64,000 nt of DNA. Origin: Alphaproteobacteria bacterium. GTDB lineage: Bacteria; Pseudomonadota; Alphaproteobacteria; JAAXGF01. Positions 1-64,000 of this stretch are shown here, in pieces (position 1 is the first letter of the stretch; each line of letters opens with the position of its first letter). The translations under genes were made by a program, and so were the position numbers. The DNA is taken from the NCBI GenBank assembly GCA_963555825.3, contig CAUVXB020000002.1, forward strand, positions 32,001 to 96,000, in the 5' to 3' direction. The notes under the pieces were generated by a model, which did no database searches, was not told the origin of the DNA, and saw only the letters and a program-made list of their open reading frames with translations.

Positions 1-384
1 TGCTTGCGAACGGTGCCCAGTCGATACTCATCGTTCCTCGGCCCTAACATCGACCCCAGATCAATCAGGTATTCGTCCCGCCATCCGCACAGCACGGCTT
101 CATTCATTTAAAATCTCCATGAATGCCCTTTCTGCGCTTTCGTTCGGAAGAGAAAAGTTGCGACCATCCTCTTCCACGAAAGTCTCCCGCATAAACTTTT
201 CCAGCTCGATCAGATTGTGCAGAGGGCGGGGACGTTCCTTCTCCCCACTCATTTCCCACGCTTCAAGGGCTACCAGCATTCGCGCCCTCAAAAGGAACCC
301 AGAAGTGATTGGTGCTTGCATCACAAAGCGCTTTCGGCCATCGTTGACAACCGAATTGGCCGCTTCGCCGGTCTGCCAACCAGC

Positions 385-481
385 GGGGCGCTCCTACGAT
401 ATCGTTGCGCTCGATCAGATGCAGTCAATCGTTGATGGGATGGTCGGGAAGAGGCTAAGGTATCGTGACTTGATCAGTTAG
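385..481 (+). pseudogene. IS1595-family transposase C-terminal remnant
   Basis: GKRLRYRDLI motif; the upstream part of the ORF does not look like transposase. Confidence 0.55.
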
Positions 482-699
482 GCGCCCGCGCTCCAGCCTG
501 CCAAACACCGCGCGGCGCGCCCCTCGGCTAAAACGAAATTAGCCGAGAGGCATTGGTATGTCTACTCTAAATCGGGATACTTCCGAATCTCGACACCAAG
601 CCCTCGCGCGCGAACTATCCGAACTCCGCGGCGAATTTCATGGCTTCCGTGACGAGGTTCGCGGGCGCTTAGAAGGGCGCAACCAGCGGAGTGAACGCA

Positions 700-864
700 A
701 TGACAACCCAGCCAAAGCAGAAGCCGGTCGTCCGCGTGCGGCCGCACACCTACCAGCCGAGCAAGGCCGAACTCGATGAAGAAGTGAGGCTTGACGCAAC
801 GCCAGAAGAGCTAGCGCGCGCCGTCCTGCAGCCGGTCCAGATCGTCGAAGACCACGACGCTTGA
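700..864 (+). CDS. Small hypothetical passenger protein (54 aa, MTTQPKQKPVVRVRPHTYQPSKAELDEEVRLDATPEELARAVL...)
   Basis: Clean ATG-TGA ORF with a GGAG RBS, just inside the IS end; below the ORF-track cut-off. Confidence 0.5.
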   Translation: MTTQPKQKPVVRVRPHTYQPSKAELDEEVRLDATPEELARAVLQPVQIVEDHDA

Positions 865-890
865 TCGGGCTGGTGACTTTCGTATATAAT

Positions 891-1131
891 TCCCTTTGTC
901 AGTCAGGTCGCCGAGCACCTTCCGCAACACATCGGTATCGCCCGGCTCTTCAAAATTGGCGATCACGACCTGCTTGGCGTAGGCTTCGGCATCCGCGCCT
1001 GAAATGCCCATTTGCTCCGCTGCCCACAGGCCGAGCAGCTTGTTGCGCCGCGCGATGGTCTTGAACTGGAACTCCTGATCATGCGCGAACTTGGCTTCGG
1101 CGGCTGTTTTGCGGTCATCAAAGGCGGTCAT
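891..1131 (-). pseudogene. DUF1476 / F1Fo-ATPase inhibitor zeta subunit, copy 1, 3'-truncated by IS
   Basis: MTAFDDRK..E.KFAHDQEFQFK..ARRNKLLGLWAAE..EEPGD.DVLRKV..DL; the C-terminal helix present in copy 2 is replaced by IS sequence. Confidence 0.85.
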
Positions 1132-1463
1132 CGACTGAGCTCCTCAACTTCAGAAGACGGGGTCGGCGCTTTATCCGCCCTTTCATTCTTGTATGCGATG
1201 AAGCCCGACGCGCCTTTGCCTTTGGCGCGGCGCAGTGTGTAGCGATAATTCCCGAGATTGAACTTCGAGTCATTCTCAAAGCCTGCGAGAGCCTCAACGA
1301 TCTTCATCGCCACGGGATTTGGCTTGCTCCTGGCTTGTAAGGCAGCCTCGCGCTCCAGCCACCTTGCGAAGACCTCTTCGGCGAGGTCGTCACCGACAGA
1401 TTTCCGAAGCGCGTTCAATTTTCTCACCAGACCTTTGGTGAGCCCGGTCTCATCGATAGCCAT
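1128..1463 (-). CDS. Hypothetical protein (111 aa), translationally coupled to the zeta gene
   Basis: GAGGGG RBS, 4-bp overlap with the zeta start, reading frame conserved in the second copy. Confidence 0.8.
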   Translation of the reverse strand: MAIDETGLTKGLVRKLNALRKSVGDDLAEEVFARWLEREAALQARSKPNPVAMKIVEALAGFENDSKFNLGNYRYTLRRAKGKGASGFIAYKNERADKAPTPSSEVEELSR

Positions 1464-1659
1464 TTCTTAAACCCCTCATTTCAAGCCTCTTATACTGTCC
1501 CGTGGCCCGGATGGTGCAACTGATTGCCATTGTTACACGGCAGCTTGCCGTTTCCCTTTTCACGTCGTTCACCTTGAACCGATGTGCTGGATGTATTCTA
1601 CCGCCAAACCAAGTTAATCGCCGCCGGCGCCGACAAGGGAAATTTACAGGCATTGCCTG

Positions 1660-1944
1660 ATGTTCACCGTAGTCACCCCCACGACGAGCCTTAGCCTCGA
1701 CGCGCATTTCATAAAGCGCCCGGCGGCGACATTCTTTGTCACGGTCGAGGGCGGCGGCATGGCCGAACACGGGATCCTTGCCGGCGATACCCTGATCGTC
1801 GATCGTTCACGTACACCAGGCACGGGTTCCATCGTCATCGCGGCAATCGAGGGCGAGTTGACCGCCCGTCCCTTCGCCGCCCTCGATGGCGAGGAGGCCC
1901 ATGTCTGGGGCGTCGTTGCCGGTGTGGTGCGGAGCCTGCCATGA
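1660..1944 (+). CDS. umuD: UmuD'-like S24-family protein lacking the N-terminal arm and the catalytic Ser/Lys
   Basis: P.ATFFV.V.G..M...GI..GD.LIVDRS....GSIVIAA.EGELT..VWGVV; ATGA overlap with umuC. Confidence 0.8.
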   Translation: MFTVVTPTTSLSLDAHFIKRPAATFFVTVEGGGMAEHGILAGDTLIVDRSRTPGTGSIVIAAIEGELTARPFAALDGEEAHVWGVVAGVVRSLP

Positions 1945-3209
1945 GCATCTACGGACTGGCCGATTGTAATAACTTCTTCGTTTCCTGCGAGCGAGTCTTC
2001 CGGCCAGCCCTCGAAGGCCGTCCCGCCGTCGTCCTGTCGTCGAACGACGGCTGCATCGTCGCGCGCAGCGACGAGGCCAAGGCGCTCGGCGTCAAGATGG
2101 CGCAGCCGGCGTTCCAGGCGAAAGACCTCATCGAGCGGCACAGCATTGCCGTCATCAGCGGCAACCTCCAGTTCTATACCGACATGAGCAACCGGGTGAT
2201 GCAGGTCTTCGGGGAACTCGTCCCGGCGGTGGAGAAATACTCGATCGACGAATGTTTTCTCGATCTCACGGGAATGCCGCAAGAGCTCACTGCATTCTGC
2301 CAGGGACTGAAACATACCGTGCGGCAATGGACCGGGCTGCCGATCAGCATCGGCATCGCCGAGACCAAGACCCTTGCCAAGATAGCCAACCGTCTCGCGA
2401 AGACCTCCGCCAAAACGAACGGTGTTCTCGATCTCACCGGTGAGCGCTGGCGCGACAGGGCGCTGGCGTCAACTGAAGTCGGCAATATCTGGGGGATCGG
2501 CAGGCAGTACGCTCAAAAACTCAACCGCAACGGCATCATGACGGCCCTCGATCTGACGAGCCGTCCCGATGGTTGGATCCGCAAGGAGATGGGCGTCGGC
2601 GGGCTGAAGACGGTGCGGGAATTGCGCGGCGAGGACTGTATAGGCTTCGATGACATGCCCCAGCCCAAGCAGACGACGATGGTCTCGCGGTCCTTCGGCA
2701 CGGAAGTGCGCGACTACGACGAGTTGGCCAATGCGATCACCATGTTCGCGACCGATGCAGCGCGCTCCCTTCGCAGGGCCAATCTCGTCTCAACCACGGT
2801 GAGCGTGTTCATCGAGACCAACCGTTACGGCAAGAGCCTGCACTATGCTCCGTCCCGCTCAGAGGCGCTTTCGCCAGCGACCAATAACACGAGGCATGTC
2901 GTGCGAGCCGCGCTGGCCGCTCTGAAGCACATCTATCGCGAGGGGGTGGCGTACAAGCGCGCCGGGGTGATGCTGCTCGACCTCGTCGAGGCCGGGCAAG
3001 CACAAGTTTCTCTATTCGATACGCAGGATCCAAGGGACGACAAGCTGATCGAGGCATTCGACGCCATCAACGACCGGCTGGGGCCGGGAGCGATCCAATT
3101 CGGCCCCGCGGCGCAGGCCGCGGCCTGGCGATCGAGCAGCGCCTTCCGCTCGCCCAGCTACACAACCCGTTGGGAAGACATCCCGAGAGCTATGTCCGAA
3201 AGTTGGTGA
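1941..3209 (+). CDS. umuC: Y-family DNA polymerase V catalytic subunit, copy 1
   Basis: DCNNFFVSCERVFRP, LSSNDGC, YSIDECF, C-terminal SP.YTTRW; last codons altered by an IS256 end. Confidence 0.95.
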   Translation: MSIYGLADCNNFFVSCERVFRPALEGRPAVVLSSNDGCIVARSDEAKALGVKMAQPAFQAKDLIERHSIAVISGNLQFYTDMSNRVMQVFGELVPAVEKYSIDECFLDLTGMPQELTAFCQGLKHTVRQWTGLPISIGIAETKTLAKIANRLAKTSAKTNGVLDLTGERWRDRALASTEVGNIWGIGRQYAQKLNRNGIMTALDLTSRPDGWIRKEMGVGGLKTVRELRGEDCIGFDDMPQPKQTTMVSRSFGTEVRDYDELANAITMFATDAARSLRRANLVSTTVSVFIETNRYGKSLHYAPSRSEALSPATNNTRHVVRAALAALKHIYREGVAYKRAGVMLLDLVEAGQAQVSLFDTQDPRDDKLIEAFDAINDRLGPGAIQFGPAAQAAAWRSSSAFRSPSYTTRWEDIPRAMSESW

Positions 3210-3375
3210 CGGAGCTATCAGGCGGCGTGTTTGGTTATCTTGATTCCGTCCTTGAACGGCACTCCTTCGACGAGTTCGGCGAGTTGATTTGATCCGTCCA
3301 GCTTCCGCCATTTCCGCCTGGCACTCAAGATCAGTTTGAAGGCCATGGCGAGCGCCGTCTTGCGGCTCAGGCACC
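3187..3375 (-). mobile_element. IS256-family right-end remnant
   Basis: Minus-strand peptide CLSRKTALAMAFKLILSARRKWRKLDGSNQLAELVEGVPFKDGI..AA* is typical of IS256 C-termini; it starts exactly where the two umuC copies diverge. Confidence 0.75.
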
Positions 3376-4535
3376 TGTGCCTCCCATTTATCTCATCCGG
3401 GGTGCATCAAGAACGCCGACCGGTCCGCCGGCACTGGTGATGGCACCATCTTCGCTGTGAGGCGGGCATAGTCATCTTCGGAAACGACGCCCACATCGAT
3501 CGGCAACCGGCTTGGGGGGCCTTGCCATAGTAAGACGGATTGCTGAGGTTACGGCGACCCCGACGGCGTCAGAATCATCGCCGCAAGCCGATTATACGAT
3601 AGCCGGTGCCAGTCAGGCCGCCAACCGCTGGTACCGATGATGCAGCCCGCCGACCTGTGGAAACGCCACGATCTTCCCGGCGCCAGCCGGCTGAACCGAT
3701 CGCCGTTCAGGGGTATCCTTGCCTAGCGCCAGGTGCGTGCGGGATCGCTGGTAGTAGTCGATGTACGACAAGAGTATCGCCCGCAGATGCCGTTCGTTTA
3801 GAACGATCACGTGATCCAGACACTCTCGCCTGATGGACCCGATCACGCGCTCAACGTACGGCGACTGCCACGGCGATCGCGGCGCCGTCACGACCTCTTC
3901 GATGCCCATCGCCTTTATCCGCGAACGAAAGGCAATACCGTACACACGATCCCGATCTCGGATCATATACCGTGGTGCTGTCTCCCACGGAAAGGCCTCC
4001 CGGATCTGTTGCGCGACCCACGCCGCAGTCGGGTGTGCCGTGGTGCCGATGTGAACAATCCGCCGACGCTCGTGCCGCAGCACAACGAGCACGAATAGAA
4101 GACTGAACGTCGCGGTGGGTACGACGAAGAAGTCGGTCGACGCTAGGCACCCGACGTGGTTCTCGAGGAACGTCCGCCATGTCTGCGAAGGTGGCTTTGG
4201 ATGGCGCGGCATGTACTTGGACACGGCCGCCTCGGAGACCTCGAAGCCGAGCATCCTGAGCTCACCGTGGATTCGGGGAGCGCCCCACAACGGATTCTCC
4301 CGAGACATCCGGCGGATAAGCCCTCGGAATTCGCTCGACACGGGCGGTCGTCCCGGCTTCCCCCGTCGCGACTTCCGGGTCCAGAAACGTCGGAAGCCCT
4401 TTCGATGCCAGCCGATAACCGTCTCCGGCTTGACGATCACCAGGATCTCCCTCCAACCCGACCACAGCCGAGACAGGACGACCCAGAAAAGGCGATCGGC
4501 CATCCGAAGCGATGGCCTGGCTCCTTTCCGATCTA
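3376..4535 (-). mobile_element. IS481-like element (rve/DDE transposase), inverted, 5'-truncated by IS630
   Basis: Reverse complement of the 3' part of 10035-11372; terminal TGTGCCTCCCATTTATC. Confidence 0.85.
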
Positions 4536-4536
4536 A

Positions 4537-5711
4537 TACCAGTGAGCGCCTGAATTGACTCTCGGGATATTCATTGATGGCGGATGATGGCGGATTGTGA
4601 TTCTATGGTCTCCCACCAGATGTGGGGGATGTCATGGGATCAGCACTCAAGATACGGGATGATTTGACGCCTTTGGAGCTTCGGCGCTGGGCTCGCGTGG
4701 AATCGTACGGTCGAGCGGCGGCGCGGGCCTATGGGATCGCGAATGCTTTGGAGGAGATGCCCCGGGCTGATGCCGCGCGGCTTGCGGGGATGGATCGCCA
4801 AACGCTTCGCGACGCGGTTGTTCGTTACAATGCAAAGGGATTGGAGGGGCTTCACGACCGTCCAAAGGGCTACTCGCCGCGGCGGCTGACGGCAGACGAG
4901 GAAGCGGCGCTGGCGGCGGTCATCATCGCCGGGCCGGAGCCTGAGCGCGACGGGGTTTGCGCCTGGACCCGGGCCGATCTGTGCCGCTGGCTGGAGGAGC
5001 GCTTCGCCAAGACCTACCACCCCTCGAGCATGACCCGGGTTCTACGGCGGATGGGATTTTCCCGCCAGAAGGCGCGCCCGAGCCACCCGCGAAGGGACGC
5101 CGAAGCGCAGGAGCGCTTCAAAAAAGGGGGCTTCGCGACATCCTGAAGGCGACCGCCGCGGCGCATCCCGACAAGCGCCTACAGCTGTGGTTTCAGGATG
5201 AAGCGCGCGTCGGCAACAAGGGCCGGGTGTGTCACCGGTGGTGGCGCAGGGGCGAGCGTGCCCCCGGGACGCGTCAAATCGGCTACCAGTGGGCCTACAT
5301 CTTCTCCGCCGTGCGCCCGGACACCGGCGACGACGTCACCCTGGTGATGCCGAGCGTCAACGCCAAGGTCATGGACCTGTTTCTCGCACACTTCGCCGAT
5401 ACCCTGGACCAGGATGCGCACGCCGTCATGATGTGCGACGGCGCCGGTTGGCACGACGAGCGCGCCCTCACCGTCCCCGACAACGTCACCTTGGCGCTGT
5501 TGCCGCCTTACAGTCCCGAACTCAACCCCGTCGAGCGGGTTTGGCTCTACCTACGCGAACGCTTCCTATCGCTCCGCGTCCTCGACGACACCGAGGCCAT
5601 CATCGACGCCTGTTGCCAAGCATGGATCGACCTCATCGCAGAACCGGATCGTATGCGAACCCTCTGCGCCTATCCATGGATCATGAAGGTGATTTCATAG
5701 GCTCACTGGTA
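4537..5711 (+). mobile_element. IS630-family element; transposase 4634-5700 made via a -1 frameshift
   Basis: IRs TACCAGTGAGC...GCTCACTGGTA; HTH orfA plus DDE orfB (FQDEARVG, CDGAGWH, PPYSPELNPVE); slippery AAAAAAGGGGG at 5120-5130. Confidence 0.92.
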
Positions 5712-5747
5712 TAACACCGCGGCGCAGTCGGTTAGCCCATTCGCCCG

Positions 5748-7112
5748 CTATGACGCTGCAGCGCGCCTGTAAATCACGATCCTTCGAACTACTTCCAAAT
5801 TCATCACCAATGCAACGACACCCAGGGTGAATAATGGCTGGTTCAGGATGGCGCCAAGGAAGATGACGAACACCCGAACGTCACGGCCCAGCCGGACGTA
5901 TGAGACGCCTCGCAACCTTTGAGCCATCAGCCCGTCGTACTTGTCCGCCGTATAGCTGTTTAGGAACGACCCGACAATTGCCGCGAACCCCAGCACGACG
6001 GACAGGGTTGTGCCGGTCGCAGCGAATTCGTGCCACATCAGGCCGAACAACAGGGCGGCGTCGGCATACCGATCGAGGACCGCGTCGAACCAGCCGCCGA
6101 ACTCGCTCTGGGAATGCTTCAGCCGGGCGATCTCGCCATCGCAACCGTCGATGATCGAGGCCAGTTGCGCCAGCACGCCACCGGCGGCCAGGGCGGGATA
6201 GCCGCCCAATGCCATCAACCCCGCAGCACTGCAGGACAGTATCCACGAGGCCAGGGAGACTTGGTTGGGCGTCACCGCCGTGCGTACCAGATAGCGGCTG
6301 AGCCATCGGGAAACCGGGCGGTTGAGATGGCGCGACACCGGCCCGTCCCGGGTCTTGCGGCCCTGGTCGCGCATCAGACGTCGTTCGGCTTCACGCAAGG
6401 CGTCGGGCGTGTCCACGTCGAGCCACCGCATTCCAGTCACGTCGACGGTTCTCGCCCGCCCCTCGCGCGCCAGTTCCCTGAGCCCGTCGGAAAGCCCGTG
6501 CTTGTTGCTTGCCGCCGCGCGCTCGAGACCTTCGAACAGGCCGGTCGTGCAAAGCATGACCCCGGTGTCGCCGGCATCCCAATCGTCGAGGTTCTTCTCG
6601 ATTTCCTTAATGCGTCCGTCGTCGATCTTGACCCGGGTGACATCGTCGAGATCGAAGATGGCGCCTTTGTCGCGGTCCACGGCGAGGCGAAGTTCGCCCA
6701 CTGCCGGCGGGTCGTTGGCCAGGGCCCGTGCGATTGCGGGATTGAACAGATGATCGATCATGACCAGGAAGAAGGGCGCCTCGCCGGTGCGACCCTTGGC
6801 CGCCAGGGCGCTGGCGCCGTTGCCCTGCTCCCAGCCCTCGGCTTCGATGAAGTCGATCGTGACGCCGCGACGCCGGGCGATGCCGGAAAAATGCTCCTTC
6901 ACTGATTCGGCCTCATGACCCAGAGTGACGAGGACCCGCCGGACGCCTGCGTCCAGCAACGTGCAGACGACCCGTTCGGCGAGGCTCAGTCCGAGCACCT
7001 TGATCAGGGGCTTCGGTGTCGTGGTTTGCGGAAATAGGCGTGACCCAAGTCCAGCAGCAAGCATCACCGCAACCTCCGGGGTCGCTATCTGGTCGTTAGT
7101 TCCCACCATCAC
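5748..7112 (-). CDS. Bifunctional NTP-transferase / CDP-alcohol phosphotransferase (IPCT/DIPPS-like)
   Basis: N-terminal LAAGLGSRL..PKPL; C-terminal DGPVSRHLNR, TPNQVS, DGCDGEIAR..G.WFD.VLDR motif with TM helices. Confidence 0.85.
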   Translation of the reverse strand: MMVGTNDQIATPEVAVMLAAGLGSRLFPQTTTPKPLIKVLGLSLAERVVCTLLDAGVRRVLVTLGHEAESVKEHFSGIARRRGVTIDFIEAEGWEQGNGASALAAKGRTGEAPFFLVMIDHLFNPAIARALANDPPAVGELRLAVDRDKGAIFDLDDVTRVKIDDGRIKEIEKNLDDWDAGDTGVMLCTTGLFEGLERAAASNKHGLSDGLRELAREGRARTVDVTGMRWLDVDTPDALREAERRLMRDQGRKTRDGPVSRHLNRPVSRWLSRYLVRTAVTPNQVSLASWILSCSAAGLMALGGYPALAAGGVLAQLASIIDGCDGEIARLKHSQSEFGGWFDAVLDRYADAALLFGLMWHEFAATGTTLSVVLGFAAIVGSFLNSYTADKYDGLMAQRLRGVSYVRLGRDVRVFVIFLGAILNQPLFTLGVVALVMNLEVVRRIVIYRRAAAS

Positions 7113-7171
7113 TCAGACTTCCGATGATTTTGTCGCACGACGCGCGGTTGGCCGGGCCGTCAGATTTGGCA

Positions 7172-8080
7172 TCATTCTTGGCGGTCCGACTCCGCCATGG
7201 CCTCGGCTTCTCTCAGGCGAGCTTGGACCTCTTGCGCGTCGCCCGTGAACGGTCCATGACGTTCCAGTTTGAGCGCCGCCAGGGCAGCCGCGAACCGGCC
7301 GGCGGCTCCGATGTCATCCGATTGCAGCCGGTGAAAGATGTAACCGGCGCTGTAGGTGTCGCCGCAGCCGGTAGGGTCGGCGACAACCTGCGGCGGATAG
7401 GCTGGAATGTCGTAGAGGCGCCCCCCTGCAAGGATAAGAGAACCGTTGCCGCCGAACGTCAAGATGACCTCCTCCGGCCCGAGTTCGACAAGCTTTCGCG
7501 CCGCGCGCTCGGGTTCTTTCTCTCCCGACAGGAATCGGGCCTCGGCGAGGTTCGCCTTCAAGACGTGGACATGAGCGAGCACCTCCCGCTTCTCGGGCCA
7601 GTCGACCAAGCGGACCTTTCCGTTCTCGACCTCTCTGAGAAAGCCTTGAACGTCCAAAAACACGCGACCGTCCCGCTCGGACACCGCTTTCACAAATTCG
7701 GCGGACATTTCGCCATTCGTGAGCGGACCGAGATAAAACGTCTTGGCCCAAACCGGTGGCAGACAGCGGGGGTCGAAAGTATTAGCGATCCGGACTTTCT
7801 GATTCCTGAATTCGAGTCCGTTTCCCGAGTAATTATTCTCAAAGACCGTGGTCGACCGGCTAGCAAGCCAATGGACCTTGACGCCAATTTTCCGCAGCTG
7901 TCCCAGGATCTCGTCGGCATCGACATTTGCCGCTTTGGTGATGACCGCGGTCTTGAGGCCTAGGCTCTGAAGCGCGATCCCCGCGTAGTTGACAACTCCG
8001 CCCGGCATCTCGCTCCCGGGCCGTCGGTTAAATGCGCCAATATCCCTTGTGACGTGGCCAATTATGCAGACATCGTACAT
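7172..8080 (-). CDS. PfkB/ribokinase-family sugar kinase (possible myo-inositol kinase)
   Basis: IGHVTRD, PGGVVNY, KANLAEA, DPTGCGDTYSAG signature; the substrate is inferred from context only. Confidence 0.85.
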   Translation of the reverse strand: MYDVCIIGHVTRDIGAFNRRPGSEMPGGVVNYAGIALQSLGLKTAVITKAANVDADEILGQLRKIGVKVHWLASRSTTVFENNYSGNGLEFRNQKVRIANTFDPRCLPPVWAKTFYLGPLTNGEMSAEFVKAVSERDGRVFLDVQGFLREVENGKVRLVDWPEKREVLAHVHVLKANLAEARFLSGEKEPERAARKLVELGPEEVILTFGGNGSLILAGGRLYDIPAYPPQVVADPTGCGDTYSAGYIFHRLQSDDIGAAGRFAAALAALKLERHGPFTGDAQEVQARLREAEAMAESDRQE

Positions 8081-8126
8081 ATGATATTGAGCCCAGACCG
8101 AGGTCGGTTGGTGTAAATTCTCAGAC

Positions 8127-9124
8127 TGTGGCTCCCATAAATCCTATCTGCCGCAGAAATCCTAGTATTCCCGGCTTGTGCCGGATAGCGTCTCCGACAT
8201 GTGCACGACCATTCGAATTGTCCTTGCCATGGTCCGTGAGGCTTTCCTCAGCCGCGCGGCGTTGCATCTTGAGAACCTTGCCCTGCGACAGCAGCTTGCC
8301 GCCTTAGATCGGAAAGGAGCCAGGCCATCGCTTCGGATGGCCGATCGCCTTTTCTGGGTCGTCCTGTCTCGGCTGTGGTCGGGTTGGAGGGAGATCCTGG
8401 TGATCGTCAAGCCGGAGACGGTTATCGGCTGGCATCGAAAGGGCTTCCGACGTTTCTGGACCCGGAAGTCGCGACGGGGGAAGCCGGGACGACCGCCCGT
8501 GTCGAGCGAATTCCGAGGGCTTATCCGCCGGATGTCTCGGGAGAATCCGTTGTGGGGCGCTCCCCGAATCCACGGTGAGCTCAGGATGCTCGGCTTCGAG
8601 GTCTCCGAGGCGGCCGTGTCCAAGTACATGCCGCGCCATCCAAAGCCACCTTCGCAGACATGGCGGACGTTCCTCGAGAACCACGTCGGGTGCCTAGCGT
8701 CGACCGACTTCTTCGTCGTACCCACCGCGACGTTCAGTCTTCTATTCGTGCTCGTTGTGCTGCGGCACGAGCGTCGGCGGATTGTTCCGGCACCACGGCA
8801 CACCCGACTGCGGCGTGGGTCGCGCAACAGATCCGGGAGGCCTTTCCGTGGGAGACAGCACCACGGTATATGATCCGAGATCGGGATCGTGTGTACGGTA
8901 TTGCCTTTCGTTCGCGGATAAAGGCGATGGGCATCGAAGAGGTCGTGACGGCGCCGCGATCGCCGTGGCAGTCGCCGTACGTTGAGCGCGTGATCGGGTC
9001 CATCAGGCGAGAGTGTCTGGATCACGTGATCGTTCTAAACGAACGGCATCTGCGGGCGATACTCTTGTCGTACATCGACTACTACCAGCGATCCCGCACG
9101 CACCTGGCGCTAGGCAAGGATACC
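8127..9124 (+). mobile_element. IS481-like element, tandem copy A (3'-truncated, 4-bp deletion near 8785)
   Basis: Starts with TGTGGCTCCCATAAATC; matches the complete copy up to ...aaggatacc. Confidence 0.85.
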
Positions 9125-10034
9125 TGTGGCTCCCATAAATCCTATCTGCCGCAGAAATCCTAGTATTCCCGGCTTGTGCCGGATAGCGTCTCCGACATGT
9201 GCACGACCATTCGAATTGTCCTTGCCATGGTCCGTGAGGCTTTCCTCAGCCGCGCGGCGTTGCATCTTGAGAACCTTGCCCTGCGACAGCAGCTTGCCGC
9301 CTTAGATCGGAAAGGAGCCAGGCCATCGCTTCGGATGGCCGATCGCCTTTTCTGGGTCGTCCTGTCTCGGCTGTGGTCGGGTTGGAGGGAGATCCTGGTG
9401 ATCGTCAAGCCGGAGACGGTTATCGGCTGGCATCGAAAGGGCTTCCGACGTTTCTGGACCCGGAAGTCGCGACGGGGGAAGCCGGGACGCCCGCCCGTGT
9501 CGAGCGAATTCCGAGGGCTTATCCGCCGGATGTCTCGGGAGAATCCGTTGTGGGGCGCTCCCCGAATCCACGGTGAGCTCAGGATGCTCGGCTTCGAGGT
9601 CTCCGAGGCGGCCGTGTCCAAGTACATGCCGCGCCATCCAAAGCCACCTTCGCAGACATGGCGGACGTTCCTCGAGAACCACGTCGGGTGCCTAGCGTCG
9701 ACCGACTTCTTCGTCGTACCCACCGCGACGTTCAGTCTTCTATTCGTGCTCGTTGTGCTGCGGCACGAGCGTCGGCGGATTGTTCACATCGGCACCACGG
9801 CACACCCGACTGCGGCGTGGGTCGCGCAACAGATCCGGGAGGCCTTTCCGTGGGAGACAGCACCACGGTATATGATCCGAGATCGGGATCGTGTGTACGG
9901 TATTGCCTTTCGTTCGCGGATAAAGGCGATGGGCATCGAAGAGGTCGTGACGGCGCCGCGATCGCCGTGGCAGTCGCCACGTTCGCCGTCCATCAGGCGA
10001 GAGTGTCTGGATTGATCGCGAACGGTGATCGGGT
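9125..10034 (+). mobile_element. IS481-like element, tandem copy B (3'-truncated, scrambled junction)
   Basis: Same left IR at 9125; sequence becomes garbled at about 9978-10034. Confidence 0.8.
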
Positions 10035-11372
10035 TGTGGCTCCCATAAATCCTATCTGCCGCAGAAATCCTAGTATTCCCGGCTTGTGCCGGATAGCGTC
10101 TCCGACATGTGCACGACCATTCGAATTGTCCTTGCCATGGTCCGTGAGGCTTTCCTCAGCCGCGCGGCGTTGCATCTTGAGAACCTTGCCCTGCGACAGC
10201 AGCTTGCCGCCTTAGATCGGAAAGGAGCCAGGCCATCGCTTCGGATGGCCGATCGCCTTTTCTGGGTCGTCCTGTCTCGGCTGTGGTCGGGTTGGAGGGA
10301 GATCCTGGTGATCGTCAAGCCGGAGACGGTTATCGGCTGGCATCGAAAGGGCTTCCGACGTTTCTGGACCCGGAAGTCGCGACGGGGGAAGCCGGGACGA
10401 CCGCCCGTGTCGAGCGAATTCCGAGGGCTTATCCGCCGGATGTCTCGGGAGAATCCGTTGTGGGGCGCTCCCCGAATCCACGGTGAGCTCAGGATGCTCG
10501 GCTTCGAGGTCTCCGAGGCGGCCGTGTCCAAGTACATGCCGCGCCATCCAAAGCCACCTTCGCAGACATGGCGGACGTTCCTCGAGAACCACGTCGGGTG
10601 CCTAGCGTCGACCGACTTCTTCGTCGTACCCACCGCGACGTTCAGTCTTCTATTCGTGCTCGTTGTGCTGCGGCACGAGCGTCGGCGGATTGTTCACATC
10701 GGCACCACGGCACACCCGACTGCGGCGTGGGTCGCGCAACAGATCCGGGAGGCCTTTCCGTGGGAGACAGCACCACGGTATATGATCCGAGATCGGGATC
10801 GTGTGTACGGTATTGCCTTTCGTTCGCGGATAAAGGCGATGGGCATCGAAGAGGTCGTGACGGCGCCGCGATCGCCGTGGCAGTCGCCGTACGTTGAGCG
10901 CGTGATCGGGTCCATCAGGCGAGAGTGTCTGGATCACGTGATCGTTCTAAACGAACGGCATCTGCGGGCGATACTCTTGTCGTACATCGACTACTACCAG
11001 CGATCCCGCACGCACCTGGCGCTAGGCAAGGATACCCCTGAACGGCGATCGGTTCAGCCGGCTGGCGCCGGGAAGATCGTGGCGTTTCCACAGGTCGGCG
11101 GGCTGCATCATCGGTACCAGCGGTTGGCGGCCTGACTGGCACCGGCTATCGTATAATCGGCTTGCGGCGATGATTCTGACGCCGTCGGGGTCGCCGTAAC
11201 CTCAGCAATCCGTCTTACTATGGCAAGGCCCCCCAAGCCGGTTGCCGATCGATGTGGGCGTCGTTTCCGAAGATGACTATGCCCGCCTCACAGCGAAGAT
11301 GGTGCCATCACCAGTGCCGGCGGACCGGTCGGCGTTCTTGATGCACCCCGGATGAGATAAATGGGAGGCACA
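10035..11372 (+). mobile_element. Complete IS481-like element; transposase 10086-11135 (349 aa)
   Basis: TGT...ACA ends with imperfect IRs (TGTGGCTCCCATAAATC / TGTGCCTCCCATTTATC); HTH plus integrase core (DFF, RDRD, ERVIGSIRRECLD). Confidence 0.88.
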
Positions 11373-11646
11373 CCCAGTCACGGACCACCTGGAGCCCGAC
11401 AGTACCAATCCGCGCCGCCGCCGTGCGACGGCCACCATCGTAAATCTCAGCCAGCGCAAGAAGCCACCGGCTCTGTCCAGCATCCTTCGACGCCTTGGCT
11501 AACCACCGAAGCGCCGGACCATCAAATCTTCCCGTAACGCAACCGCTCTGCCCATGGCGAACCTCCGTATCAGTTCGCCTCATTGATTCAGACTTCTTGC
11601 CGTTTGGGAATCCCCTAAATGAGTCTCCTTCAATGCTCGATGGTAT
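11373..11646 (-). mobile_element. IS630-family left-end remnant truncated by IS481
   Basis: Degenerate MGRAVALRE.FDGPALR.LAKASKDAGQSR.LLALAEIYDGGRRT.AARIG.VGLQ.VRDWV. Confidence 0.75.
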
Positions 11647-11664
11647 TAACCCAATAATCGCGTT

Positions 11665-11984
11665 CTATTCGGTCGAAACCTGCGTTTTGGCTTCCGCGAG
11701 CAGGCGGGTCATCTCGTGACGCACCTTGTGCTCGTCCGTTGCGATCCCTTTGCCGGTCAGGTCGCCGAGCACCTTCCGCAACACATCGGCATCGCCCGGC
11801 TCTTCAAAATCGGCATCACGACCTGCTTGGCGTAGGCTTCGGCCTCCGCGCCTGAAATGCCCATTTGCTCCGCTGCCCACAGGCCGAGCAGCTTGTTGCG
11901 CCGCGCGATGGTCTTGAACTGGAACTCCTGATCATGCGCGAACTTGGCTTCGGCGGCTGTTTTGCGGTCATCAAAGGCGGTCAT
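11665..11984 (-). CDS. DUF1476 / zeta subunit, copy 2, full length but with a 1-bp frameshift near 11815
   Basis: N-half in ORF 11757-11984, C-half (ADFEEPGDADVLRKV...MTRLLAEAKTQVSTE) in ORF 11665-11880. Confidence 0.85.
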
Positions 11985-12316
11985 CGACTGAGCTCCTCAA
12001 CTTCAGAAGACGGGGTCGGCGCTCTATCCGCTTTTTCATTCTTGTATGCGATGAAGCCGGACGCACCCTTGCCTTTGGCGCGGCGCAGTGTGTAGCCATA
12101 ATTTCCGAGATTGAACTTCGGGTCATTCTCAAAGCCCGCGAGAGCCTCGACGATCTTCATCGCCACGGGATCTGGCTTGCTCCTGGCTTGTAAGGCAGCC
12201 TCCCGCTCCAGCCACCTTACGAAGACCTCTTCGGCGAGGTCGTCACCGACAGATTTCCGAAGCGCGTTCAATTTTCTCACCAGACCTTTGGTGAGCCCGG
12301 TCTCATCGATAGCCAT
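11981..12316 (-). CDS. Hypothetical protein (111 aa), copy 2
   Basis: Near-identical to 1128-1463. Confidence 0.8.
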   Translation of the reverse strand: MAIDETGLTKGLVRKLNALRKSVGDDLAEEVFVRWLEREAALQARSKPDPVAMKIVEALAGFENDPKFNLGNYGYTLRRAKGKGASGFIAYKNEKADRAPTPSSEVEELSR

Positions 12317-12453
12317 TTCTTAAACCCCTCATTTCAAGCCTCTTATACTGCCGCGTGGCCCGGCTGGTGCAACTGATTGCCACTGTTACACGCCAGCTTG
12401 CCGTTTCCCTTTTCACGTCGTTCACCTTGAACCGATGTGCTGGATGTATTCTA

Positions 12454-13632
12454 CTGTCCTGATCGATAAATTGATATGATTATGTCTCTATTTGTTTTTA
12501 GGAGGCGCGATTGATGGCGAGAGTGGCGGTGACGATCTCTTTGAGCGATGACGAGCGCGCCGAATTGGAGGCGCTGTCTCGTCGTCGCAAGACGTCGCAG
12601 GGGCTTGCGCGGCGGGCTCGGATCGTCTTGGCGGCGGCGGAAGGGTTGGAGAACAAGGAGATCGCCGTTCGTCTCGAGGCGAGCGCGGACACCGTGGGCA
12701 AGTGGCGTCGCCGCTATGCGGCGGAGGGCCTCGACGGTCTGTACGACGAACCCCGCCCCGGCGCGCCGCGTCAAATCGGCGATGACGCCATCGCGGAAGC
12801 GGTCCGGCTGACGCTGGAAGAGACGCCGCCGGACGCGACCCATTGGAGCCTTCGCTCGATGGCGCGGGCGAGCGGCCACGCGCCCTCGACCATTCATCGC
12901 ATCTGGCGGGCCTTCGGCTTGCAGCCGCATCGCTCGGAGACCTTCAAGCTGTCGAGCGATCCCTTCTTCGTGGAGAAGGTCCGCGACATCGTCGGTCTGT
13001 ATTTGGCGCCGCCGGATCGTGCCCTGGTTCTCTGTGTCGACGAAAAGAGCCAGATCCAGGCCCTGGACCGTTCCCAGCCCCTCTTGCCGATGCGCCCCGG
13101 GCAGGCGGAGCGGCGCAGCCACGACTACAAGCGCCACGGCACGACCTCTCTCTTCGCGGCCCTCGACATCGCCACGGGAGAGATCATCGGCAAATGTTTC
13201 CCGCGCCATCGGGCCCGAGAGTTCCGCAAATTCCTCGACCTCGTCGAGGCGAACGTCCCTGCTGATCTCGACATCCACATCGTCATGGACAACTACGGGA
13301 CCCACAAGACCAAGGCGATCCGCGACTGGTTCGCCAAACGGCCGCGCTGGCAGGCCCATTTCACACCCACCAGCGCCTCCTGGCTGAACCAGGTCGAGCG
13401 CTGGTTCGGGCTGCTGACCGACAAGCAGATCAGGCGCGGCGTCCATCGCTCCACCAAGGAGTTGGAGCGCACCATCCTCGACTACATCGACACGACAAAC
13501 CAGAACCCCAAACCCTTCAAATGGACCAAATCCGCCGATGACATCCTCGGCGCCATCCAGCGCTTCTGCCTCCGAACAATCGAAATCGCTGAACAGCAGG
13601 CGAAAATCATGCGAACTTCGGAATCGGGACAC
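12454..13632 (+). mobile_element. IS630-family element with TA duplication; transposase from 12511/12514
   Basis: Empty site in copy 1 (tattcTAccgcc); here TA-ctgtcctgat...atcgggacac-TA; motifs [28 protein letters not shown]. Confidence 0.95.
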
Positions 13633-13693
13633 TACCGCCAAACCAAGTTAATCGCCGCCGGCGCCGACAAGGGAAATTTACAGGCATTGCCTG

Positions 13694-13978
13694 ATGTTCA
13701 CCGTAGTCACCCCTACGACGAGTCTTAGCCTCGACGATCATTTCATAAAGCGCCCGGCGGCGACATTCTTTGTCACGGTCGAGGGCGGCGGCATGGCCGA
13801 ACACGGGATCCTTGCCGGCGATACCCTGATCGTCGACCGTTCACGTACACCAGGCAAGGGTTCCATCGTCATCGCGGCAATCGAGGGCGAGTTGACCGCC
13901 CGTCCCTTCGCCGCCCTCGATGGCGAGGAGGCCCACGTCTGGGGCGTCGTTGCCGGGGTGGTGCGAAGCCTGCCATGA
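13694..13978 (+). CDS. umuD: UmuD'-like protein, copy 2
   Basis: Two substitutions relative to copy 1. Confidence 0.8.
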
Positions 13979-15234
13979 GCGTCTACGGACTGGCCGACTG
14001 CAACAACTTCTTCGTCTCCTGCGAGCGGGTCTTCCGTCCTGCGCTCGAAGGCCGTCCCGCCGTCGTCCTGTCGTCGAACGACGGCTGCATCGTGGCGCGC
14101 AGCGACGAGGCAAAGGCGCTCGGCGTCAAGATGGCACAGCCGGCATTCCAGGCGAAAGACCTCATCGAGCGGCACAGCATTGCCGTCATCAGCGGCAACC
14201 TCCAGTTCTATACCGACATGAGCACCCGGGTGATGCAGGTCTTCGGGGAACTCGTCCCGGCGGTGGAGAAATACTCGATCGACGAATGTTTTCTCGATCT
14301 CATGGGCATACCGGAAGACCTCACTGCATTCTGCCAAAGACTGAAACATACCGTGCGGCAATGGACCGGGCTGCCGATCAGCATCGGCATCGCAGAGACC
14401 AAGACCCTTGCCAAGATAGCCAACCGTCTCGCGAAGACCTCCGCCAAAACGAACGGTGTTCTCGATCTCACCGGTGAGCGCTGGCGCGACAGGGCGCTGG
14501 CGTCAACTGAAGTCGGCAATATCTGGGGCATCGGCAGGCAGTACGCTCAAAAACTCAACCGCAACGGCATCATGACGGCCCTCGATCTGACGAGCCGTCC
14601 CGATGGTTGGATCCGCAAGGAGATGGGCGTCGGCGGGCTGAAGACGGTGCGGGAATTGCGCGGCGAGGACTGTATAGGCTTCGATAACATGCCCCAGCCC
14701 AAGCAGACGACGATGGTCTCGCGGTCCTTCGGTGCGGAAGTGCGCGACTACGACGAATTGGCCAATGCGATCGCCATGTTCGCGACCGATGCAGCGCGCT
14801 CCCTTCGCAGGGCCAATCTCGTCTCAACCACGGTGAGCGTGTTCATCGAGACCAACCGTTACGGCAAGAGCCTGCACTATGCTCCGTCCCGCTCAGAGGC
14901 GCTTTCGCCCGCGACCAATAACACGAGGCATGTGGTGCGAGCCGCGCTGACCGCCCTGAAGCACATCTATCGCGAGGGGTTGGCGTATAAACGCGCCGGC
15001 GTGATGCTGCTCGACCTCGTCGAGGCCGGGCAAGCGCAAGTTTCCCTATTCGATGCGCATGATCCAAGGGACGACAAGCTGATCGAAGCGTTCGACGCCA
15101 TCAACGACCGGTTGGGGCCGGGAGCGATCCAGTTCGGCCCCGCGGCGCAGACCGCAGCCTGGCGATCGAGCAGCGCCTTCCGCTCGCCCTTCTACACAAC
15201 CCGTTGGGAAGACATCCCGAAGGTTAAAACCTGA
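13975..15234 (+). CDS. umuC: Y-family DNA polymerase V catalytic subunit, copy 2 (native C-terminus)
   Basis: Same motifs as copy 1; ends WEDIPKVKT. Confidence 0.95.
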   Translation: MSVYGLADCNNFFVSCERVFRPALEGRPAVVLSSNDGCIVARSDEAKALGVKMAQPAFQAKDLIERHSIAVISGNLQFYTDMSTRVMQVFGELVPAVEKYSIDECFLDLMGIPEDLTAFCQRLKHTVRQWTGLPISIGIAETKTLAKIANRLAKTSAKTNGVLDLTGERWRDRALASTEVGNIWGIGRQYAQKLNRNGIMTALDLTSRPDGWIRKEMGVGGLKTVRELRGEDCIGFDNMPQPKQTTMVSRSFGAEVRDYDELANAIAMFATDAARSLRRANLVSTTVSVFIETNRYGKSLHYAPSRSEALSPATNNTRHVVRAALTALKHIYREGLAYKRAGVMLLDLVEAGQAQVSLFDAHDPRDDKLIEAFDAINDRLGPGAIQFGPAAQTAAWRSSSAFRSPFYTTRWEDIPKVKT

Positions 15235-15410
15235 GCCTCGGTAGACCCGGGCGTCGATCCGGGCAGCGGTCCACAAGCAGAAAGTTACACTACGGGCGCG
15301 CTGCCTCCGCCAGAACCTGGCGCGCCGGCGAGAGAATGAGGCCGGGGCCTTTCGGGCGGCGGGGACGAGGGCGAGAGAACGGCTTTCGCGGCCCCGCCGG
15401 GAGGCCTCGA

Positions 15411-15913
15411 ATGACCCAATCGAAGGCAGTGGCGATCAGGACGGCGATAGCGATAATCGCGTCCCTGTTTCGGGTCGGTTGCATGTCCGGCGGTCATGGG
15501 GTGAAGCGGATGACCGGCGCAGAGGGCTCGGCGACATCGCCGGGGGGGGGGGGGGGGGGGCCAGGTCCACGGCCGGAAGCGGCAAGCACGGGATCGCGGC
15601 CACGGCAGCTGGAACCATGGCGGGGCTGTTTCCCGGTAGCGGGATCGGCGCCTCGCTCGACCAGGCCGACCGGCTATATGCGGCCCGTTTGCGGCAAGCC
15701 GCGTCGGAGACCCGTCCAAGCGGGGTGCCCTCCCGCTGGCACAATCCCAATACCGGCAACGCAGGGGCGATTACGCCAACCCACACCGACAGATCGGCCT
15801 GCGGCATCTACTGTCGGGAATAACAGTTCACCGTGACCGCCGGCGGGCGCACCGAGCAAGCACACGGCAGCGCCTGCCGCCAGTCCGGCGGCTCGTGGCG
15901 GGTATCGAACTAA
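15411..15913 (+). pseudogene. 17-kDa surface antigen (RT0821/Lpp0805-like) glycine-zipper lipoprotein pseudogene
   Basis: G.MAGLF.GS.IG.SLDQADR...SG..S.W.NPNTGN.G..TP...YCRE*QFTVT.GG.TEQA.G.ACRQ..GSW; internal stop and poly-G frameshift. Confidence 0.75.
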
Positions 15914-16115
15914 CCCCACGCTCGCCCGGAGTGCCCTGCTCGACGCAGTAGCGGCGGGGATCGATTCAACCGTCCTTGCACGGTCCAGCCGTTCCGGCCC
16001 CATCCGGTTCCGTCACGCCGCCGAGAGCGAGAGCTTGAGCCAAAGGCGGGCGAGGGCGGATGCCGAAGAGGGTGTCCCCGCCCGGTTCCGCATTCACGCA
16101 ATCCCGGAGACCGAC

Positions 16116-18656
16116 ATGCACGACCCCGAACGCGATATCCGCGACATCCCGCTGTCCCAACTCGAACTCTCGCCCGACAATGTGCGCAAGACGCCGGCCG
16201 ATGCTTCGGCCTTCACCGAGCTCAAGGCCTCGATCGCCGCCCACGGGCTGCTCGAGAACCTGATTGCCCGCGCCATGGAACCCGGCACGGATGGTGCCGC
16301 GCGCTACGCGGTGATCGCCGGCGGACGGCGGCTGGCCGCGATGCAGGCGCTGGCCGCCGAGGGCGCGCTGGACGAGGACCACCCCGTGCCCTGCCGCATG
16401 ATCGGAAATATCGTGGCGGCCGAAGAAGTTTCGCTGGCCGAGAACAGTGTCCGCGCCGCCATGCACCCGGCCGATCAGGTCGAGGCGTTCCGCCGCCTGG
16501 CCGATGCGGGCAGCACGGCGGCCGCCATCGCGGCGCGCTTCGGGGTCTCGGAGCGCACCGTGGAGAAGCGGCTGCGGCTCGGCAACGCCGCACCGGTGCT
16601 GCTCGAGGCCTACCGCGCGGGCGAAATCGATCTGGACACATTGATGGCCTTCGCCGTCACCACGGATCATGCGCGCCAGAGCGCGGTCTGGGCGGCGGTG
16701 AGCCAGCAGGGCTACCGGCCCGGCGCTTGGCAGATCAAGCGCCTGCTGACCGAGGACCGGGTTCCGGCCACCTCCGCAATCGTGCGTTTTGTCGGCATCG
16801 AGGCTTACGAGGCGACGGGCGGCAAGATCGACCGCGACCTGTTCGCCGAAGAGGACGAGCGGGGAATCTGGTTCGACGATCCCGATCTCTTGAACAAGCT
16901 CGCCATTGACAGCCTCCAGGTCGCGGCGAGGGAACTGGAGACGCGCTGGAAATGGGCCGAGGCGCGGCTCGACGTGGACTGGAGCGCCACCGCCGCCTTC
17001 GGGCGGGTGCGCCCACAACCGGCCGAGCCGACGGACGGGGAGAAGGCCGAGATCGAACGCTTGCGGACCCGCAACGACGAACTCGCCAACATGGACGACG
17101 ACGGCTGGACCGAAGAATTGGTCGAGGAAGCCGAGTCCAACGAGACGCGGCTCGACGAGATCGAGGCCATGATCGAGGCCCGCGCGGTCTACCGGCGCGA
17201 GGATATCGCCATCGCCGGGTGCATCGCCACCGTCGGCAACGACGGCGAACTCAAACTGATCCAGGGCCTGGTCAGGCCCGAGGACATGCCCGCGCGCGAA
17301 TCCAACGATGCGAACATGGCCGGACAAGACGATACCGGCGACGGGGAGAGCGCCAGTTCCAGCATCGAGGCTCCCACACTTGCGGCTCCCCTCGCTTCGC
17401 TCGGCGATGCGGAAGCCGAGGCGCGCAAGGAAGCGGGCGTCGGCATCGGCCTCGCCGACGACTTGCGGGCCATCCGCACGGCCATCGTCAAGAGCCAGCT
17501 CGCCTGCGACTTCGAGGCGGCCTTCGATCTGCTGCTGTTCCAGCTTGCCCGCGGCGTGTTCACCAACGGCTACCATGACGACGCACTCGACATCAGGGCA
17601 ACCGAGACCCCGGACCGTCCGGCCATGCGGGTCAACGACGATGCTTTCGGCACCGTCAATGTCGGCGAGAAGCACCTCGAGATCGACCGTGCCGCGCAAA
17701 AGCTAGACTGGACCGGCCTGTCCGATGACGAGGCCTTCGCCGAGCTGCGGGCGCTTCCCGAACAAGACAAGCGGACCCTGTTCGCGTCCTGCGTCGCGCG
17801 CACGCTAAAGGGCCAACTGGCGTTCGAACCCAAGGCCCGGGCTGAGGTCGAAGCGACCGTGGCCCGGCTCGACATCGATTTCGCCGCCGCTGTCCGCGGC
17901 AACCGCGATCAGGTCTGGACCGCCGATCTGCTGTGGTCACGGTTGCGCAAGGATCGAATCCTCGCCATCGCCCGCGAAACGCTGGGCGAGACCTGGGCGC
18001 AAGCGGAGGCCAAGCAGAAGAAGGCGGACATCGCCAAGGCGATGCAGGACGCATTCGCCCACGGAGACGATGTGCCCGCCGGGGTCACGGCCGAGGGCCG
18101 CGCCTCGGCAATCGCCTGGACGCCGCCGGGCTTCCGCGCCTTCGATACGGGCACCGTCGACGACAGCGGTGCGGCAGATGACGAGAGGAAAGCCGCTTCC
18201 GATCCGCAACCCGCGGCAGCGGATATGCCGTTGGAGGATGCGCCGGAAGATGATGGCGATGACGCCGACGGTGGCGCCGATCCATCGGGCGCCGACAGCG
18301 ACACCTCGCAATCCGGGGAACCGGGGGCCGGTGCGCTGCCGGACAATGATCCTGAGCCCACTCCGGTGGAGGCGACGCGTCGTCCCATGAACGTGAGCGT
18401 TCCTTGCATCGTCGAGAGCAACGATGCTCCCGCCGTGGCCGAACGCCGCGCCACGGCACTCGCCTCGGCCATGAACGTGGATGCAACGGTCCCGGTTGCG
18501 GCGTCCGCGCCGGAAGTGGCCGGCCCGCCCGCCGCCGACACGGGCGACCATGACGTGTCCGTAGAGCGGGAACAGGTCCTGGCCCCGCCGCGCGGCAACG
18601 GCCGCGACAACAAAGCGGAGTTGCTGGAGATACCGGCCTTCCTGCGCCGCGGCTGA
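16116..18656 (+). CDS. Large ParB/Spo0J-like protein of conjugative elements with an acidic linker and FtsZ-like tail
   Basis: NVRKT, ELKASI..HGLLENL, VIAGGRRL.A, SLAEN..R..MHPADQ, HTH; GGAG RBS before ATG 16116. Confidence 0.9.
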   Translation: MHDPERDIRDIPLSQLELSPDNVRKTPADASAFTELKASIAAHGLLENLIARAMEPGTDGAARYAVIAGGRRLAAMQALAAEGALDEDHPVPCRMIGNIVAAEEVSLAENSVRAAMHPADQVEAFRRLADAGSTAAAIAARFGVSERTVEKRLRLGNAAPVLLEAYRAGEIDLDTLMAFAVTTDHARQSAVWAAVSQQGYRPGAWQIKRLLTEDRVPATSAIVRFVGIEAYEATGGKIDRDLFAEEDERGIWFDDPDLLNKLAIDSLQVAARELETRWKWAEARLDVDWSATAAFGRVRPQPAEPTDGEKAEIERLRTRNDELANMDDDGWTEELVEEAESNETRLDEIEAMIEARAVYRREDIAIAGCIATVGNDGELKLIQGLVRPEDMPARESNDANMAGQDDTGDGESASSSIEAPTLAAPLASLGDAEAEARKEAGVGIGLADDLRAIRTAIVKSQLACDFEAAFDLLLFQLARGVFTNGYHDDALDIRATETPDRPAMRVNDDAFGTVNVGEKHLEIDRAAQKLDWTGLSDDEAFAELRALPEQDKRTLFASCVARTLKGQLAFEPKARAEVEATVARLDIDFAAAVRGNRDQVWTADLLWSRLRKDRILAIARETLGETWAQAEAKQKKADIAKAMQDAFAHGDDVPAGVTAEGRASAIAWTPPGFRAFDTGTVDDSGAADDERKAASDPQPAAADMPLEDAPEDDGDDADGGADPSGADSDTSQSGEPGAGALPDNDPEPTPVEATRRPMNVSVPCIVESNDAPAVAERRATALASAMNVDATVPVAASAPEVAGPPAADTGDHDVSVEREQVLAPPRGNGRDNKAELLEIPAFLRRG

Positions 18657-18681
18657 GCCACCGCGTTCTTCCCTCACGACA

Positions 18682-18716
18682 ACGCCCCGCCGGCTTCATA
18701 CCGGCGGGGCGTTTCT
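18682..18716 (+). terminator. Intrinsic terminator-like hairpin
   Basis: acgccccgccgg-cttcata-ccggcggggcgt followed by ttc. Confidence 0.6.
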
Positions 18717-18747
18717 AATTCCCGCATCGACAACCAGGAGTTTCCCA

Positions 18748-20538
18748 ATGTCTACCGCACAGAATGCCGTTACGGCCGAGCCCGGCAATGGTTCAGCCAC
18801 CATCCGCGCCCGGGTGGGCGACAGCGCCATCGACAAGGTGACACGGCTGTTTTCGGCCGGCCTTGCCGATATTTTCACCGAGACGCTGCAAAACTCACGC
18901 CGTGGCGGCGCCACGCGCGTTACCGCGACCATCGAGCAGGACGGAGATACTACCCGCGTTACTCTCATCGACGATGGCGCCGGGATCGCCGATCCTGCGG
19001 TCCTGCTGACCTTCGGCGAGAGCGGCTGGAAGGCCGGCATCGCCGAGGCGGAGGACCCCGCCGGGTTCGGGCTTCTCGCTCTCTCGCGCCGGGGCTGCAC
19101 CCTGCGCTGGCGCGTCCCCGGCGGGGACCCAAGCCCTGGCTGCCGCCTGGTGCTGGAGCCTGTTCACTTTCTCGGCCGCGATGCGGCCCATGTCGTCCCG
19201 GACGACAGCGCCCCCTGGCCGCATGGAACCGCGGTCACCTTCGAGGCGTCCGAGGCGCCCCACGCGGTCCGCGCGTTCCTTGAGACCGCCGCGCGGCATT
19301 ATCCCCTGCCGGTGACCATCGACGGCGCGACCGTCGAGCGCCGTGCTTTCCTCGACGGCGCGTTCCATGTGGAACCATGGAAGGGCCTCGTGTTCGGCGT
19401 CTTCAAGGACAGCCATGCGGGCTACCGCGTCCCCGACGTCAACTTCCACGGCCTGACCCTGCCGGTGCGCCTGCCCCAGGTCGACACGGTGGAAGGCGGC
19501 GTCTGGTCGGCGCGCGCCGACATCGACTCGTGCCCCGATCTGGAGCTGGTATTGCCGGCACGGAAGGAAGCGGTGGAGACTCCGTTTCTGGAAGATATGC
19601 GCGAGGCCGCGCGGCTTGCCGTCTACCGCACCATGGCGCAGGCCGATCCGGCTCCGCGGGTTGCCTGGACCGACTGGCACAGGGCGAAAGAGGCCGGGAT
19701 CGAGATGCCCGAGCCGCCCGCCGAACTGCGCCCCTGGCGTCCCGCCATCGCCGACACGGACTATTGGGACGAGCGGTCCGCCTTTACGGCGGTGGGTTCC
19801 TGCGCGCTGGTGATGCAGGCCGACCCCGAGCCGCCCGAGGCCCAGGCGCTCCATCGCGCCCTCGGCCTTGCCGGGCTCCAGGACGGATCGGAACGCACGC
19901 TCAAGCTGTTCGCCCCCGAGCCGCGTTTCGAGGGTTATCCCTGGTACGACGCGCTCGCGCGCGTCACCGGCATCGAGACCCTTGTTACCGTGGATGGCGC
20001 CGTTCGTTCGCTGGATTACTTCACCAACCGGGAGAACGGCGGCGAGCCGGAACGGCCCGAGACCATCGTGATGCACCTGAATGTCCTGCATCCGCCCAAG
20101 TCCCCGCGCCATTGCTTCCGCAAATGCGACACCATCGCCGTTCCCGCCGATCTCGCATTCGCGGGCGAGGCCTGGTCGTCGGTCCATGATGCGCTGCCCC
20201 TGGTGACGGCGGACAGCGATATCGCGCCCGAGGAACTCGCCCGATTGTTGCGCGCCGCATACTTCAGTCCCAGCGACGACGCGGAGGCGGACTCCTGGGA
20301 GACGCAACTCACCCGCTTCGAGGAAACCGCCCTGCATATGTCGCTCAAGCTCATGTGCTCGGTCGAGGAAGCCCGCCAGCGCACCATCGCCGATGCGGTA
20401 TGGCGGGAAATCTTCTGGCTCATGCCGCGCGACCGCACGGTCACCATCGTGGTGCGCGGCGGCAAGGTCAGCGTCGATATCGGACCCGTATGCACGGAAG
20501 CCGCAATCGATGCCGGTAATGTGGAGATGGTCCAATGA
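18748..20538 (+). CDS. GHKL (HSP90/MutL-like) ATPase-domain protein
   Basis: ETLQNSRR, DDGAGI, GESGW, AGFGL Bergerat-fold motifs; CAGGAG RBS. Confidence 0.8.
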   Translation: MSTAQNAVTAEPGNGSATIRARVGDSAIDKVTRLFSAGLADIFTETLQNSRRGGATRVTATIEQDGDTTRVTLIDDGAGIADPAVLLTFGESGWKAGIAEAEDPAGFGLLALSRRGCTLRWRVPGGDPSPGCRLVLEPVHFLGRDAAHVVPDDSAPWPHGTAVTFEASEAPHAVRAFLETAARHYPLPVTIDGATVERRAFLDGAFHVEPWKGLVFGVFKDSHAGYRVPDVNFHGLTLPVRLPQVDTVEGGVWSARADIDSCPDLELVLPARKEAVETPFLEDMREAARLAVYRTMAQADPAPRVAWTDWHRAKEAGIEMPEPPAELRPWRPAIADTDYWDERSAFTAVGSCALVMQADPEPPEAQALHRALGLAGLQDGSERTLKLFAPEPRFEGYPWYDALARVTGIETLVTVDGAVRSLDYFTNRENGGEPERPETIVMHLNVLHPPKSPRHCFRKCDTIAVPADLAFAGEAWSSVHDALPLVTADSDIAPEELARLLRAAYFSPSDDAEADSWETQLTRFEETALHMSLKLMCSVEEARQRTIADAVWREIFWLMPRDRTVTIVVRGGKVSVDIGPVCTEAAIDAGNVEMVQ

Positions 20539-21035
20539 CATATTTTACCGTCTGTTGCGGTTACGCATCCCACTACCACAACACTGTCCCGGTCGAAGCC
20601 GATACCCTCGACGCGGCGCTGGAAAAGGCCATCGAGCAAGCCGGCGACGATCCCCACTGGAAGTCCGTCGACCAAGCCAGTCAAACATTCGTCGAGGCCC
20701 TGGCCGAGGGCATGGATGCCGACCCCTGGGGCGACACCGCCATCCCCGTTCCCGACCGTTTCACTAAAAAAGGCGAGCCGCCCGTGGTCACGCTGACCGG
20801 CCTCCGCCCGCCCGGCGGCATCGAGGTCACGGGCGGCACCGTCCGCATTCGCATCATTGAACACGCCGGCACGGTCGCGACGGAGGTCACCGATCCGCCC
20901 GCCCCGCCGGGCAACAAACCTCTGGTCACGATCGGACGCAGAGCCGATCGCGCTCTGGATGTGGCCGCCGGCGGAGGCCGTGCACGCGTGCTCATTCTGG
21001 ATCCCGGCGACACCGGACCGCCGCCGGCCGGCTGA
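20535..21035 (+). CDS. Hypothetical protein
   Basis: ATGA overlap with the GHKL gene; GGAG RBS. Confidence 0.7.
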   Translation: MTYFTVCCGYASHYHNTVPVEADTLDAALEKAIEQAGDDPHWKSVDQASQTFVEALAEGMDADPWGDTAIPVPDRFTKKGEPPVVTLTGLRPPGGIEVTGGTVRIRIIEHAGTVATEVTDPPAPPGNKPLVTIGRRADRALDVAAGGGRARVLILDPGDTGPPPAG

Positions 21036-21166
21036 CCGCCGTCGGCATTCGTCCATCGCTATCCGCCTGCCTTGCGCCACTCCGGGCCGGGGGCCGTCTT
21101 TCGGCTCGGCGCGGACGGCCTTGGTGCGGCTGCATCCCGATCATCGATATTCGAGAGGACCATTCC

Positions 21167-21547
21167 ATGAAACTGCTCACTGAAGAACAGCGCACGAAGC
21201 TGCTTGCAAATGGGACCCGAAGGGGGGCCGACCACAAGCCCGTGGTCAAGTGGTTTAACCCATGCGGTGCGGGCACTTGGCTGCTGTCCGAACTCGATCC
21301 AGAATACCCGGATGAGTGTGCATTCGGCCTGGCTGATTTGGGCTTCGGCACACCCGAATTAGGGTCGATCGGCTTACTTGAATTGATCGAATACCGGGGG
21401 CCCTTCGGGCTCGGCATAGAGCGTGATATTCACTTTACCGCCAATTATTCCTTGTCAATTTACGCCGAGGCCGCGCGCGCCGCCGGGCATATCGTCGAAT
21501 CGGGACCCGAACTCGAAGCCGCTGCCCGCATCCTCGCCGGCATGTAG
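21167..21547 (+). CDS. DUF2958 family protein
   Basis: LLANG..PVVK.F.P.GA.TWLLSELDP...FGLADLGFG.PELG...L.IERD.HF. Confidence 0.85.
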   Translation: MKLLTEEQRTKLLANGTRRGADHKPVVKWFNPCGAGTWLLSELDPEYPDECAFGLADLGFGTPELGSIGLLELIEYRGPFGLGIERDIHFTANYSLSIYAEAARAAGHIVESGPELEAAARILAGM

Positions 21548-21816
21548 GCGGACGCCGCAGCTTCGGCAAAGCCGGCGAACCGGCCGCGACGGACGGGACC
21601 CGTAAGCGGCAGGGCGGCGTTCCACCGCCGGCAACCCTGAACGGCGGCGCCGCGACCGCTTCCCGGCCGCGCTCCACGAACCCTGCCCGGACATGTGCCA
21701 AGCCACAGGCCGGCGAGAGCCGGTGTCGAAGCCAGGGCCGGGGCAAAGGGCGGGCCGTCCGAGGGGGCCGTCCGCGCCGCAACTCATCCACCCCACCTGC
21801 CAGCCTGGAGCATGCC

Positions 21817-22843
21817 ATGACCGAGCCCGATACCATCTCCGCCGACTACTCGCTGCGCCCGAGCGAACTCGCCAGCACCCTGGCGCTGCTGGTCGAAGCC
21901 CGCCAACCGGTGGTGGTCTGGGGTGCCCCAGGGTGCGCCAAGAGTCAGATCGCCCAACAGGTCGCGGCGCAAGCCGGCCGCGAGTATGTCGATGTCCGCG
22001 CCCTGCTGTTGGATCCGGTCGATCTGCGCGGCATCCCGTGGCGCGACGGCGCCGACCGCACCCGCTGGGCGCCGCCTGCCTTCCTGCCGCCGTCCGACGC
22101 GGACGGAAGCTGGCTGATCAACCTGGAGGAACTGCCCTCGGCCCTGCCGATGGTGCAGGCGGCCCTGTACCAGCTCGTGCTCGACCGCAAATGCGGCGAG
22201 TACGAACTCCCCGAGGGCGCCGCGCTGATCGCCTGCGGCAACCGTGAGGGCGACCGCGGCGTCGTCCACCGCATGCCGGCGCCGCTCGCCTCGCGCTTCG
22301 TCCATCTGGAGATCCGGGTCGATGCGACGGACTGGTGCGCCTGGGGTGCAGCAAATGGAATCGCTCCGGAGGTGCTTTTTTTCGTGTCGATGCGGCCCGA
22401 GTTGTTGCATGCCTTCAACCCCCAATCGACGGAGAAGGCTTTCCCGTGTCCGAGGACATGGGAGATGGTCTCGAACATCGTGCACCGCCGGGGTGGCCTC
22501 GATCCGGTGGCCGAGCGGGCCCTGTTCCGGGGCACCGTCGGCGAGGCCGCGGCGGTCGAGTTCTCGGCCTTCCTGCAAGGTCTGGCACGAACTGCCCCAT
22601 CCCCGCACCGTCATCGACGATCCCGAGGGCGCCGTGGTCCCCGGCAACGCCAGTGCGCTGATCGCGCTCTGCGGCTCGCTCTACAGGATGGCCGACGACA
22701 TCAATCTCGGCGCCATCGTCACCTACGCCACAAGGCTCCGGCGCGAGGTCGGCGAGTTCCTCGTCGGCTCCTGCATCCGCCGCGAGCCCGCGCTCCAGCA
22801 CACCCAGGCCTTCATCCAGTGGGCCGCCGCCAAAACCCGCTGA
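21817..22843 (+). CDS. MoxR/CobS-like AAA+ ATPase (1-bp frameshift near 22576)
   Basis: Walker A GAPGCAKS, DPVDLRGIP, Walker B LINLEEL, ACGNR, PLASRF, FPCPRTWE; continues as KVWHELP... in ORF 22244-22843. Confidence 0.85.
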
Positions 22844-22866
22844 CACTACATCAGGAGACCAATGCC

Positions 22867-23763
22867 ATGAACCTCACCCATGACGCCATGCTCGTCAGCC
22901 TGCGGATCAACAGCTGGTCCGGCAGGCTCTACGACCGCCAGGCCAGCCAACAGGTCGCCATCCATAACGATGCCGACACCAACGCCGGGCGCTACAACAA
23001 ACGCCTCCTGCCCAAGCAGGCCTTCGCCGCGCTGGCCGCGACCATGAGCAATGCGAGGACCAGTCACAATGCCAACACCTTGCCCTGGGACGACCAGGGC
23101 GGCCGCCTGCTCACCGTCGCCAACTACGAGCGCTACACCGCGGCGCTGGACACATTGGTCGAGCGCGTGGTGCGCGAGCGCGCCCGCTTCATCGAGGACT
23201 ACGACGATTACGTCGACCAGGCCCGCCTCGACCTCGGCCGGCTGTTCCGCCTCGAGGACTATCCCGGCACGGAGGCGCTCCAGGGCAAGTTCGCCATTCG
23301 CTACCGCATCGTTCCGGTCCCCGACGCGCGCCACTTCATGGCCGATCTGGCCCAGGGCGAGACCGAGCGCGTCAAGCGGGATATCGAGCAACAGGTCCGG
23401 GCCCGTCTCAACGATGCGCAGCGCGATCTCTACCGGCGCCTGGGCGAGGCGGTCGAGCGTGTCGGCGAACGCTTGCGCGAGGACGAGAACGGCAAGCCCC
23501 TGGTGTTCCGCGACAGCCTGATCGAGAACATCAGGGAACTGGTGGACGTCGTGCCCCGGCTCAACATCTTCGCCGACGATGATCTGACCATGCTGTGCCG
23601 GGAGGTGAAGGATAAATTCGCCGGTATCGAGCCCAATGCCCTGCGCCCCTCGGGCCGCTTCGATCCCAACCTGCGCCGGCAGGTCAAGCGCGACGCCGAT
23701 GCGCTCAAGGCGCAATTCGCGGGCTACTTCGCGCCCGCCGCCGAGAACAGGGAAGCAGCATGA
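22867..23763 (+). CDS. Hypothetical helical protein, DUF3150-like, between the AAA and VWA genes
   Basis: CAGGAG RBS and ATG at 22867; MLVSLRINSWSGR...AGRYNKRLLP. The track's 648-aa fusion is a frameshift artefact. Confidence 0.7.
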   Translation: MNLTHDAMLVSLRINSWSGRLYDRQASQQVAIHNDADTNAGRYNKRLLPKQAFAALAATMSNARTSHNANTLPWDDQGGRLLTVANYERYTAALDTLVERVVRERARFIEDYDDYVDQARLDLGRLFRLEDYPGTEALQGKFAIRYRIVPVPDARHFMADLAQGETERVKRDIEQQVRARLNDAQRDLYRRLGEAVERVGERLREDENGKPLVFRDSLIENIRELVDVVPRLNIFADDDLTMLCREVKDKFAGIEPNALRPSGRFDPNLRRQVKRDADALKAQFAGYFAPAAENREAA

Positions 23764-25112
23764 TGGCCGCCCGCTCGGAATCCGCCCGGCGCGTCAGCGA
23801 CTGCGTGACCGCGCTGCTGCGCGACCAGCCCTTCTTCGGCAGCCTGGCGTTAAGGCTGCCGATACGTGCCGACGAAACCCGCGAGACCCTGGCCAGCGAT
23901 GGCAAGGACATTCGCTACGCGCCCCAATGGGTGGCGGACACCGATGCCGACCGGATCAAGGCCGCGCTGGCGCGCGTAGTCCTGGCCTGCGCGCTCAAAC
24001 ATCACACCCGGCGGGGCGGCCGCGACCCGGAACGCTGGCAACGGGCCTCGCAGCTGGTCACCCACGGCCTGCTGCGGGACGCGGGCTTCGTCCTGCCGCC
24101 AGAGGCCGAGGCCTGGGACGGCATCAGCGCCGAGCAAGCCTACGACCGGCTTCCGGAACCATCGGACGGCGGGGCGGACCAGAATAGCGCCACGCCGTCC
24201 GGGGACGGAGACGGCAATGCGCGCACGGACGACCCGCAACCCAGCGACGGTGGTGACGATCAGAACGCTCCGTCCGATCCAACCGATGACGGCAGTCCGC
24301 AAGAGCAGGACGAGCCGGGATCGGGCAGCAACAGCTCGGGCTCGAAACCATCCGGGCAGACGCCGGCCAGCCACGACCCTTGCGGCACCGGCGAGGTCAT
24401 GGACGCGGACGAGCGCCGCGACGACGCCACCGGCCAGTCCGGCGAATCGCCTCTGGACACGCCCGCCGAGGAGCAGGCGTGGGACGAGGCCATGCACCAG
24501 GCCGCGAGCCTCGCACGGGCGCAAGGCAACGCGCCAGGCGCGGTCGAGGAGACGATCCGGCAAGCGCACCGGAGCATCCTCGACTGGCGGTCGCTGTTGC
24601 GCCGCTACATGACCGATGCCGCGCGCCGCGATTATAGCTGGAGTGTCCCCAACCGCCGCTTCATCGACAGCGGCCTCTATCTGCCCTCGATGCATTCGGA
24701 GGGTATCGACGCCATCGCCATCATCATCGACACCTCCGCCTCGCTGCCGGGCGAAACGCTGGCCCTGTTCTGGGCCGAGGTCCGCGAGATCGCCGCCGAA
24801 CTGCAGCCGGACAGCATCTATGTCCTTCAGGTCGACGCGGTGCTGCAGGACGCGGCCGAGTATCCCGCCGGGGAACTGCCGGACAGCATCACGATCAAGG
24901 GCCGCGGCGGGACCGATTTCCGGCCTGGCTTCGCATGGCTCCATGAGCATGGGGTGCATCCAAACTGCTGCCTCTACCTGACCGACATGGAATGCGACAG
25001 CTACCCCGAGGCCGAGCCCGGATATCCTGTGATTTTTTGCAACTGGGGGCCCCCGCCGGGGACAAGGAACCGCGAGCCCTGGGGCGAGCGCATCGACATC
25101 GGACCAGCCTGA
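23760..25112 (+). CDS. DUF2201-like protein: degenerate metallopeptidase domain + acidic linker + VWA domain
   Basis: PFFGSLA, HHTRR..RDP..W, LDWR.LLRRY, YSW..PNRR, YLPS, MIDAS DTSAS, GRGGTDF, YLTD. Confidence 0.85.
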   Translation: MMAARSESARRVSDCVTALLRDQPFFGSLALRLPIRADETRETLASDGKDIRYAPQWVADTDADRIKAALARVVLACALKHHTRRGGRDPERWQRASQLVTHGLLRDAGFVLPPEAEAWDGISAEQAYDRLPEPSDGGADQNSATPSGDGDGNARTDDPQPSDGGDDQNAPSDPTDDGSPQEQDEPGSGSNSSGSKPSGQTPASHDPCGTGEVMDADERRDDATGQSGESPLDTPAEEQAWDEAMHQAASLARAQGNAPGAVEETIRQAHRSILDWRSLLRRYMTDAARRDYSWSVPNRRFIDSGLYLPSMHSEGIDAIAIIIDTSASLPGETLALFWAEVREIAAELQPDSIYVLQVDAVLQDAAEYPAGELPDSITIKGRGGTDFRPGFAWLHEHGVHPNCCLYLTDMECDSYPEAEPGYPVIFCNWGPPPGTRNREPWGERIDIGPA

Positions 25113-25303
25113 TACCGCGGGCCGCGCCCGCATAATCCTCCATATCCGTGCCCCCGCCCGCAAGGAGGCGGGTTGCGCTGAGGCCGGGTGAACCGGGGCC
25201 GGGAGAGCGAGGACACCGGCTTCCGGCATCACCCGGCCCTTCGCCGGAGCCGTAAGGCCTCGGCCACGGTTCCGGCCCGCCCTTTCCAATTGGGAGATCA
25301 TTC

Positions 25304-28300
25304 ATGCTCGACGCCCAACCGGCGGCGAACGCGCCCGCGCGTCCGCCCGCCTCCAGCCTCTTCACCCATCCCCAGCGATTGCCGATGCCCCGGGCGTCCG
25401 CTCCAAGCCTGCCGCGTTGCTGGCCGCCGCAACCGCTCTGCTTCCCGAGCTGGAGGCGGGCCGGGCGCTCGATGCAAAGACCCTGCGCGAGGCCATGAGC
25501 GCGGCCTTCGGCGCCAGCGACACGCAAGGCGCCTGGGTCTGGAAGGACGCCTACGAAGCGGCCGAAGCCGCGATGGTGCTGTTCATCCAGCGTTACGGCC
25601 GCCTCATGCGCCGCGAGGCCGGCGCCGGACCCGGATCCGCCGCCGCCATGCTCGCCATGCTGGAAACCCTGGCGGCCCTGGAGCCGTCCCAGACAAGGCG
25701 GTCGGAAGAACAGCTTGCCCTGCAACAGTTCTCCACCCCCTTGCCGCTCGCCTACGCCGCGCTGCAAGCCGCCGCCATCCGGCCCGGCGACATCGTGCTG
25801 GAGCCCTCGGCCGGCACCGGCATGCTCGCCGTCATGGCCGAATGCGCCCTCGGCAAGCGCACCGATGACGCGCGATCGGGGAATCCCCTGCACCTGAACG
25901 AGATCGCCGCCGTCCGCGCCGGGTTGCTTGCCGGATTGTTCGCACACGCGCCGGTCACCCGCCACAACGCGGAGTCCATCGCCGATTATCTGCCGGGCCT
26001 GCGTCCCACCGTGGTGTTGATGAACCCGCCGTTTTCGGCGAGCCCCGGGGTCCAGCGCATCCGCCATGACGCGGATTTGCGTCACCTCCGTTCCGCCTTC
26101 TCCATGCTTCCGGCGGGCGGGCGGCTGGTGGCGATCACGTCGGCCGGTTGCATCCCCGGCGATGCCGCCTGGAGCCGCGCCTTCGAACGGCTCGATCCAC
26201 CGCCGCGCACCGTCTTTTCCATCGCCATCGACGGGCGCGCCTACGCCCGGCGCGGCACGACCTTCGATACCCGGCTGACCGTAATCGATCGATCCCGCGA
26301 ACGCATCCGGACGTTCCGATCGACGCACGGGCATCCGTCCCCACCGCCGCCGGGTTGCTTGCAGCCATCGCCGCCAATGTGCCGCAACGGCAGGCGGTCG
26401 TGCCAATTGCCGCGGCACCTTGTTCCGGCCGGCGATCTGTTCGGCCATGCCGCCGCACGGCCGGCCCCGCGAAAGCGGGCGGTGGCCGCCGCGCCCCAGG
26501 CAAAACCTGCCGCGGCGCAGGTCCACGATTGGGGGCCGGTGGCCGAACTCGACTACGAGAACCGTCCGCCAACCCGAGCAAGGCACGGCAAGCGAACCGG
26601 AGGCCACCCATGCCGGGGTCTACGAGCCCTGGCGGGCCCGGACCGCGCGCATTCCCGGCGCCTGCGAACATCCAACACCGCTGGTGCAATCCGCCGCCAT
26701 GGCGGCGGTGCCCCATCCCGTGCCGTCCTACCGCCCGATGCTGCCCGTGCGTATCGTGACGGACGAACTGCTGTCCGACGCCCAGCTCGAAAGCGTCATC
26801 CTCGCCGGTCAGGCCCACGGCCGCCATCTTTCCGCGCTCTACCGCATCGGCGAGGGCTGGGAGACCGTCGCGCGTGTCGCCGACAATGAAGATGACAACG
26901 GCGATGACGGCGATAGCGTCCCGGAGATCGCCAATAAAGCAGATAAGGGAGAAGCCGGAAGCGCCGGTCTTGAACCCGCCACCGATGCCACCGGCGACGG
27001 CGAAGCCCTGTCCGCGCCGGTGCGTTTCCGGCGCGGCTGGATGCTGGGCGACGGCACCGGCTGCGGCAAGGGCCGCCAGGTCGCCGCCATCATCCTCGAC
27101 CACTGGCTGCGCGGCCGCCGCCGGGCGCTGTGGCTGTCCGCCTCCGACAAGCTGCTCGAGGACGCGCGCCGCGACTGGGCCGCGATCGGCGGCAGCGAGG
27201 CCGACATCATCCCATTGGGCAAGTTCCGCCAGGGGGCCGATATTCCTCAAGAGGCCGGGATCCTGTTCGCCACCTATGCAACCTTGCGCTCGCCCGCCCG
27301 CCAGGGAAAGCGCTCGCGCCTCGAACAGATCGTCGGCTGGCTCGCGGACGGGCATGGATGAAGGCTCCCGCCATGCCTATGGCGGCGTCATCGTGTTCGA
27401 CGAGGCGCACGCCATGGCCAACGCCGCCGGGTCCAAGGGATCGCGCGGCGATACGGCCCTCGCAGCAGGGCCGCGCCGGATTGCGTTTGCAGAACGCCTT
27501 GCCCGATGCCCGTATCCTCTATGTCTCCGCCACCGGGGCCACCACCGTGCCCGGCCTGGCCTATGCGCGGCGCCTCGGGCTGTGGGGCGGGGCGGATTCA
27601 GGCGGCGAGACGCCCTTCGAGCAACGCACCGACTTCGTCACCGCCATGGAGGCCGGCGGGGTCGCGGCGATGGAGGTGGTGGCCCGCGATCTGAAGGCCC
27701 TCGGGCTCTACCAGGCCCGTGCGCTCAGCTATGACGGGGTCGAGGTCGAGCCGCTCGAACATCCGCTCACGCCCGAACAGCGGCGCATCTACGACGCTTA
27801 TGCCGGGGCCTTCAAGGTGATCCACCGCAATATAGAAGACGCGCTCAAAGCCACCGGCATCATGGAGGGCGATGCCACCCTCAACAAGAATGCCAAGTCC
27901 GCCGCGCTGTCGGCTTTCGAGGGCGCCAAGCAGCGCTTCTTCGGCCATCTCCTGACCGCCATGAAATGCCCCTCGCTGATCCGGGCGATCGAGGCCGATC
28001 TCGAGGCCGGCCATGCCTGCGTCATCCAGCTGGTCTCCACCGGCGAGGCTTTGCTGGACCGGCGCATCGCCGATATCCCCGTCTCTGAATGGGACGACAT
28101 CTCCGTCGACCTGACGCCACGAGAAGCATGCCTGGAATATCTGGCGCACGCCTTCCCGGTGCAATTGCAGGAACCGTTCACCGACGACGAGGGCAACCTG
28201 ATGTCGCGGCCTGTGACCGACGCCGGGGGCAACCCGGTCTTGTGCCAGGAAGCCGTGGCCGCCCGCGATGCGTTGATCGAGAAGCTCGCGGCCTTGCCGC

Positions 28301-29918
28301 CGGTGCAGGCGGCGCTGGACCAGATCCTCCACCGCTTCGGCGGCGAGGCCGTCGCCGAGGTCACCGGACGCTCGCGCCGGGTCTTGCGCATCGCCGATTC
28401 ATCCGGCGAACGCCTGGCGCTGCGCAACCGCCCGGCCTCGGCCAACCTCGCCGAGACCGCCGCCTTCATGGCCGGCGATAAACGCATCCTCGTCTTCTCC
28501 ATGGCCGGCGGCACCGGGCGCAGCTATCACGCCGATCTCGGCTGCGGCAATACCGCGCGGCGTATCCATTACCTGCTGGAGCCGGGCTGGCGGGCCGACC
28601 AGGCGATCCAGGGACTGGGCCGCACCCATCGAACGCACCAGGCCTCGGCCCCCTTGTTCCGCCCGGTCACCACCGATGTGAAGGGCGAGCGGCGCTTCAT
28701 CGCCACCATCGCCCGGCGTCTCGACAGCCTCGGCGCCATCACCCGGGGACAGCGCGATTCGCAGACCGCCATGGGCGGCGGCGACGCCACCCTGTTCCGG
28801 GCCAGCGACAATCTGGAAAGCCCCTACGCCAAGGTGGCGCTGCGCCAGTTCTACATCGCGCTGTGGCGCGGCAACATTGCGGGCTGGTCCATGGACCGCT
28901 TCGAGGACGCCACCGGGCTGAAGCTGATCTGGGAAGGCTCGCTCAAGGAAGACCTGCCGCCGATGCCCCGGTTCCTCAACCGCCTGCTGGCCCTGCCCAT
29001 CGCCGAGCAGAACGAACTGTTCGCCGAGCTGGAAACCCGCATCGAGGCCAACATCGAACAGGCCATCGAGGCCGGGACCCACGAGCAGGGCGTCGAGACG
29101 ATCCGGGCCGACTCCCTCACCGTGGCCTCGCGCGAGACGGTTCACGTTCATGAAGCCTCGGGCGCCGCCACCGAGCTTGTCGAGATCGTCCGCCGCGACC
29201 GGCTCGTGCCGCTCCGGCCGACGATGCCCTCGCCTTGCGCGACGGGCGGCCCGTCATCAACACCCGCTCGAAGCGTGCCGCCGTGGTTCTGCCCGCGCCG
29301 TCGCGGATGTTCGAGGACGGCGGGGTCGAGGCCCGGGTCCGCCTGGTCCGTCCCGCCGCCCGCGAGCCCATGGCCGCGGAGGAACTTGCCGCCTCGAACT
29401 GGGAGGATGCCGGCGAAGATCGTTGGCGCGCGTTGTGGGATGCGGAGATCGAGGGGCTGCCCAGCCACACCGAATCCCGCCTGTGGCTGGTCACCGGCCT
29501 GCTGCTCCCCATATGGGACCGGCTGCCGGGCGAGAACATGCGGGTGCGCCGGCTTGCGACCGATGCCGGGGAAAGCCTGCTCGGCCGGGTTCTGACGCCC
29601 GAGCAGGCGCACGCCTTCCGCGACGCCTTCGGGCTGGCCGGCGGACCGCTCATGAGTTCGGCCGAGATGCACGAGGCGATCCTGACCCGCGGCGCGTCCT
29701 TCGATCTCGCCAACGGCTGGCGCCTCGCAAGGCGGCGCCTGATGGGCGCCGTGCGCGTCGAGATCGAGGGGCCGGCCGACGGCGACCTCGCGGCGCTCAA
29801 GCGCATGGGCTGCACCACCGAGATCGTCTCGTGGCGCACCCGTGTGTTCGTGCCCGAATACATCGACCTCGGCCGCATCCTCGAACGCTGGCCGCTCGCC
29901 AATACCAACCCGGCGTAA
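25304..29918 (+). CDS. Strawberry-notch family methyltransferase-helicase (several frameshifts)
   Basis: QQFSTP, LEPSAGTG, NPPF, LSDAQLE, GDGTGCGKG, FDEAH, YVSATG, AGGTGRSYHA, GWRADQAIQGLGRTHR, spread over ORFs 25417, 26420, 27130 and 29235. Confidence 0.88.
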
Positions 29919-30060
29919 ACCCGCACGCTCCCGCCCGGTATCCGGCGCGGGGCGTCCGAACCCTTGCTGCCGCCCGCTACGCGCGCTTCCGGGAAATTGC
30001 GCCTTTGCGCCGCCCGCAGGCACGCCAGTCCAACAGCCTGCCATATGGAAGGATATTGCC

Positions 30061-30318
30061 ATGACGTCTCATACGCTGCCCGACGATCCCGTCTATGCGT
30101 TTTGTCCCAGTTATGACCTCGACAACATGCCGCAGCAGATCCGAATCGTGTTCGCCGATATCCCGGGCTACGTCCCCACGGCGTTGGTTGCGCTCACACT
30201 CGATGACGCCCTGCGAATCTGCGATCGCCTGAACGCCCGGCTCGGACTCGACCGGGATGCCTGGTCCGCCATCGCCGGCCGGCCATGTCCGCCGCCCGCG
30301 ATGAAACCACCCATTGAA
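30061..30318 (+). CDS. Small hypothetical protein (probable frameshift near the 3' end)
   Basis: AAGGA RBS; MTSHTLPDDPVYAFCPSY...LRICDRLNARLGL. Confidence 0.5.
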
Positions 30319-30532
30319 CGTACCGTACCGGCCGGTTTACAGCCGGCAGCGTGCCCTCCGGCATGTTCGGGCTACAGGCAGGTGGGGCAAGCCATGTCGC
30401 GTGATCCTCCCACCCGAACGTTGCGGCACATGGAGGCCGAGGCCAGCACGGCAGGGGCGGTCCGGGCGGTGCACGGGAGGCAATTCTCCCGGCATCGCCG
30501 CCATTCTGTCATGCAATGCACGGAGGAACCCG

Positions 30533-30848
30533 ATGTTCGACACCCTCACACCACGCTCCACGACCGGCGAGTTCGAAACCATGCCCTGCGCCCGGCCCGA
30601 TCCCGGCGGGTTCCTGCTGGAAGCCCGGACCGGCACACGCGAAGCTGCAGCTCACATGAAGGATCTGGCGGAACGCTTCGCCGAACTGCGGAACGCCATC
30701 ATGCGTCTGCCCGGCAACCCGTCCTGCGACGACCGCGCCGGGCTCCGCCACCAGCTTCTCCATCTCGGAACACACCTTGATGAGCGCGAGGGGCAGCCTC
30801 GACGACGCCGTCATCGCCATCATGGACGCCAACGACGCGGCCCTTTGA
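30533..30848 (+). CDS. Small hypothetical protein (probable frameshift near 30780)
   Basis: GGAGG RBS; MFDTLTPRS...LAERFAELRNAI. Confidence 0.5.
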
Positions 30849-31037
30849 TGATCCGCGCGGCGGTTGCCGGGCAAAGTCGTGCCAGCGGTTGCCGCCGTGC
30901 GATGCCACCGAACTCTCCGGCCTGCCTCGACCAACGTGCAAGAGAGTTTGAGGAAGGCAAAGAGAAGGGCGACGCGCCCAAGGGAAAAGAGAGTTCCCTC
31001 CGGGCGGTGTCTCAACCCCATCAACCGGAGGTGCCAG

Positions 31038-31229
31038 ATGTTCGATTCCAGACATACCTCGACCGAGTCCAACGACACCCTTTTCAATCCCGGCAGCACA
31101 GGCGATGCCGATCCAGACTTCGCCGCACCGCTTCCCGACGCCGGCGCGCTGCTGGCCGCGGTCGGAATGCCGGCCCACGCGATCCGCGAGGTTCTCGGCT
31201 CCCGGACATATACCGGGGCGGACGGCTGA
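31038..31229 (+). CDS. Small hypothetical protein (63 aa)
   Basis: GGAGGT RBS; MFDSRHTS... Confidence 0.5.
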   Translation: MFDSRHTSTESNDTLFNPGSTGDADPDFAAPLPDAGALLAAVGMPAHAIREVLGSRTYTGADG

Positions 31230-31335
31230 ATAGAGAAAGAGGGGGGCTTAGAGAAGTGTGAAGGGGGAAGGGTCGAGAGAGGCCTGACCCCGTTCGCTAA
31301 CCCGATGTCATAACCCGGATCATAGGAGATTGATC

Positions 31336-31774
31336 ATGTTCGGACTGAATAACGCCCAGTTGATCGGACGCCTCGGCGCCGACGCCACCATCAGCCATCT
31401 CACCAACGGCGGCCGTGTCGCCAACGTCTCGATCGCGACCGACGAAAGCTACCTCGACAAAAACTCGGGCGACAAGGTGGACCGCACCGAGTGGCACCGC
31501 ATCGTCACCTTCCAGGACGGCCTGGTGGAGATGATGGAGAAGCACGCGAAGAAGGGCCGCCTGGTCTACGTCTCGGGCAAGCTGCAGACCCGCAAGTGGC
31601 GCAAGGACGGCGAGGACAGCGACCGGTTCTCGACCGAGATCCTGCTGGTCCCCGGCGGCAGGGTCCAATTCTCTCGATAAGCCGAACGGCAACGGCGCGC
31701 CGGCGATGAACGGCGACGCCGTGCCTTCCGCCGAAACCGCCGCGACGGTGGATGACAGCGAAATTCCGTTCTAG
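31336..31774 (+). CDS. ssb: Single-stranded DNA-binding protein (1-bp frameshift near 31672)
   Basis: LIGRLGAD, RTEWHRIV, GKLQTRKW; correcting the frame restores the acidic tail ...VDDSEIPF*. Confidence 0.92.
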
Positions 31775-31800
31775 CGGGCTTCCTCCCTCCCGCATAACTC

Positions 31801-31847
31801 AGGGCCAGTCCCCGCCAAGTTGGCGTGGGGCTGGCCCTTCTTTTTTG
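31801..31847 (+). terminator. Intrinsic terminator
   Basis: agggccagtcccc...ggggctggccct followed by tctttttt. Confidence 0.8.
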
Positions 31848-32037
31848 CCGGCGCGTTCGAGCCGCCTCCACAGAGTTCCCAAAGCGTTGACGCGGAGCGG
31901 CCGCGCTGCGCGCTCCGCTCCCGCGGCCCTCACCGGCAAGAGTTCGAGGCGGGCCTGAAGGGGGCGTCCCGCAACAGGCACGAGAGGTTCCCCATGCAAC
32001 CGTTTCACGCCATCGCTCCCCTAAGGAATCGCACCCC

Positions 32038-32216
32038 ATGAACGCCACTGAAATTGCCGCTGCGTTAAGCACACGGGCCGAAGACGTATGCCGCCGCTAC
32101 CTTCCCCGCGGACGCAGGCAGGGCAGATACTGGACCATCGGCGACACAAGCGGCGCCAAGGGGCGCTCGCTCTTCGTGCGCCTGGCGCCCCCCGGCATAC
32201 CCGGAAAATGGACCGA
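32038..32216 (+). pseudogene. 5' part of the resident toprim/primase-like gene split by the RIT element
   Basis: MNATEIAAAL..RAEDVCRRYLP.GRRQGRYW..GD..G..GRSLFVRL...GKWT, continuing at 36816. Confidence 0.85.
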
Positions 32217-32395
32217 ATATGTTGCGGTGTTGGTTATGTTGCGTATTCGCGATTGGGTGCATTCCCACAGACGATCGACGTCTTCTAAGCAACATAACGT
32301 CAGCGCATTCGTCCTGAATGAACTGGCCGAGTCCCGAGCATCACCGCTCACCGACGCCATGACCGACCGGCTCAAGGCGGACGGGCGGGGGATGT

Positions 32396-33490
32396 ATGAT
32401 GCCCCGTGACGCTTCCGAGCTGGCGCATCGTCTCGCCCGTGATGCCGAGGCGGTTTGCCGTCGCTACCTGTCCAACGGGCGGCGCCAGGGGCGCTACTGG
32501 ATGGTGGGCGACGTTCGCAATACGCCCGGCCGGTCGATGTTCGTCCGGCTCAGCGGACCGGATTCCGGTCCCGGTGCTGCCGGGCATTGGACCGATGCCG
32601 CAACGACCGAGTATGGCGACCTCCTCGACGTGGTCCGTGAGAGCTGCGGATTCATTGACTTTCGCGACGTCGCCGATGAGGCACGACGCTTCCTGTGTCT
32701 GCCGCGCGCTGAACCGCGGCGTACCCCAAGACCTGCTCGCACACCTGTCCCGGCCGGGTCACGAGAGGCCGCGCAGCGGCTGATCGCCATGTCGCAGCCG
32801 ATCCGCCGGACGCTCGTCGAGACTTATCTGCACAATCGCGGCATCAAGGCTGTTCATGATGCGGGCGCACTGCGGTTTCATCCACGCTGCTACTATCGCC
32901 GGGACGGCAGTCCGCCGACTGAGACCCGACCGGCGATGATCGCTGCCGTTACGGATCTCTCCGGCGCCATCACCGGCGCGCATCGCACTTGGCTCGCGCC
33001 GGACGGCTTCGGCAAGGCGCCCGTCGACACGCCGCGACGAGCCATGGGTAATCTCCTCGGCCATGCCGTCCGCTTTGGCGCGGCCGGCGACGTCCTCGCA
33101 GTCGGCGAAGGCATCGAGACGATGCTGACGCTACGCTTTGCGCTGCCTGCCATGCCGATGGCTGCCGCGCTCTCGGCCAACCACCTTGCCGCCGTTCTGC
33201 TCCCTCTGACGCTGCGTCGACTCTACATCGCCCGCGACGCCGATCCCGCGGGTGACATGGCGCTCGCGGCATTGACCGAACGCGCCGAAGCAGCGGGCAT
33301 TGAGGCGCTAGCCCTCTCTCCGCGGATAAGCGACTTTAACGATGACCTGCGTGCATTCGACCTCGACGCGCTTCGGGCGGCACTGCGCATCCAGCTCGCG
33401 CCGCAGGATATCGTTCACTTCATGCGCTGGGGAACCGCCAGGACGCCGCGATGTAACTCCAGCCTCACAAGGATTTCAGAAAGGCCATGA
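32396..33490 (+). CDS. Toprim-domain (primase-like) protein, passenger inside the RIT
   Basis: AEAVCR.YL.NGRR.GRYW, WTDAAT.E.GDLLD, LRFHP, HRTWL, GEGIET, ARDAD, DFNDDL. Confidence 0.85.
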   Translation: MMPRDASELAHRLARDAEAVCRRYLSNGRRQGRYWMVGDVRNTPGRSMFVRLSGPDSGPGAAGHWTDAATTEYGDLLDVVRESCGFIDFRDVADEARRFLCLPRAEPRRTPRPARTPVPAGSREAAQRLIAMSQPIRRTLVETYLHNRGIKAVHDAGALRFHPRCYYRRDGSPPTETRPAMIAAVTDLSGAITGAHRTWLAPDGFGKAPVDTPRRAMGNLLGHAVRFGAAGDVLAVGEGIETMLTLRFALPAMPMAAALSANHLAAVLLPLTLRRLYIARDADPAGDMALAALTERAEAAGIEALALSPRISDFNDDLRAFDLDALRAALRIQLAPQDIVHFMRWGTARTPRCNSSLTRISERP

Positions 33491-34460
33491 GATCCTTGTC
33501 CTCCTTCCATGAGCGACCGGGTTTTGGCTGACCGACTTCGCAAAGAGCTACAGCGTTGGCTTTCAGCGTGAGGTCTATTTCGGCATAGATGTTGGTGGTG
33601 CTGATCGAGACATGGCCGAGCCAGGCGCGGATGGTATTGATGTCCACGCCGGCGAGAACCAGGTGGCAGGCCGTCGTATGCCGGATCACATGAGGGGTTA
33701 TCGTTCTGCCCGCCAGGGCCGGCACCCGGACCGCGTAACGTTCGACAAGGCGATAAACCCCGAAGCGGGTAAAGGGTGTTCCGAGCCTGCTGACGAACAC
33801 GGCGTCCTCGGCTGCCCGGCCCATGACCTCGTCTGCCAGAACTCGTTCGGTTTCCGGCCACAGCGGGCACTGGCGCGTCTTGCCGCCTTTCCCATGCAGC
33901 GTGGCAAGATCGTGACCACCATTCCCGCACCCGATCTGCAGATCGCGCACCTTCAGTTGCGTGACCTCGGAGACACGCGCCCCGGTGTTGTAGAGAAAGA
34001 GCAGAAGTGCGTATTCGCTGCGCCCCCGCTTGGTCTTGCGGTCGGGCACGGCGAGCATGGCCTCCATGTCCGCCCTGGTCAGCCATCCGACCGGTGGCGA
34101 CACGGACTTCTTCGATGCGATGGCCCGGATATGGCCGCACCATTCGACATGAGCCGGGTCCCGGCTGCCGACGAAGCGGGCAAACGCCCGGATCGCTGCA
34201 AGCCGCTGATTGCGAGTTCGAACGGAACAGCCGCGCTCTTCCTCAAGATGCGCGAGGAACTGTAGCACCAGTTGAGATGTGAGATCTCTCACGGCCAGCC
34301 GGTCCACGGGCTTGCGCAGCTTGCGGCTGACGAACGGCAGGAGCAGGCTGAAGGTGTCGCGATAGCTCGCGCGAGTGTTCCGGGCCAGATTGCGTTCGGT
34401 GACAATGTATTCGACCAGGAAGCGTCGAAGCCAGGGGCCAAGGGTTACGAGTTCACCCAT
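33465..34460 (-). CDS. Tyrosine recombinase RitC
   Basis: TRNQRLAAIR, LYNTGARVSE, GKGGKTR, TPHVIRHT, WLGHVS..TT.IY. Confidence 0.92.
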   Translation of the reverse strand: MGELVTLGPWLRRFLVEYIVTERNLARNTRASYRDTFSLLLPFVSRKLRKPVDRLAVRDLTSQLVLQFLAHLEEERGCSVRTRNQRLAAIRAFARFVGSRDPAHVEWCGHIRAIASKKSVSPPVGWLTRADMEAMLAVPDRKTKRGRSEYALLLFLYNTGARVSEVTQLKVRDLQIGCGNGGHDLATLHGKGGKTRQCPLWPETERVLADEVMGRAAEDAVFVSRLGTPFTRFGVYRLVERYAVRVPALAGRTITPHVIRHTTACHLVLAGVDINTIRAWLGHVSISTTNIYAEIDLTLKANAVALCEVGQPKPGRSWKEDKDLMAFLKSL

Positions 34461-35403
34461 CCTGGCCTCCTCCCGCATAGTGCGCAAAACGCAGCGATGC
34501 CTGCTGCAGAAGCTCCGGCGTCATCGACAGATAGATCTTCGTACCTTCCAGATCGGAGTGGCCGAGATAGGTGGCAAGCACCGGCAGCAGCCGCTGCACA
34601 TCCGCCCCCTCGCGATACCAGGCGGTCAGCCTGTGAACCGCGAAGGAGTGCCTGAGATCATGCATACGAGGAACCCGGCAGCCGCTTCTTCTGCCGTGGA
34701 CCCCGGCGATGCGCCGCAGCGCATCGAATGCGGCCTGAACGGTGCTGCTGGCGAGCTGCGTGCCGTCACGGTTCGCCAGAAGGAAGGCAGTCTCGTCCTG
34801 CGCAGGCCCGCCGCGCCGCTGCAGAAGCATGTAGTCCGCCAGCACCATTGCGAGTTGCGGTCCGACAGGGACCAACCGGCTCTTGTAGAACTTCGTGACG
34901 CGTATGGTCAGGATGGCTTCCGCCAGATCGACATCCGCCAGCGTGAGCCGCGTGGCTTCGCTGAAGCGCAACCCTGCTCCGTACAATAGAAGAAGCAGGG
35001 TGCGGAATGTGACCGCGTCGAGTTGCACGGCGCCGCGCCGACTGGTCTCAATGATCGCGGGGTCAAGAAGCCGCCGCAGCTCGTCGCGCGAGTAGATGTA
35101 GGGCGGCGCACGCACGGGCGACCTCGGCTCGTTGTCCGGTAGTGGCGAGCGGGTCGCATGGCCACGGCTGATCGCATGACGCCAGAAGCCGGCAAGGCTG
35201 TAATACTTGTTCTCGCGGTGCCGGGTCAGCGGTCCCGCGCCCGCCAGAAAGGCCAAAACCTGCGCTGTGCTGACCGCGTCACATTCGGCGTCCCCATCGG
35301 CATGTCGGAGGAGTTGACGCAGCAGGTTCGCCCCGCTCGTGAACTTGGCGCCATGGGCCTTTCGCCAAAGGATGTATCGCTCGATCGCCTCGCGCAGCGT
35401 CAT
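34453..35403 (-). CDS. Tyrosine recombinase RitB
   Basis: PYIYS, LYGAGLRFSE, TKFYKSR, HDLRHSFAV, YLGH, T.IYL; starts MTLREAI, overlapping the ritA stop. Confidence 0.92.
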   Translation of the reverse strand: MTLREAIERYILWRKAHGAKFTSGANLLRQLLRHADGDAECDAVSTAQVLAFLAGAGPLTRHRENKYYSLAGFWRHAISRGHATRSPLPDNEPRSPVRAPPYIYSRDELRRLLDPAIIETSRRGAVQLDAVTFRTLLLLLYGAGLRFSEATRLTLADVDLAEAILTIRVTKFYKSRLVPVGPQLAMVLADYMLLQRRGGPAQDETAFLLANRDGTQLASSTVQAAFDALRRIAGVHGRRSGCRVPRMHDLRHSFAVHRLTAWYREGADVQRLLPVLATYLGHSDLEGTKIYLSMTPELLQQASLRFAHYAGGGQDG

Positions 35404-36650
35404 GCCAGGCCCTCCAAGTCGAGGGCCGCAACCTCGCGGAGGGCAGCGAGATTGACCTTGGCGTAAATCGCGGTGGAGGACGGGTCGCGGTGCCCGAGAA
35501 AGTCCCCGATCACCTTCATGGACATGCCCTGATCCAGAAGATGCTGGGCCGCGGCATGGCGCAAGGCATGTGTGCCGCGGCGACCTGTAACGATACCGAT
35601 GCCTGCGAGACGATCGCGGACGATCTTGCACAGGGTCTTTCTGCCAACCGGTCGGATGGGCGCGTGCGATGTGTAGAAGAGGCTGCGCCCGAGGCCGGTC
35701 GGGCGGCCTTCCCGTATGTAGCGCAGAATGGCATTGCCGACGTCCGGCGAGAGAGGCCAGACATGGGTCCGGCCCGTCTTCGGGCAGCGAACCCGAATGA
35801 TCTCGTTCTCCCAGTCCAGATCGTCCAGTCGCAGGCCGACGACTTCCCCGGCCCGCAGCCCGTAAGCAACAAAGAGCATGAGGATCGCGCAGTCGCGCTT
35901 GTCGACCGGGCGATCCCCCTGAACTGAAGCCAGCAGACGCACAACATCTTCGCGCCTGACGCCCTTCGGCACGGTCTCGTCTGCCATGAACCGGGGCCCA
36001 ATGATCCCTCTGGCAAGACCCACCCGACACAACCCGTGCGCCTCTGCGAAGAGGAAGAACGCCCTCAGTCGCTGCGCGTAATCGTGTATCGTCCTCCGGC
36101 TCCAGGCTCCCCGCCTGTGCTCTGCCGAAACTGCATCGTCGATGTCGCCCATCTGGACGGCGTCCAGCGATGTGCCTCTCTCTGCGAGCCAAAAGAAGAA
36201 AAGGTCGGCGGCGCGGCAATAGTCTTGTATCGTCGCATCGGACAGGCCGCGCTCCCGGCGCATCCATTCCTCAAAGATCGTGACCTCGGCGTGATGCGGA
36301 TGGCGCTCGCGTTCAGGTTCGTCGAGCCAGCCCAGAAAACGCAGCCACTGGACTCCGCTGCTGGCAAACTGTTTGCGCGCCTTGGTGGAAGCCGCCCGGT
36401 CGCATCTGCGCCCTCTCGGTCGTGCCCAGATCGCCGCTGCAGCCTCGATCCGGGGAATGCTGACCCTGTCGCCCTCTTGTAAATCCAGAATCCGGACAAG
36501 GTTGAGCTGGGCGTTGGCCCATTTGCGCAGGGTGCTTCGACAAGAGCCGACTTCCCTGAGATGGTGAAGGTATCGCTTCCGCTGCTCGGCCAGCGGCGCG
36601 GCCTCGTACTTGGTGATGAATGCGGGAAGGATGAAGAGTTCGTCGAACAT
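35400..36650 (-). CDS. Tyrosine recombinase RitA
   Basis: YGLRAGEV, HALRH, FLGHR, T.IYAKV; GGAGGT RBS. Confidence 0.92.
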   Translation of the reverse strand: MFDELFILPAFITKYEAAPLAEQRKRYLHHLREVGSCRSTLRKWANAQLNLVRILDLQEGDRVSIPRIEAAAAIWARPRGRRCDRAASTKARKQFASSGVQWLRFLGWLDEPERERHPHHAEVTIFEEWMRRERGLSDATIQDYCRAADLFFFWLAERGTSLDAVQMGDIDDAVSAEHRRGAWSRRTIHDYAQRLRAFFLFAEAHGLCRVGLARGIIGPRFMADETVPKGVRREDVVRLLASVQGDRPVDKRDCAILMLFVAYGLRAGEVVGLRLDDLDWENEIIRVRCPKTGRTHVWPLSPDVGNAILRYIREGRPTGLGRSLFYTSHAPIRPVGRKTLCKIVRDRLAGIGIVTGRRGTHALRHAAAQHLLDQGMSMKVIGDFLGHRDPSSTAIYAKVNLAALREVAALDLEGLA

Positions 36651-36789
36651 GATCGTACCTCCGTAAAGATGGAGTTCCGATCATGCCAGCGGCGCCGCGT
36701 CGTACCATTATGTTGCGGTGATTGTGACGCCTGCCAGACCGGATGGGTCCGGCACGAGCCACAGCAACATAATGAGCACCGCAACATAT

Positions 36790-36821
36790 TCGGTCTTATG
36801 TGCAATTCAACATAAGACCGA
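36790..36821. repeat. Palindromic recombination-site-like motif (12-8-12)
   Basis: TCGGTCTTATGT-gcaattca-ACATAAGACCGA, with perfect arms. Confidence 0.8.
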
Positions 36822-37679
36822 CGCGCGACCAACGAGCATGGCGATCTGCTCGATCTCATCCGTCTGCACACCGGCGGAGCATCGCTGCGGCACGCCATGG
36901 AGGAGGCCCTCGCATTCCTCTCATTGCCGCGATCCGCTCCCGCAAATGCCGGAGATCACGCCGGCGGCTATGACCGTGAAGAAGCAGCACGCCGCCTCTG
37001 GCGCCGCTGCCGGCCCATCGATGGCACCCATGCGGAAGCCTACCTGCACGCCCGCGCCATCGGCCATTGCCGCTTCCCGGCCCTGCGGTTTCATCCCGAT
37101 CTCATCCATCGCGACGATGATGGCATCCACCGCCTCCCGGCACTGGTCGCCGCCGTCACCGGCGATGACGGCGCCGTCGAGGGTGTTCAGCGTACCTGGC
37201 TCGACCCCAAGCGTCCCGCAAAAGCCAACCTCGCCCGCCCGCGCAAGGCGCTCGGGCGCGTCCACGGCCGGGCCGTGCGCTTCGGCGGGTCCGCCTCGGG
37301 CGCGACCCTGCTTGCCGGCGAAGGCATCGAAACCGTTCTTTCATTAGTAACCGCCGTCCCCGGCATTCATGCCGCGGCGGCTCTATCGGCGGGCAGCCTC
37401 GGCGCCTTCGAACCGCCCCAAGACCTCGCCCTGTTGGTCATCGCCCGCGATAAAGACGTGGAGGGCGGGCACGCCGCGAACCGTCTTCAGCGCCGTTGCG
37501 TGGAACGTGGCATTCCCTCAATCGTGATCGTTCCCGAATGCTCTGATTTTAATGACGACCTCGTTGCCTTCGGAGAAGAAACCCTTGCGGCCCGGATCGC
37601 GCCCCTTATTGCAAGCTCCAAGTCCGCGGCAACGGTGGAAGAGAGGCGTGGGAGTGGGAGAATAATTAACCCGTCATGA
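36816..37679 (+). pseudogene. 3' part of the resident toprim/primase-like gene
   Basis: TDA.TNEHGDLLDLIRL...LRFHP...QRTWL...GEGIET...DFNDDL. Confidence 0.85.
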
Positions 37680-37966
37680 TGTCTCATTGTCCCACACGTT
37701 CTCACTGCGCCAACCCCTGCGGGGTCCTCCACTCCGCTTCGCTCCGTTACGGCGATAGCGCGCAATGCCACGCCGCTGCGCGGCTAGCGCCGGTGGAATA
37801 CGCGACCGTGGCTCAGTCGCTGCGCTCCCTGCGCCCGCACCACTCGCGCATCCCCCCGGCGCAGGCATTCCGGCCATCGTGGCTCCGCTGCGAGCGCGTG
37901 ACCCAAAGAGTCATCACGACGGGGCAGCCCGCCTCGGAGGATAGCAACATTGCAGTGGAGAGAATC

Positions 37967-38900
37967 ATGCAAGACTTCATCAGCACCGAAACGTCGTCAC
38001 AGACCGCAATGGCTTGCGAACAGGCCGCCCTGTTCGGCGCGACCCCTGGTCCCGAAGAGTTCGACAATCGCGAGATCTGGAACGAGGACGAGGCGCTTGC
38101 CGGGATCGAGGAAGCGATCCACATTCTGGCCGGCGCCGTCGCACCGGACGGCACGCAGCTCGCCGACGAACGCGAGAGCCTGCTCTGGGGCTTCGTCAAT
38201 ACGCTGCACGCCCAGGTCCAGCGCCTCGACCGCGGCATCGACAAGATCGCGCCCGAGATGAAAGACCTCGGCCAGGAACAGGACGGCTCCGAGATCAAGT
38301 CGCGCGAACTGGAACTCCTCACCGACCGGGTCCAGAACCTCGGCGACCGCCGCGACGCCTTCGAGGCCATGCGCGACCTCGCCGCCGAGGGATACCGCGC
38401 CGAGACCGGCGACACCTGGCGCCCGCGCAACGGATCGCACAGCAGCCAGACCGGCAAACTCACCTCAGCCGCCATCGACGCCCGCGACTACCTGCGCGCC
38501 CGTGAACACCGCGAGACCTCCGCGCATCTGCCCGAGGGCACCCTGGTCGCCTTCACCGGCGGCAAGGACTTCGGCGACGTCACCGCCATCTGGCGCTCGC
38601 TGGACAGCATCAAGATCAAGTACGACGATATGGTCCTGCTGCACGGCGGCGGACCCGGCGCGGAGAAGATCGCGGCAAGCTGGGCGGAGAAGAACGGCGT
38701 GCACCAGGTCGTCTGCAAGCCGAACTGGGACCGGGACGGCAAGGCCGCGCCCTTCCGGCGCAACGACGTCCTGCTGAACTTCCTGCCGAAGGGCCTCCTC
38801 GCCTTCCCCCGGGAACAATATGATCTCGGGCATCACGAATAACTTAATGATCGACAAGGCACGCAAGATCGGAATCCCCGTCCTTCTCGCCGCCGCGTAA
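37967..38900 (+). CDS. DUF2493 (YspA/SLOG-like) protein, frameshifted near the 3' end
   Basis: C-terminal VAFTGG.DF...DMVLLHGG..GAEKIA..WA...APFRRND...AFP; tail DKARKIGIPV in another frame. Confidence 0.8.
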
Positions 38901-39070
38901 CGGTACCCTTCAGGGCCGGCCCCCGCCATCATCCGGCCCACGGCGGAGGACCGGCCCCTTTTTTATGCCGTGGTGCATAAAGTCACGGCCCTACTCGGCA
39001 TTATTCTCGCCGCCGCGTAGCGACACCCTTCCGGTCCCCCACTCGGCGCGGGACCGGTCCCTTTTTTTGC
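38884..39070 (+). repeat. Diverged tandem repeat (about 120-bp period), each unit ending in a terminator-like hairpin
   Basis: ttctcgccgccgcgta..cccttc at 38884 and 39004, each followed by ggaccgg.ccc and a T-run. Confidence 0.65.
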
Positions 39071-39332
39071 CGGTTTGCTAAAGACGAAGTCCGCGGGGCA
39101 ACCGTGCGAGCTTACGCTCGCTGGCGGCTCCTCGTTCTTCGAACGATGCATCGCCGCCTATCGGCTCGGCGCTTCGCGCCATCGCCGTACGCGGGCGCTG
39201 AAGCGCCACGCTAGCGCCCGGCCATCCCCCATTGCAACTTCATTATTCGCACCCCGAAAACCGCCATGACGGACCGCCGTTCTTCGAACGCCGCTTCCTT
39301 GCTTTGCGAACCCATATGCGCCGTCATTCGGT

Positions 39333-39635
39333 TCAGAACGGATCACTGCCTTCTTCCGACACCATGGCCCTGGCGGCCTCGGCAACCTTCCTTCCCGGCA
39401 ACACGCCCTTGGTCAGAAACGTCCGCAGACTGCGCTCCGTGATATCGATGCCGCCCGATTTCAACACCTCATGCATCTGAGCCACCGTAACCCCCTTGGC
39501 CTGTTGCTCGACCAGCCGCTTCCGCAAACGGTCCAGCACATCCGTCAGGCTCAGCTTCGGCGGCACAAGTTTCGCCAATTCCCCATCTATGGCATCGAAG
39601 TCGATATCCGCTTCGTTGAAGCGTTTCGCCGGCAT
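39333..39635 (-). CDS. Small protein divergent from the relaxase (putative relaxosome accessory / StbA-like)
   Basis: GGGAG RBS; L.....GVT..Q..E.L...GIDI...SLRTFL pattern; position next to oriT. Confidence 0.6.
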   Translation of the reverse strand: MPAKRFNEADIDFDAIDGELAKLVPPKLSLTDVLDRLRKRLVEQQAKGVTVAQMHEVLKSGGIDITERSLRTFLTKGVLPGRKVAEAARAMVSEEGSDPF

Positions 39636-40037
39636 CGTCCATCTCCCCGCTGTTTCCAGAATTCGCAATCAGGCCCGGATTCTGCCATTGGCCCGACAGC
39701 CGGTCAATTCCGCCATTCGACGGCCATTTCAAGTGTGCCGCCCCGTTCCAAGGCAGGGCCAAATTCCCCTTGATCTCCGATCATGCAGTCTATATCCTCT
39801 CGCGGAAACATCAGAGAGAGTATAAGCCTTCTCACACCTCTGCACCATTGGTGCTTTGATCTCGATAAATGTAGTTAACTTTCCCCTGATTTGTAAAGAT
39901 CGCACGGCCATTTCGTTAAACCTCTGTAAAATACAGGAATTCCCAAGGCTGGAATCATGAGATACAACAGTCATATTCCGGCTGTACTCCGGCCAGGTTG
40001 TATCCCTATCCGGCAACGTCGTTACCGGGCTGGCGTC
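39636..40037. promoter_or_regulatory. Putative oriT and divergent promoters
   Basis: AT-richer intergenic region between the accessory gene and the relaxase; nic site not identified. Confidence 0.5.
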
Positions 40038-43000
40038 ATGGTAGCCACTCTGGCCCAGGCCGCATCGGCCGCGTATTACCTGGAGAGCCAGCGCTCCTTT
40101 CGTCATCCCAATGAGTACTACACAGCGGGTGAAGAACCGGATGGCGTCTGGTTCAATCCGAAGGGCCTGTTCGGTCTTGCCGACGGCGGCAAGGTCGACA
40201 GCAGCGACTTCCACCGGCTGTATAACGGCTTCGCACCGAACACCGGAGGCAAGCTCACACAAAACGCGGGCAGCGAGCGGCGCTCGGCGGGTCTCGACAT
40301 GACCTTCAGCGCCGACAAGAGCGTCTCGGCCTTGTGGGCCGTCGCCGATCCGGAACTGCGTTCGGAGATCGAGCGGGCGCATAACGATGCGGCTCGGGTA
40401 GCGCTGGAGGAAACAGTGCTGAGGCATTGCGCCTATACCCGTATCCGTAACCGGGACGGCGAGATCGAGGTGCTGCCCGCCGATATATCAGCGGCGATGT
40501 TCCAGCATGGAACCAGCCGGGACAACGACCCGCAGCTGCATACCCACTGCGTGATCTTCAATGCCGCCCGGACACACCGGGACGGCAAGTACCGGGCGCT
40601 GCATCAACACCCGGTCTACACCTGGATGAAGGCGGCGGGGGCGGTCTACCGCAATACGCTCGCCTGGAGCCTGCAAGAACGCCTCGGCATCCGCATGGAA
40701 CAGTACGGCAAGGATGGAGAGTTCACGCGCATCGCAGGCATACCCGAGGACCTGATCGGACACTGGTCGAAGCGCCGGGCGGCGATTATCGAAGCGGCCC
40801 GGGAGATGGGCTTTACGGTCGAGGGCAACGCGCCGCGGGCAGCGGCGGCGAACAAGATCACACGGGCCGGCAAGTCGCCGGATAACGACCCGGAGATCCG
40901 GCACGCGCGCTGGCGCGGCGAAGCGGACGGCTTTATCGAACGCGAGGCGCTGATCGCCTCGCTTCTTGGGTAAGTCGGAAGAGATTACCCAAGAGCAGAT
41001 CCGGGCTCTAACAGAGGTGCTGGAAGAACTGCCGTACCGTCTTACCCGAGAGGAAGCGGTATTCCGCCTGCCGGATATCGTGGAGCGGGTGGGCAATGCT
41101 ACCGCAGGGCTGTTGAACCATGAGGCGGTAGCAACAAGCATCGAACGTGTGCTTCTAAGCCCGGAGGTCGTGCGCCTGACCCGCCCGCCACGGGCGGCCG
41201 AGGGCCGGGCCGATATGGCGCACACCAGGCTCTATTCAACCCGTCACAACCTCCAAATGGAGCTTGAAGTCCGTGACATGGCGGCCGGAATGGCCGCAGA
41301 TACGGGACATTCCTTGTCCGCCCAGGCAATCGAGAACAAGGTGACGGGGCTTCTGGCGGCGGGTTATCCGTTGAGCGAAGAACAGATCACGGCAATACGG
41401 ACGGTCACGTCTTCCGGGGGCCGGGTCGCCATCATCGAAGGAGCAGCGGGCTCAGGCAAGACCACGACGCTGCGGCCCATCGCCGATCTCTACCGCGAAC
41501 ACGGACAGAGCATCATCGCCACGGCCGTGGCTTGGCGCACCGCCGTGGCGCTGGGTAACGATGTCGATGCGCGGCCGTTCTGCGTCGACAAGCTGCTGCG
41601 CCTTGCCGCGCGGGGCGGTATCGAGATCGATGGAGACACCACCATCATCGTCGACGAGGCGGGGATGCTGTCGACCCGCCAGGCGCATCATATTCTCCAA
41701 CTCTCAGAACGCCATGGGGCGAAGATCGTCTTCGCGGGCGACACGCAGCAGCAGCAACCGGTGGAAGCGGGACCGGGGTTGAGGTTGGTGCGCGACGCTG
41801 TGGGCAGCGTTAGGGTTGACAGAATCCGCCGCCAGAAGGCCGACCTGGAAGATATTCTGGTCCATGTCCATGGGGAGAATCCGGAGGCTGCGCGGCTCCG
41901 TACGGGGATGATGGGGGAGCAGGAACGCACCCGCATTGTTGCTGAATACGAGGCGATGGAGGATAAGCCTGTATTCACACCGTGGCAGGTGGCGGCATCG
42001 GAAGCGCTGCGCGATGGCGACGCGGCATCGGCCATAGCGGCTCACCACGCCGGGCCGGTTCCATATCGGGTACGACGAAGAAAAGACGTTGACCGGTCTG
42101 GTCGATGACTGGGACCGCTACCAGCGGGAACATCCCGACAAATCCAGCGTGGTGCTGGCGCGCACACGAGCCGAAGTGCGGGCGCTGTCGTACCTGATGC
42201 GGGAGCGTCGTTTCGCCGCCCTGCCGGATGGGGAACGGCCCGATACGGACCGGGTGACGGTGATCGTAAGCCGGGGGACGGAAGACGAGCGAACAACCTC
42301 TCCACTGGAGATCGTGCGCGGCGACCGGCTGCGCATTGGCGCCACTCACTGGGAGAAGCAGCTGTTCAACGGCACCGTGGTCACGGTCGACGACTTCAAG
42401 GTTCAAAGAGGCGAGGCCGGTACGGAGCCGGGTGTTCTGATATCGGCGCGCACCGAGGACGGACGAAAGGTCATTTTCCGTCACGATGAGATCCGCGACT
42501 GGTACGGCAATATCCGCCTCGATCACGGCTATGCGCTCACCATCACATCAGCCCAGGGGTTGACCGTGGACCGGACGTTCCTGCTGGCCGATGCACGGCC
42601 GGCACGTGAGACGATCTATCCCGCCGCGACACGCCATCGCGAGGGGCTCGACATCTACGTCAACCGGGCGCCGCTCGTTCTCGATATCGCCGACAGGCGA
42701 GCGGACAACGACCGGGAAATTGCGGTGACGGACACCGAGATCCGGGCGTATCTGGCCGAACGCTGGTCGCGCTCGCAGCCGAAGGAGGCGGCGCTCGACT
42801 ACATGGCCAATGGTATATGGGAGGACCGCCGTGAGAATGTCCGGGAGGACAGAAGCCGATCCTCCGGCGAAACCCAGGGCGGGGCCGGTGATATCCGTGC
42901 CGCAGCCAACGACAACGCGCTGGCCCGCATCGCGCGGGATATCCGGCGTACCGCCTTCGGCTGGCGCCATGCCCAGGCAGTCTCCACCTTCGCCGCTGGC

Positions 43001-44218
43001 CGCGCGGAAATTCTGGCGGCATACGACGATCTGCGCGAGCGCACCCGCACGCAAGGCGATACCGTGGCGCTTGGGCCTGCTTACCAGGAGACGCTCACCC
43101 GTCACTCGGCACTGCTCAAACAGGCCGCGGCCTTCCGCGCCCGGCCGGACGACTTCGCCTCCCTGCTGGCCCAGCGCGGCGGCATCGGGCGCAAGGACCT
43201 CGACGCCTTCGAGGAACTCCATGCCCGCGCACGTCGGCACCGGCGAGCGGCCACGATGCGGCACGTGCATCGGATCAAGCGGGAGGCGGAACAACAGGGG
43301 GTTGAGCCGGAGATGCGGCAGGGAGAAACCGCGTCCGTCACACCAGCCGAGCGCATCCAACCGGTCCGGCCGCGCCACGACCGCACGCAATCCCGGGCTC
43401 ATCCCGAAACGGCGAACACACCACCCGTTGCTGCGGCCGTAAGAGACGCGGAACCCGTAAAGCCGTACTGGTATGCGCCTTACATGGCATTGCGCCAGGA
43501 CTGGAACACCTTCATCGAAGGCGCCCGGCAAGCCGGTATCCTTATATTTTACGCCAAGGGGTATGCGGACATGATCCCGCGCATTCGGGCGCTGGCGGAG
43601 AACCCGGATGTCCCGGCCGTAACACGGGCGCCCATGATGCAGGTTCTGGAGAATCACCAGCGTTACCTCTCGACGCGTAAACATATCGACGATTACCTGG
43701 ACCAGGTGGACCGGCATATAGAAGAACACGACTCCATGGAAAGCCTGGCCGAAGAGCTCGACATGAAAGTGGCCGAGATTTCGGATTATCCTGACTGGCG
43801 CCGGGAGAACGACCACCTGACGACGGCGGGCGAGGCCATCCTCTCGGACATGGAGACCCACGGTCCCCATCTCGATCACATCCTGATCGGCGAGACACGC
43901 ATGAAATGGGCGCTCTTGAACATGAGCCGCGCCATCCGCCGCGACGACGAGGCCATCAGCGAGGAAGCCATCGCGGCCGAAAAGCTGCTTGCCCAACCGG
44001 AAACGTCCGAGGAGCGGGAGCAGCGGGCCGAACTGGAGGCTCTCAAATTCCGTCGGCTCCAGTCGGCTGTGGACGATGCAGCCACACAAGAGGAGCGCGA
44101 GGCGGCGCAAAAGGAATTCGACGACTATGTCGAGCGCCACTCCGGAAAGTACGATTCGCCCAGCGAAGAGGAGCACGAGGGCCGCTCAATATCCAGGAGC
44201 TGGAGCATCCGCCTGTAA
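40038..44218 (+). CDS. MOB-F (TrwC/TraI-like) relaxase-helicase, frameshifts near 40970 and 42045
   Basis: YY...EYY tyrosines, DMTFSADKSVS, FQHGTSRDNDPQLHTH, GAAGSGKT, VDEAG, GDTQQ, HGYALTITSAQGLTVD. Confidence 0.92.
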
Positions 44219-44537
44219 CTGCAACCCGTTTGGCCACATCCGCGCCCTTTCCCGTGACCTCGTGGCATGGATGCCGCCAATCACCGAACAGGTAATGCTC
44301 GACTTACAGGCACAGAACCCCACCGTATTTTCAGCTTGACGCGGGTTTTAGATCGAACAACATCTTACCTCCCGTCCTATTGAGACGGGCTCACAAAACG
44401 GGCACGGGGTTCGGTCGGCCTTCGATCAGAAATCCGTCAATAAGCCTCCGCCACGAGGCGGAAGATCAGATCGTCCAGCCAGCCCGTCAACGGATTGTCG
44501 ACAACCGTTTCCTCCGCAAGCAGACTCTCGGGCTCGG

Positions 44538-44989
44538 TGGACCCTGCTGACGAAAGTGGAGACGTCCTGCGATAGGATTTTGATCGCAGGAGGTGCACAT
44601 GTCGAAGCAGAATGGGAACAAGGGCCGGCGGTTTGATCGGGCCTTCAAGGAAGAAGCCGTCCGTCTTTTACAGCCGAGCGGGCGCAGGCAGCGGCAGATA
44701 GCAGGAGATCTTGGGATCAGCGTCAGCGCGCTCGGCCGCTGGGTCACAGAATTGCGTGAGGAGGATTTGCTTTCCGGTCCGCATGAGGATGCAGCGAAGG
44801 AGATTACCCGCCTACGCCGAGAGCGTGATCTGGCCCGTCAGGAACGTGATCTGCTAAAAAAAGCGCTGGCCTTCTTCGCCAGGGAAAGTCGATGAGGTTC
44901 CGGTTCATCGACGCGGAGAGGGCCGGGTTGGCGATGCCGATATTCCGCCTGTGCAGACTGCTGCAGGTCAGCGTCTCAGGCTTCTATCC
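44538..44989 (+). mobile_element. IS3-family remnant (IRL, orfA 44599-44895, start of orfB)
   Basis: TG-start IR, FK.EAVRL..IA.DLGI..L.RW, LKKALAFF with A-run, MRFRFIDAE..LC.LL.VS.SGFY. Confidence 0.8.
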
Positions 44990-45564
44990 CCGTGCTCGAG
45001 GTGACCGGGCCGGACCCAGCCAGCCGAAGAGCCAAGGGCAAGGACGACGCCCTGGATGCGATCTCCGCGGCCGAGGCGGCGCGCACAAGACGCCGGGTCC
45101 AGGTGGCCAAAGACCGTTCCGGCACCGTGGAAGCCCTGCGGGTGCTGCGAACAACGCGAAAGACGGCAATCAAGTGCCGCCGCGCGGCCCTGCAGCAACT
45201 CCACAACACCATCGTTGCCGCACCGGAGGAAGTGCGTGACCAGGTCCGCAACCTCACCCGCATGCAGCGCCTGCGTACCTGTGCGGCCTGGAGGCCGGAC
45301 ACGGTCGGCTATCGAGACCCGGTGGTCGCGACCAAGCTCTCCCTGAAGTCCCTCGCCCGCAGAATCCTCGACATCAACGACGAGATCGCTGAACTCGACC
45401 GGTTCATCGTCCCCTTGGTCGAGGAGCTCGCCCCCAGTCTGCTTGAGCTCGAAGGCGTGGGCACCGAGAACGCAGGCGCAGTAATGGTCGCCGTTGGGGA
45501 TAACCCGGATCGGCTCCGCTCCGAGGCGAGCTTCGCCATGATGTGCGGCGTCTGCCCGATCCCC
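44990..45564 (+). pseudogene. IS110-family transposase internal fragment
   Basis: RR.KGK.D.LDA..AA, GVG.E.A, GDNPDRLRSEASFA..CGV.PIP. Confidence 0.8.
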
Positions 45565-47014
45565 GGGGATGTCCCGGTCGATGTTGAAAAGTTGAGGTAG
45601 GTGTCGCTCTCCTGGAGCCGTTAGGCTCCGGGTGCTGCAAACCCAAAAGGGAGAACGACACCATGGGAAAGAATATCCGTAGTTCCAGCCGCCCGAAAGC
45701 CCTTGCCCCCTCGATTCCTATGCCGCCGCTGGCGGACGCGATGGACGCAGTCCATCTCAGCGTGGATCGGTTTTGTCTTCTGGCCGGGGTCGAGGCCTTG
45801 GCCGAGATGATGGAGGAGGACGCCACGACCGTGTGCGGGGCCCGACATCGCCGCCATGGGGACCGTCGAGGTTATCGCTGGGGCAGGACACATAGCGAGA
45901 TCGGCTACCACGGCGGCAAAGTGAAGGTGGCCCGGCCACGGGTTCGTGACCGGGCGGGCAAAGAGGTGAGCTTGGAGAGCTGGCAGGTGCTGCGCGACGG
46001 CAACCTGTTGCTCGAGTGGGCGCTCAACCTGATGGTGCTGAACGTGTCGACCCGCAAGTACCACCGCGCGGTCCGTCTGCCCGAGGGCGACCTGGCGAAA
46101 GCGCGTGGCGACGGCACCTCGAAGTCGGCCGTTTCCCGGCGCTTTGTGGCGCTGTCGCGCAAGAAGATGAAGGCCTGGCTCGCCTCGGACCTCTCGGAGC
46201 TCGACCTGCTGGTCATCCAGATCGACGGTCTGCATGTCGGCGACCATGTCTTGGTGGCGGCGATCGGCGTCGATGGCAACGGCGACAAGCATGTCCTGGC
46301 CGTGGTCGAGGGGGCGACGGAGAACACTGTCGTCGTCCAGGCCTTGCTCGACAATCTCCTCGCCAGGGGGCTCGATCCGACGCTGCCCCGGCTGTTCATC
46401 GTCGATGGCGCGAAGGCGCTCAGCAAAGCGATCCGCAACACCTTCGGTGTGGCCGCCGCCATCCAGCGCTGCCAGGTCCACAAGGGCCGTAACATCATCG
46501 AGCGCCTGCCCCAACATTTGCACGCGAGCGTCAAGAAGGCGCTCCGTCAGGCCTGGGACCAGGACGACGCAAACAAGGCCGAGCGGCTCTTGCGCAACCT
46601 GGTCCGGCGTCTGGAGCATGAGGAACCGGGCGTCTCGGGCAGCATCCTGGAGGGGCTGGACGAGATCCTCACCGTCATCCGCCTCGGCCTGCCGCACGAA
46701 CTCCGGCGCTCGCTCGCCTGCACCAACATCGTCGAGAACGCGCTCGGCACGGTGCGCCAGGTCACCCGCAACGTCAAACGCTGGAGACACGCCGAGATGG
46801 CGCTCAGATGGACCGCCGCCGGCCTGCTGGAGGCCCAGAAAACCTTCCGTCGCCTCAAGGCCTATCGCCAGCTGCCCATCCTCCGAAATGCTCTCCAGGA
46901 ACACTTGAGAAAGGCTCAGGCCGACAGTGCCATTGAAACCATCATGAAGGCAGCATAGCATCATCAACCAGCGACGCCTGCCCCACGAATTTCAACAGAG
47001 ATAGGGACATCGCC
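45565..47014 (+). mobile_element. IS256-family element; transposase 45663-46958
   Basis: IRs GGGGATGTCCC..TGTTGAAA / GGCGATGTCCC..TGTTGAAA; VSTRKY, QIDG, VDGAKAL, QRCQVHK, TNIVE. Confidence 0.9.
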
Positions 47015-47404
47015 GGCAGTTCTAGCCAAGACGCTCAGCCGGCCATGGCTGGCAGTTTGACATTAATCGAACGGTCGGCGTGATGTCGGCGCCAAGGCCA
47101 GCGGCGATGCGATGTCCCGTCCGAAACCAGTGGCGCTCTCCCCGGGCAGCGCTCGCCGCACTCGCGTCCCCACCGGTGCGGACGCGAGTGCACGGGCTGC
47201 CGCGGAGACTGCCGGCGGCATGGCCGGCACGAGACGGCCCGCGGTTGTGCCTGCGCCGCTGTACGCGATGCCGGACACGACTCGTTCGTTCCTGAAGCTC
47301 ACGGTGCGCGCCGATCCGTGCAGTCCCGCCGGCATGTCGCCGATCGGGACCACCCACAGAGGCCATGCCTCGGCTGCTTCGCGTCGGCACCATCGCGAGG
47401 GTGT

Positions 47405-47590
47405 CGAATCACCGCTTAAACACCTGTCTGATTTTCCGGGGCCACCTCAGTCCGCGTCTTAATGCGGCATGGAGCAGACCGGCCGAGGAACGGAAGTCAC
47501 GCGCCGGGCGAAGCCCTGGGACGCGGTGGTTATGTTCAGGGCGATCGTTTATTGCGCGCTTTACAAATCTCTCGGACAACAGTGGTGAGG
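47405..47590 (+). mobile_element. Adjacent remnants: IS3-type end (to about 47449) and IS5-family transposase fragment
   Basis: ctgtctgattttccggggccacctca; degenerate RKS.AGRKPWDAVVMF.AIV.CALYNLSD. Confidence 0.5.
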
Positions 47591-47822
47591 TAACGGAAAT
47601 GGCCAGTCTCTGCGCCGCATCGAACACGAAGGCGCGGACAGCGTCGGGGTCGCCGAGCAAGGCGTCCGTGGCTTCAAGTTCCTGGTGGACGTCGGCGTCC
47701 AGTGTGGGCGGCGCCTTCGCCGAGCGGCCACGGACTTGGCGCTCGCGTTCCTTGACTTTCCTGGCTGGTTCCAATTCTGGCCGCTCGGATGGCGACGGGT
47801 AGTTGCAAGCGACCACGGTCAC
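47591..47822 (-). pseudogene. Probable SNF2-helicase C-terminal remnant
   Basis: VHQELEATDALLGDPDAVRAFV.DAAQRL resembles the tail of defence-associated helicases; coupled to the upstream gene's stop. Confidence 0.35.
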
Positions 47823-49088
47823 GCATTCTGCGTCGAGTCCTTGGCCGCTGCAGCGTCTACAACTTCAAAGAGCTTTGTGAGCGTTTTTTCACCGACTCGT
47901 GCCCTTCGCATCAACTGCTTCAACTCTTCCATCAGTGCGGGATCGGCAAGATCCTCGATTGCCACGTCCTTGTATACGACGGTGTGGTGAGGATCGCCAA
48001 AGGCCACGGCTTTGTCGAACAGCTGATCGGCCTCGCGTTCCAAGTCGGTTCTGTATGACTGTTCGTCCATGTCATCACGCATGCGCAAATGCGCTGGTGG
48101 CTGTTCCTTCCAAAGATCGACAAATTCGGTGACGAATTGTTCGCGAAAAGTCTTCCTACTCTCATCGATTGTCCCTTGAAGAACGCAGTGATATGCCTTG
48201 ATGATTCCAATCAGACGATCCAACTGCTTGCCCGCTTGTTCCTTGTCTTTTCGCAGAATCACCTTTCCACGCGCCTTCCAGTCATGGAAAAACACGCGCT
48301 CAAGCTGTTGGCGCTCACGTACGATGTACTTCTCGTTCACCATCAACGTCTCGCGACCTGCGCCGAAACCAATCGATATTTCCAACTCGGTCTCAAGATC
48401 GATGGGCATCTTGAGTGTCGAGGAAATACGGGATCGCAAGTCCATGTCCTTAAGCTTTTGAAACTGGGCAGGCAGCTGGATCTTGCGCGAACGAAATGTC
48501 ATTCGTCATCTTCAGCTCAACGAATTGTACTTCGCTCCTGAAGACTCTCAGTTTTCTGCTCAGATCGAAGGGCTGCGGTGGATCCGCGTTCAGGTTCGCG
48601 ACCATTTGATCGACCCGCTCGGATGTCAGTGCGGTCTGCCCGACTTCCGTCTGGGCTCCCGCGAGCGCAGTTGCAAGGGCCAATGTGTCCGCGGCTTCAC
48701 CCTCGATCACAAGTGCGTTCGGCTTCTCGACGCTCGTTGAGCCGGCCTCGACATTGCGTGGTACGGGTGAGTAAACCATGGCCCGATGGTCAGAAACGAT
48801 GACACCGATGCGAACGCCTGGTTGCTCGCGGAGCTCGAACAGCTCCTGGGAGCTGGCTCGGCGGATGTTTTCCAGGGCCTGCATATCACCATAACCCATG
48901 CGATAGACTTCCGGATCGGTGTCGAGAATAACCGTCAACGATTGTGCCGAGAGGGTTCCAATACAGTGTCCAAGCGCCTCGGCGACCGGAGTGGTCAAGC
49001 CGGGGGCGACGATGATCAGGCGGTGTACCGCGGACTGGATCAATTCGATCAGCTTGTCGTCGGTGGCCGTGGTGAATGTACGGTTCAT
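47819..49088 (-). CDS. Hypothetical protein with a PLD-like N-terminal domain (frameshift near 48495)
   Basis: GAGGAG RBS; LI.SA..RLIIVAPG...VILD.D.EVYRMGYG...RIGVIVSD...VYSP; no canonical HKD motif. Confidence 0.6.
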
Positions 49089-49464
49089 TTCATCTTCTCC
49101 TCTCGTCGCCCATTCTCGTCGACTCCGCGCGTGAGGCAGCCAAACGCTGACCATCTGAAGGCCGCGCCTTCTTCTACACCTGCACTCGGCCTGCCACATC
49201 GAAATAAGTGTCTACCGCTTAGCAGCCTGTTGAAAAAGTTGGTGGCGCATCTGGGGTCGGCTCCCACCCTGAAACTCAAACCTGGCGCTGCAACGCGCTG
49301 GCCGGGCTGCTGCTGGAAATCCACGCAAGCGACTCCGCAAATGGCTACCCGAGGCGAGTCGTGGTAAATGTCGCTGCTTCAGGGCGGTGCCCCGCCTGAA
49401 GAACTACCGCATTGGCCCAGCTCTGCCCGGTGGCATTGTTCGATGCGTCGCCGGTGTCTCGCCG

Positions 49465-50178
49465 TCAAAGCCTGTGAACGTCGAACGAACACTTCACCCC
49501 CCGGTTCGTTTTCGTCGCTTGCCTGGCACAATCAGCTACCTGGTTGCCGTAGTTATCCCAGATATAGCCGCGCCACCCTCCGGTCGGATCGTCGAGGGGG
49601 ATGATCGCGAACTGTTGTTCGACCAGTACGCCGAGCAGGAAGAAGGCCGGCACGGCCACGGCCAGCGCGAGCCCCGGCCACGTCCAGCGGCGGCGGCCAT
49701 GGCTGGCCGCGCGGCGCAAATCAGCCGCGTAGTCCACGATTGCCTCCTCAAGGCGGTCCGCCACCGCCTGGGCTTCCTGCTGCCGCGCACCTGCAGCCGA
49801 GAGTCCGTCGAGGAGTGATCGGGTCTCATCGGCGTGCGCCGTCAGTTTCCGCGTGATCTCCAGGAGTTTGCGGGTGCCGGCGTTCAACCGGGCTCCGTCT
49901 TCCTTCTCCTCTCGTACATTCTGCGTAGAAAGGCGCTGCACCAGACCGAACACATCCTTGAGTGTTGGGTTTTCCACGGCTGCATCTGTTTCCGGTCTAC
50001 CGCCGGTCTCCGGCGCCGTTTCAACGCTCCGTTCCAGCGGGACAGTTTTATCCGGCTCGCCGCGATCCTCTTCGATTGGCGGAATATCGAACCCCGGCGG
50101 GTCCGCGGGCGCTGCCGTCCCGGGCGCCTCGTCCACTCGGCTCGCGGTGTTTTCCAATAACTCGTGTTGTTCCGTCAT
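49465..50178 (-). CDS. Hypothetical membrane-anchored protein, last gene of the transfer operon
   Basis: GGAGG RBS, ATGA overlap with the T4CP gene, acidic N-terminus, one C-terminal TM helix. Confidence 0.7.
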   Translation of the reverse strand: MTEQHELLENTASRVDEAPGTAAPADPPGFDIPPIEEDRGEPDKTVPLERSVETAPETGGRPETDAAVENPTLKDVFGLVQRLSTQNVREEKEDGARLNAGTRKLLEITRKLTAHADETRSLLDGLSAAGARQQEAQAVADRLEEAIVDYAADLRRAASHGRRRWTWPGLALAVAVPAFFLLGVLVEQQFAIIPLDDPTGGWRGYIWDNYGNQVADCARQATKTNRGVKCSFDVHRL

Positions 50179-52154
50179 GATGTTTTTCCTCCAAACGGTA
50201 GTTTGAATCGTGGCCACGCCCACGTTTCACCGGAATCCGCGGCGCTGTCCTTGCGGATGACGAACGGGTTGGGATCGGCAAGATCGCGGGAGTCCCAGCG
50301 GCGCCAGTAGCGCGCGTGATGGAGATGCAGCGCATCGCGCGGCATGTCCTTGGGCGAGGCGATGACGTATTGGCGGTCGGGCCCAAGCGTCATGAGTTCG
50401 TCGGGGGTGATCAGGCGCTCGCGCACCAGGGCGCGGGAATCGCCGGCCTGCCATTGCGTGTTGGCGGTGACGATGCGGTTCTCGGCAATGGTGCCGGAAC
50501 GGTTTTCGGTCCGGGCCTCGAAGGTGGCGGTGCCGATGGCCCTGGAGAGTTCCTCCGCGCCCTCGGCGTCGGTGCGCGGGAAGCCCAGAATCTGGACCAG
50601 TTCGGCGAGATGCAGGAGGGTCTTGCGGTGCTCCTTGCCCCAGGTCGAATCGAGCGCCGAGATCGACTGGGCGAAGCACCAGAAGTGGACGCCCTTGCCG
50701 GCGGCCATGGTGTAGCCGTCCATGACCGGCTTGAGGTAGCCGAGGCGCGGCATCTCATCGATGACGATAAGAAGATCGCGCTCAAGCGGTTTGATACCGG
50801 CGACGGCGTTGGGGATGGCGACCCACAGGCGCAGCCAGCCCTTGACGTGCTCGATGGTCTCCTCGGGAGCAACGACGAACAAGTCGGTATCGCCCTCCGC
50901 CAGATCCAAGGGATCGAAGCTGGAGGTTTGCGTATGGGCGAGCAATTCAGGGTAGTTCAGGAAGGCGAGCTGGTTGGCGATGGTGGTGAAGTTGCTCCCA
51001 CCCTCTTCCTTGCCGACCTGGGCCTGCCGCTGGACCGCGATATGGGTGAGCCCGCCGGCAAAAGGCTTCTTGGACCTGACATGTTTCGCAAAGGCCTCCC
51101 TTTGCTTCGGCAGCATCGATAGCATTTGATAAAGGGTGGCGAGGGTGCGTTTCCGTTTCGGTTCGCGAAAACGCACCCAGGCCATGTAACCGGCGACGAT
51201 GGCGCGGGCGGATTCGTAGAAATGGCGGCTGCTTTCGTGCGAACCCGGGCGCGGCGGCGTGAGCAGGGCGTCGAGCAGGACATTGATGTCGCGCACGGCG
51301 AGACTTTCATCGTCTCGAATGAAGTCGAGCGGGTTGTAGAACGCGCTTCTGACATTCGGCAGGTGGGTTTTTTCCTCGAACTGTTCCTTGTGCTTGGCCA
51401 CCACACCGAAAGGATCGATCAACAATGCCCGGCGGCCCAGCTCGCGCCTGCGCCGGGCAGCGATACACCAGAGTTCGCCGCGCGGGTCAATAGTGACCGT
51501 CGATCCCTGGAACCCCCGGTCGCCGGGCGACAGCAGGTTAAGGGCGATGAGAGCGCCCTTGCCGACGCGGGGCGGGGCCACGGTGATGGCGGAGCCTTCC
51601 AGGGACCAGCCGATCAGCTTGGCGTTGCGGCCCGCGCCCCACTGGCCGAGCAGGATGCCCCGGCGTTTGGCGAGGCGGCGCAGAAACCTTCGGCCGAGCA
51701 GCTTCGACTTGCCATAAAGATCGGACTCGGCCCGCTGCCGCCGCTTGCCGCTCTCCAGGTATTTGAAGCTGTCGATCAGGACCTCGAACCACAGCATGAA
51801 AGAAATCGCGAAGCCCGGTGGCGGCACGGCGATCAAGGCCAGTTCATAGCCGCTCAGACGCGTGAGCCGGTCGACGAAGCCCGGGAAGGATGAGGCCTCG
51901 AGCACGGGACGGACGATCTCCATCCAGATCGACGCGGCGCAGATCATCATTGCGGCCCCGTAGAGCCCGAAACGGACCCAGGCGCCCTTCTCCTGGCGGC
52001 CGGTGGCAAAGTAGGCCAGCAGTACCAGGGTAAGAACGGCGCCGAGAATGGCGAGGCTGATATGGGAGGAGCGGAGACGCTCCAGCAGGTAGGCTGAACA
52101 GCCGGCGCCCGCGGCAAGCAGCAGCACGGAGATGTAAACGGGTAAGAATCGCAT
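50175..52154 (-). CDS. virD4: VirD4/TraG-type type IV coupling protein
   Basis: N-terminal TMs, YGKS, APPRVGKG, IDPRGEL, YNPLD, IDEMPRLG, QSISAL, R.LITPDEL. Confidence 0.85.
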   Translation of the reverse strand: MRFLPVYISVLLLAAGAGCSAYLLERLRSSHISLAILGAVLTLVLLAYFATGRQEKGAWVRFGLYGAAMMICAASIWMEIVRPVLEASSFPGFVDRLTRLSGYELALIAVPPPGFAISFMLWFEVLIDSFKYLESGKRRQRAESDLYGKSKLLGRRFLRRLAKRRGILLGQWGAGRNAKLIGWSLEGSAITVAPPRVGKGALIALNLLSPGDRGFQGSTVTIDPRGELWCIAARRRRELGRRALLIDPFGVVAKHKEQFEEKTHLPNVRSAFYNPLDFIRDDESLAVRDINVLLDALLTPPRPGSHESSRHFYESARAIVAGYMAWVRFREPKRKRTLATLYQMLSMLPKQREAFAKHVRSKKPFAGGLTHIAVQRQAQVGKEEGGSNFTTIANQLAFLNYPELLAHTQTSSFDPLDLAEGDTDLFVVAPEETIEHVKGWLRLWVAIPNAVAGIKPLERDLLIVIDEMPRLGYLKPVMDGYTMAAGKGVHFWCFAQSISALDSTWGKEHRKTLLHLAELVQILGFPRTDAEGAEELSRAIGTATFEARTENRSGTIAENRIVTANTQWQAGDSRALVRERLITPDELMTLGPDRQYVIASPKDMPRDALHLHHARYWRRWDSRDLADPNPFVIRKDSAADSGETWAWPRFKLPFGGKTS

Positions 52155-52213
52155 TAGTTTTCAAATTCCTTAGTTTGCGTTTGCGGACGCGTTGCGAATA
52201 TTCGGGGCGTGAA

Positions 52214-54533
52214 TCATCCGCGGCTCCCGGCAATGCCGCCGCCGCCACGCCGCGGCCCCGCGCCGATCCGCAAGCCGCCCACCCGCGAGATGGCGCCGGC
52301 GGCAGCACCTCCGACCCGCTCGCCGCCGTCCTCCCCCGTACTGCCTCTGCCGCCGATCCAGTCGAGGACGGCCGAGGGCAGCAGGTCGATGAGCTTGAAC
52401 GAGGCGTTCATCAGCCCGTAGGCGATCATCACGTAGAGCGTGAGCATGGCGAGGAAGCCGATGGGTCCGAGCCCGCCAGAGGCGCCCGCGTCGCGCATCT
52501 GCGGCAGCCAGACCTCGTTGAACAGGCCGATCCCGGCCAGGAACACGAAATACCCCACGATCAGGCCGAACAGCATCAGCGGCGGGCGCAGGATCAGCCC
52601 GGGCAGGAACAGCCAGCCCAGCCGGGTGGCCTGTGTCGCGAGCCGGTTGCCGTCGCCCCGCGTCACATGGGCGGCGGCGAACACGGTGACGGCCAGCACC
52701 GCCACAACGACGGTCACGATCCAGCCGAGAATGGCGAACAGGAAGCGGATGAAGGGCAGTGCCGGCAGCAGGTAGGCGAGCACCGCGCCGGCCATCAGCA
52801 GGAGCCCGAGCACGGTGGAGACGAAGCCGTCGGCGACCTGCCAGACGGATTCGAACATGTCGAGGCCCTTGCCAACGAAGGGCACGGATTCGAGCAGCCC
52901 CGATCCGGCGGCCGCGCCCATCAATGCCGTCATGGCGGCCAGCGCCGCGTTCATCAGGCCGTGTCCGAGGGAAGCGAGATCGGCAATGGGATTGCCGCTG
53001 TCGGCGACAATCACGCTGTCGAGGTCGATGAACTCCATGAGACCCGCCGCCATGGCGCCGCCACCGCCCGGCGCGGGCAACGCGGCGGCGCTTCACTGGC
53101 AGCAGCGGAAAACAGCATGGGCTGGTAGCCGCGCGACTGGACCAGGGCAGTCGTCAGTCCCTTGACGGCGGCATCGGCGGCGGGCGCCCATTGCCCCAGG
53201 CTCGGCGGCGGCAGGCTGACGCCCGGAATATTGTGGGCGGCGGCCTGAAACAGGCCGGTGCGGTGGGCGATGGTGTTGAAGAAGCTCGCGGCCGACATCC
53301 AGCTTGCCGCCTTGGCATCCTCGGCCACCACACGGGCAAGCTCCGCGCGTTCCTCGGAAGCGGCGCGGGCAAGCGCCGTATCGAGCACGCCCGCATAACG
53401 CTCGGCCAGGCCCCGGCCCTCGAGCAGCGCATCGAGATCGGGCAAGGGCCGGCCGTAGACGGGCGATCCGGTCACATAATGGCCGGCGAGATCGGCCGCG
53501 ACGGCGCGGATCTCCGGCAGCAGCCCGGCCAGCGCGTTACGGTGCCCCTCGGCGGCGATGCCGCGTGCGCCTTCGGCCGCGAGACCGGCGAAGCGGATCG
53601 CGCCGCACAGGTCGCCCGGCATGCCGCGCCCGGCGCCGTCGTAATGCAGGATCCTCGCATCGATGCGCCGGACCCGGGTGGTGCCAGGGCTTTTGTAGGC
53701 CTCGTCGGACTCTCGGAGTTCTATATAGGGTGCATCCCCTGCGCGGGCGGCGCTGCCGTTGGCCGCATACCGGCAGGCTTCCAGGATCAGGGTTCGGGCG
53801 ATGGCGGCGCGCCAGACAGCCTCGCGGGGCCGGGGCGCGATGGGTTCGCCTTCGCCGAGCGCCTCTTCCGAGAACGGCTCCCAGACGGCGTTGGCGAAAT
53901 CCCCTCCGAGATGGGCGAGGCCCACGACAGCGTGCTGGGCGCCGTTCATGCCGCCCGGCAGCGGCGCCATCAGGGCAACGGCGGCAACGATGCGCACGAT
54001 CTCCCAGGCGCCGAAGCCGAAGCGGCCCTCGCGGGCGGTATCGAGGGTGCCGGCCACCGTGTGCCAGACCAGCAGGAACCCCGCCAGCGCCAGCACACCG
54101 CCGTTGAAGACGAACAGCATGTCGCCGAGCACGGAGCTGCGGCCCGCGCCGATATCGCCGAGAAAGGCCAGCACGTCCCGCGTCGCTTGGTCGGCATCGG
54201 CGAACAGGCCCCGATCGATGGTCTGCGCCGCCGCCGGTTCGCCAGCAGCAGCCCCGCGATACCCAGGCCGATAAATACCGCTCCAGCGAGCAGGATCAGA
54301 AGGCCGATACAGGAAAGGGCTCGCTTCCTCTCCGATAACCGCAACCTGTTTGCTTTTGGTGTGTTGGCTACCGCGTCGTCTTTCCCCGTCTCATGCGTCA
54401 CGTTCGGTGCAGAATTGGCCGGCACCGGGAGCCGAAACGGCCGCATCCTCCGGACCAGCTCGGCCGAAGACCGCACCGCATCCGTGAGCGGGCGGGTCAA
54501 TTCCGGGGCGAACAGGAAGCGGAGCGCGCTCAT
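52214..54533 (-). CDS. dotA: DotA/TraY-like polytopic membrane protein (frameshifts near 54200 and 53090)
   Basis: FNGGVL...TAREG..G..W..RI.....LM.P..G.N.AQ; NP...L..LGH; LAYLLP.LPF..F; LILRPPLMLFG; LP..VL.WIG. Confidence 0.85.
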
Positions 54534-54538
54534 GGCGG

Positions 54539-55690
54539 TCAGTTCGCTCCGGCAGCCGGGTTGGCGAGGCCGGGCAGAAGGCGCATGCCTTCGGCAGCCA
54601 ACGCCAGCCCAGTGGCGCCGATGGCGCCGCGCCGTTCGTCGAGCCGGTAACGGCGCCAGTCGAGCATCAGCGAGACCGCTTGCAGGGTGACCAGCTCGCG
54701 CAGCAGGTTCTCCTGGCTCATCGCTTGCAGATCGACGAACCAGCCGGGGTTCTCGAACCGGCGGCTGGCGAGCAGCTCCAGAAGCTCATAGCGGCTGACC
54801 GGCGTTGCCGCATTGCGTCCCGGCGCGGCCTGGGCGGCCCAGGCTCCGAGCGCGGCGCCCGGTGCGCGCAACGCGCGGGCATGGGCGAAGTAGTCGCCGG
54901 CCAGCGCGGCGCGGGCGTCGGCGGAGCGGGCGAGCAGGATGCGGCGGCGCTCCTGATCGGTCTCGGCGGAGGCCAGCGCAGGCGGATCGTGCACCACGGG
55001 GCCGGCGAGATTGCGCGACAGCTCGACCGCCGTGCGCAGTTCCGCTTCGTTCGCGAAGGTGCGCCGGTCGAACAGGTTGCCGGCTTTGAGATCGGCGGCG
55101 TGGAGCGCATCCCCGCCCCGGCAGAGCGCGGCATCCTCCCCGGCGCGGGCGCCGTTGCAATAGGTACTCGTCAGGCTCTCGAAGCGGGCCGCGTTGCCGG
55201 CGGCGGCGCCGGCATCGGGAACGGCGGCGCGGTCGCCCGCGATACGCCCCGTCTCAGCGTCCGCGGCTCGCCCATAGGCGCTTTCGGCCGCTTGCCGTGC
55301 CGCGGCAAGCCCGGCCAGGCCGGTGATGGCGGCGCAGCCGCTGTCCGTCGGCCGGCGGGCGCGCATGGCCCTGGTTTCCTCGACCTCGCGGGCGATCTGC
55401 GCCTGAAGCTTGGTCTGGGCGTCGAGCGCGCCGGTCACCGCCTTGGCGCTTTGCGCCGCATAACCCGAGAGCTGGCCCGTTTGCAGGCGCAGAGCCTCGA
55501 CGATGGTGGCTTCCATGACGTCGATTTCGCGGGTGAGACCAGCGAGCACGCGGCTCGCCTCGGCCCGGTCGTTGTCGGTCGGATCGCACGGCGAATGGGC
55601 GCGGGCGGGCGGAACCGCCAACGTTGCGGTCAGCGCCGTGGCAAGGATCACGGCATGGAAGACCGTGCGGCAACGAACGGGGGTACTCAT
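54539..55690 (-). CDS. Exported protein, possibly IcmX/TraW-like
   Basis: Signal peptide; RRFENP.W..DL..MS.E.LLRE C-terminus; position before dotA. Confidence 0.55.
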   Translation of the reverse strand: MSTPVRCRTVFHAVILATALTATLAVPPARAHSPCDPTDNDRAEASRVLAGLTREIDVMEATIVEALRLQTGQLSGYAAQSAKAVTGALDAQTKLQAQIAREVEETRAMRARRPTDSGCAAITGLAGLAAARQAAESAYGRAADAETGRIAGDRAAVPDAGAAAGNAARFESLTSTYCNGARAGEDAALCRGGDALHAADLKAGNLFDRRTFANEAELRTAVELSRNLAGPVVHDPPALASAETDQERRRILLARSADARAALAGDYFAHARALRAPGAALGAWAAQAAPGRNAATPVSRYELLELLASRRFENPGWFVDLQAMSQENLLRELVTLQAVSLMLDWRRYRLDERRGAIGATGLALAAEGMRLLPGLANPAAGAN

Positions 55691-56226
55691 TGCCCACCTC
55701 CCAGGATGCCGCGGAAGCGTTCGGCGTTGACCCCGCTGTCTTGCAGGATGTTGCCGTTCCGGGCGTCGGTATCGAGCCCCGGCAGGCGGTGCAGTCCCGG
55801 TAGCCGGGGCAGCCGGGAGGTATAGACCGAGGCGTCCAGCGTGCGGCCGACATAGCCGCGGTAGGTGTTCCGCGCGATCTCGCAGACCCGGCGCTGCGCG
55901 AGACCGAGGATTTCCTCGAGCGCACGGCCGGGATCGAACAGCACGTTGAAGGCCCGGTAGTTGAAGAGGTCCTCCAGGCAGGAGAAGTCGAGGATCGAGT
56001 CCGGATCGCGGATACCCTGATCGGGATTGCGGATAACGGCGAGATCCTGCTCGACGCCCCGCGCGGCGCTCGCCGCCAGCGCCTCGCGGATCCCGGGATC
56101 GCAGCCCGCTTCAAGTGCGGCGGGCGGCGGGGCCTGGGCCAGGGCCGGCGAGACTCCGGGAACGGGGGCGAGCACCGGCGCCAGAAGCGCCAGTGCCGCG
56201 AGCGCGAGACCCGCGCGCCCGTTCAT
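55687..56226 (-). CDS. Hypothetical exported protein (179 aa)
   Basis: ATG overlaps the ssb stop; signal peptide; GCDP, SILDFSCL. Confidence 0.65.
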   Translation of the reverse strand: MNGRAGLALAALALLAPVLAPVPGVSPALAQAPPPAALEAGCDPGIREALAASAARGVEQDLAVIRNPDQGIRDPDSILDFSCLEDLFNYRAFNVLFDPGRALEEILGLAQRRVCEIARNTYRGYVGRTLDASVYTSRLPRLPGLHRLPGLDTDARNGNILQDSGVNAERFRGILGGGQ

Positions 56227-56705
56227 CACTGCCCCCCGACCCGGGAGGGGCCGTCCGGCGCCGCGCCATCGGCCTCCCCGGTTGGCGCGCGCATCGATGG
56301 TCCCGCCAGGATCGCCGGTTCCCTCCGCCTCGCCCCGCCCTCTTCCGCGCGGCCGTCGTCCCGGCGCGGGGACAGCACGTTGACGCGGCCTTGCGGTCCC
56401 GCGACGACGATTTCCGTAACCCGGCGGCTTTCGCCCTTCTTGTCCTGATATTCGTGGCTGGTAATGCGCCCTTCGATCAGCAGCGCGGCGCCCTTGCGGA
56501 CCAGCTTTTCGACTGCCGCGACGGCGGCGCCGAACACAACGATCCGGTGCCACTCGGTGGCCTCACCCGTCCCGCCGTCCTGGCGCCGCCATTTATCGGT
56601 GGTGGCCAGACTGAAGGTGGCGGTCTTCTCGCCGCTCTTCATCGTGCGGATCTCGGGGTCGCGCCCCGCATGGCCCAGCAACGTCACCCGGTTCATGTTC
56701 AACAT
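56226..56705 (-). CDS. ssb: Second SSB, lacking the acidic IPF tail
   Basis: NRVTLLGH.GRDPE, FSLAT, TEWHRIV, IEGRI, TEIV. Confidence 0.9.
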   Translation of the reverse strand: MLNMNRVTLLGHAGRDPEIRTMKSGEKTATFSLATTDKWRRQDGGTGEATEWHRIVVFGAAVAAVEKLVRKGAALLIEGRITSHEYQDKKGESRRVTEIVVAGPQGRVNVLSPRRDDGRAEEGGARRREPAILAGPSMRAPTGEADGAAPDGPSRVGGQ

Positions 56706-56708
56706 CGT

Positions 56709-59700
56709 TTATTCCTCCGTTTCGGTTGGTTGGCTGGCCGGTACGGACCGGCCGGTGGAAACCGCCGCGGCCGGATCATCACCGGCGGGATTGAAGGCGG
56801 ATTGGGTGGTTTCGGCTGCCAGCACGAGCTCCTCCGCGAGGCGGTCGAGCACGTCTTCCTCGGTGGCGCCGGCACGGATGCCCGCCGCCGCGAGGCGGCC
56901 AAGCTCGGCGTCGATGCGGGCACGCGCGGTGCCCGTGGGGAAGGCCCGGGCCAGGACGGCCCGCGCGACGGCCGGGGCCAGCCGCGCCTGAAGACGCGAC
57001 CGCAGCGCCACATCGGCGGGGCTGGTGGTCAGCGCCCAAAGTTCGGCCGGTCCCGGCGTGTTGACGACCAGTTGCTCGAAACGCCCGCGCGCGTCGCTGG
57101 CGATCAGCAGTGCCGGCGCGCCGTCCTTGCCGGGTCCCGGCAGGCGGTAGCGGATGGCGTCCTGGAGGGTCTCGCTCAGTGCGAATATCCCGGACAGCGC
57201 CTCGATCTCGCGGGCCTTGCCGCCCGCGCCGAGGATCCAGTAGCGGTTGGCAAGCTCGGTCAGCGCGCCGCCGAAATCCTCCAGCCGCTGCGAGGCCAGG
57301 GAAAGACGCACCCTGAGCTTGCGGGCCTCGCGCACATCGCGCTCGACCTGGGCGCGCACGGCGGGCGCGCCGGCGGTGCGGTGGAACTCGTCGTACGCAA
57401 GCCGTTTGGGCGCCTCGCGGATATCGCGCAGGCGGTGCCCGTGCCAGGCCCGGTAGGGCGCGGGGATATCGGCGAGCGAATCCTCGCCGATCCACCAGTG
57501 CCGGGTCAACGCGTGACGGGCCAGCAGGTAGAAGGCAGCGGTCTGGCGCCCCGCCTCGGGCGAGCCCTGGGGCGCCACATCGCCAAGATCGATGGCGGCG
57601 ATACGCACATGCCCGATATCGAAGGCGGTGGGCGCGAACATGATCGGCCAGTCGCCCGAGAGCGCGGTCAGGATGCGGATAAAGGCCTGGGTCACCGTCT
57701 CGCCGCCGGCGCCGTAGGCGGTATCGCCGACCAGCCCCTGGACGGCGGGCTCGCGCACCGCCGCCAGCAGGTCGCCCAGCACCGGCACGGCGTAGAGCTG
57801 CGCCCGCGCGGCCGCTGCGTGGGCGCCGGCCTCGAACAACAGGTCGACGATCTCCCACCACAATGGGGCCTCTGGCGGATCGATCCCGGCGGCGGCCAGC
57901 GCCGCGTCGACCGCCCCGTCGCGCCCGGACGTATAAGCATGCGGCTCGGCGCCGGCGATCTTGTCCGAACGCAGCGCATAGACCGCCGTGATCGCCGGGC
58001 CGATCAGCTCGCGCATGCCGTCGGGGACGCCCTCGGCGCCAGCCGGGGTCATCATCAGACCCAGCAGGTTGACCAGGAAGGCGCGCTCGGCGGGCAGCGG
58101 CGCGCGGCAGCCGAGCTGGGTGTCGCACGGGTTGATCGCGTGTTCGCGGGTCATCCGCAGCGCGAACCAACCGGCCTCGTGGCGGCGCTCCGGCGGCAGG
58201 GCCTCGCGAATCAGCGAGATCAGTCCGGCCGAGGACGGCCCGATATCGATGGTCGCGGATAGTGGCAGCCGGGCCTGGCCGCCTTGCAGGCTGAAGGCGA
58301 GGCCGAGGCTGTTCATCAGCACCGACTTGCCGCGCCCGGGGACGCCGTAGATCAGCTCGAAACCGTAATCCTCGCCGTCCTCCCAGGCGAACGGCAGGGG
58401 CTTGCCGTCGATTGAGCGGAACAGATGCCCCGCGCCGCTGTTCGACAAGGGCGCGGGCCTCCCGGCCGGCAGCAGGCGCAGCGCTTCCGTGAGCGGCGCG
58501 AGCGCGGGCTCGGCGGTGGCGCCGCAACAGAACCCCGGCACAGACGCGGCGAGGCTTTCCAGGGGATCGCCGACCAACGGCGTGAACACCGTCTCGCCCC
58601 AGCCCTCGGCAAGCTGCTGCAGGCGGCTCAGGCGGCGGCGCAGTGCATCTTCACCGTCTTCCGGCGCGACCCAGGTCAGCAGACCGAGGCGCAGCCGGAC
58701 GATCGCATGGGCGTCCGCGCCGAGCGCGGTCAGGTCGCGCATGGCGTTGCGCACCAGCAAACTGTCGTCCGACGAGAACGCCAGGAACGCCGCCGCGACG
58801 TTTGTCATGGCAGAATCCAGGCCGGCAAGGCCGCCGCCCTCGATCAGCAGCGAGAAACGGCAGGGCAATCCGGCATCGGCCAGGCGCTCCATCAGTTCGG
58901 AGAACGGACGTGCCCGGCGCGGTCCGAGCGCCATGTCGAGGGCGCCGTAGAGCCGCTCGCCGATGCGGATTCCGCCCGCTGTCCGCTCGGGATCGCGGAT
59001 CAATAGTTGCGGCCCCAGCGGCGGCGGGAACGCGCCATCCTCGGGCGGCGCGGTCAGGCGCGCGGGCGCGTCGTTGGCGACCGTCACCGGACGCCAATCC
59101 GGTGCGGTCGAGTCCGAGCCGTTCAGCGACCGGCGCAGGGTGGCGCACGCGGCGTCGCCGCCAAGCAACTCGGCCATGATCCCAGCCTCGGCGAACAGCG
59201 CCGCGAGGGTATCGAGGAAGGCCTCGTGCCGGGGCGGGAGGCCATCGGGGGCCAGATACGGGCATTGTGAGGAGTCGGCGTCCGGCAGCCATTGGCGCAG
59301 CCGTCGCCTGAGCCGCTTGCTGTCGCGTTTCAACTGGTCGGGCGGCAACACGGCCGGGCGGGTCCAGGCGGCGATAACGAAACTCTCGGCTGCCATCAGC
59401 GGCGCCAGGCGGCGGCCGCGCTCGGCGATCACGTCGCCCAGCGCGAGCCCGAGCCGCTCGCATTGCCGCAGCGTCTGCTCGCCTGCCGCCGCGACCAGCC
59501 GTGCCGCCTCGTCCGGGGCGCGCTCGAAGACCGCGTGCAGCGCGTGGCCGGGACCGGTAAAGACGCTGTTGAGGCGGCGCGCGCCGAGTTCGACGAAGCC
59601 GTCGAGTTCCCGGGCGCCCATCATCGAACGCGCGCCGTCGAGCCGGAACAGCGAGACCAGCGAGCCGTCGCGGCAGACCAGCACGCCGGCCCCGCCGGGC

Positions 59701-59831
59701 AGGGCAAACGCCGCCGCGGGCAGCAGGAAACTCTCCAGCGGCTTCTTGCGGACCGCCCAGCTCAGCCGCAGCGCATCCTCGATCGCGCCATACATTGAAA
59801 ATGGCAGCGGGAAAGACATCGAAACGGGCAT
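56709..59831 (-). CDS. icmB: IcmB/DotO/TraU VirB4-like ATPase
   Basis: DGSL.S, FRS.DGK, G.PG.GKSVLMN, IDIGPSS.GLISLI, INPCDT.LG.R.P, YDEFHR, REARK, LASQ, WALTT. Confidence 0.88.
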   Translation of the reverse strand: MPVSMSFPLPFSMYGAIEDALRLSWAVRKKPLESFLLPAAAFALPGGAGVLVCRDGSLVSLFRLDGARSMMGARELDGFVELGARRLNSVFTGPGHALHAVFERAPDEAARLVAAAGEQTLRQCERLGLALGDVIAERGRRLAPLMAAESFVIAAWTRPAVLPPDQLKRDSKRLRRRLRQWLPDADSSQCPYLAPDGLPPRHEAFLDTLAALFAEAGIMAELLGGDAACATLRRSLNGSDSTAPDWRPVTVANDAPARLTAPPEDGAFPPPLGPQLLIRDPERTAGGIRIGERLYGALDMALGPRRARPFSELMERLADAGLPCRFSLLIEGGGLAGLDSAMTNVAAAFLAFSSDDSLLVRNAMRDLTALGADAHAIVRLRLGLLTWVAPEDGEDALRRRLSRLQQLAEGWGETVFTPLVGDPLESLAASVPGFCCGATAEPALAPLTEALRLLPAGRPAPLSNSGAGHLFRSIDGKPLPFAWEDGEDYGFELIYGVPGRGKSVLMNSLGLAFSLQGGQARLPLSATIDIGPSSAGLISLIREALPPERRHEAGWFALRMTREHAINPCDTQLGCRAPLPAERAFLVNLLGLMMTPAGAEGVPDGMRELIGPAITAVYALRSDKIAGAEPHAYTSGRDGAVDAALAAAGIDPPEAPLWWEIVDLLFEAGAHAAAARAQLYAVPVLGDLLAAVREPAVQGLVGDTAYGAGGETVTQAFIRILTALSGDWPIMFAPTAFDIGHVRIAAIDLGDVAPQGSPEAGRQTAAFYLLARHALTRHWWIGEDSLADIPAPYRAWHGHRLRDIREAPKRLAYDEFHRTAGAPAVRAQVERDVREARKLRVRLSLASQRLEDFGGALTELANRYWILGAGGKAREIEALSGIFALSETLQDAIRYRLPGPGKDGAPALLIASDARGRFEQLVVNTPGPAELWALTTSPADVALRSRLQARLAPAVARAVLARAFPTGTARARIDAELGRLAAAGIRAGATEEDVLDRLAEELVLAAETTQSAFNPAGDDPAAAVSTGRSVPASQPTETEE

Positions 59832-59844
59832 TGCCTGCGCCTTC

Positions 59845-60238
59845 CTAAAGCCGGGGCTTGATCACGGTGTGGCTGCCGCCGCTCAGCCCTAAGGTGTCGC
59901 CCAGCGCGTTGATCACCGCCGGGGCCGCGATCAGCGAGACCCCGATCAGGATGGCGATCAGGCCGCTGCCGATGGTGGTCTGCTGCGGGTGATCGACATG
60001 GCGTTTCAGTTTGAGCAGGCCGAAGCCGACGATGGCGGCGCCGATGATGTAGAAGGCCACCGCCAGCAGGGCCGGCACCGACTCCAGGTCGTCCGCCGCC
60101 TCCTTCGCCATGTCGCCGAGCGAAACCGCCAACGCCGGTCCCGGCCGCTCCCGCCCACGAGACGGCGGAGATAACGGCGCCAAACAGGCCCGCGGCCCAT
60201 TCGAGGGAATGCCGTTTCAAGGGGTTTGCAATAGTCAT
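59845..60238 (-). CDS. icmD: IcmD/DotP (TraR)-like small membrane protein (frameshift near the 5' end)
   Basis: SLGDMA...Y.IG.....G.LKLK.H.D.PQQ..IG.....LI..P. Confidence 0.7.
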
Positions 60239-60249
60239 CGGGTTTCCTT

Positions 60250-60789
60250 TCATCGGATGTTCAGGACAGCGATGCCGAGGCTGGTTTGCACCGCCTCGAT
60301 CACCGCGACGATGTGCCAGGCGGCGATGCCGCCGGCCATGTGGGCGAAGGCCTTGGGTCCGCTCGCGCCGGGCTTGCCGTCGGCGGCGGCGCGCAGCGTG
60401 AAGGCGCCCCGGATGAAGGCAAACAGCCCAACCAGGCTGACCAGGGTGAAGACGGCCGCCAGCAGCGCGTCGTAATTGGCGCCGCGCGCGCCATAACCCA
60501 GGCTCGCCGCGGCAGGCCGTGCCCCGGAGCCGAACAGGCTTTCGCCCGCCGCCGAGAGCCACGACGGCAACGCCGCCATGACGATGCAGATCAGGAAGCT
60601 CAATGCCGTGCCGCCGCCGGAGGGCGCGTGGAACTTGTCCTCCGAGGTCTTCAGCAGCCGCAGCAGGCCCTGCGCGAAGGCGAACAGCGCCAGCACGTAG
60701 CAAAGCGCCGAGACCAACAGCAGCAAGCCGGGCTCGAGATCCCGGACCAGCGAGATCATTGCCTGGCCAATATCGTTGCGTTCAGCCAC
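60250..60789 (-). CDS. icmC: IcmC/DotE (TraQ)-like membrane protein
   Basis: L..A.CYV......GL..L, ALP, ..VG..AFIRG...L, KA..H..GG. Confidence 0.7.
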   Translation of the reverse strand: MAERNDIGQAMISLVRDLEPGLLLLVSALCYVLALFAFAQGLLRLLKTSEDKFHAPSGGGTALSFLICIVMAALPSWLSAAGESLFGSGARPAAASLGYGARGANYDALLAAVFTLVSLVGLFAFIRGAFTLRAAADGKPGASGPKAFAHMAGGIAAWHIVAVIEAVQTSLGIAVLNIR

Positions 60790-61957
60790 CGCCGCCCCCG
60801 CCTCCGGCCGGCCCGTTCTCCGGCGTTGTCCCCGGAAGGCGTGCGAACATGACGATGAGTTCGGTATCGCGGGGAATACGCACCGTCGGACGCTTCGGCG
60901 CGTTTTCCAGCAGGATATCGCCGGCCGAGCGCGCCGCCGTCCCGAGGCCGCTATGGACGGCCTCTCGCGTCGAGCCCTGGCGCCGTTCATAGCGCACATC
61001 GCCGCTCCCCAGCGTGAGGCTCTCGGCGGGCCGGCCCATCGCCGTCAGGAAGCCCTCCGCGAAACGCACCGCGGCGGGCAGCAGGACGCGCTGGAAGAAA
61101 TGGCTGTCGACCTCGCCGGCGATGCCGTAACAGGCACAATCGAGACCGACCGCCCAGCCGTCGGTTGCCCTGCGCCGGCCGCGGTATTCCAGGCTGGTGA
61201 GCCGCAGCACCATGCGCTCGCCGGAAAGGGTGAAGGCGCCCGTTGCCACGGCGCCGGCGAGCGGCGGTCCCAGCAGTTCGATCAGCACCGGTCCCGGATA
61301 GTCCGAGTTGACCGCATAAATCGTGCGCGCATAGATCCCCTCACCCGCCGGCGGCAGGGGGATGGACGGTTCGGGAGGTGTGCCGGAAGTGGCGGGCGCA
61401 GCCGTTTCGGGCTTGGCGGGCGGATAGCGGATGCGGACGATCCGCGGCGGTTTGCTCCAGTTCTGCAGCAGCACGCCGATCAGATCCGATATGCGGTCTT
61501 CGGGCCGGCCGGGCGGGCTGCCCTCTTGCCGCGGCGGGCTGTAGGCTTCGTAGGTGGGCCGCGGTGTCACGCGGCCTCCGTACTGGTGCTGCAACGCAGG
61601 CGGTGATTCGGTTACGGACCGTGTGGATCCCACGCCACCGGCCGGCTGTGTGTAACCGGGCGCCTGGCCACGGCCAGAAAAGATCGGCACGAAGGAGTCG
61701 CCTTGTTGCCGTGCCGCGTCGAGCCGAACCCGGTCGCGCTCGTCCAGCGTGTCGAGATAGGCCGGCGGAACGCTGTCTTCAGGGTTGAGTTTGACGCCCC
61801 GGTTGTCCGGCATCTGAGCCCAGGCCGAACCGGGCCAACCCGAAGACGCGGCGAGCAGAGCGCATATAAGAAGACGGCATACCGCGGGCGCATGGAGACG
61901 GTGTATCGCCATAGGCCGGTTTCGCGGCGTTTCAGCGATCGATCTATCGTTCATCAT
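60782..61957 (-). CDS. icmE: IcmE/DotG/TraO (VirB10-like) core component, short form
   Basis: AGE.IYA.....VNSD.PGPV..E...PL.GA...G.F, A..VD.H, PTV.IP. Confidence 0.75.
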   Translation of the reverse strand: MMNDRSIAETPRNRPMAIHRLHAPAVCRLLICALLAASSGWPGSAWAQMPDNRGVKLNPEDSVPPAYLDTLDERDRVRLDAARQQGDSFVPIFSGRGQAPGYTQPAGGVGSTRSVTESPPALQHQYGGRVTPRPTYEAYSPPRQEGSPPGRPEDRISDLIGVLLQNWSKPPRIVRIRYPPAKPETAAPATSGTPPEPSIPLPPAGEGIYARTIYAVNSDYPGPVLIELLGPPLAGAVATGAFTLSGERMVLRLTSLEYRGRRRATDGWAVGLDCACYGIAGEVDSHFFQRVLLPAAVRFAEGFLTAMGRPAESLTLGSGDVRYERRQGSTREAVHSGLGTAARSAGDILLENAPKRPTVRIPRDTELIVMFARLPGTTPENGPAGGGGGGG

Positions 61958-62896
61958 CGATGTCCTGTAATTGCGTTGTGATTTCCATTGAGCGGAACGA
62001 GAGCCGCATCTCGCGGCCCCGGGCGCTTACGAGCGCCTGCGGGGTGTCCGGCAAGCGGTAGGCCCAGCGGCCGCCGGGGCCGCGTTCGGCTGCCCAGGGG
62101 CCGGGCGAAAGCAGATATGCGCGGGTGACCAGCAGCAGATCGCCGCCCTGCCTCCAGGCGCGGCCTTCGTGGCCGCCGCCCTCGATGGCAAGCCGTTCGG
62201 CGTCCGGCGGCACGGCGCCGCCGAGCAGGCCGAGCAGCACCGGATCGCCGGCGTGGAACCCTTCGGGCTGCGCCAGCAAGGCCGGATCTGCGTTCGGTCC
62301 TGGCATGGCAAGGCGGATATCGACCCGGAAGTCGGCAGCACCACCGGTGCCGCGCAGGGCGACCACCAACGGCTCGGCGAGACCAGCCAGCGTCACCACC
62401 GCGTTGCCGTCGAGATAGGCCTGTTGGGGCGCCAGATAGAGCAGATGGCCGGCGCCGGGATTGGCCGCTTCCGGCGCGGCCTCCTGGCCCGGCGGCAGGA
62501 AGCGGCTGTCGAGCACGGTCTCGGCGATCGGCCAGGGCGCGCCGGTCATGCCGGTGAAGGAGAGCACCGTGGTGTAGCCGCGCCTTAGCGCGATCACCGG
62601 GATTTGCCCATCGCCCGGCCCATCGAGACGGATCCGCCGGATACGGCCTTGCGGCGGCGCCCCCGCGCCCCGCGCGCTCGCCCGCTGGGTCTGGCGCAAC
62701 AGCCGGCCCAGGGTCTCGATCTGCCCTTGCGTGAACGGCAAGGCGGACCGGCCCTGCCGGGCGGCGTCGCCATCCGGCACGGCATGATCGGGCCAGACGT
62801 CAGGTTCGGCTGCCGGGTTGGCGGGTTCGGCCGCGGCCGCCAACGACGGCGGCAGCAGAGAATCAGCGAGAGAAGCGCAAGGGTCCTGACGATCAT
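61944..62896 (-). CDS. icmK: IcmK/DotH/TraN outer-membrane core component (frameshift near 62840)
   Basis: P.T..QI..L, P.I.L..GY.T.L.F...TG.PWP, GN..V.L.GL..P, D.RVD......GPNA, LLSP. Confidence 0.8.
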
Positions 62897-63534
62897 GAGC
62901 CGCCTCCTTTGCTGGCGATCAATTGCTCGATGCCGATCCCGGCGGGGCGTTCCTCCAGCGGCACGCGCATGACCAGCACCTGGGCCAGCAGGTCCTGGCT
63001 GATGCGCCGCGATCCGGCCTCGAAGGTGACCAGAAGGGGAAACTCGATGGCCCAGCCGATGCGCCCCGCGAAATGCCGCGTATCGGTAATCACCGGCGCG
63101 CCCCGGGCCACCGCCGAGGCGACCTGGAGGTTGTCGCGCAGCCGGTCGAGGAACAGGCTGTCGTCGAGCCCGGCCAGAAACGATTCGTAGCCGCTATCGG
63201 TGAACTTGCCGCGGATGCCCGCAAGGCGCAGGCGCCAGTCGTGATGACCGAGCGTGAAGGCTTCGGTGACCGCCGCAACGGTCCAGTTGCGCAGCGCCGC
63301 ATCCGACATGATCGGCTCGTCGAGCCGCGTCAGCGGCACCAGCCGTCCATCGGGGGTCGCGGCGACGGTGATGTAGACCGTGGAATGAAAAAACACGTAA
63401 CCCGCGAAGGCCGCCGCCGTGAGCGCGTTGGTCACCAACAGCCAGGACGCGGCGCGGCGCCAGCCATGATGCTGGTCGCGCTGGAAGGCGAACTGCCGCG
63501 CCGCCTCGGCGATGGCCTGAACCCGGCTACTCAT
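62893..63534 (-). CDS. icmL: IcmL/DotI/TraM (VirB8-like)
   Basis: One TM helix, T.DGRL.PL..LD.P..SDA....W, FT..G...F...L, W....P..VT, G.GI.Q. Confidence 0.85.
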   Translation of the reverse strand: MSSRVQAIAEAARQFAFQRDQHHGWRRAASWLLVTNALTAAAFAGYVFFHSTVYITVAATPDGRLVPLTRLDEPIMSDAALRNWTVAAVTEAFTLGHHDWRLRLAGIRGKFTDSGYESFLAGLDDSLFLDRLRDNLQVASAVARGAPVITDTRHFAGRIGWAIEFPLLVTFEAGSRRISQDLLAQVLVMRVPLEERPAGIGIEQLIASKGGGS

Positions 63535-64000
63535 CGCCGAGTTCCCGCAGCCAGGCGCCGAGATCGGCGATATCGCCGACGCGGTGCGCGATACCGCCTT
63601 GCATGGCGCGGTATGCGATCAGCGGCACGGAACGCTCGCCCCAGGCATCGAAAAGGGCATTGTTGCCCGCGATACGCTCCCGGGCCTGCACGCCGGATGG
63701 ACCATCTGTCCGTGCGAACCAGGCTTGCGCCGGATTGGAACTTGCGGCGATCCCCGCCGCGCGGTGCGCCGAAGCCGCGCCCAACAGCGCCACCGGCACG
63801 ACATGCAGCCGCAGCTTGCCGGCCATCGCCTCGCGGCCGATCCGCGCCACGGCCGAGCGCGACCACGGGCACAGGGGATCGCCGAACAGGACGACCAACG
63901 GTCCGCGCTCGCCAAGGGTGAAACCGAAAGCGGACGCCGAACGCTCGAACAGAGCCGCCCGTGATACGCCGGTAGCCGTATCGGGCGTTACCGTCTCAGT
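63527..64000 (-). CDS. DsbC/DsbG-like thioredoxin-fold protein (5' end outside the window)
   Basis: GFTLG..G..VV.F.DP.CPWS, VPVA.LG..S, I..NN.L, VP; CxxS active site. Confidence 0.7.
   Translation of the reverse strand, partial: TETVTPDTATGVSRAALFERSASAFGFTLGERGPLVVLFGDPLCPWSRSAVARIGREAMAGKLRLHVVPVALLGAASAHRAAGIAASSNPAQAWFARTDGPSGVQARERIAGNNALFDAWGERSVPLIAYRAMQGGIAHRVGDIADLGAWLRELGDE

Follow-up and report, generated by a model that had tools for sequence, protein, structure and literature searches.

The ParB-family DNA clamp of a conjugative element was found to end, after a long disordered linker, in a peptide that matches the C-terminal peptide of FtsZ. FtsZ-like peptides also occur on many unrelated phage proteins, a spread that is new here, and from the sequences this suggests that the peptide is a portable host-docking motif rather than a ParB-specific partition device. 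Bacterial cell division has its central docking hub in the FtsZ C-terminal peptide, to which FtsA, ZipA, MinC, SlmA, ZapD, ClpX and FzlC bind.

The ParB gene and its neighbourhood

The window, i.e. the whole 64-kb stretch of DNA analysed here, carries the following features at and around the ParB gene.

16113..18656, +: ParB-like gene, 847 aa plus stop; GC3 0.83
16137..16742, +: ParB CTP-binding-type N-domain and helix-turn-helix, approximately residues 9-210 (Pfam, Foldseek, conservation)
16743..18143, +: folded region, mostly helical, comprising the middle and C-terminal part (approximately residues 211-677) and ending in a conserved W-x-P-P-G-F anchor
18144..18614, +: disordered, acidic, Pro/Ala-rich linker, 157 aa (composition; pLDDT <50)
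18597..18602, +: conserved Asn-Gly dipeptide; the LLEIPAFLRR core lies 6 residues downstream
18615-18653, +: full tail AELLEIPAFLRRG, with the stop codon at 18654-18656
18621..18650, +: LLEIPAFLRR, the core resembling the FtsZ C-terminal peptide (sequence match, conservation)
18683..18720, +: perfect 11-bp GC-rich hairpin followed by TTTCTAATT, read from the sequence; arms 18683-18693 and 18701-18711, 7-nt loop
18748..20538, +: GHKL-type ATPase, 596 aa, with an Hsp90/MutL/MORC-like fold; conserved downstream neighbour

The longest open reading frame at this position extends from a TTG at 16035 to the TGA stop (16035..18656, +, 873 aa). Its close homologues, mostly 839-853 aa in length and spanning 97% of the 873-aa frame, begin 26 codons further in, so that the start is probably the ATG at 16113. 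Pfam ParB_N matched residues 34-106 with 28.0 bits (cut-off 26.3); the HTH_ParB match was weak (E 0.0024) and under its cut-off, as were the NCBIfam models parB_part, PRTRC_parB and noc, all of which matched the N-terminal part only. Foldseek aligned the N-domain over ∼200-210 columns with 7bnk, 6sdk, 7nfu, 6t1f and 8qa9 (E 4e-8 to 5e-5), and its matches include CTP- or CDP-bound ParB, Noc and KorB. Among 89 sequences, N23, R25, G70, R72, R73 and N111 were invariant and E110 and R114 at least 90% conserved; we take N23/R25 (N-x-R), G70-R72-R73 (GxRR box) and E110-N111-R114 (ENxxR box) to be the CTP-pocket residues of ParB. The AlphaFold2 model is confident throughout the folded part (pLDDT mostly >85 for residues 1-684). 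Foldseek returned no PDB relatives beyond the first ∼210 residues, and phrog_7783, a family of unknown function, aligned to residues 10-666. Pfam detected neither a Tubulin nor an FtsZ_C domain in the protein; the single FtsZ_C match in the genome is the chromosomal ftsZ. Together with the genes of the element, the Pfam and Foldseek results uphold the original prediction in that the gene product belongs to the ParB family and is encoded by a conjugative element.

The element encodes DotH/IcmK-like and DotI/IcmL-like proteins and a coupling protein, and the ParB gene lies among establishment-type genes (ssb, umuDC and helicase/methylase), with umuDC upstream and ssb 12.7 kb downstream at 31330-31680. 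Neither psiB nor psiA was found in the window. The GHKL ATPase gene follows the ParB gene immediately in 66 of 80 related loci. Its Pfam HATPase_c match was weak, as was a profile match to MORC2/MutL (E ∼1e-3), and its AlphaFold2 model (pTM 0.71) matched TRAP1/Hsp90 and MutL in Foldseek (E 2.5e-9 to 1e-7). PADLOC assigned neither the ParB protein nor this neighbour to a defence system. The hairpin just 3′ of the ParB gene looks like a terminator in its sequence; a terminator scan reported a shorter register at 18693-18710, with regional site counts not above those of shuffles. No convincing parS-like palindrome was present in the 1 kb upstream of the gene.

The original prediction had also pointed out that parA is missing nearby, and this was borne out across the window. 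All Pfam AAA_31 matches of the genome lie elsewhere, the sole strong one being the chromosomal parA that adjoins the chromosomal parB; tblastn with the full chromosomal ParA gave no match in the window, and KGGxGK[ST] was absent from long ORFs. The same ParA query matched in one of the 80 related loci, at the locus edge. The gene lacks the adjacent ParA ATPase gene of a classical ParABS system.

A disordered linker and an FtsZ-like tail

The C-terminal part of ParB reads ...WTPPGFRAF, 157 linker residues, AELLEIPAFLRRG and TGA. Acidic residues make up 22% of the linker (D+E), with 12% Pro, 18% Ala and 5% F/W/Y/I/L/M, giving a net charge of −25, and AlphaFold2 pLDDT stays <50 over residues 685-839. 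Both the tail described in the original prediction (LLEIPAFLRRG and a stop after an acidic Pro/Ala linker, matching FtsZ) and the FtsZ-type architecture it proposed, a disordered linker with a terminal peptide, were confirmed, the latter by pLDDT and composition. As in FtsZ, the linker is closed by a core of the form [DE]-[ILV]-P-x-F-[LM]-[RK]-[RK].

Host FtsZ ends in DDLLDIPAFLRRQTN, and its LLDIPAFLRR differs from LLEIPAFLRR of ParB by a single conservative change. LLEIPAFLRR itself is the FtsZ tail of two further genomes that carry the element (G009 and G010) and of 3 of 29 sampled alphaproteobacterial FtsZ proteins, for which the consensus is E-D-D-L-L-[DE]-IPAFLRR; the predicted identity of the peptide as an alphaproteobacterial FtsZ C-terminal peptide is thus supported from several genomes. 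When the 6.04-Mb genome was scanned in six frames for IP.FL[RKH][RKN], six sites were obtained, namely four copies of the ParB gene, every one ending LLEIPAFLRRG, the host FtsZ, and one 55-codon frame that is probably spurious. A loose motif within the last 25 residues was found in only 20 of 5081 long high-GC3 ORFs. Because these genome-wide scans gave so few sites, we regard the match between the ParB and FtsZ tails as real and far beyond chance.

At the DNA level, ParB and ftsZ share 23 of 30 bases over the 10-mer. The differing bases are third codon positions, the D/E change included, so it is at the protein level only that the two are alike. Over the 30 bases upstream, 11 are the same, which is the random level. 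We therefore rejected the idea that the ParB gene has recently acquired the 3′ end of ftsZ: identity is limited to 10 codons, the mismatches are at third positions and the flank is at random level.

Conservation of the tail among ParB relatives

Nearly all close homologues (118 of 120) end in [DE][ILVM]PxFL[RHC]R plus one residue, and 94 of the 120 in the exact 11-mer LLEIPAFLRRG. The 80 related loci contain 65 full-length ORFs of 52-93% identity; [DE][ILV]PxFLR lies within four residues of the end in 59 of these, and two further ORFs have a variant of it. Linker length varies from 63 to 213 aa among the relatives, and linker identity falls below that of the fold in close relatives (0.72 vs 0.91) as well as in distant ones (0.36 vs 0.67), with tail identity at 0.66-0.97. 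The tail is kept and the linker diverges, which is the pattern that the original prediction had proposed to look for. In an alignment of 53 tails the P, F and L are invariant and the R is at least 90% conserved. The N and G of the Asn-Gly dipeptide reach at least 90% in the same alignment, mostly 9-11 residues before the conserved Pro and further away in a few relatives. Neither this dipeptide nor an ADGGPRVIV-like block, which many relatives carry upstream of the peptide, has a counterpart in FtsZ, and the residues after RR (G, VH, VQ, GD) differ from the Q-A-N of FtsZ. All four alanine codons are used among copies with an unchanged peptide, an observation that is partly circular since the copies were chosen by exact peptide match.

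In a tree computed from the fold alone, one clade, supported at 99%, is marked by the FLR-type tail in 59 of 60 rows. Distant family members carry [ILV]PxF[LM] without the basic residues (e.g. LPAFLTD, LPAFMED), and in 23 of the 150 distant representatives the last residues are AA or AAE, unlike FtsZ. FtsZ tails were available from nine host genomes, and the ninth ParB is cut by a contig end; in the resulting eight host/element pairs, the idea that the ParB tail strictly tracks host FtsZ did not hold. A Nitrospinota MAG (G001) was outside this set, its contig being short and without the FtsZ end. Non-alphaproteobacterial pairs, for example, set host FtsZ FDIPAYIRRR against ParB LEIPEFLRRVH, host FtsZ DLDVPTFLRKQVD against ParB DLPEFLRGD, and host FtsZ ELDTPTFLRNKAD against ParB LDIPEFLRRA.

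The same peptide on phage proteins

The FtsZ-like peptide was present in at least 120 viral contigs vs 20 for a pattern of the same composition in reversed order, i.e. it is at least sixfold commoner than the control. Among the matches listed, a Pfam family could be assigned to 18 of 45 long viral ORFs bearing the peptide, and FtsZ was found in none. These 18 comprise nine MT-A70 and four GapR-like proteins, and single cases of PD-(D/E)XK/DUF2800, N6_N4 methylase, Methyltransf_24, DUF5131 and HTH; capsid, tail and terminase proteins are absent from the annotated carriers listed. Taken together with ParB, the annotated carriers (ParB, MT-A70, N6_N4 methylase, GapR-like, PD-(D/E)XK, HTH) are nearly all DNA-acting.

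On viral proteins the peptide stands behind flexible linkers at C-terminal, N-terminal and internal positions: 14 of the 80 viral matches listed lie at most 40 residues from the start of the frame, and many are >50 residues from the stop. Its flanks, which were free in the search pattern, resemble those of FtsZ, with D/E at −3 in 38 of 64 and L at −1 in 20 of 64 among the matches listed. Two phage ORFs end in DIPAFLRKQAD and EIPAFLRKQAD, which we take to be the complete FtsZ tail of the E. coli type, down to its four final residues; this hints at host tracking, in 2 of 6 matches only. A tblastn search with the 21-residue tail against named phage genomes gave nothing at E up to 10, the query being too short to inform.

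Since unrelated phage proteins bear the same peptide, its partner is more likely to be a host protein than a protein of the element. Docking on a general host hub also fits better, since it is hard to see why phage methyltransferases, GapR-like proteins and nucleases should need to take part in segregation. The interpretation in the original prediction is thus supported in part; the ParA-independent segregation mechanism that it conceived, read as a device specific to ParB, is weakened by the phage carriers. The same prediction knew of no such system, and we likewise found no description of the peptide on a mobile-element protein in the searchable literature, which does not reach most subscription journals. 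Published IPxFLR-type strings concerned FtsZ and cell division, a degron review quoting the FtsZ C-terminus, or unrelated string matches; exact IPAFLRR was not among them. As regards the phage methyltransferases and nucleases, there is no obvious reason for them to dock on the divisome, and turnover or a replisome hub would suit them equally well or better.

Proposed role and alternatives

We propose that the element ParB displays an FtsZ-tail mimic that docks on the readers of the FtsZ tail and thereby couples DNA to the divisome or competes with FtsZ, a reading that we hold to be quite possible, if just short of probable. We infer the binding partner, the multivalency on DNA and the effect on division as follows. 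Many ParB molecules would load on the element DNA and expose many copies of the peptide, much like an FtsZ filament. ParB, Noc and KorB are established to load on DNA in many copies, and the same is plausible here because the CTP-clamp fold of these proteins and the GxRR and ENxxR residues are conserved. The array may then dock on host proteins that normally read the FtsZ tail. Of these readers, FtsA was the one found in the genome, where its gene adjoins ftsZ, and it is a candidate partner; others, ClpX included, are conceivable. Element DNA would thus be coupled to the membrane-bound division machinery, or FtsZ would be outcompeted for its anchors, and either outcome could delay or bias division during transfer or establishment of the element. 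Co-folding host FtsA with the last 45 ParB residues (alignments of 87 rows for FtsA and 53 rows for the tail) scored 0.21 and 0.00 vs a mark of 0.32 in runs without controls, scores that count neither for nor against binding.

Other explanations have to be weighed against this. The peptide might be a recognition or tethering site for ClpX (ClpXP) or ClpA that renders its carriers short-lived, the FtsZ tail being likewise read by Clp, which we consider unlikely but by no means far-fetched. Timed removal would be sensible for methyltransferases, nucleases and establishment proteins. ssrA-like ClpXP degrons follow the rule of a C-terminal Ala-Ala with a free carboxylate; the AA and AAE ends of the distant representatives, and ADAA and ACAA in two enterobacterial relatives, recall such ends, whereas ParB has no C-terminal Ala-Ala and closes with RRG. 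Moreover, a degron would not need the whole E-D-D-L-L-[DE]-IPAFLRR with its acidic flank, and the phage motif is often internal or N-terminal. A table in one review includes AKEPDYLDIPAFLRKQAD, the C-terminal end of E. coli FtsZ, among ClpXP degrons (PMC8138137). In Caulobacter, according to another study, FtsZ is stabilized by a C-terminal tag or by changing its last two residues, and its degradation requires the ClpX N-domain; the determinant there is the very end of FtsZ, A-N, in place of which ParB has its RRG (PMC4285227). We are more doubtful still that the peptide docks on another host DNA-transaction hub (the replisome, the clamp, a nucleoid factor or an unknown protein) and resembles FtsZ through convergence on a similar groove. 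That nearly all annotated carriers act on DNA would fit, as would the upstream NG and ADGGPRVIV without FtsZ counterpart; clamp-binding motifs, too, are found at either terminus or internally, following flexible linkers. However, the FtsZ match spans 10-12 positions, including flanks that the pattern search left free, two phage ORFs reproduce the ...KQAD ending, and the peptide is unlike the clamp-binding consensus QL[SD]LF.

An acidic linker with a hydrophobic C-terminal peptide could also be a translocation signal for the Dot/Icm-type T4SS of the element, directing ParB into the recipient. Dot/Icm signals are loose C-terminal sequences that combine acidic stretches with a hydrophobic residue close to the end; the linker and tail of ParB are compatible with this in composition, and the element has the DotH/IcmK- and DotI/IcmL-like proteins and the coupling protein. 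A study of plasmid pED208 adds that its related ParB2 reaches recipients by translocation (PMC8406263). Yet secretion signals are usually loose and the peptide is nearly invariant; it is missing from the enterobacterial ParB2-type relatives of IncF and IncI1 plasmids, a set distinct from pED208 ParB2, and on phage proteins it is found in N-terminal and internal positions. Because these phage carriers are unrelated, we gave little weight, as leading explanations, to a partner specific to the element and to a T4SS signal, and regard the latter as very improbable. A functionless chance resemblance is close to negligible. Short motifs do recur, as the 20 viral matches of the reversed pattern illustrate, but the only real matches in the genome were FtsZ and the ParB copies, the motif persists throughout a clade of 52-96% identity in which the linker next to it is scrambled, and the varied alanine codons, with the circularity noted above, point the same way.

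Returning to docking on FtsZ-tail readers, a broader version of it can be formulated, which we offer as speculative and somewhat unlikely: mobile elements of Alphaproteobacteria and their neighbours might share a portable 'FtsZ-tail cassette' that makes invading DNA a division-control device or tether. The cassette would consist of a flexible acidic linker and E/D-D-L-L-[DE]-IPxFLRR, grafted onto proteins that coat or work on DNA, such as ParB clamps, phage MT-A70 methyltransferases, GapR-like nucleoid proteins and nucleases. Many copies per DNA would mimic the multivalent surface of an FtsZ filament and catch FtsA and other tail readers, and the invading DNA could then act as nucleoid occlusion by mimicry, or be tethered to the membrane or mid-cell. 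The phage methyltransferases and GapR-like carriers provide independent test cases. If true, this would represent a new route by which plasmids, integrative elements and phages gain access to host division or Clp-dependent turnover, and would give a function to the ParB proteins that conjugative elements carry without ParA, a large, unexplained family that numbers thousands and includes the leading-region ParB2. Were the motif a Clp or replisome tether instead, it would still be a new portable host-docking motif of mobile DNA.

Comparison with known systems

BisD of ICEclc and KorB of RK2 are ParB-like clamps of mobile elements that, like the present protein, have a long linker and an additional region at the C-terminal side, and they are described as CTP clamps that regulate transcription rather than drive ParA-dependent partition (PMC12409273). 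BisD differs in that it is 550 aa long, its C-terminal activation domain is folded and a parA-like gene precedes it, and the accessible part of the source describes no FtsZ-like peptide for it (PMC12409273).

ParB2 (ssb-parB2-psiB-psiA, IncF/IncI) was represented by the ParB-family genes between ssb/DUF905 and psiB of one IncF and one IncI1 plasmid. According to the study of pED208, the ParB2 of that plasmid passes into recipients and has no known function (PMC8406263). The enterobacterial proteins show 27-35% identity over up to 81% of the query (tblastn) and share the setting, a conjugative-element gene without adjacent parA amid establishment-type genes. They differ in that they stop shortly after the W-x-P-G-W/F anchor and lack the IPxFL peptide; conversely, no psiB/psiA accompany the ParB gene here, whose conserved neighbour is the GHKL ATPase.

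The tail has its parallel in FtsZ itself, with its long disordered linker, variable in length and sequence, followed by [DE]-I-P-x-F-L-R-R. The ParB tail differs in being mounted on a DNA clamp instead of a tubulin-like GTPase, in the residues past RR, and in the extra conserved NG upstream.

It is common for mobile elements to hold up host division while they transfer or grow lytically. Division inhibitors such as the phage proteins Kil, DicB and gp0.4 are known, and ParA-Shi-ParB of ICEclc reportedly arrests division as well. The known inhibitors hit FtsZ, MinC or ZipA as folded proteins, and we know of no division inhibitor of a mobile element that has been described as a copy of the FtsZ tail. 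Noc and SlmA are likewise DNA-loaded proteins that address the division machinery, and the N-terminal fold of ParB matches Noc structures. Noc acts via an N-terminal membrane helix, and DNA-bound SlmA binds the FtsZ tail; ParB, in contrast, displays a copy of that tail, so that its targets would be the proteins that read FtsZ and not FtsZ itself.

The ParB-like protein ends in an FtsZ-like peptide

The ParB-like ORF spans 16035-18656 of the window; because most close homologues lack the first 26-27 residues, translation is likely to start at ATG 16113, which gives a product of 847 aa. Behind ...WTPPGFRAF lies a linker of 157 residues (22% D+E, 12% P, 18% A, 5% bulky hydrophobics, net charge -25), and the protein then ends in AELLEIPAFLRRG, followed by the stop codon. 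AlphaFold2, with an input alignment of 89 rows, gave a pLDDT mostly > 85 for residues 1-684 and < 50 for residues 685-839, with a weak helix at 773-787 as the exception; over the final seven residues it rose to ∼61. A long linker is also present in host FtsZ, which ends in EDDLLDIPAFLRRQTN. Scanned in all six frames, the 6.04-Mb genome has IP.FL[RKH][RKN] at six places, namely FtsZ, four copies of the ParB gene and one spurious 55-codon frame. The ORF reading, linker composition, structure prediction and motif scan uphold the original prediction of an FtsZ-tail-like end on this ParB.

Of the genome's 5081 long high-GC3 ORFs, 20 (0.4%) carry a loose form of the motif within their last 25 residues. 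Given this rate, HVPAFMQR, found eight residues from the end of a chromosomal DEAD-box helicase (G000:C1:415230-417140, minus strand, locus L283, 637-codon frame), may be there by chance.

A captured piece of ftsZ was considered as the source of the peptide. The ten codons shared with host ftsZ are identical at 23 of 30 bases, and the mismatches, the one behind the D/E change among them, fall on third codon positions. Of the 30 bases immediately upstream, 11 match. These observations rule out a recent capture and indicate that the likeness is kept at the protein level.

The element and its ParB gene copies

The window holds an integrated conjugative element; the 3.6-Mb contig in which it lies also bears ftsZ and ftsA. 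Pfam scans gave the following gene content.

Genes of the element in the window
umuD/umuC
16113-18656 (+), ParB-like gene
18748-20538, GHKL-type ATPase
DUF2958
AAA_5 protein
DUF2201 metallopeptidase/VWA protein
Strawberry-notch helicase
ssb
Toprim/DUF7146 protein
tyrosine recombinases (n = 2)
39957-44218, TrwC/TraA-type relaxase, three overlapping ORFs
39957-40973, relaxase ORF 1, TrwC domain
40966-42108, relaxase ORF 2, AAA_30
42089-44218, relaxase ORF 3, TraA C-terminal part
coupling protein
Dot/Icm-type secretion genes (DotH/IcmK, DotI/IcmL)
several transposases

umuC is present a second time at 1941-3209, and several transposase genes break up the region. Together with the three-ORF relaxase, these features may reflect a decaying element or frameshifts in the assembly. 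In the ∼880 bp 5' of the ParB start (15235-16112), no ORF passed the GC3 filter, and searches for a sigma-70-like promoter or a clear palindrome found none.

The genome has four copies of the ParB gene, three of them intact and one frameshifted (contig positions C2:48128-50660, which is the window copy, C2:720117-722618, C2:2282677-2285178 and C1:1842002-1844552), and a small fragment lies at C2:136140. Of the 80 related loci described below, 8 come from one metagenome-assembled chromosome (OZ253470.1); single genomes seem to accumulate related elements.

The tail is conserved while the linker diverges

This is a very large family. In one database, E 0.001 or better was reached by 3976 of 8000 scored candidates; a second database contained 13,584 clusters (50% identity) at E 0.001 or better and 2,404 at E 1e-30 or better. 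Among 120 close homologues (82-96% identity, 823-1019 aa), the exact 11-mer LLEIPAFLRRG forms the end of 94, and [DE][ILVM]PxFL[RHC]R plus one residue that of 118. Scanning one genome per species yielded 80 loci of 52-93% identity, often several per genome. The metagenome-assembled genomes that carry them are labelled as Alpha- and Gammaproteobacteria, Nitrospinota, Dehalococcoidia and Acidobacteria. Of the 80 loci, 65 have an ORF of 700-900 aa; in the remaining 15 it is lost to truncation, a frameshift or a contig end. In 59 of the 65 full-length ORFs, [DE]x0-1[ILV]PxFL[RH] lay no more than four residues from the stop; two had variant tails (GIPAFLRRS and ALPAFLRAVT) and four ended otherwise. 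In an alignment of 53 tails, P, F and L were invariant, R was ≥ 90% conserved, and so was an Asn-Gly (window 18597-18602) that precedes the conserved Pro by ∼10 residues. Many relatives (tails of loci L029-L080) also have an A-D-G-G-P-R-V-I-V-like block ∼25-30 residues before this Pro. FtsZ has no counterpart of either the Asn-Gly or the block.

In the test that the original prediction proposed, the tail is kept over a diverging linker. Mean pairwise identity of fold, linker and 10-residue tail was 0.91, 0.72 and 0.97 among close relatives and 0.67, 0.36 and 0.66 in the broad set, and linker length ranged from 63 to 213 residues. In a FastTree tree of the folded part, built from hand-chosen rows with the locus rows pre-selected for an intact tail, the FLR-type tail marked one clade (60 rows, 99% support, 59 with FLR); LPAFLxx-type tails grouped in another clade, and proteins without a tail were scattered near the base. 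Across 150 representatives at 50% clustering, PxF[LM] lay within 17 residues of the end in 47; many others stopped just after the W-x-P-G-F anchor, and many were fragments. An AA or AAE end, often as LPAFLxxxAA(E), was found in 23 of the 150 (P0121-P0270).

We compared these tails with 29 alphaproteobacterial FtsZ tails, the host's included. Their consensus is E-D-D-L-L-[DE]-IPAFLRRQAN; 25 carry [DE]IP[AST]FLRR, and 11 carry LL[DE]IPAFLRR, three of these with E. In two genomes carrying the element (G009 and G010), FtsZ has exactly the LLEIPAFLRR of the ParB tail. Where the host FtsZ tail differs (e.g. DLDVPTFLRKQVD, FDIPAYIRRR, ELDTPTFLRNKAD or a Dehalococcoidia form, the binning of some contigs being uncertain), the ParB tail stays generic and does not follow host details. 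FtsZ of one Dehalococcoidia-labelled genome (L087) ends in two tandem tail-like motifs, IPDFLRIDLPPVLRR, plus 15 more residues.

A ParB without ParA

Residues 1 to ∼210 match CTP/CDP-bound ParB, Noc and KorB structures and retain the GxRR and ENxxR residues; the fold beyond them had no solved relative, and the protein passed no NCBIfam model. The function-unassigned phrog_7783 spans the fold. The absence of parA beside the gene, part of the original prediction, extends to the whole window, in which no ParA is encoded; a partial ParA-like match occurred in one of the 80 related loci, at the locus edge. The GHKL ATPase (596 aa, predicted fold Hsp90/TRAP1-, MutL- and MORC-like) lies directly downstream of the ParB gene in 66 of the 80 loci and may work as a partner of the ParA-less ParB. 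In locus L012 the ParB frame reads on into the ATPase (1480 aa). In L007, a frame of 136 codons just upstream of the ParB homologue (minus strand, near 7053) has HEIPAFLRIEDR 21 residues from its start.

A plasmid tblastn search with ParB returned at least 5000 records. Among the matches listed, at 27-35% identity, were the ParB-family genes that IncF and IncI1 plasmids encode in their leading regions between ssb and psiB. ParB2 of pED208, from this type of cluster, is reported to be translocated into recipients and to have no known function (PMC8406263). Two enterobacterial plasmid relatives had no IPxFL peptide and ended in ...ADAA and ...ACAA; a Ruegeria plasmid homologue ended in EALPAFLSGDAA.

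Phage proteins carry the same peptide

A degenerate pattern for [DE]IP[ADE]FLR[RS] matched at least 120 IMG/VR viral contigs; the same codons in reversed order matched 20, mostly 16-60-codon frames or repeats of one sequence. For 80 of the matches listed, DNA was retrieved: the motif lay within eight residues of the stop in 24 and within 40 residues of the open-frame start in 14, and was internal or ran off the retrieved piece in the remainder. The matches listed included 59 distinct motif-carrying ORFs of at least 120 aa. Pfam, applied to 45 of them (14 near-duplicates left out), found a family at E 1e-5 or better for 18, and none of the 45 was FtsZ.

Pfam families of the 18 viral motif ORFs, among the matches listed
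MT-A70 methyltransferase, 9
GapR-like DNA-binding domain, 4
DUF2800/PD-(D/E)XK, 1
N6_N4 methylase, 1
Methyltransf_24, 1
DUF5131, 1
HTH_23, 1

FtsZ flanks were also copied at positions left free by the pattern (n = 64, among the matches listed): D/E at -3 in 38 and at -4 in 21, L in 20 and P in 16 at -1, and L in 16 at -2, with P+A making up 30% of the 12 upstream residues. A pattern for the ...FLRK form gave six matches, two of them ending ...IPAFLRKQAD, the complete E. coli-type FtsZ end. A 110-aa phage ORF without Pfam family (L260:1489-1821, minus strand) ends in PLDIPAFLRKQAD, and another contig (L262) has FEIPAFLRKQAD at an ORF end, both showing this E. coli-type tail in full. Thus, DNA-acting mobile-element proteins recurrently carry a module in which an FtsZ-tail-like peptide follows a flexible, acidic or Pro/Ala-rich stretch.

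Discussion

Because the peptide is kept on unrelated proteins of unrelated elements, its partner is probably a host protein, rather than an element-encoded one or the element's secretion system. Since the conserved FtsZ peptide is matched over its full length, together with its flank, the simplest candidates would be one or more host proteins that dock on the FtsZ C-terminus; the host has FtsA, encoded next to ftsZ. By analogy with ParB, Noc and KorB, a ParB-type clamp would load many copies on DNA and so show the peptide multivalently, like an FtsZ polymer. This could tether element DNA to the membrane-bound divisome, or could delay division by competition for FtsZ anchors. Among the divisome readings, segregation, as originally proposed, is the least favoured, because methyltransferases and nucleases bear the same peptide.

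Recognition by ClpX or ClpA is the main rival reading. Both in E. coli (table of a review, PMC8138137) and in Caulobacter (PMC4285227), the C-terminus of FtsZ serves as a Clp determinant, and the AA/AAE ends of distant family members point the same way; with the plasmid ADAA and ACAA ends, they may form a second C-terminal signal, perhaps for proteolysis. However, the Caulobacter determinant is the extreme FtsZ end, which ParB does not copy, and many phage copies of the motif are non-terminal. A DNA hub unrelated to FtsZ is a possible partner too, in line with the motif carriers being DNA enzymes.

The original prediction knew of no such system, and in the searchable literature, with most subscription journals outside it, no mobile-element protein is described as bearing a copy of the FtsZ tail. 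Arrest of division by elements is a known phenomenon, reportedly seen for example with ICEclc ParA-Shi-ParB (PMC6812849). KorB and ParB2 are ParA-less ParB-like mobile-element proteins, and BisD is another (PMC12409273). The evidence allows, without proving, a bolder, general mobile-element reading.
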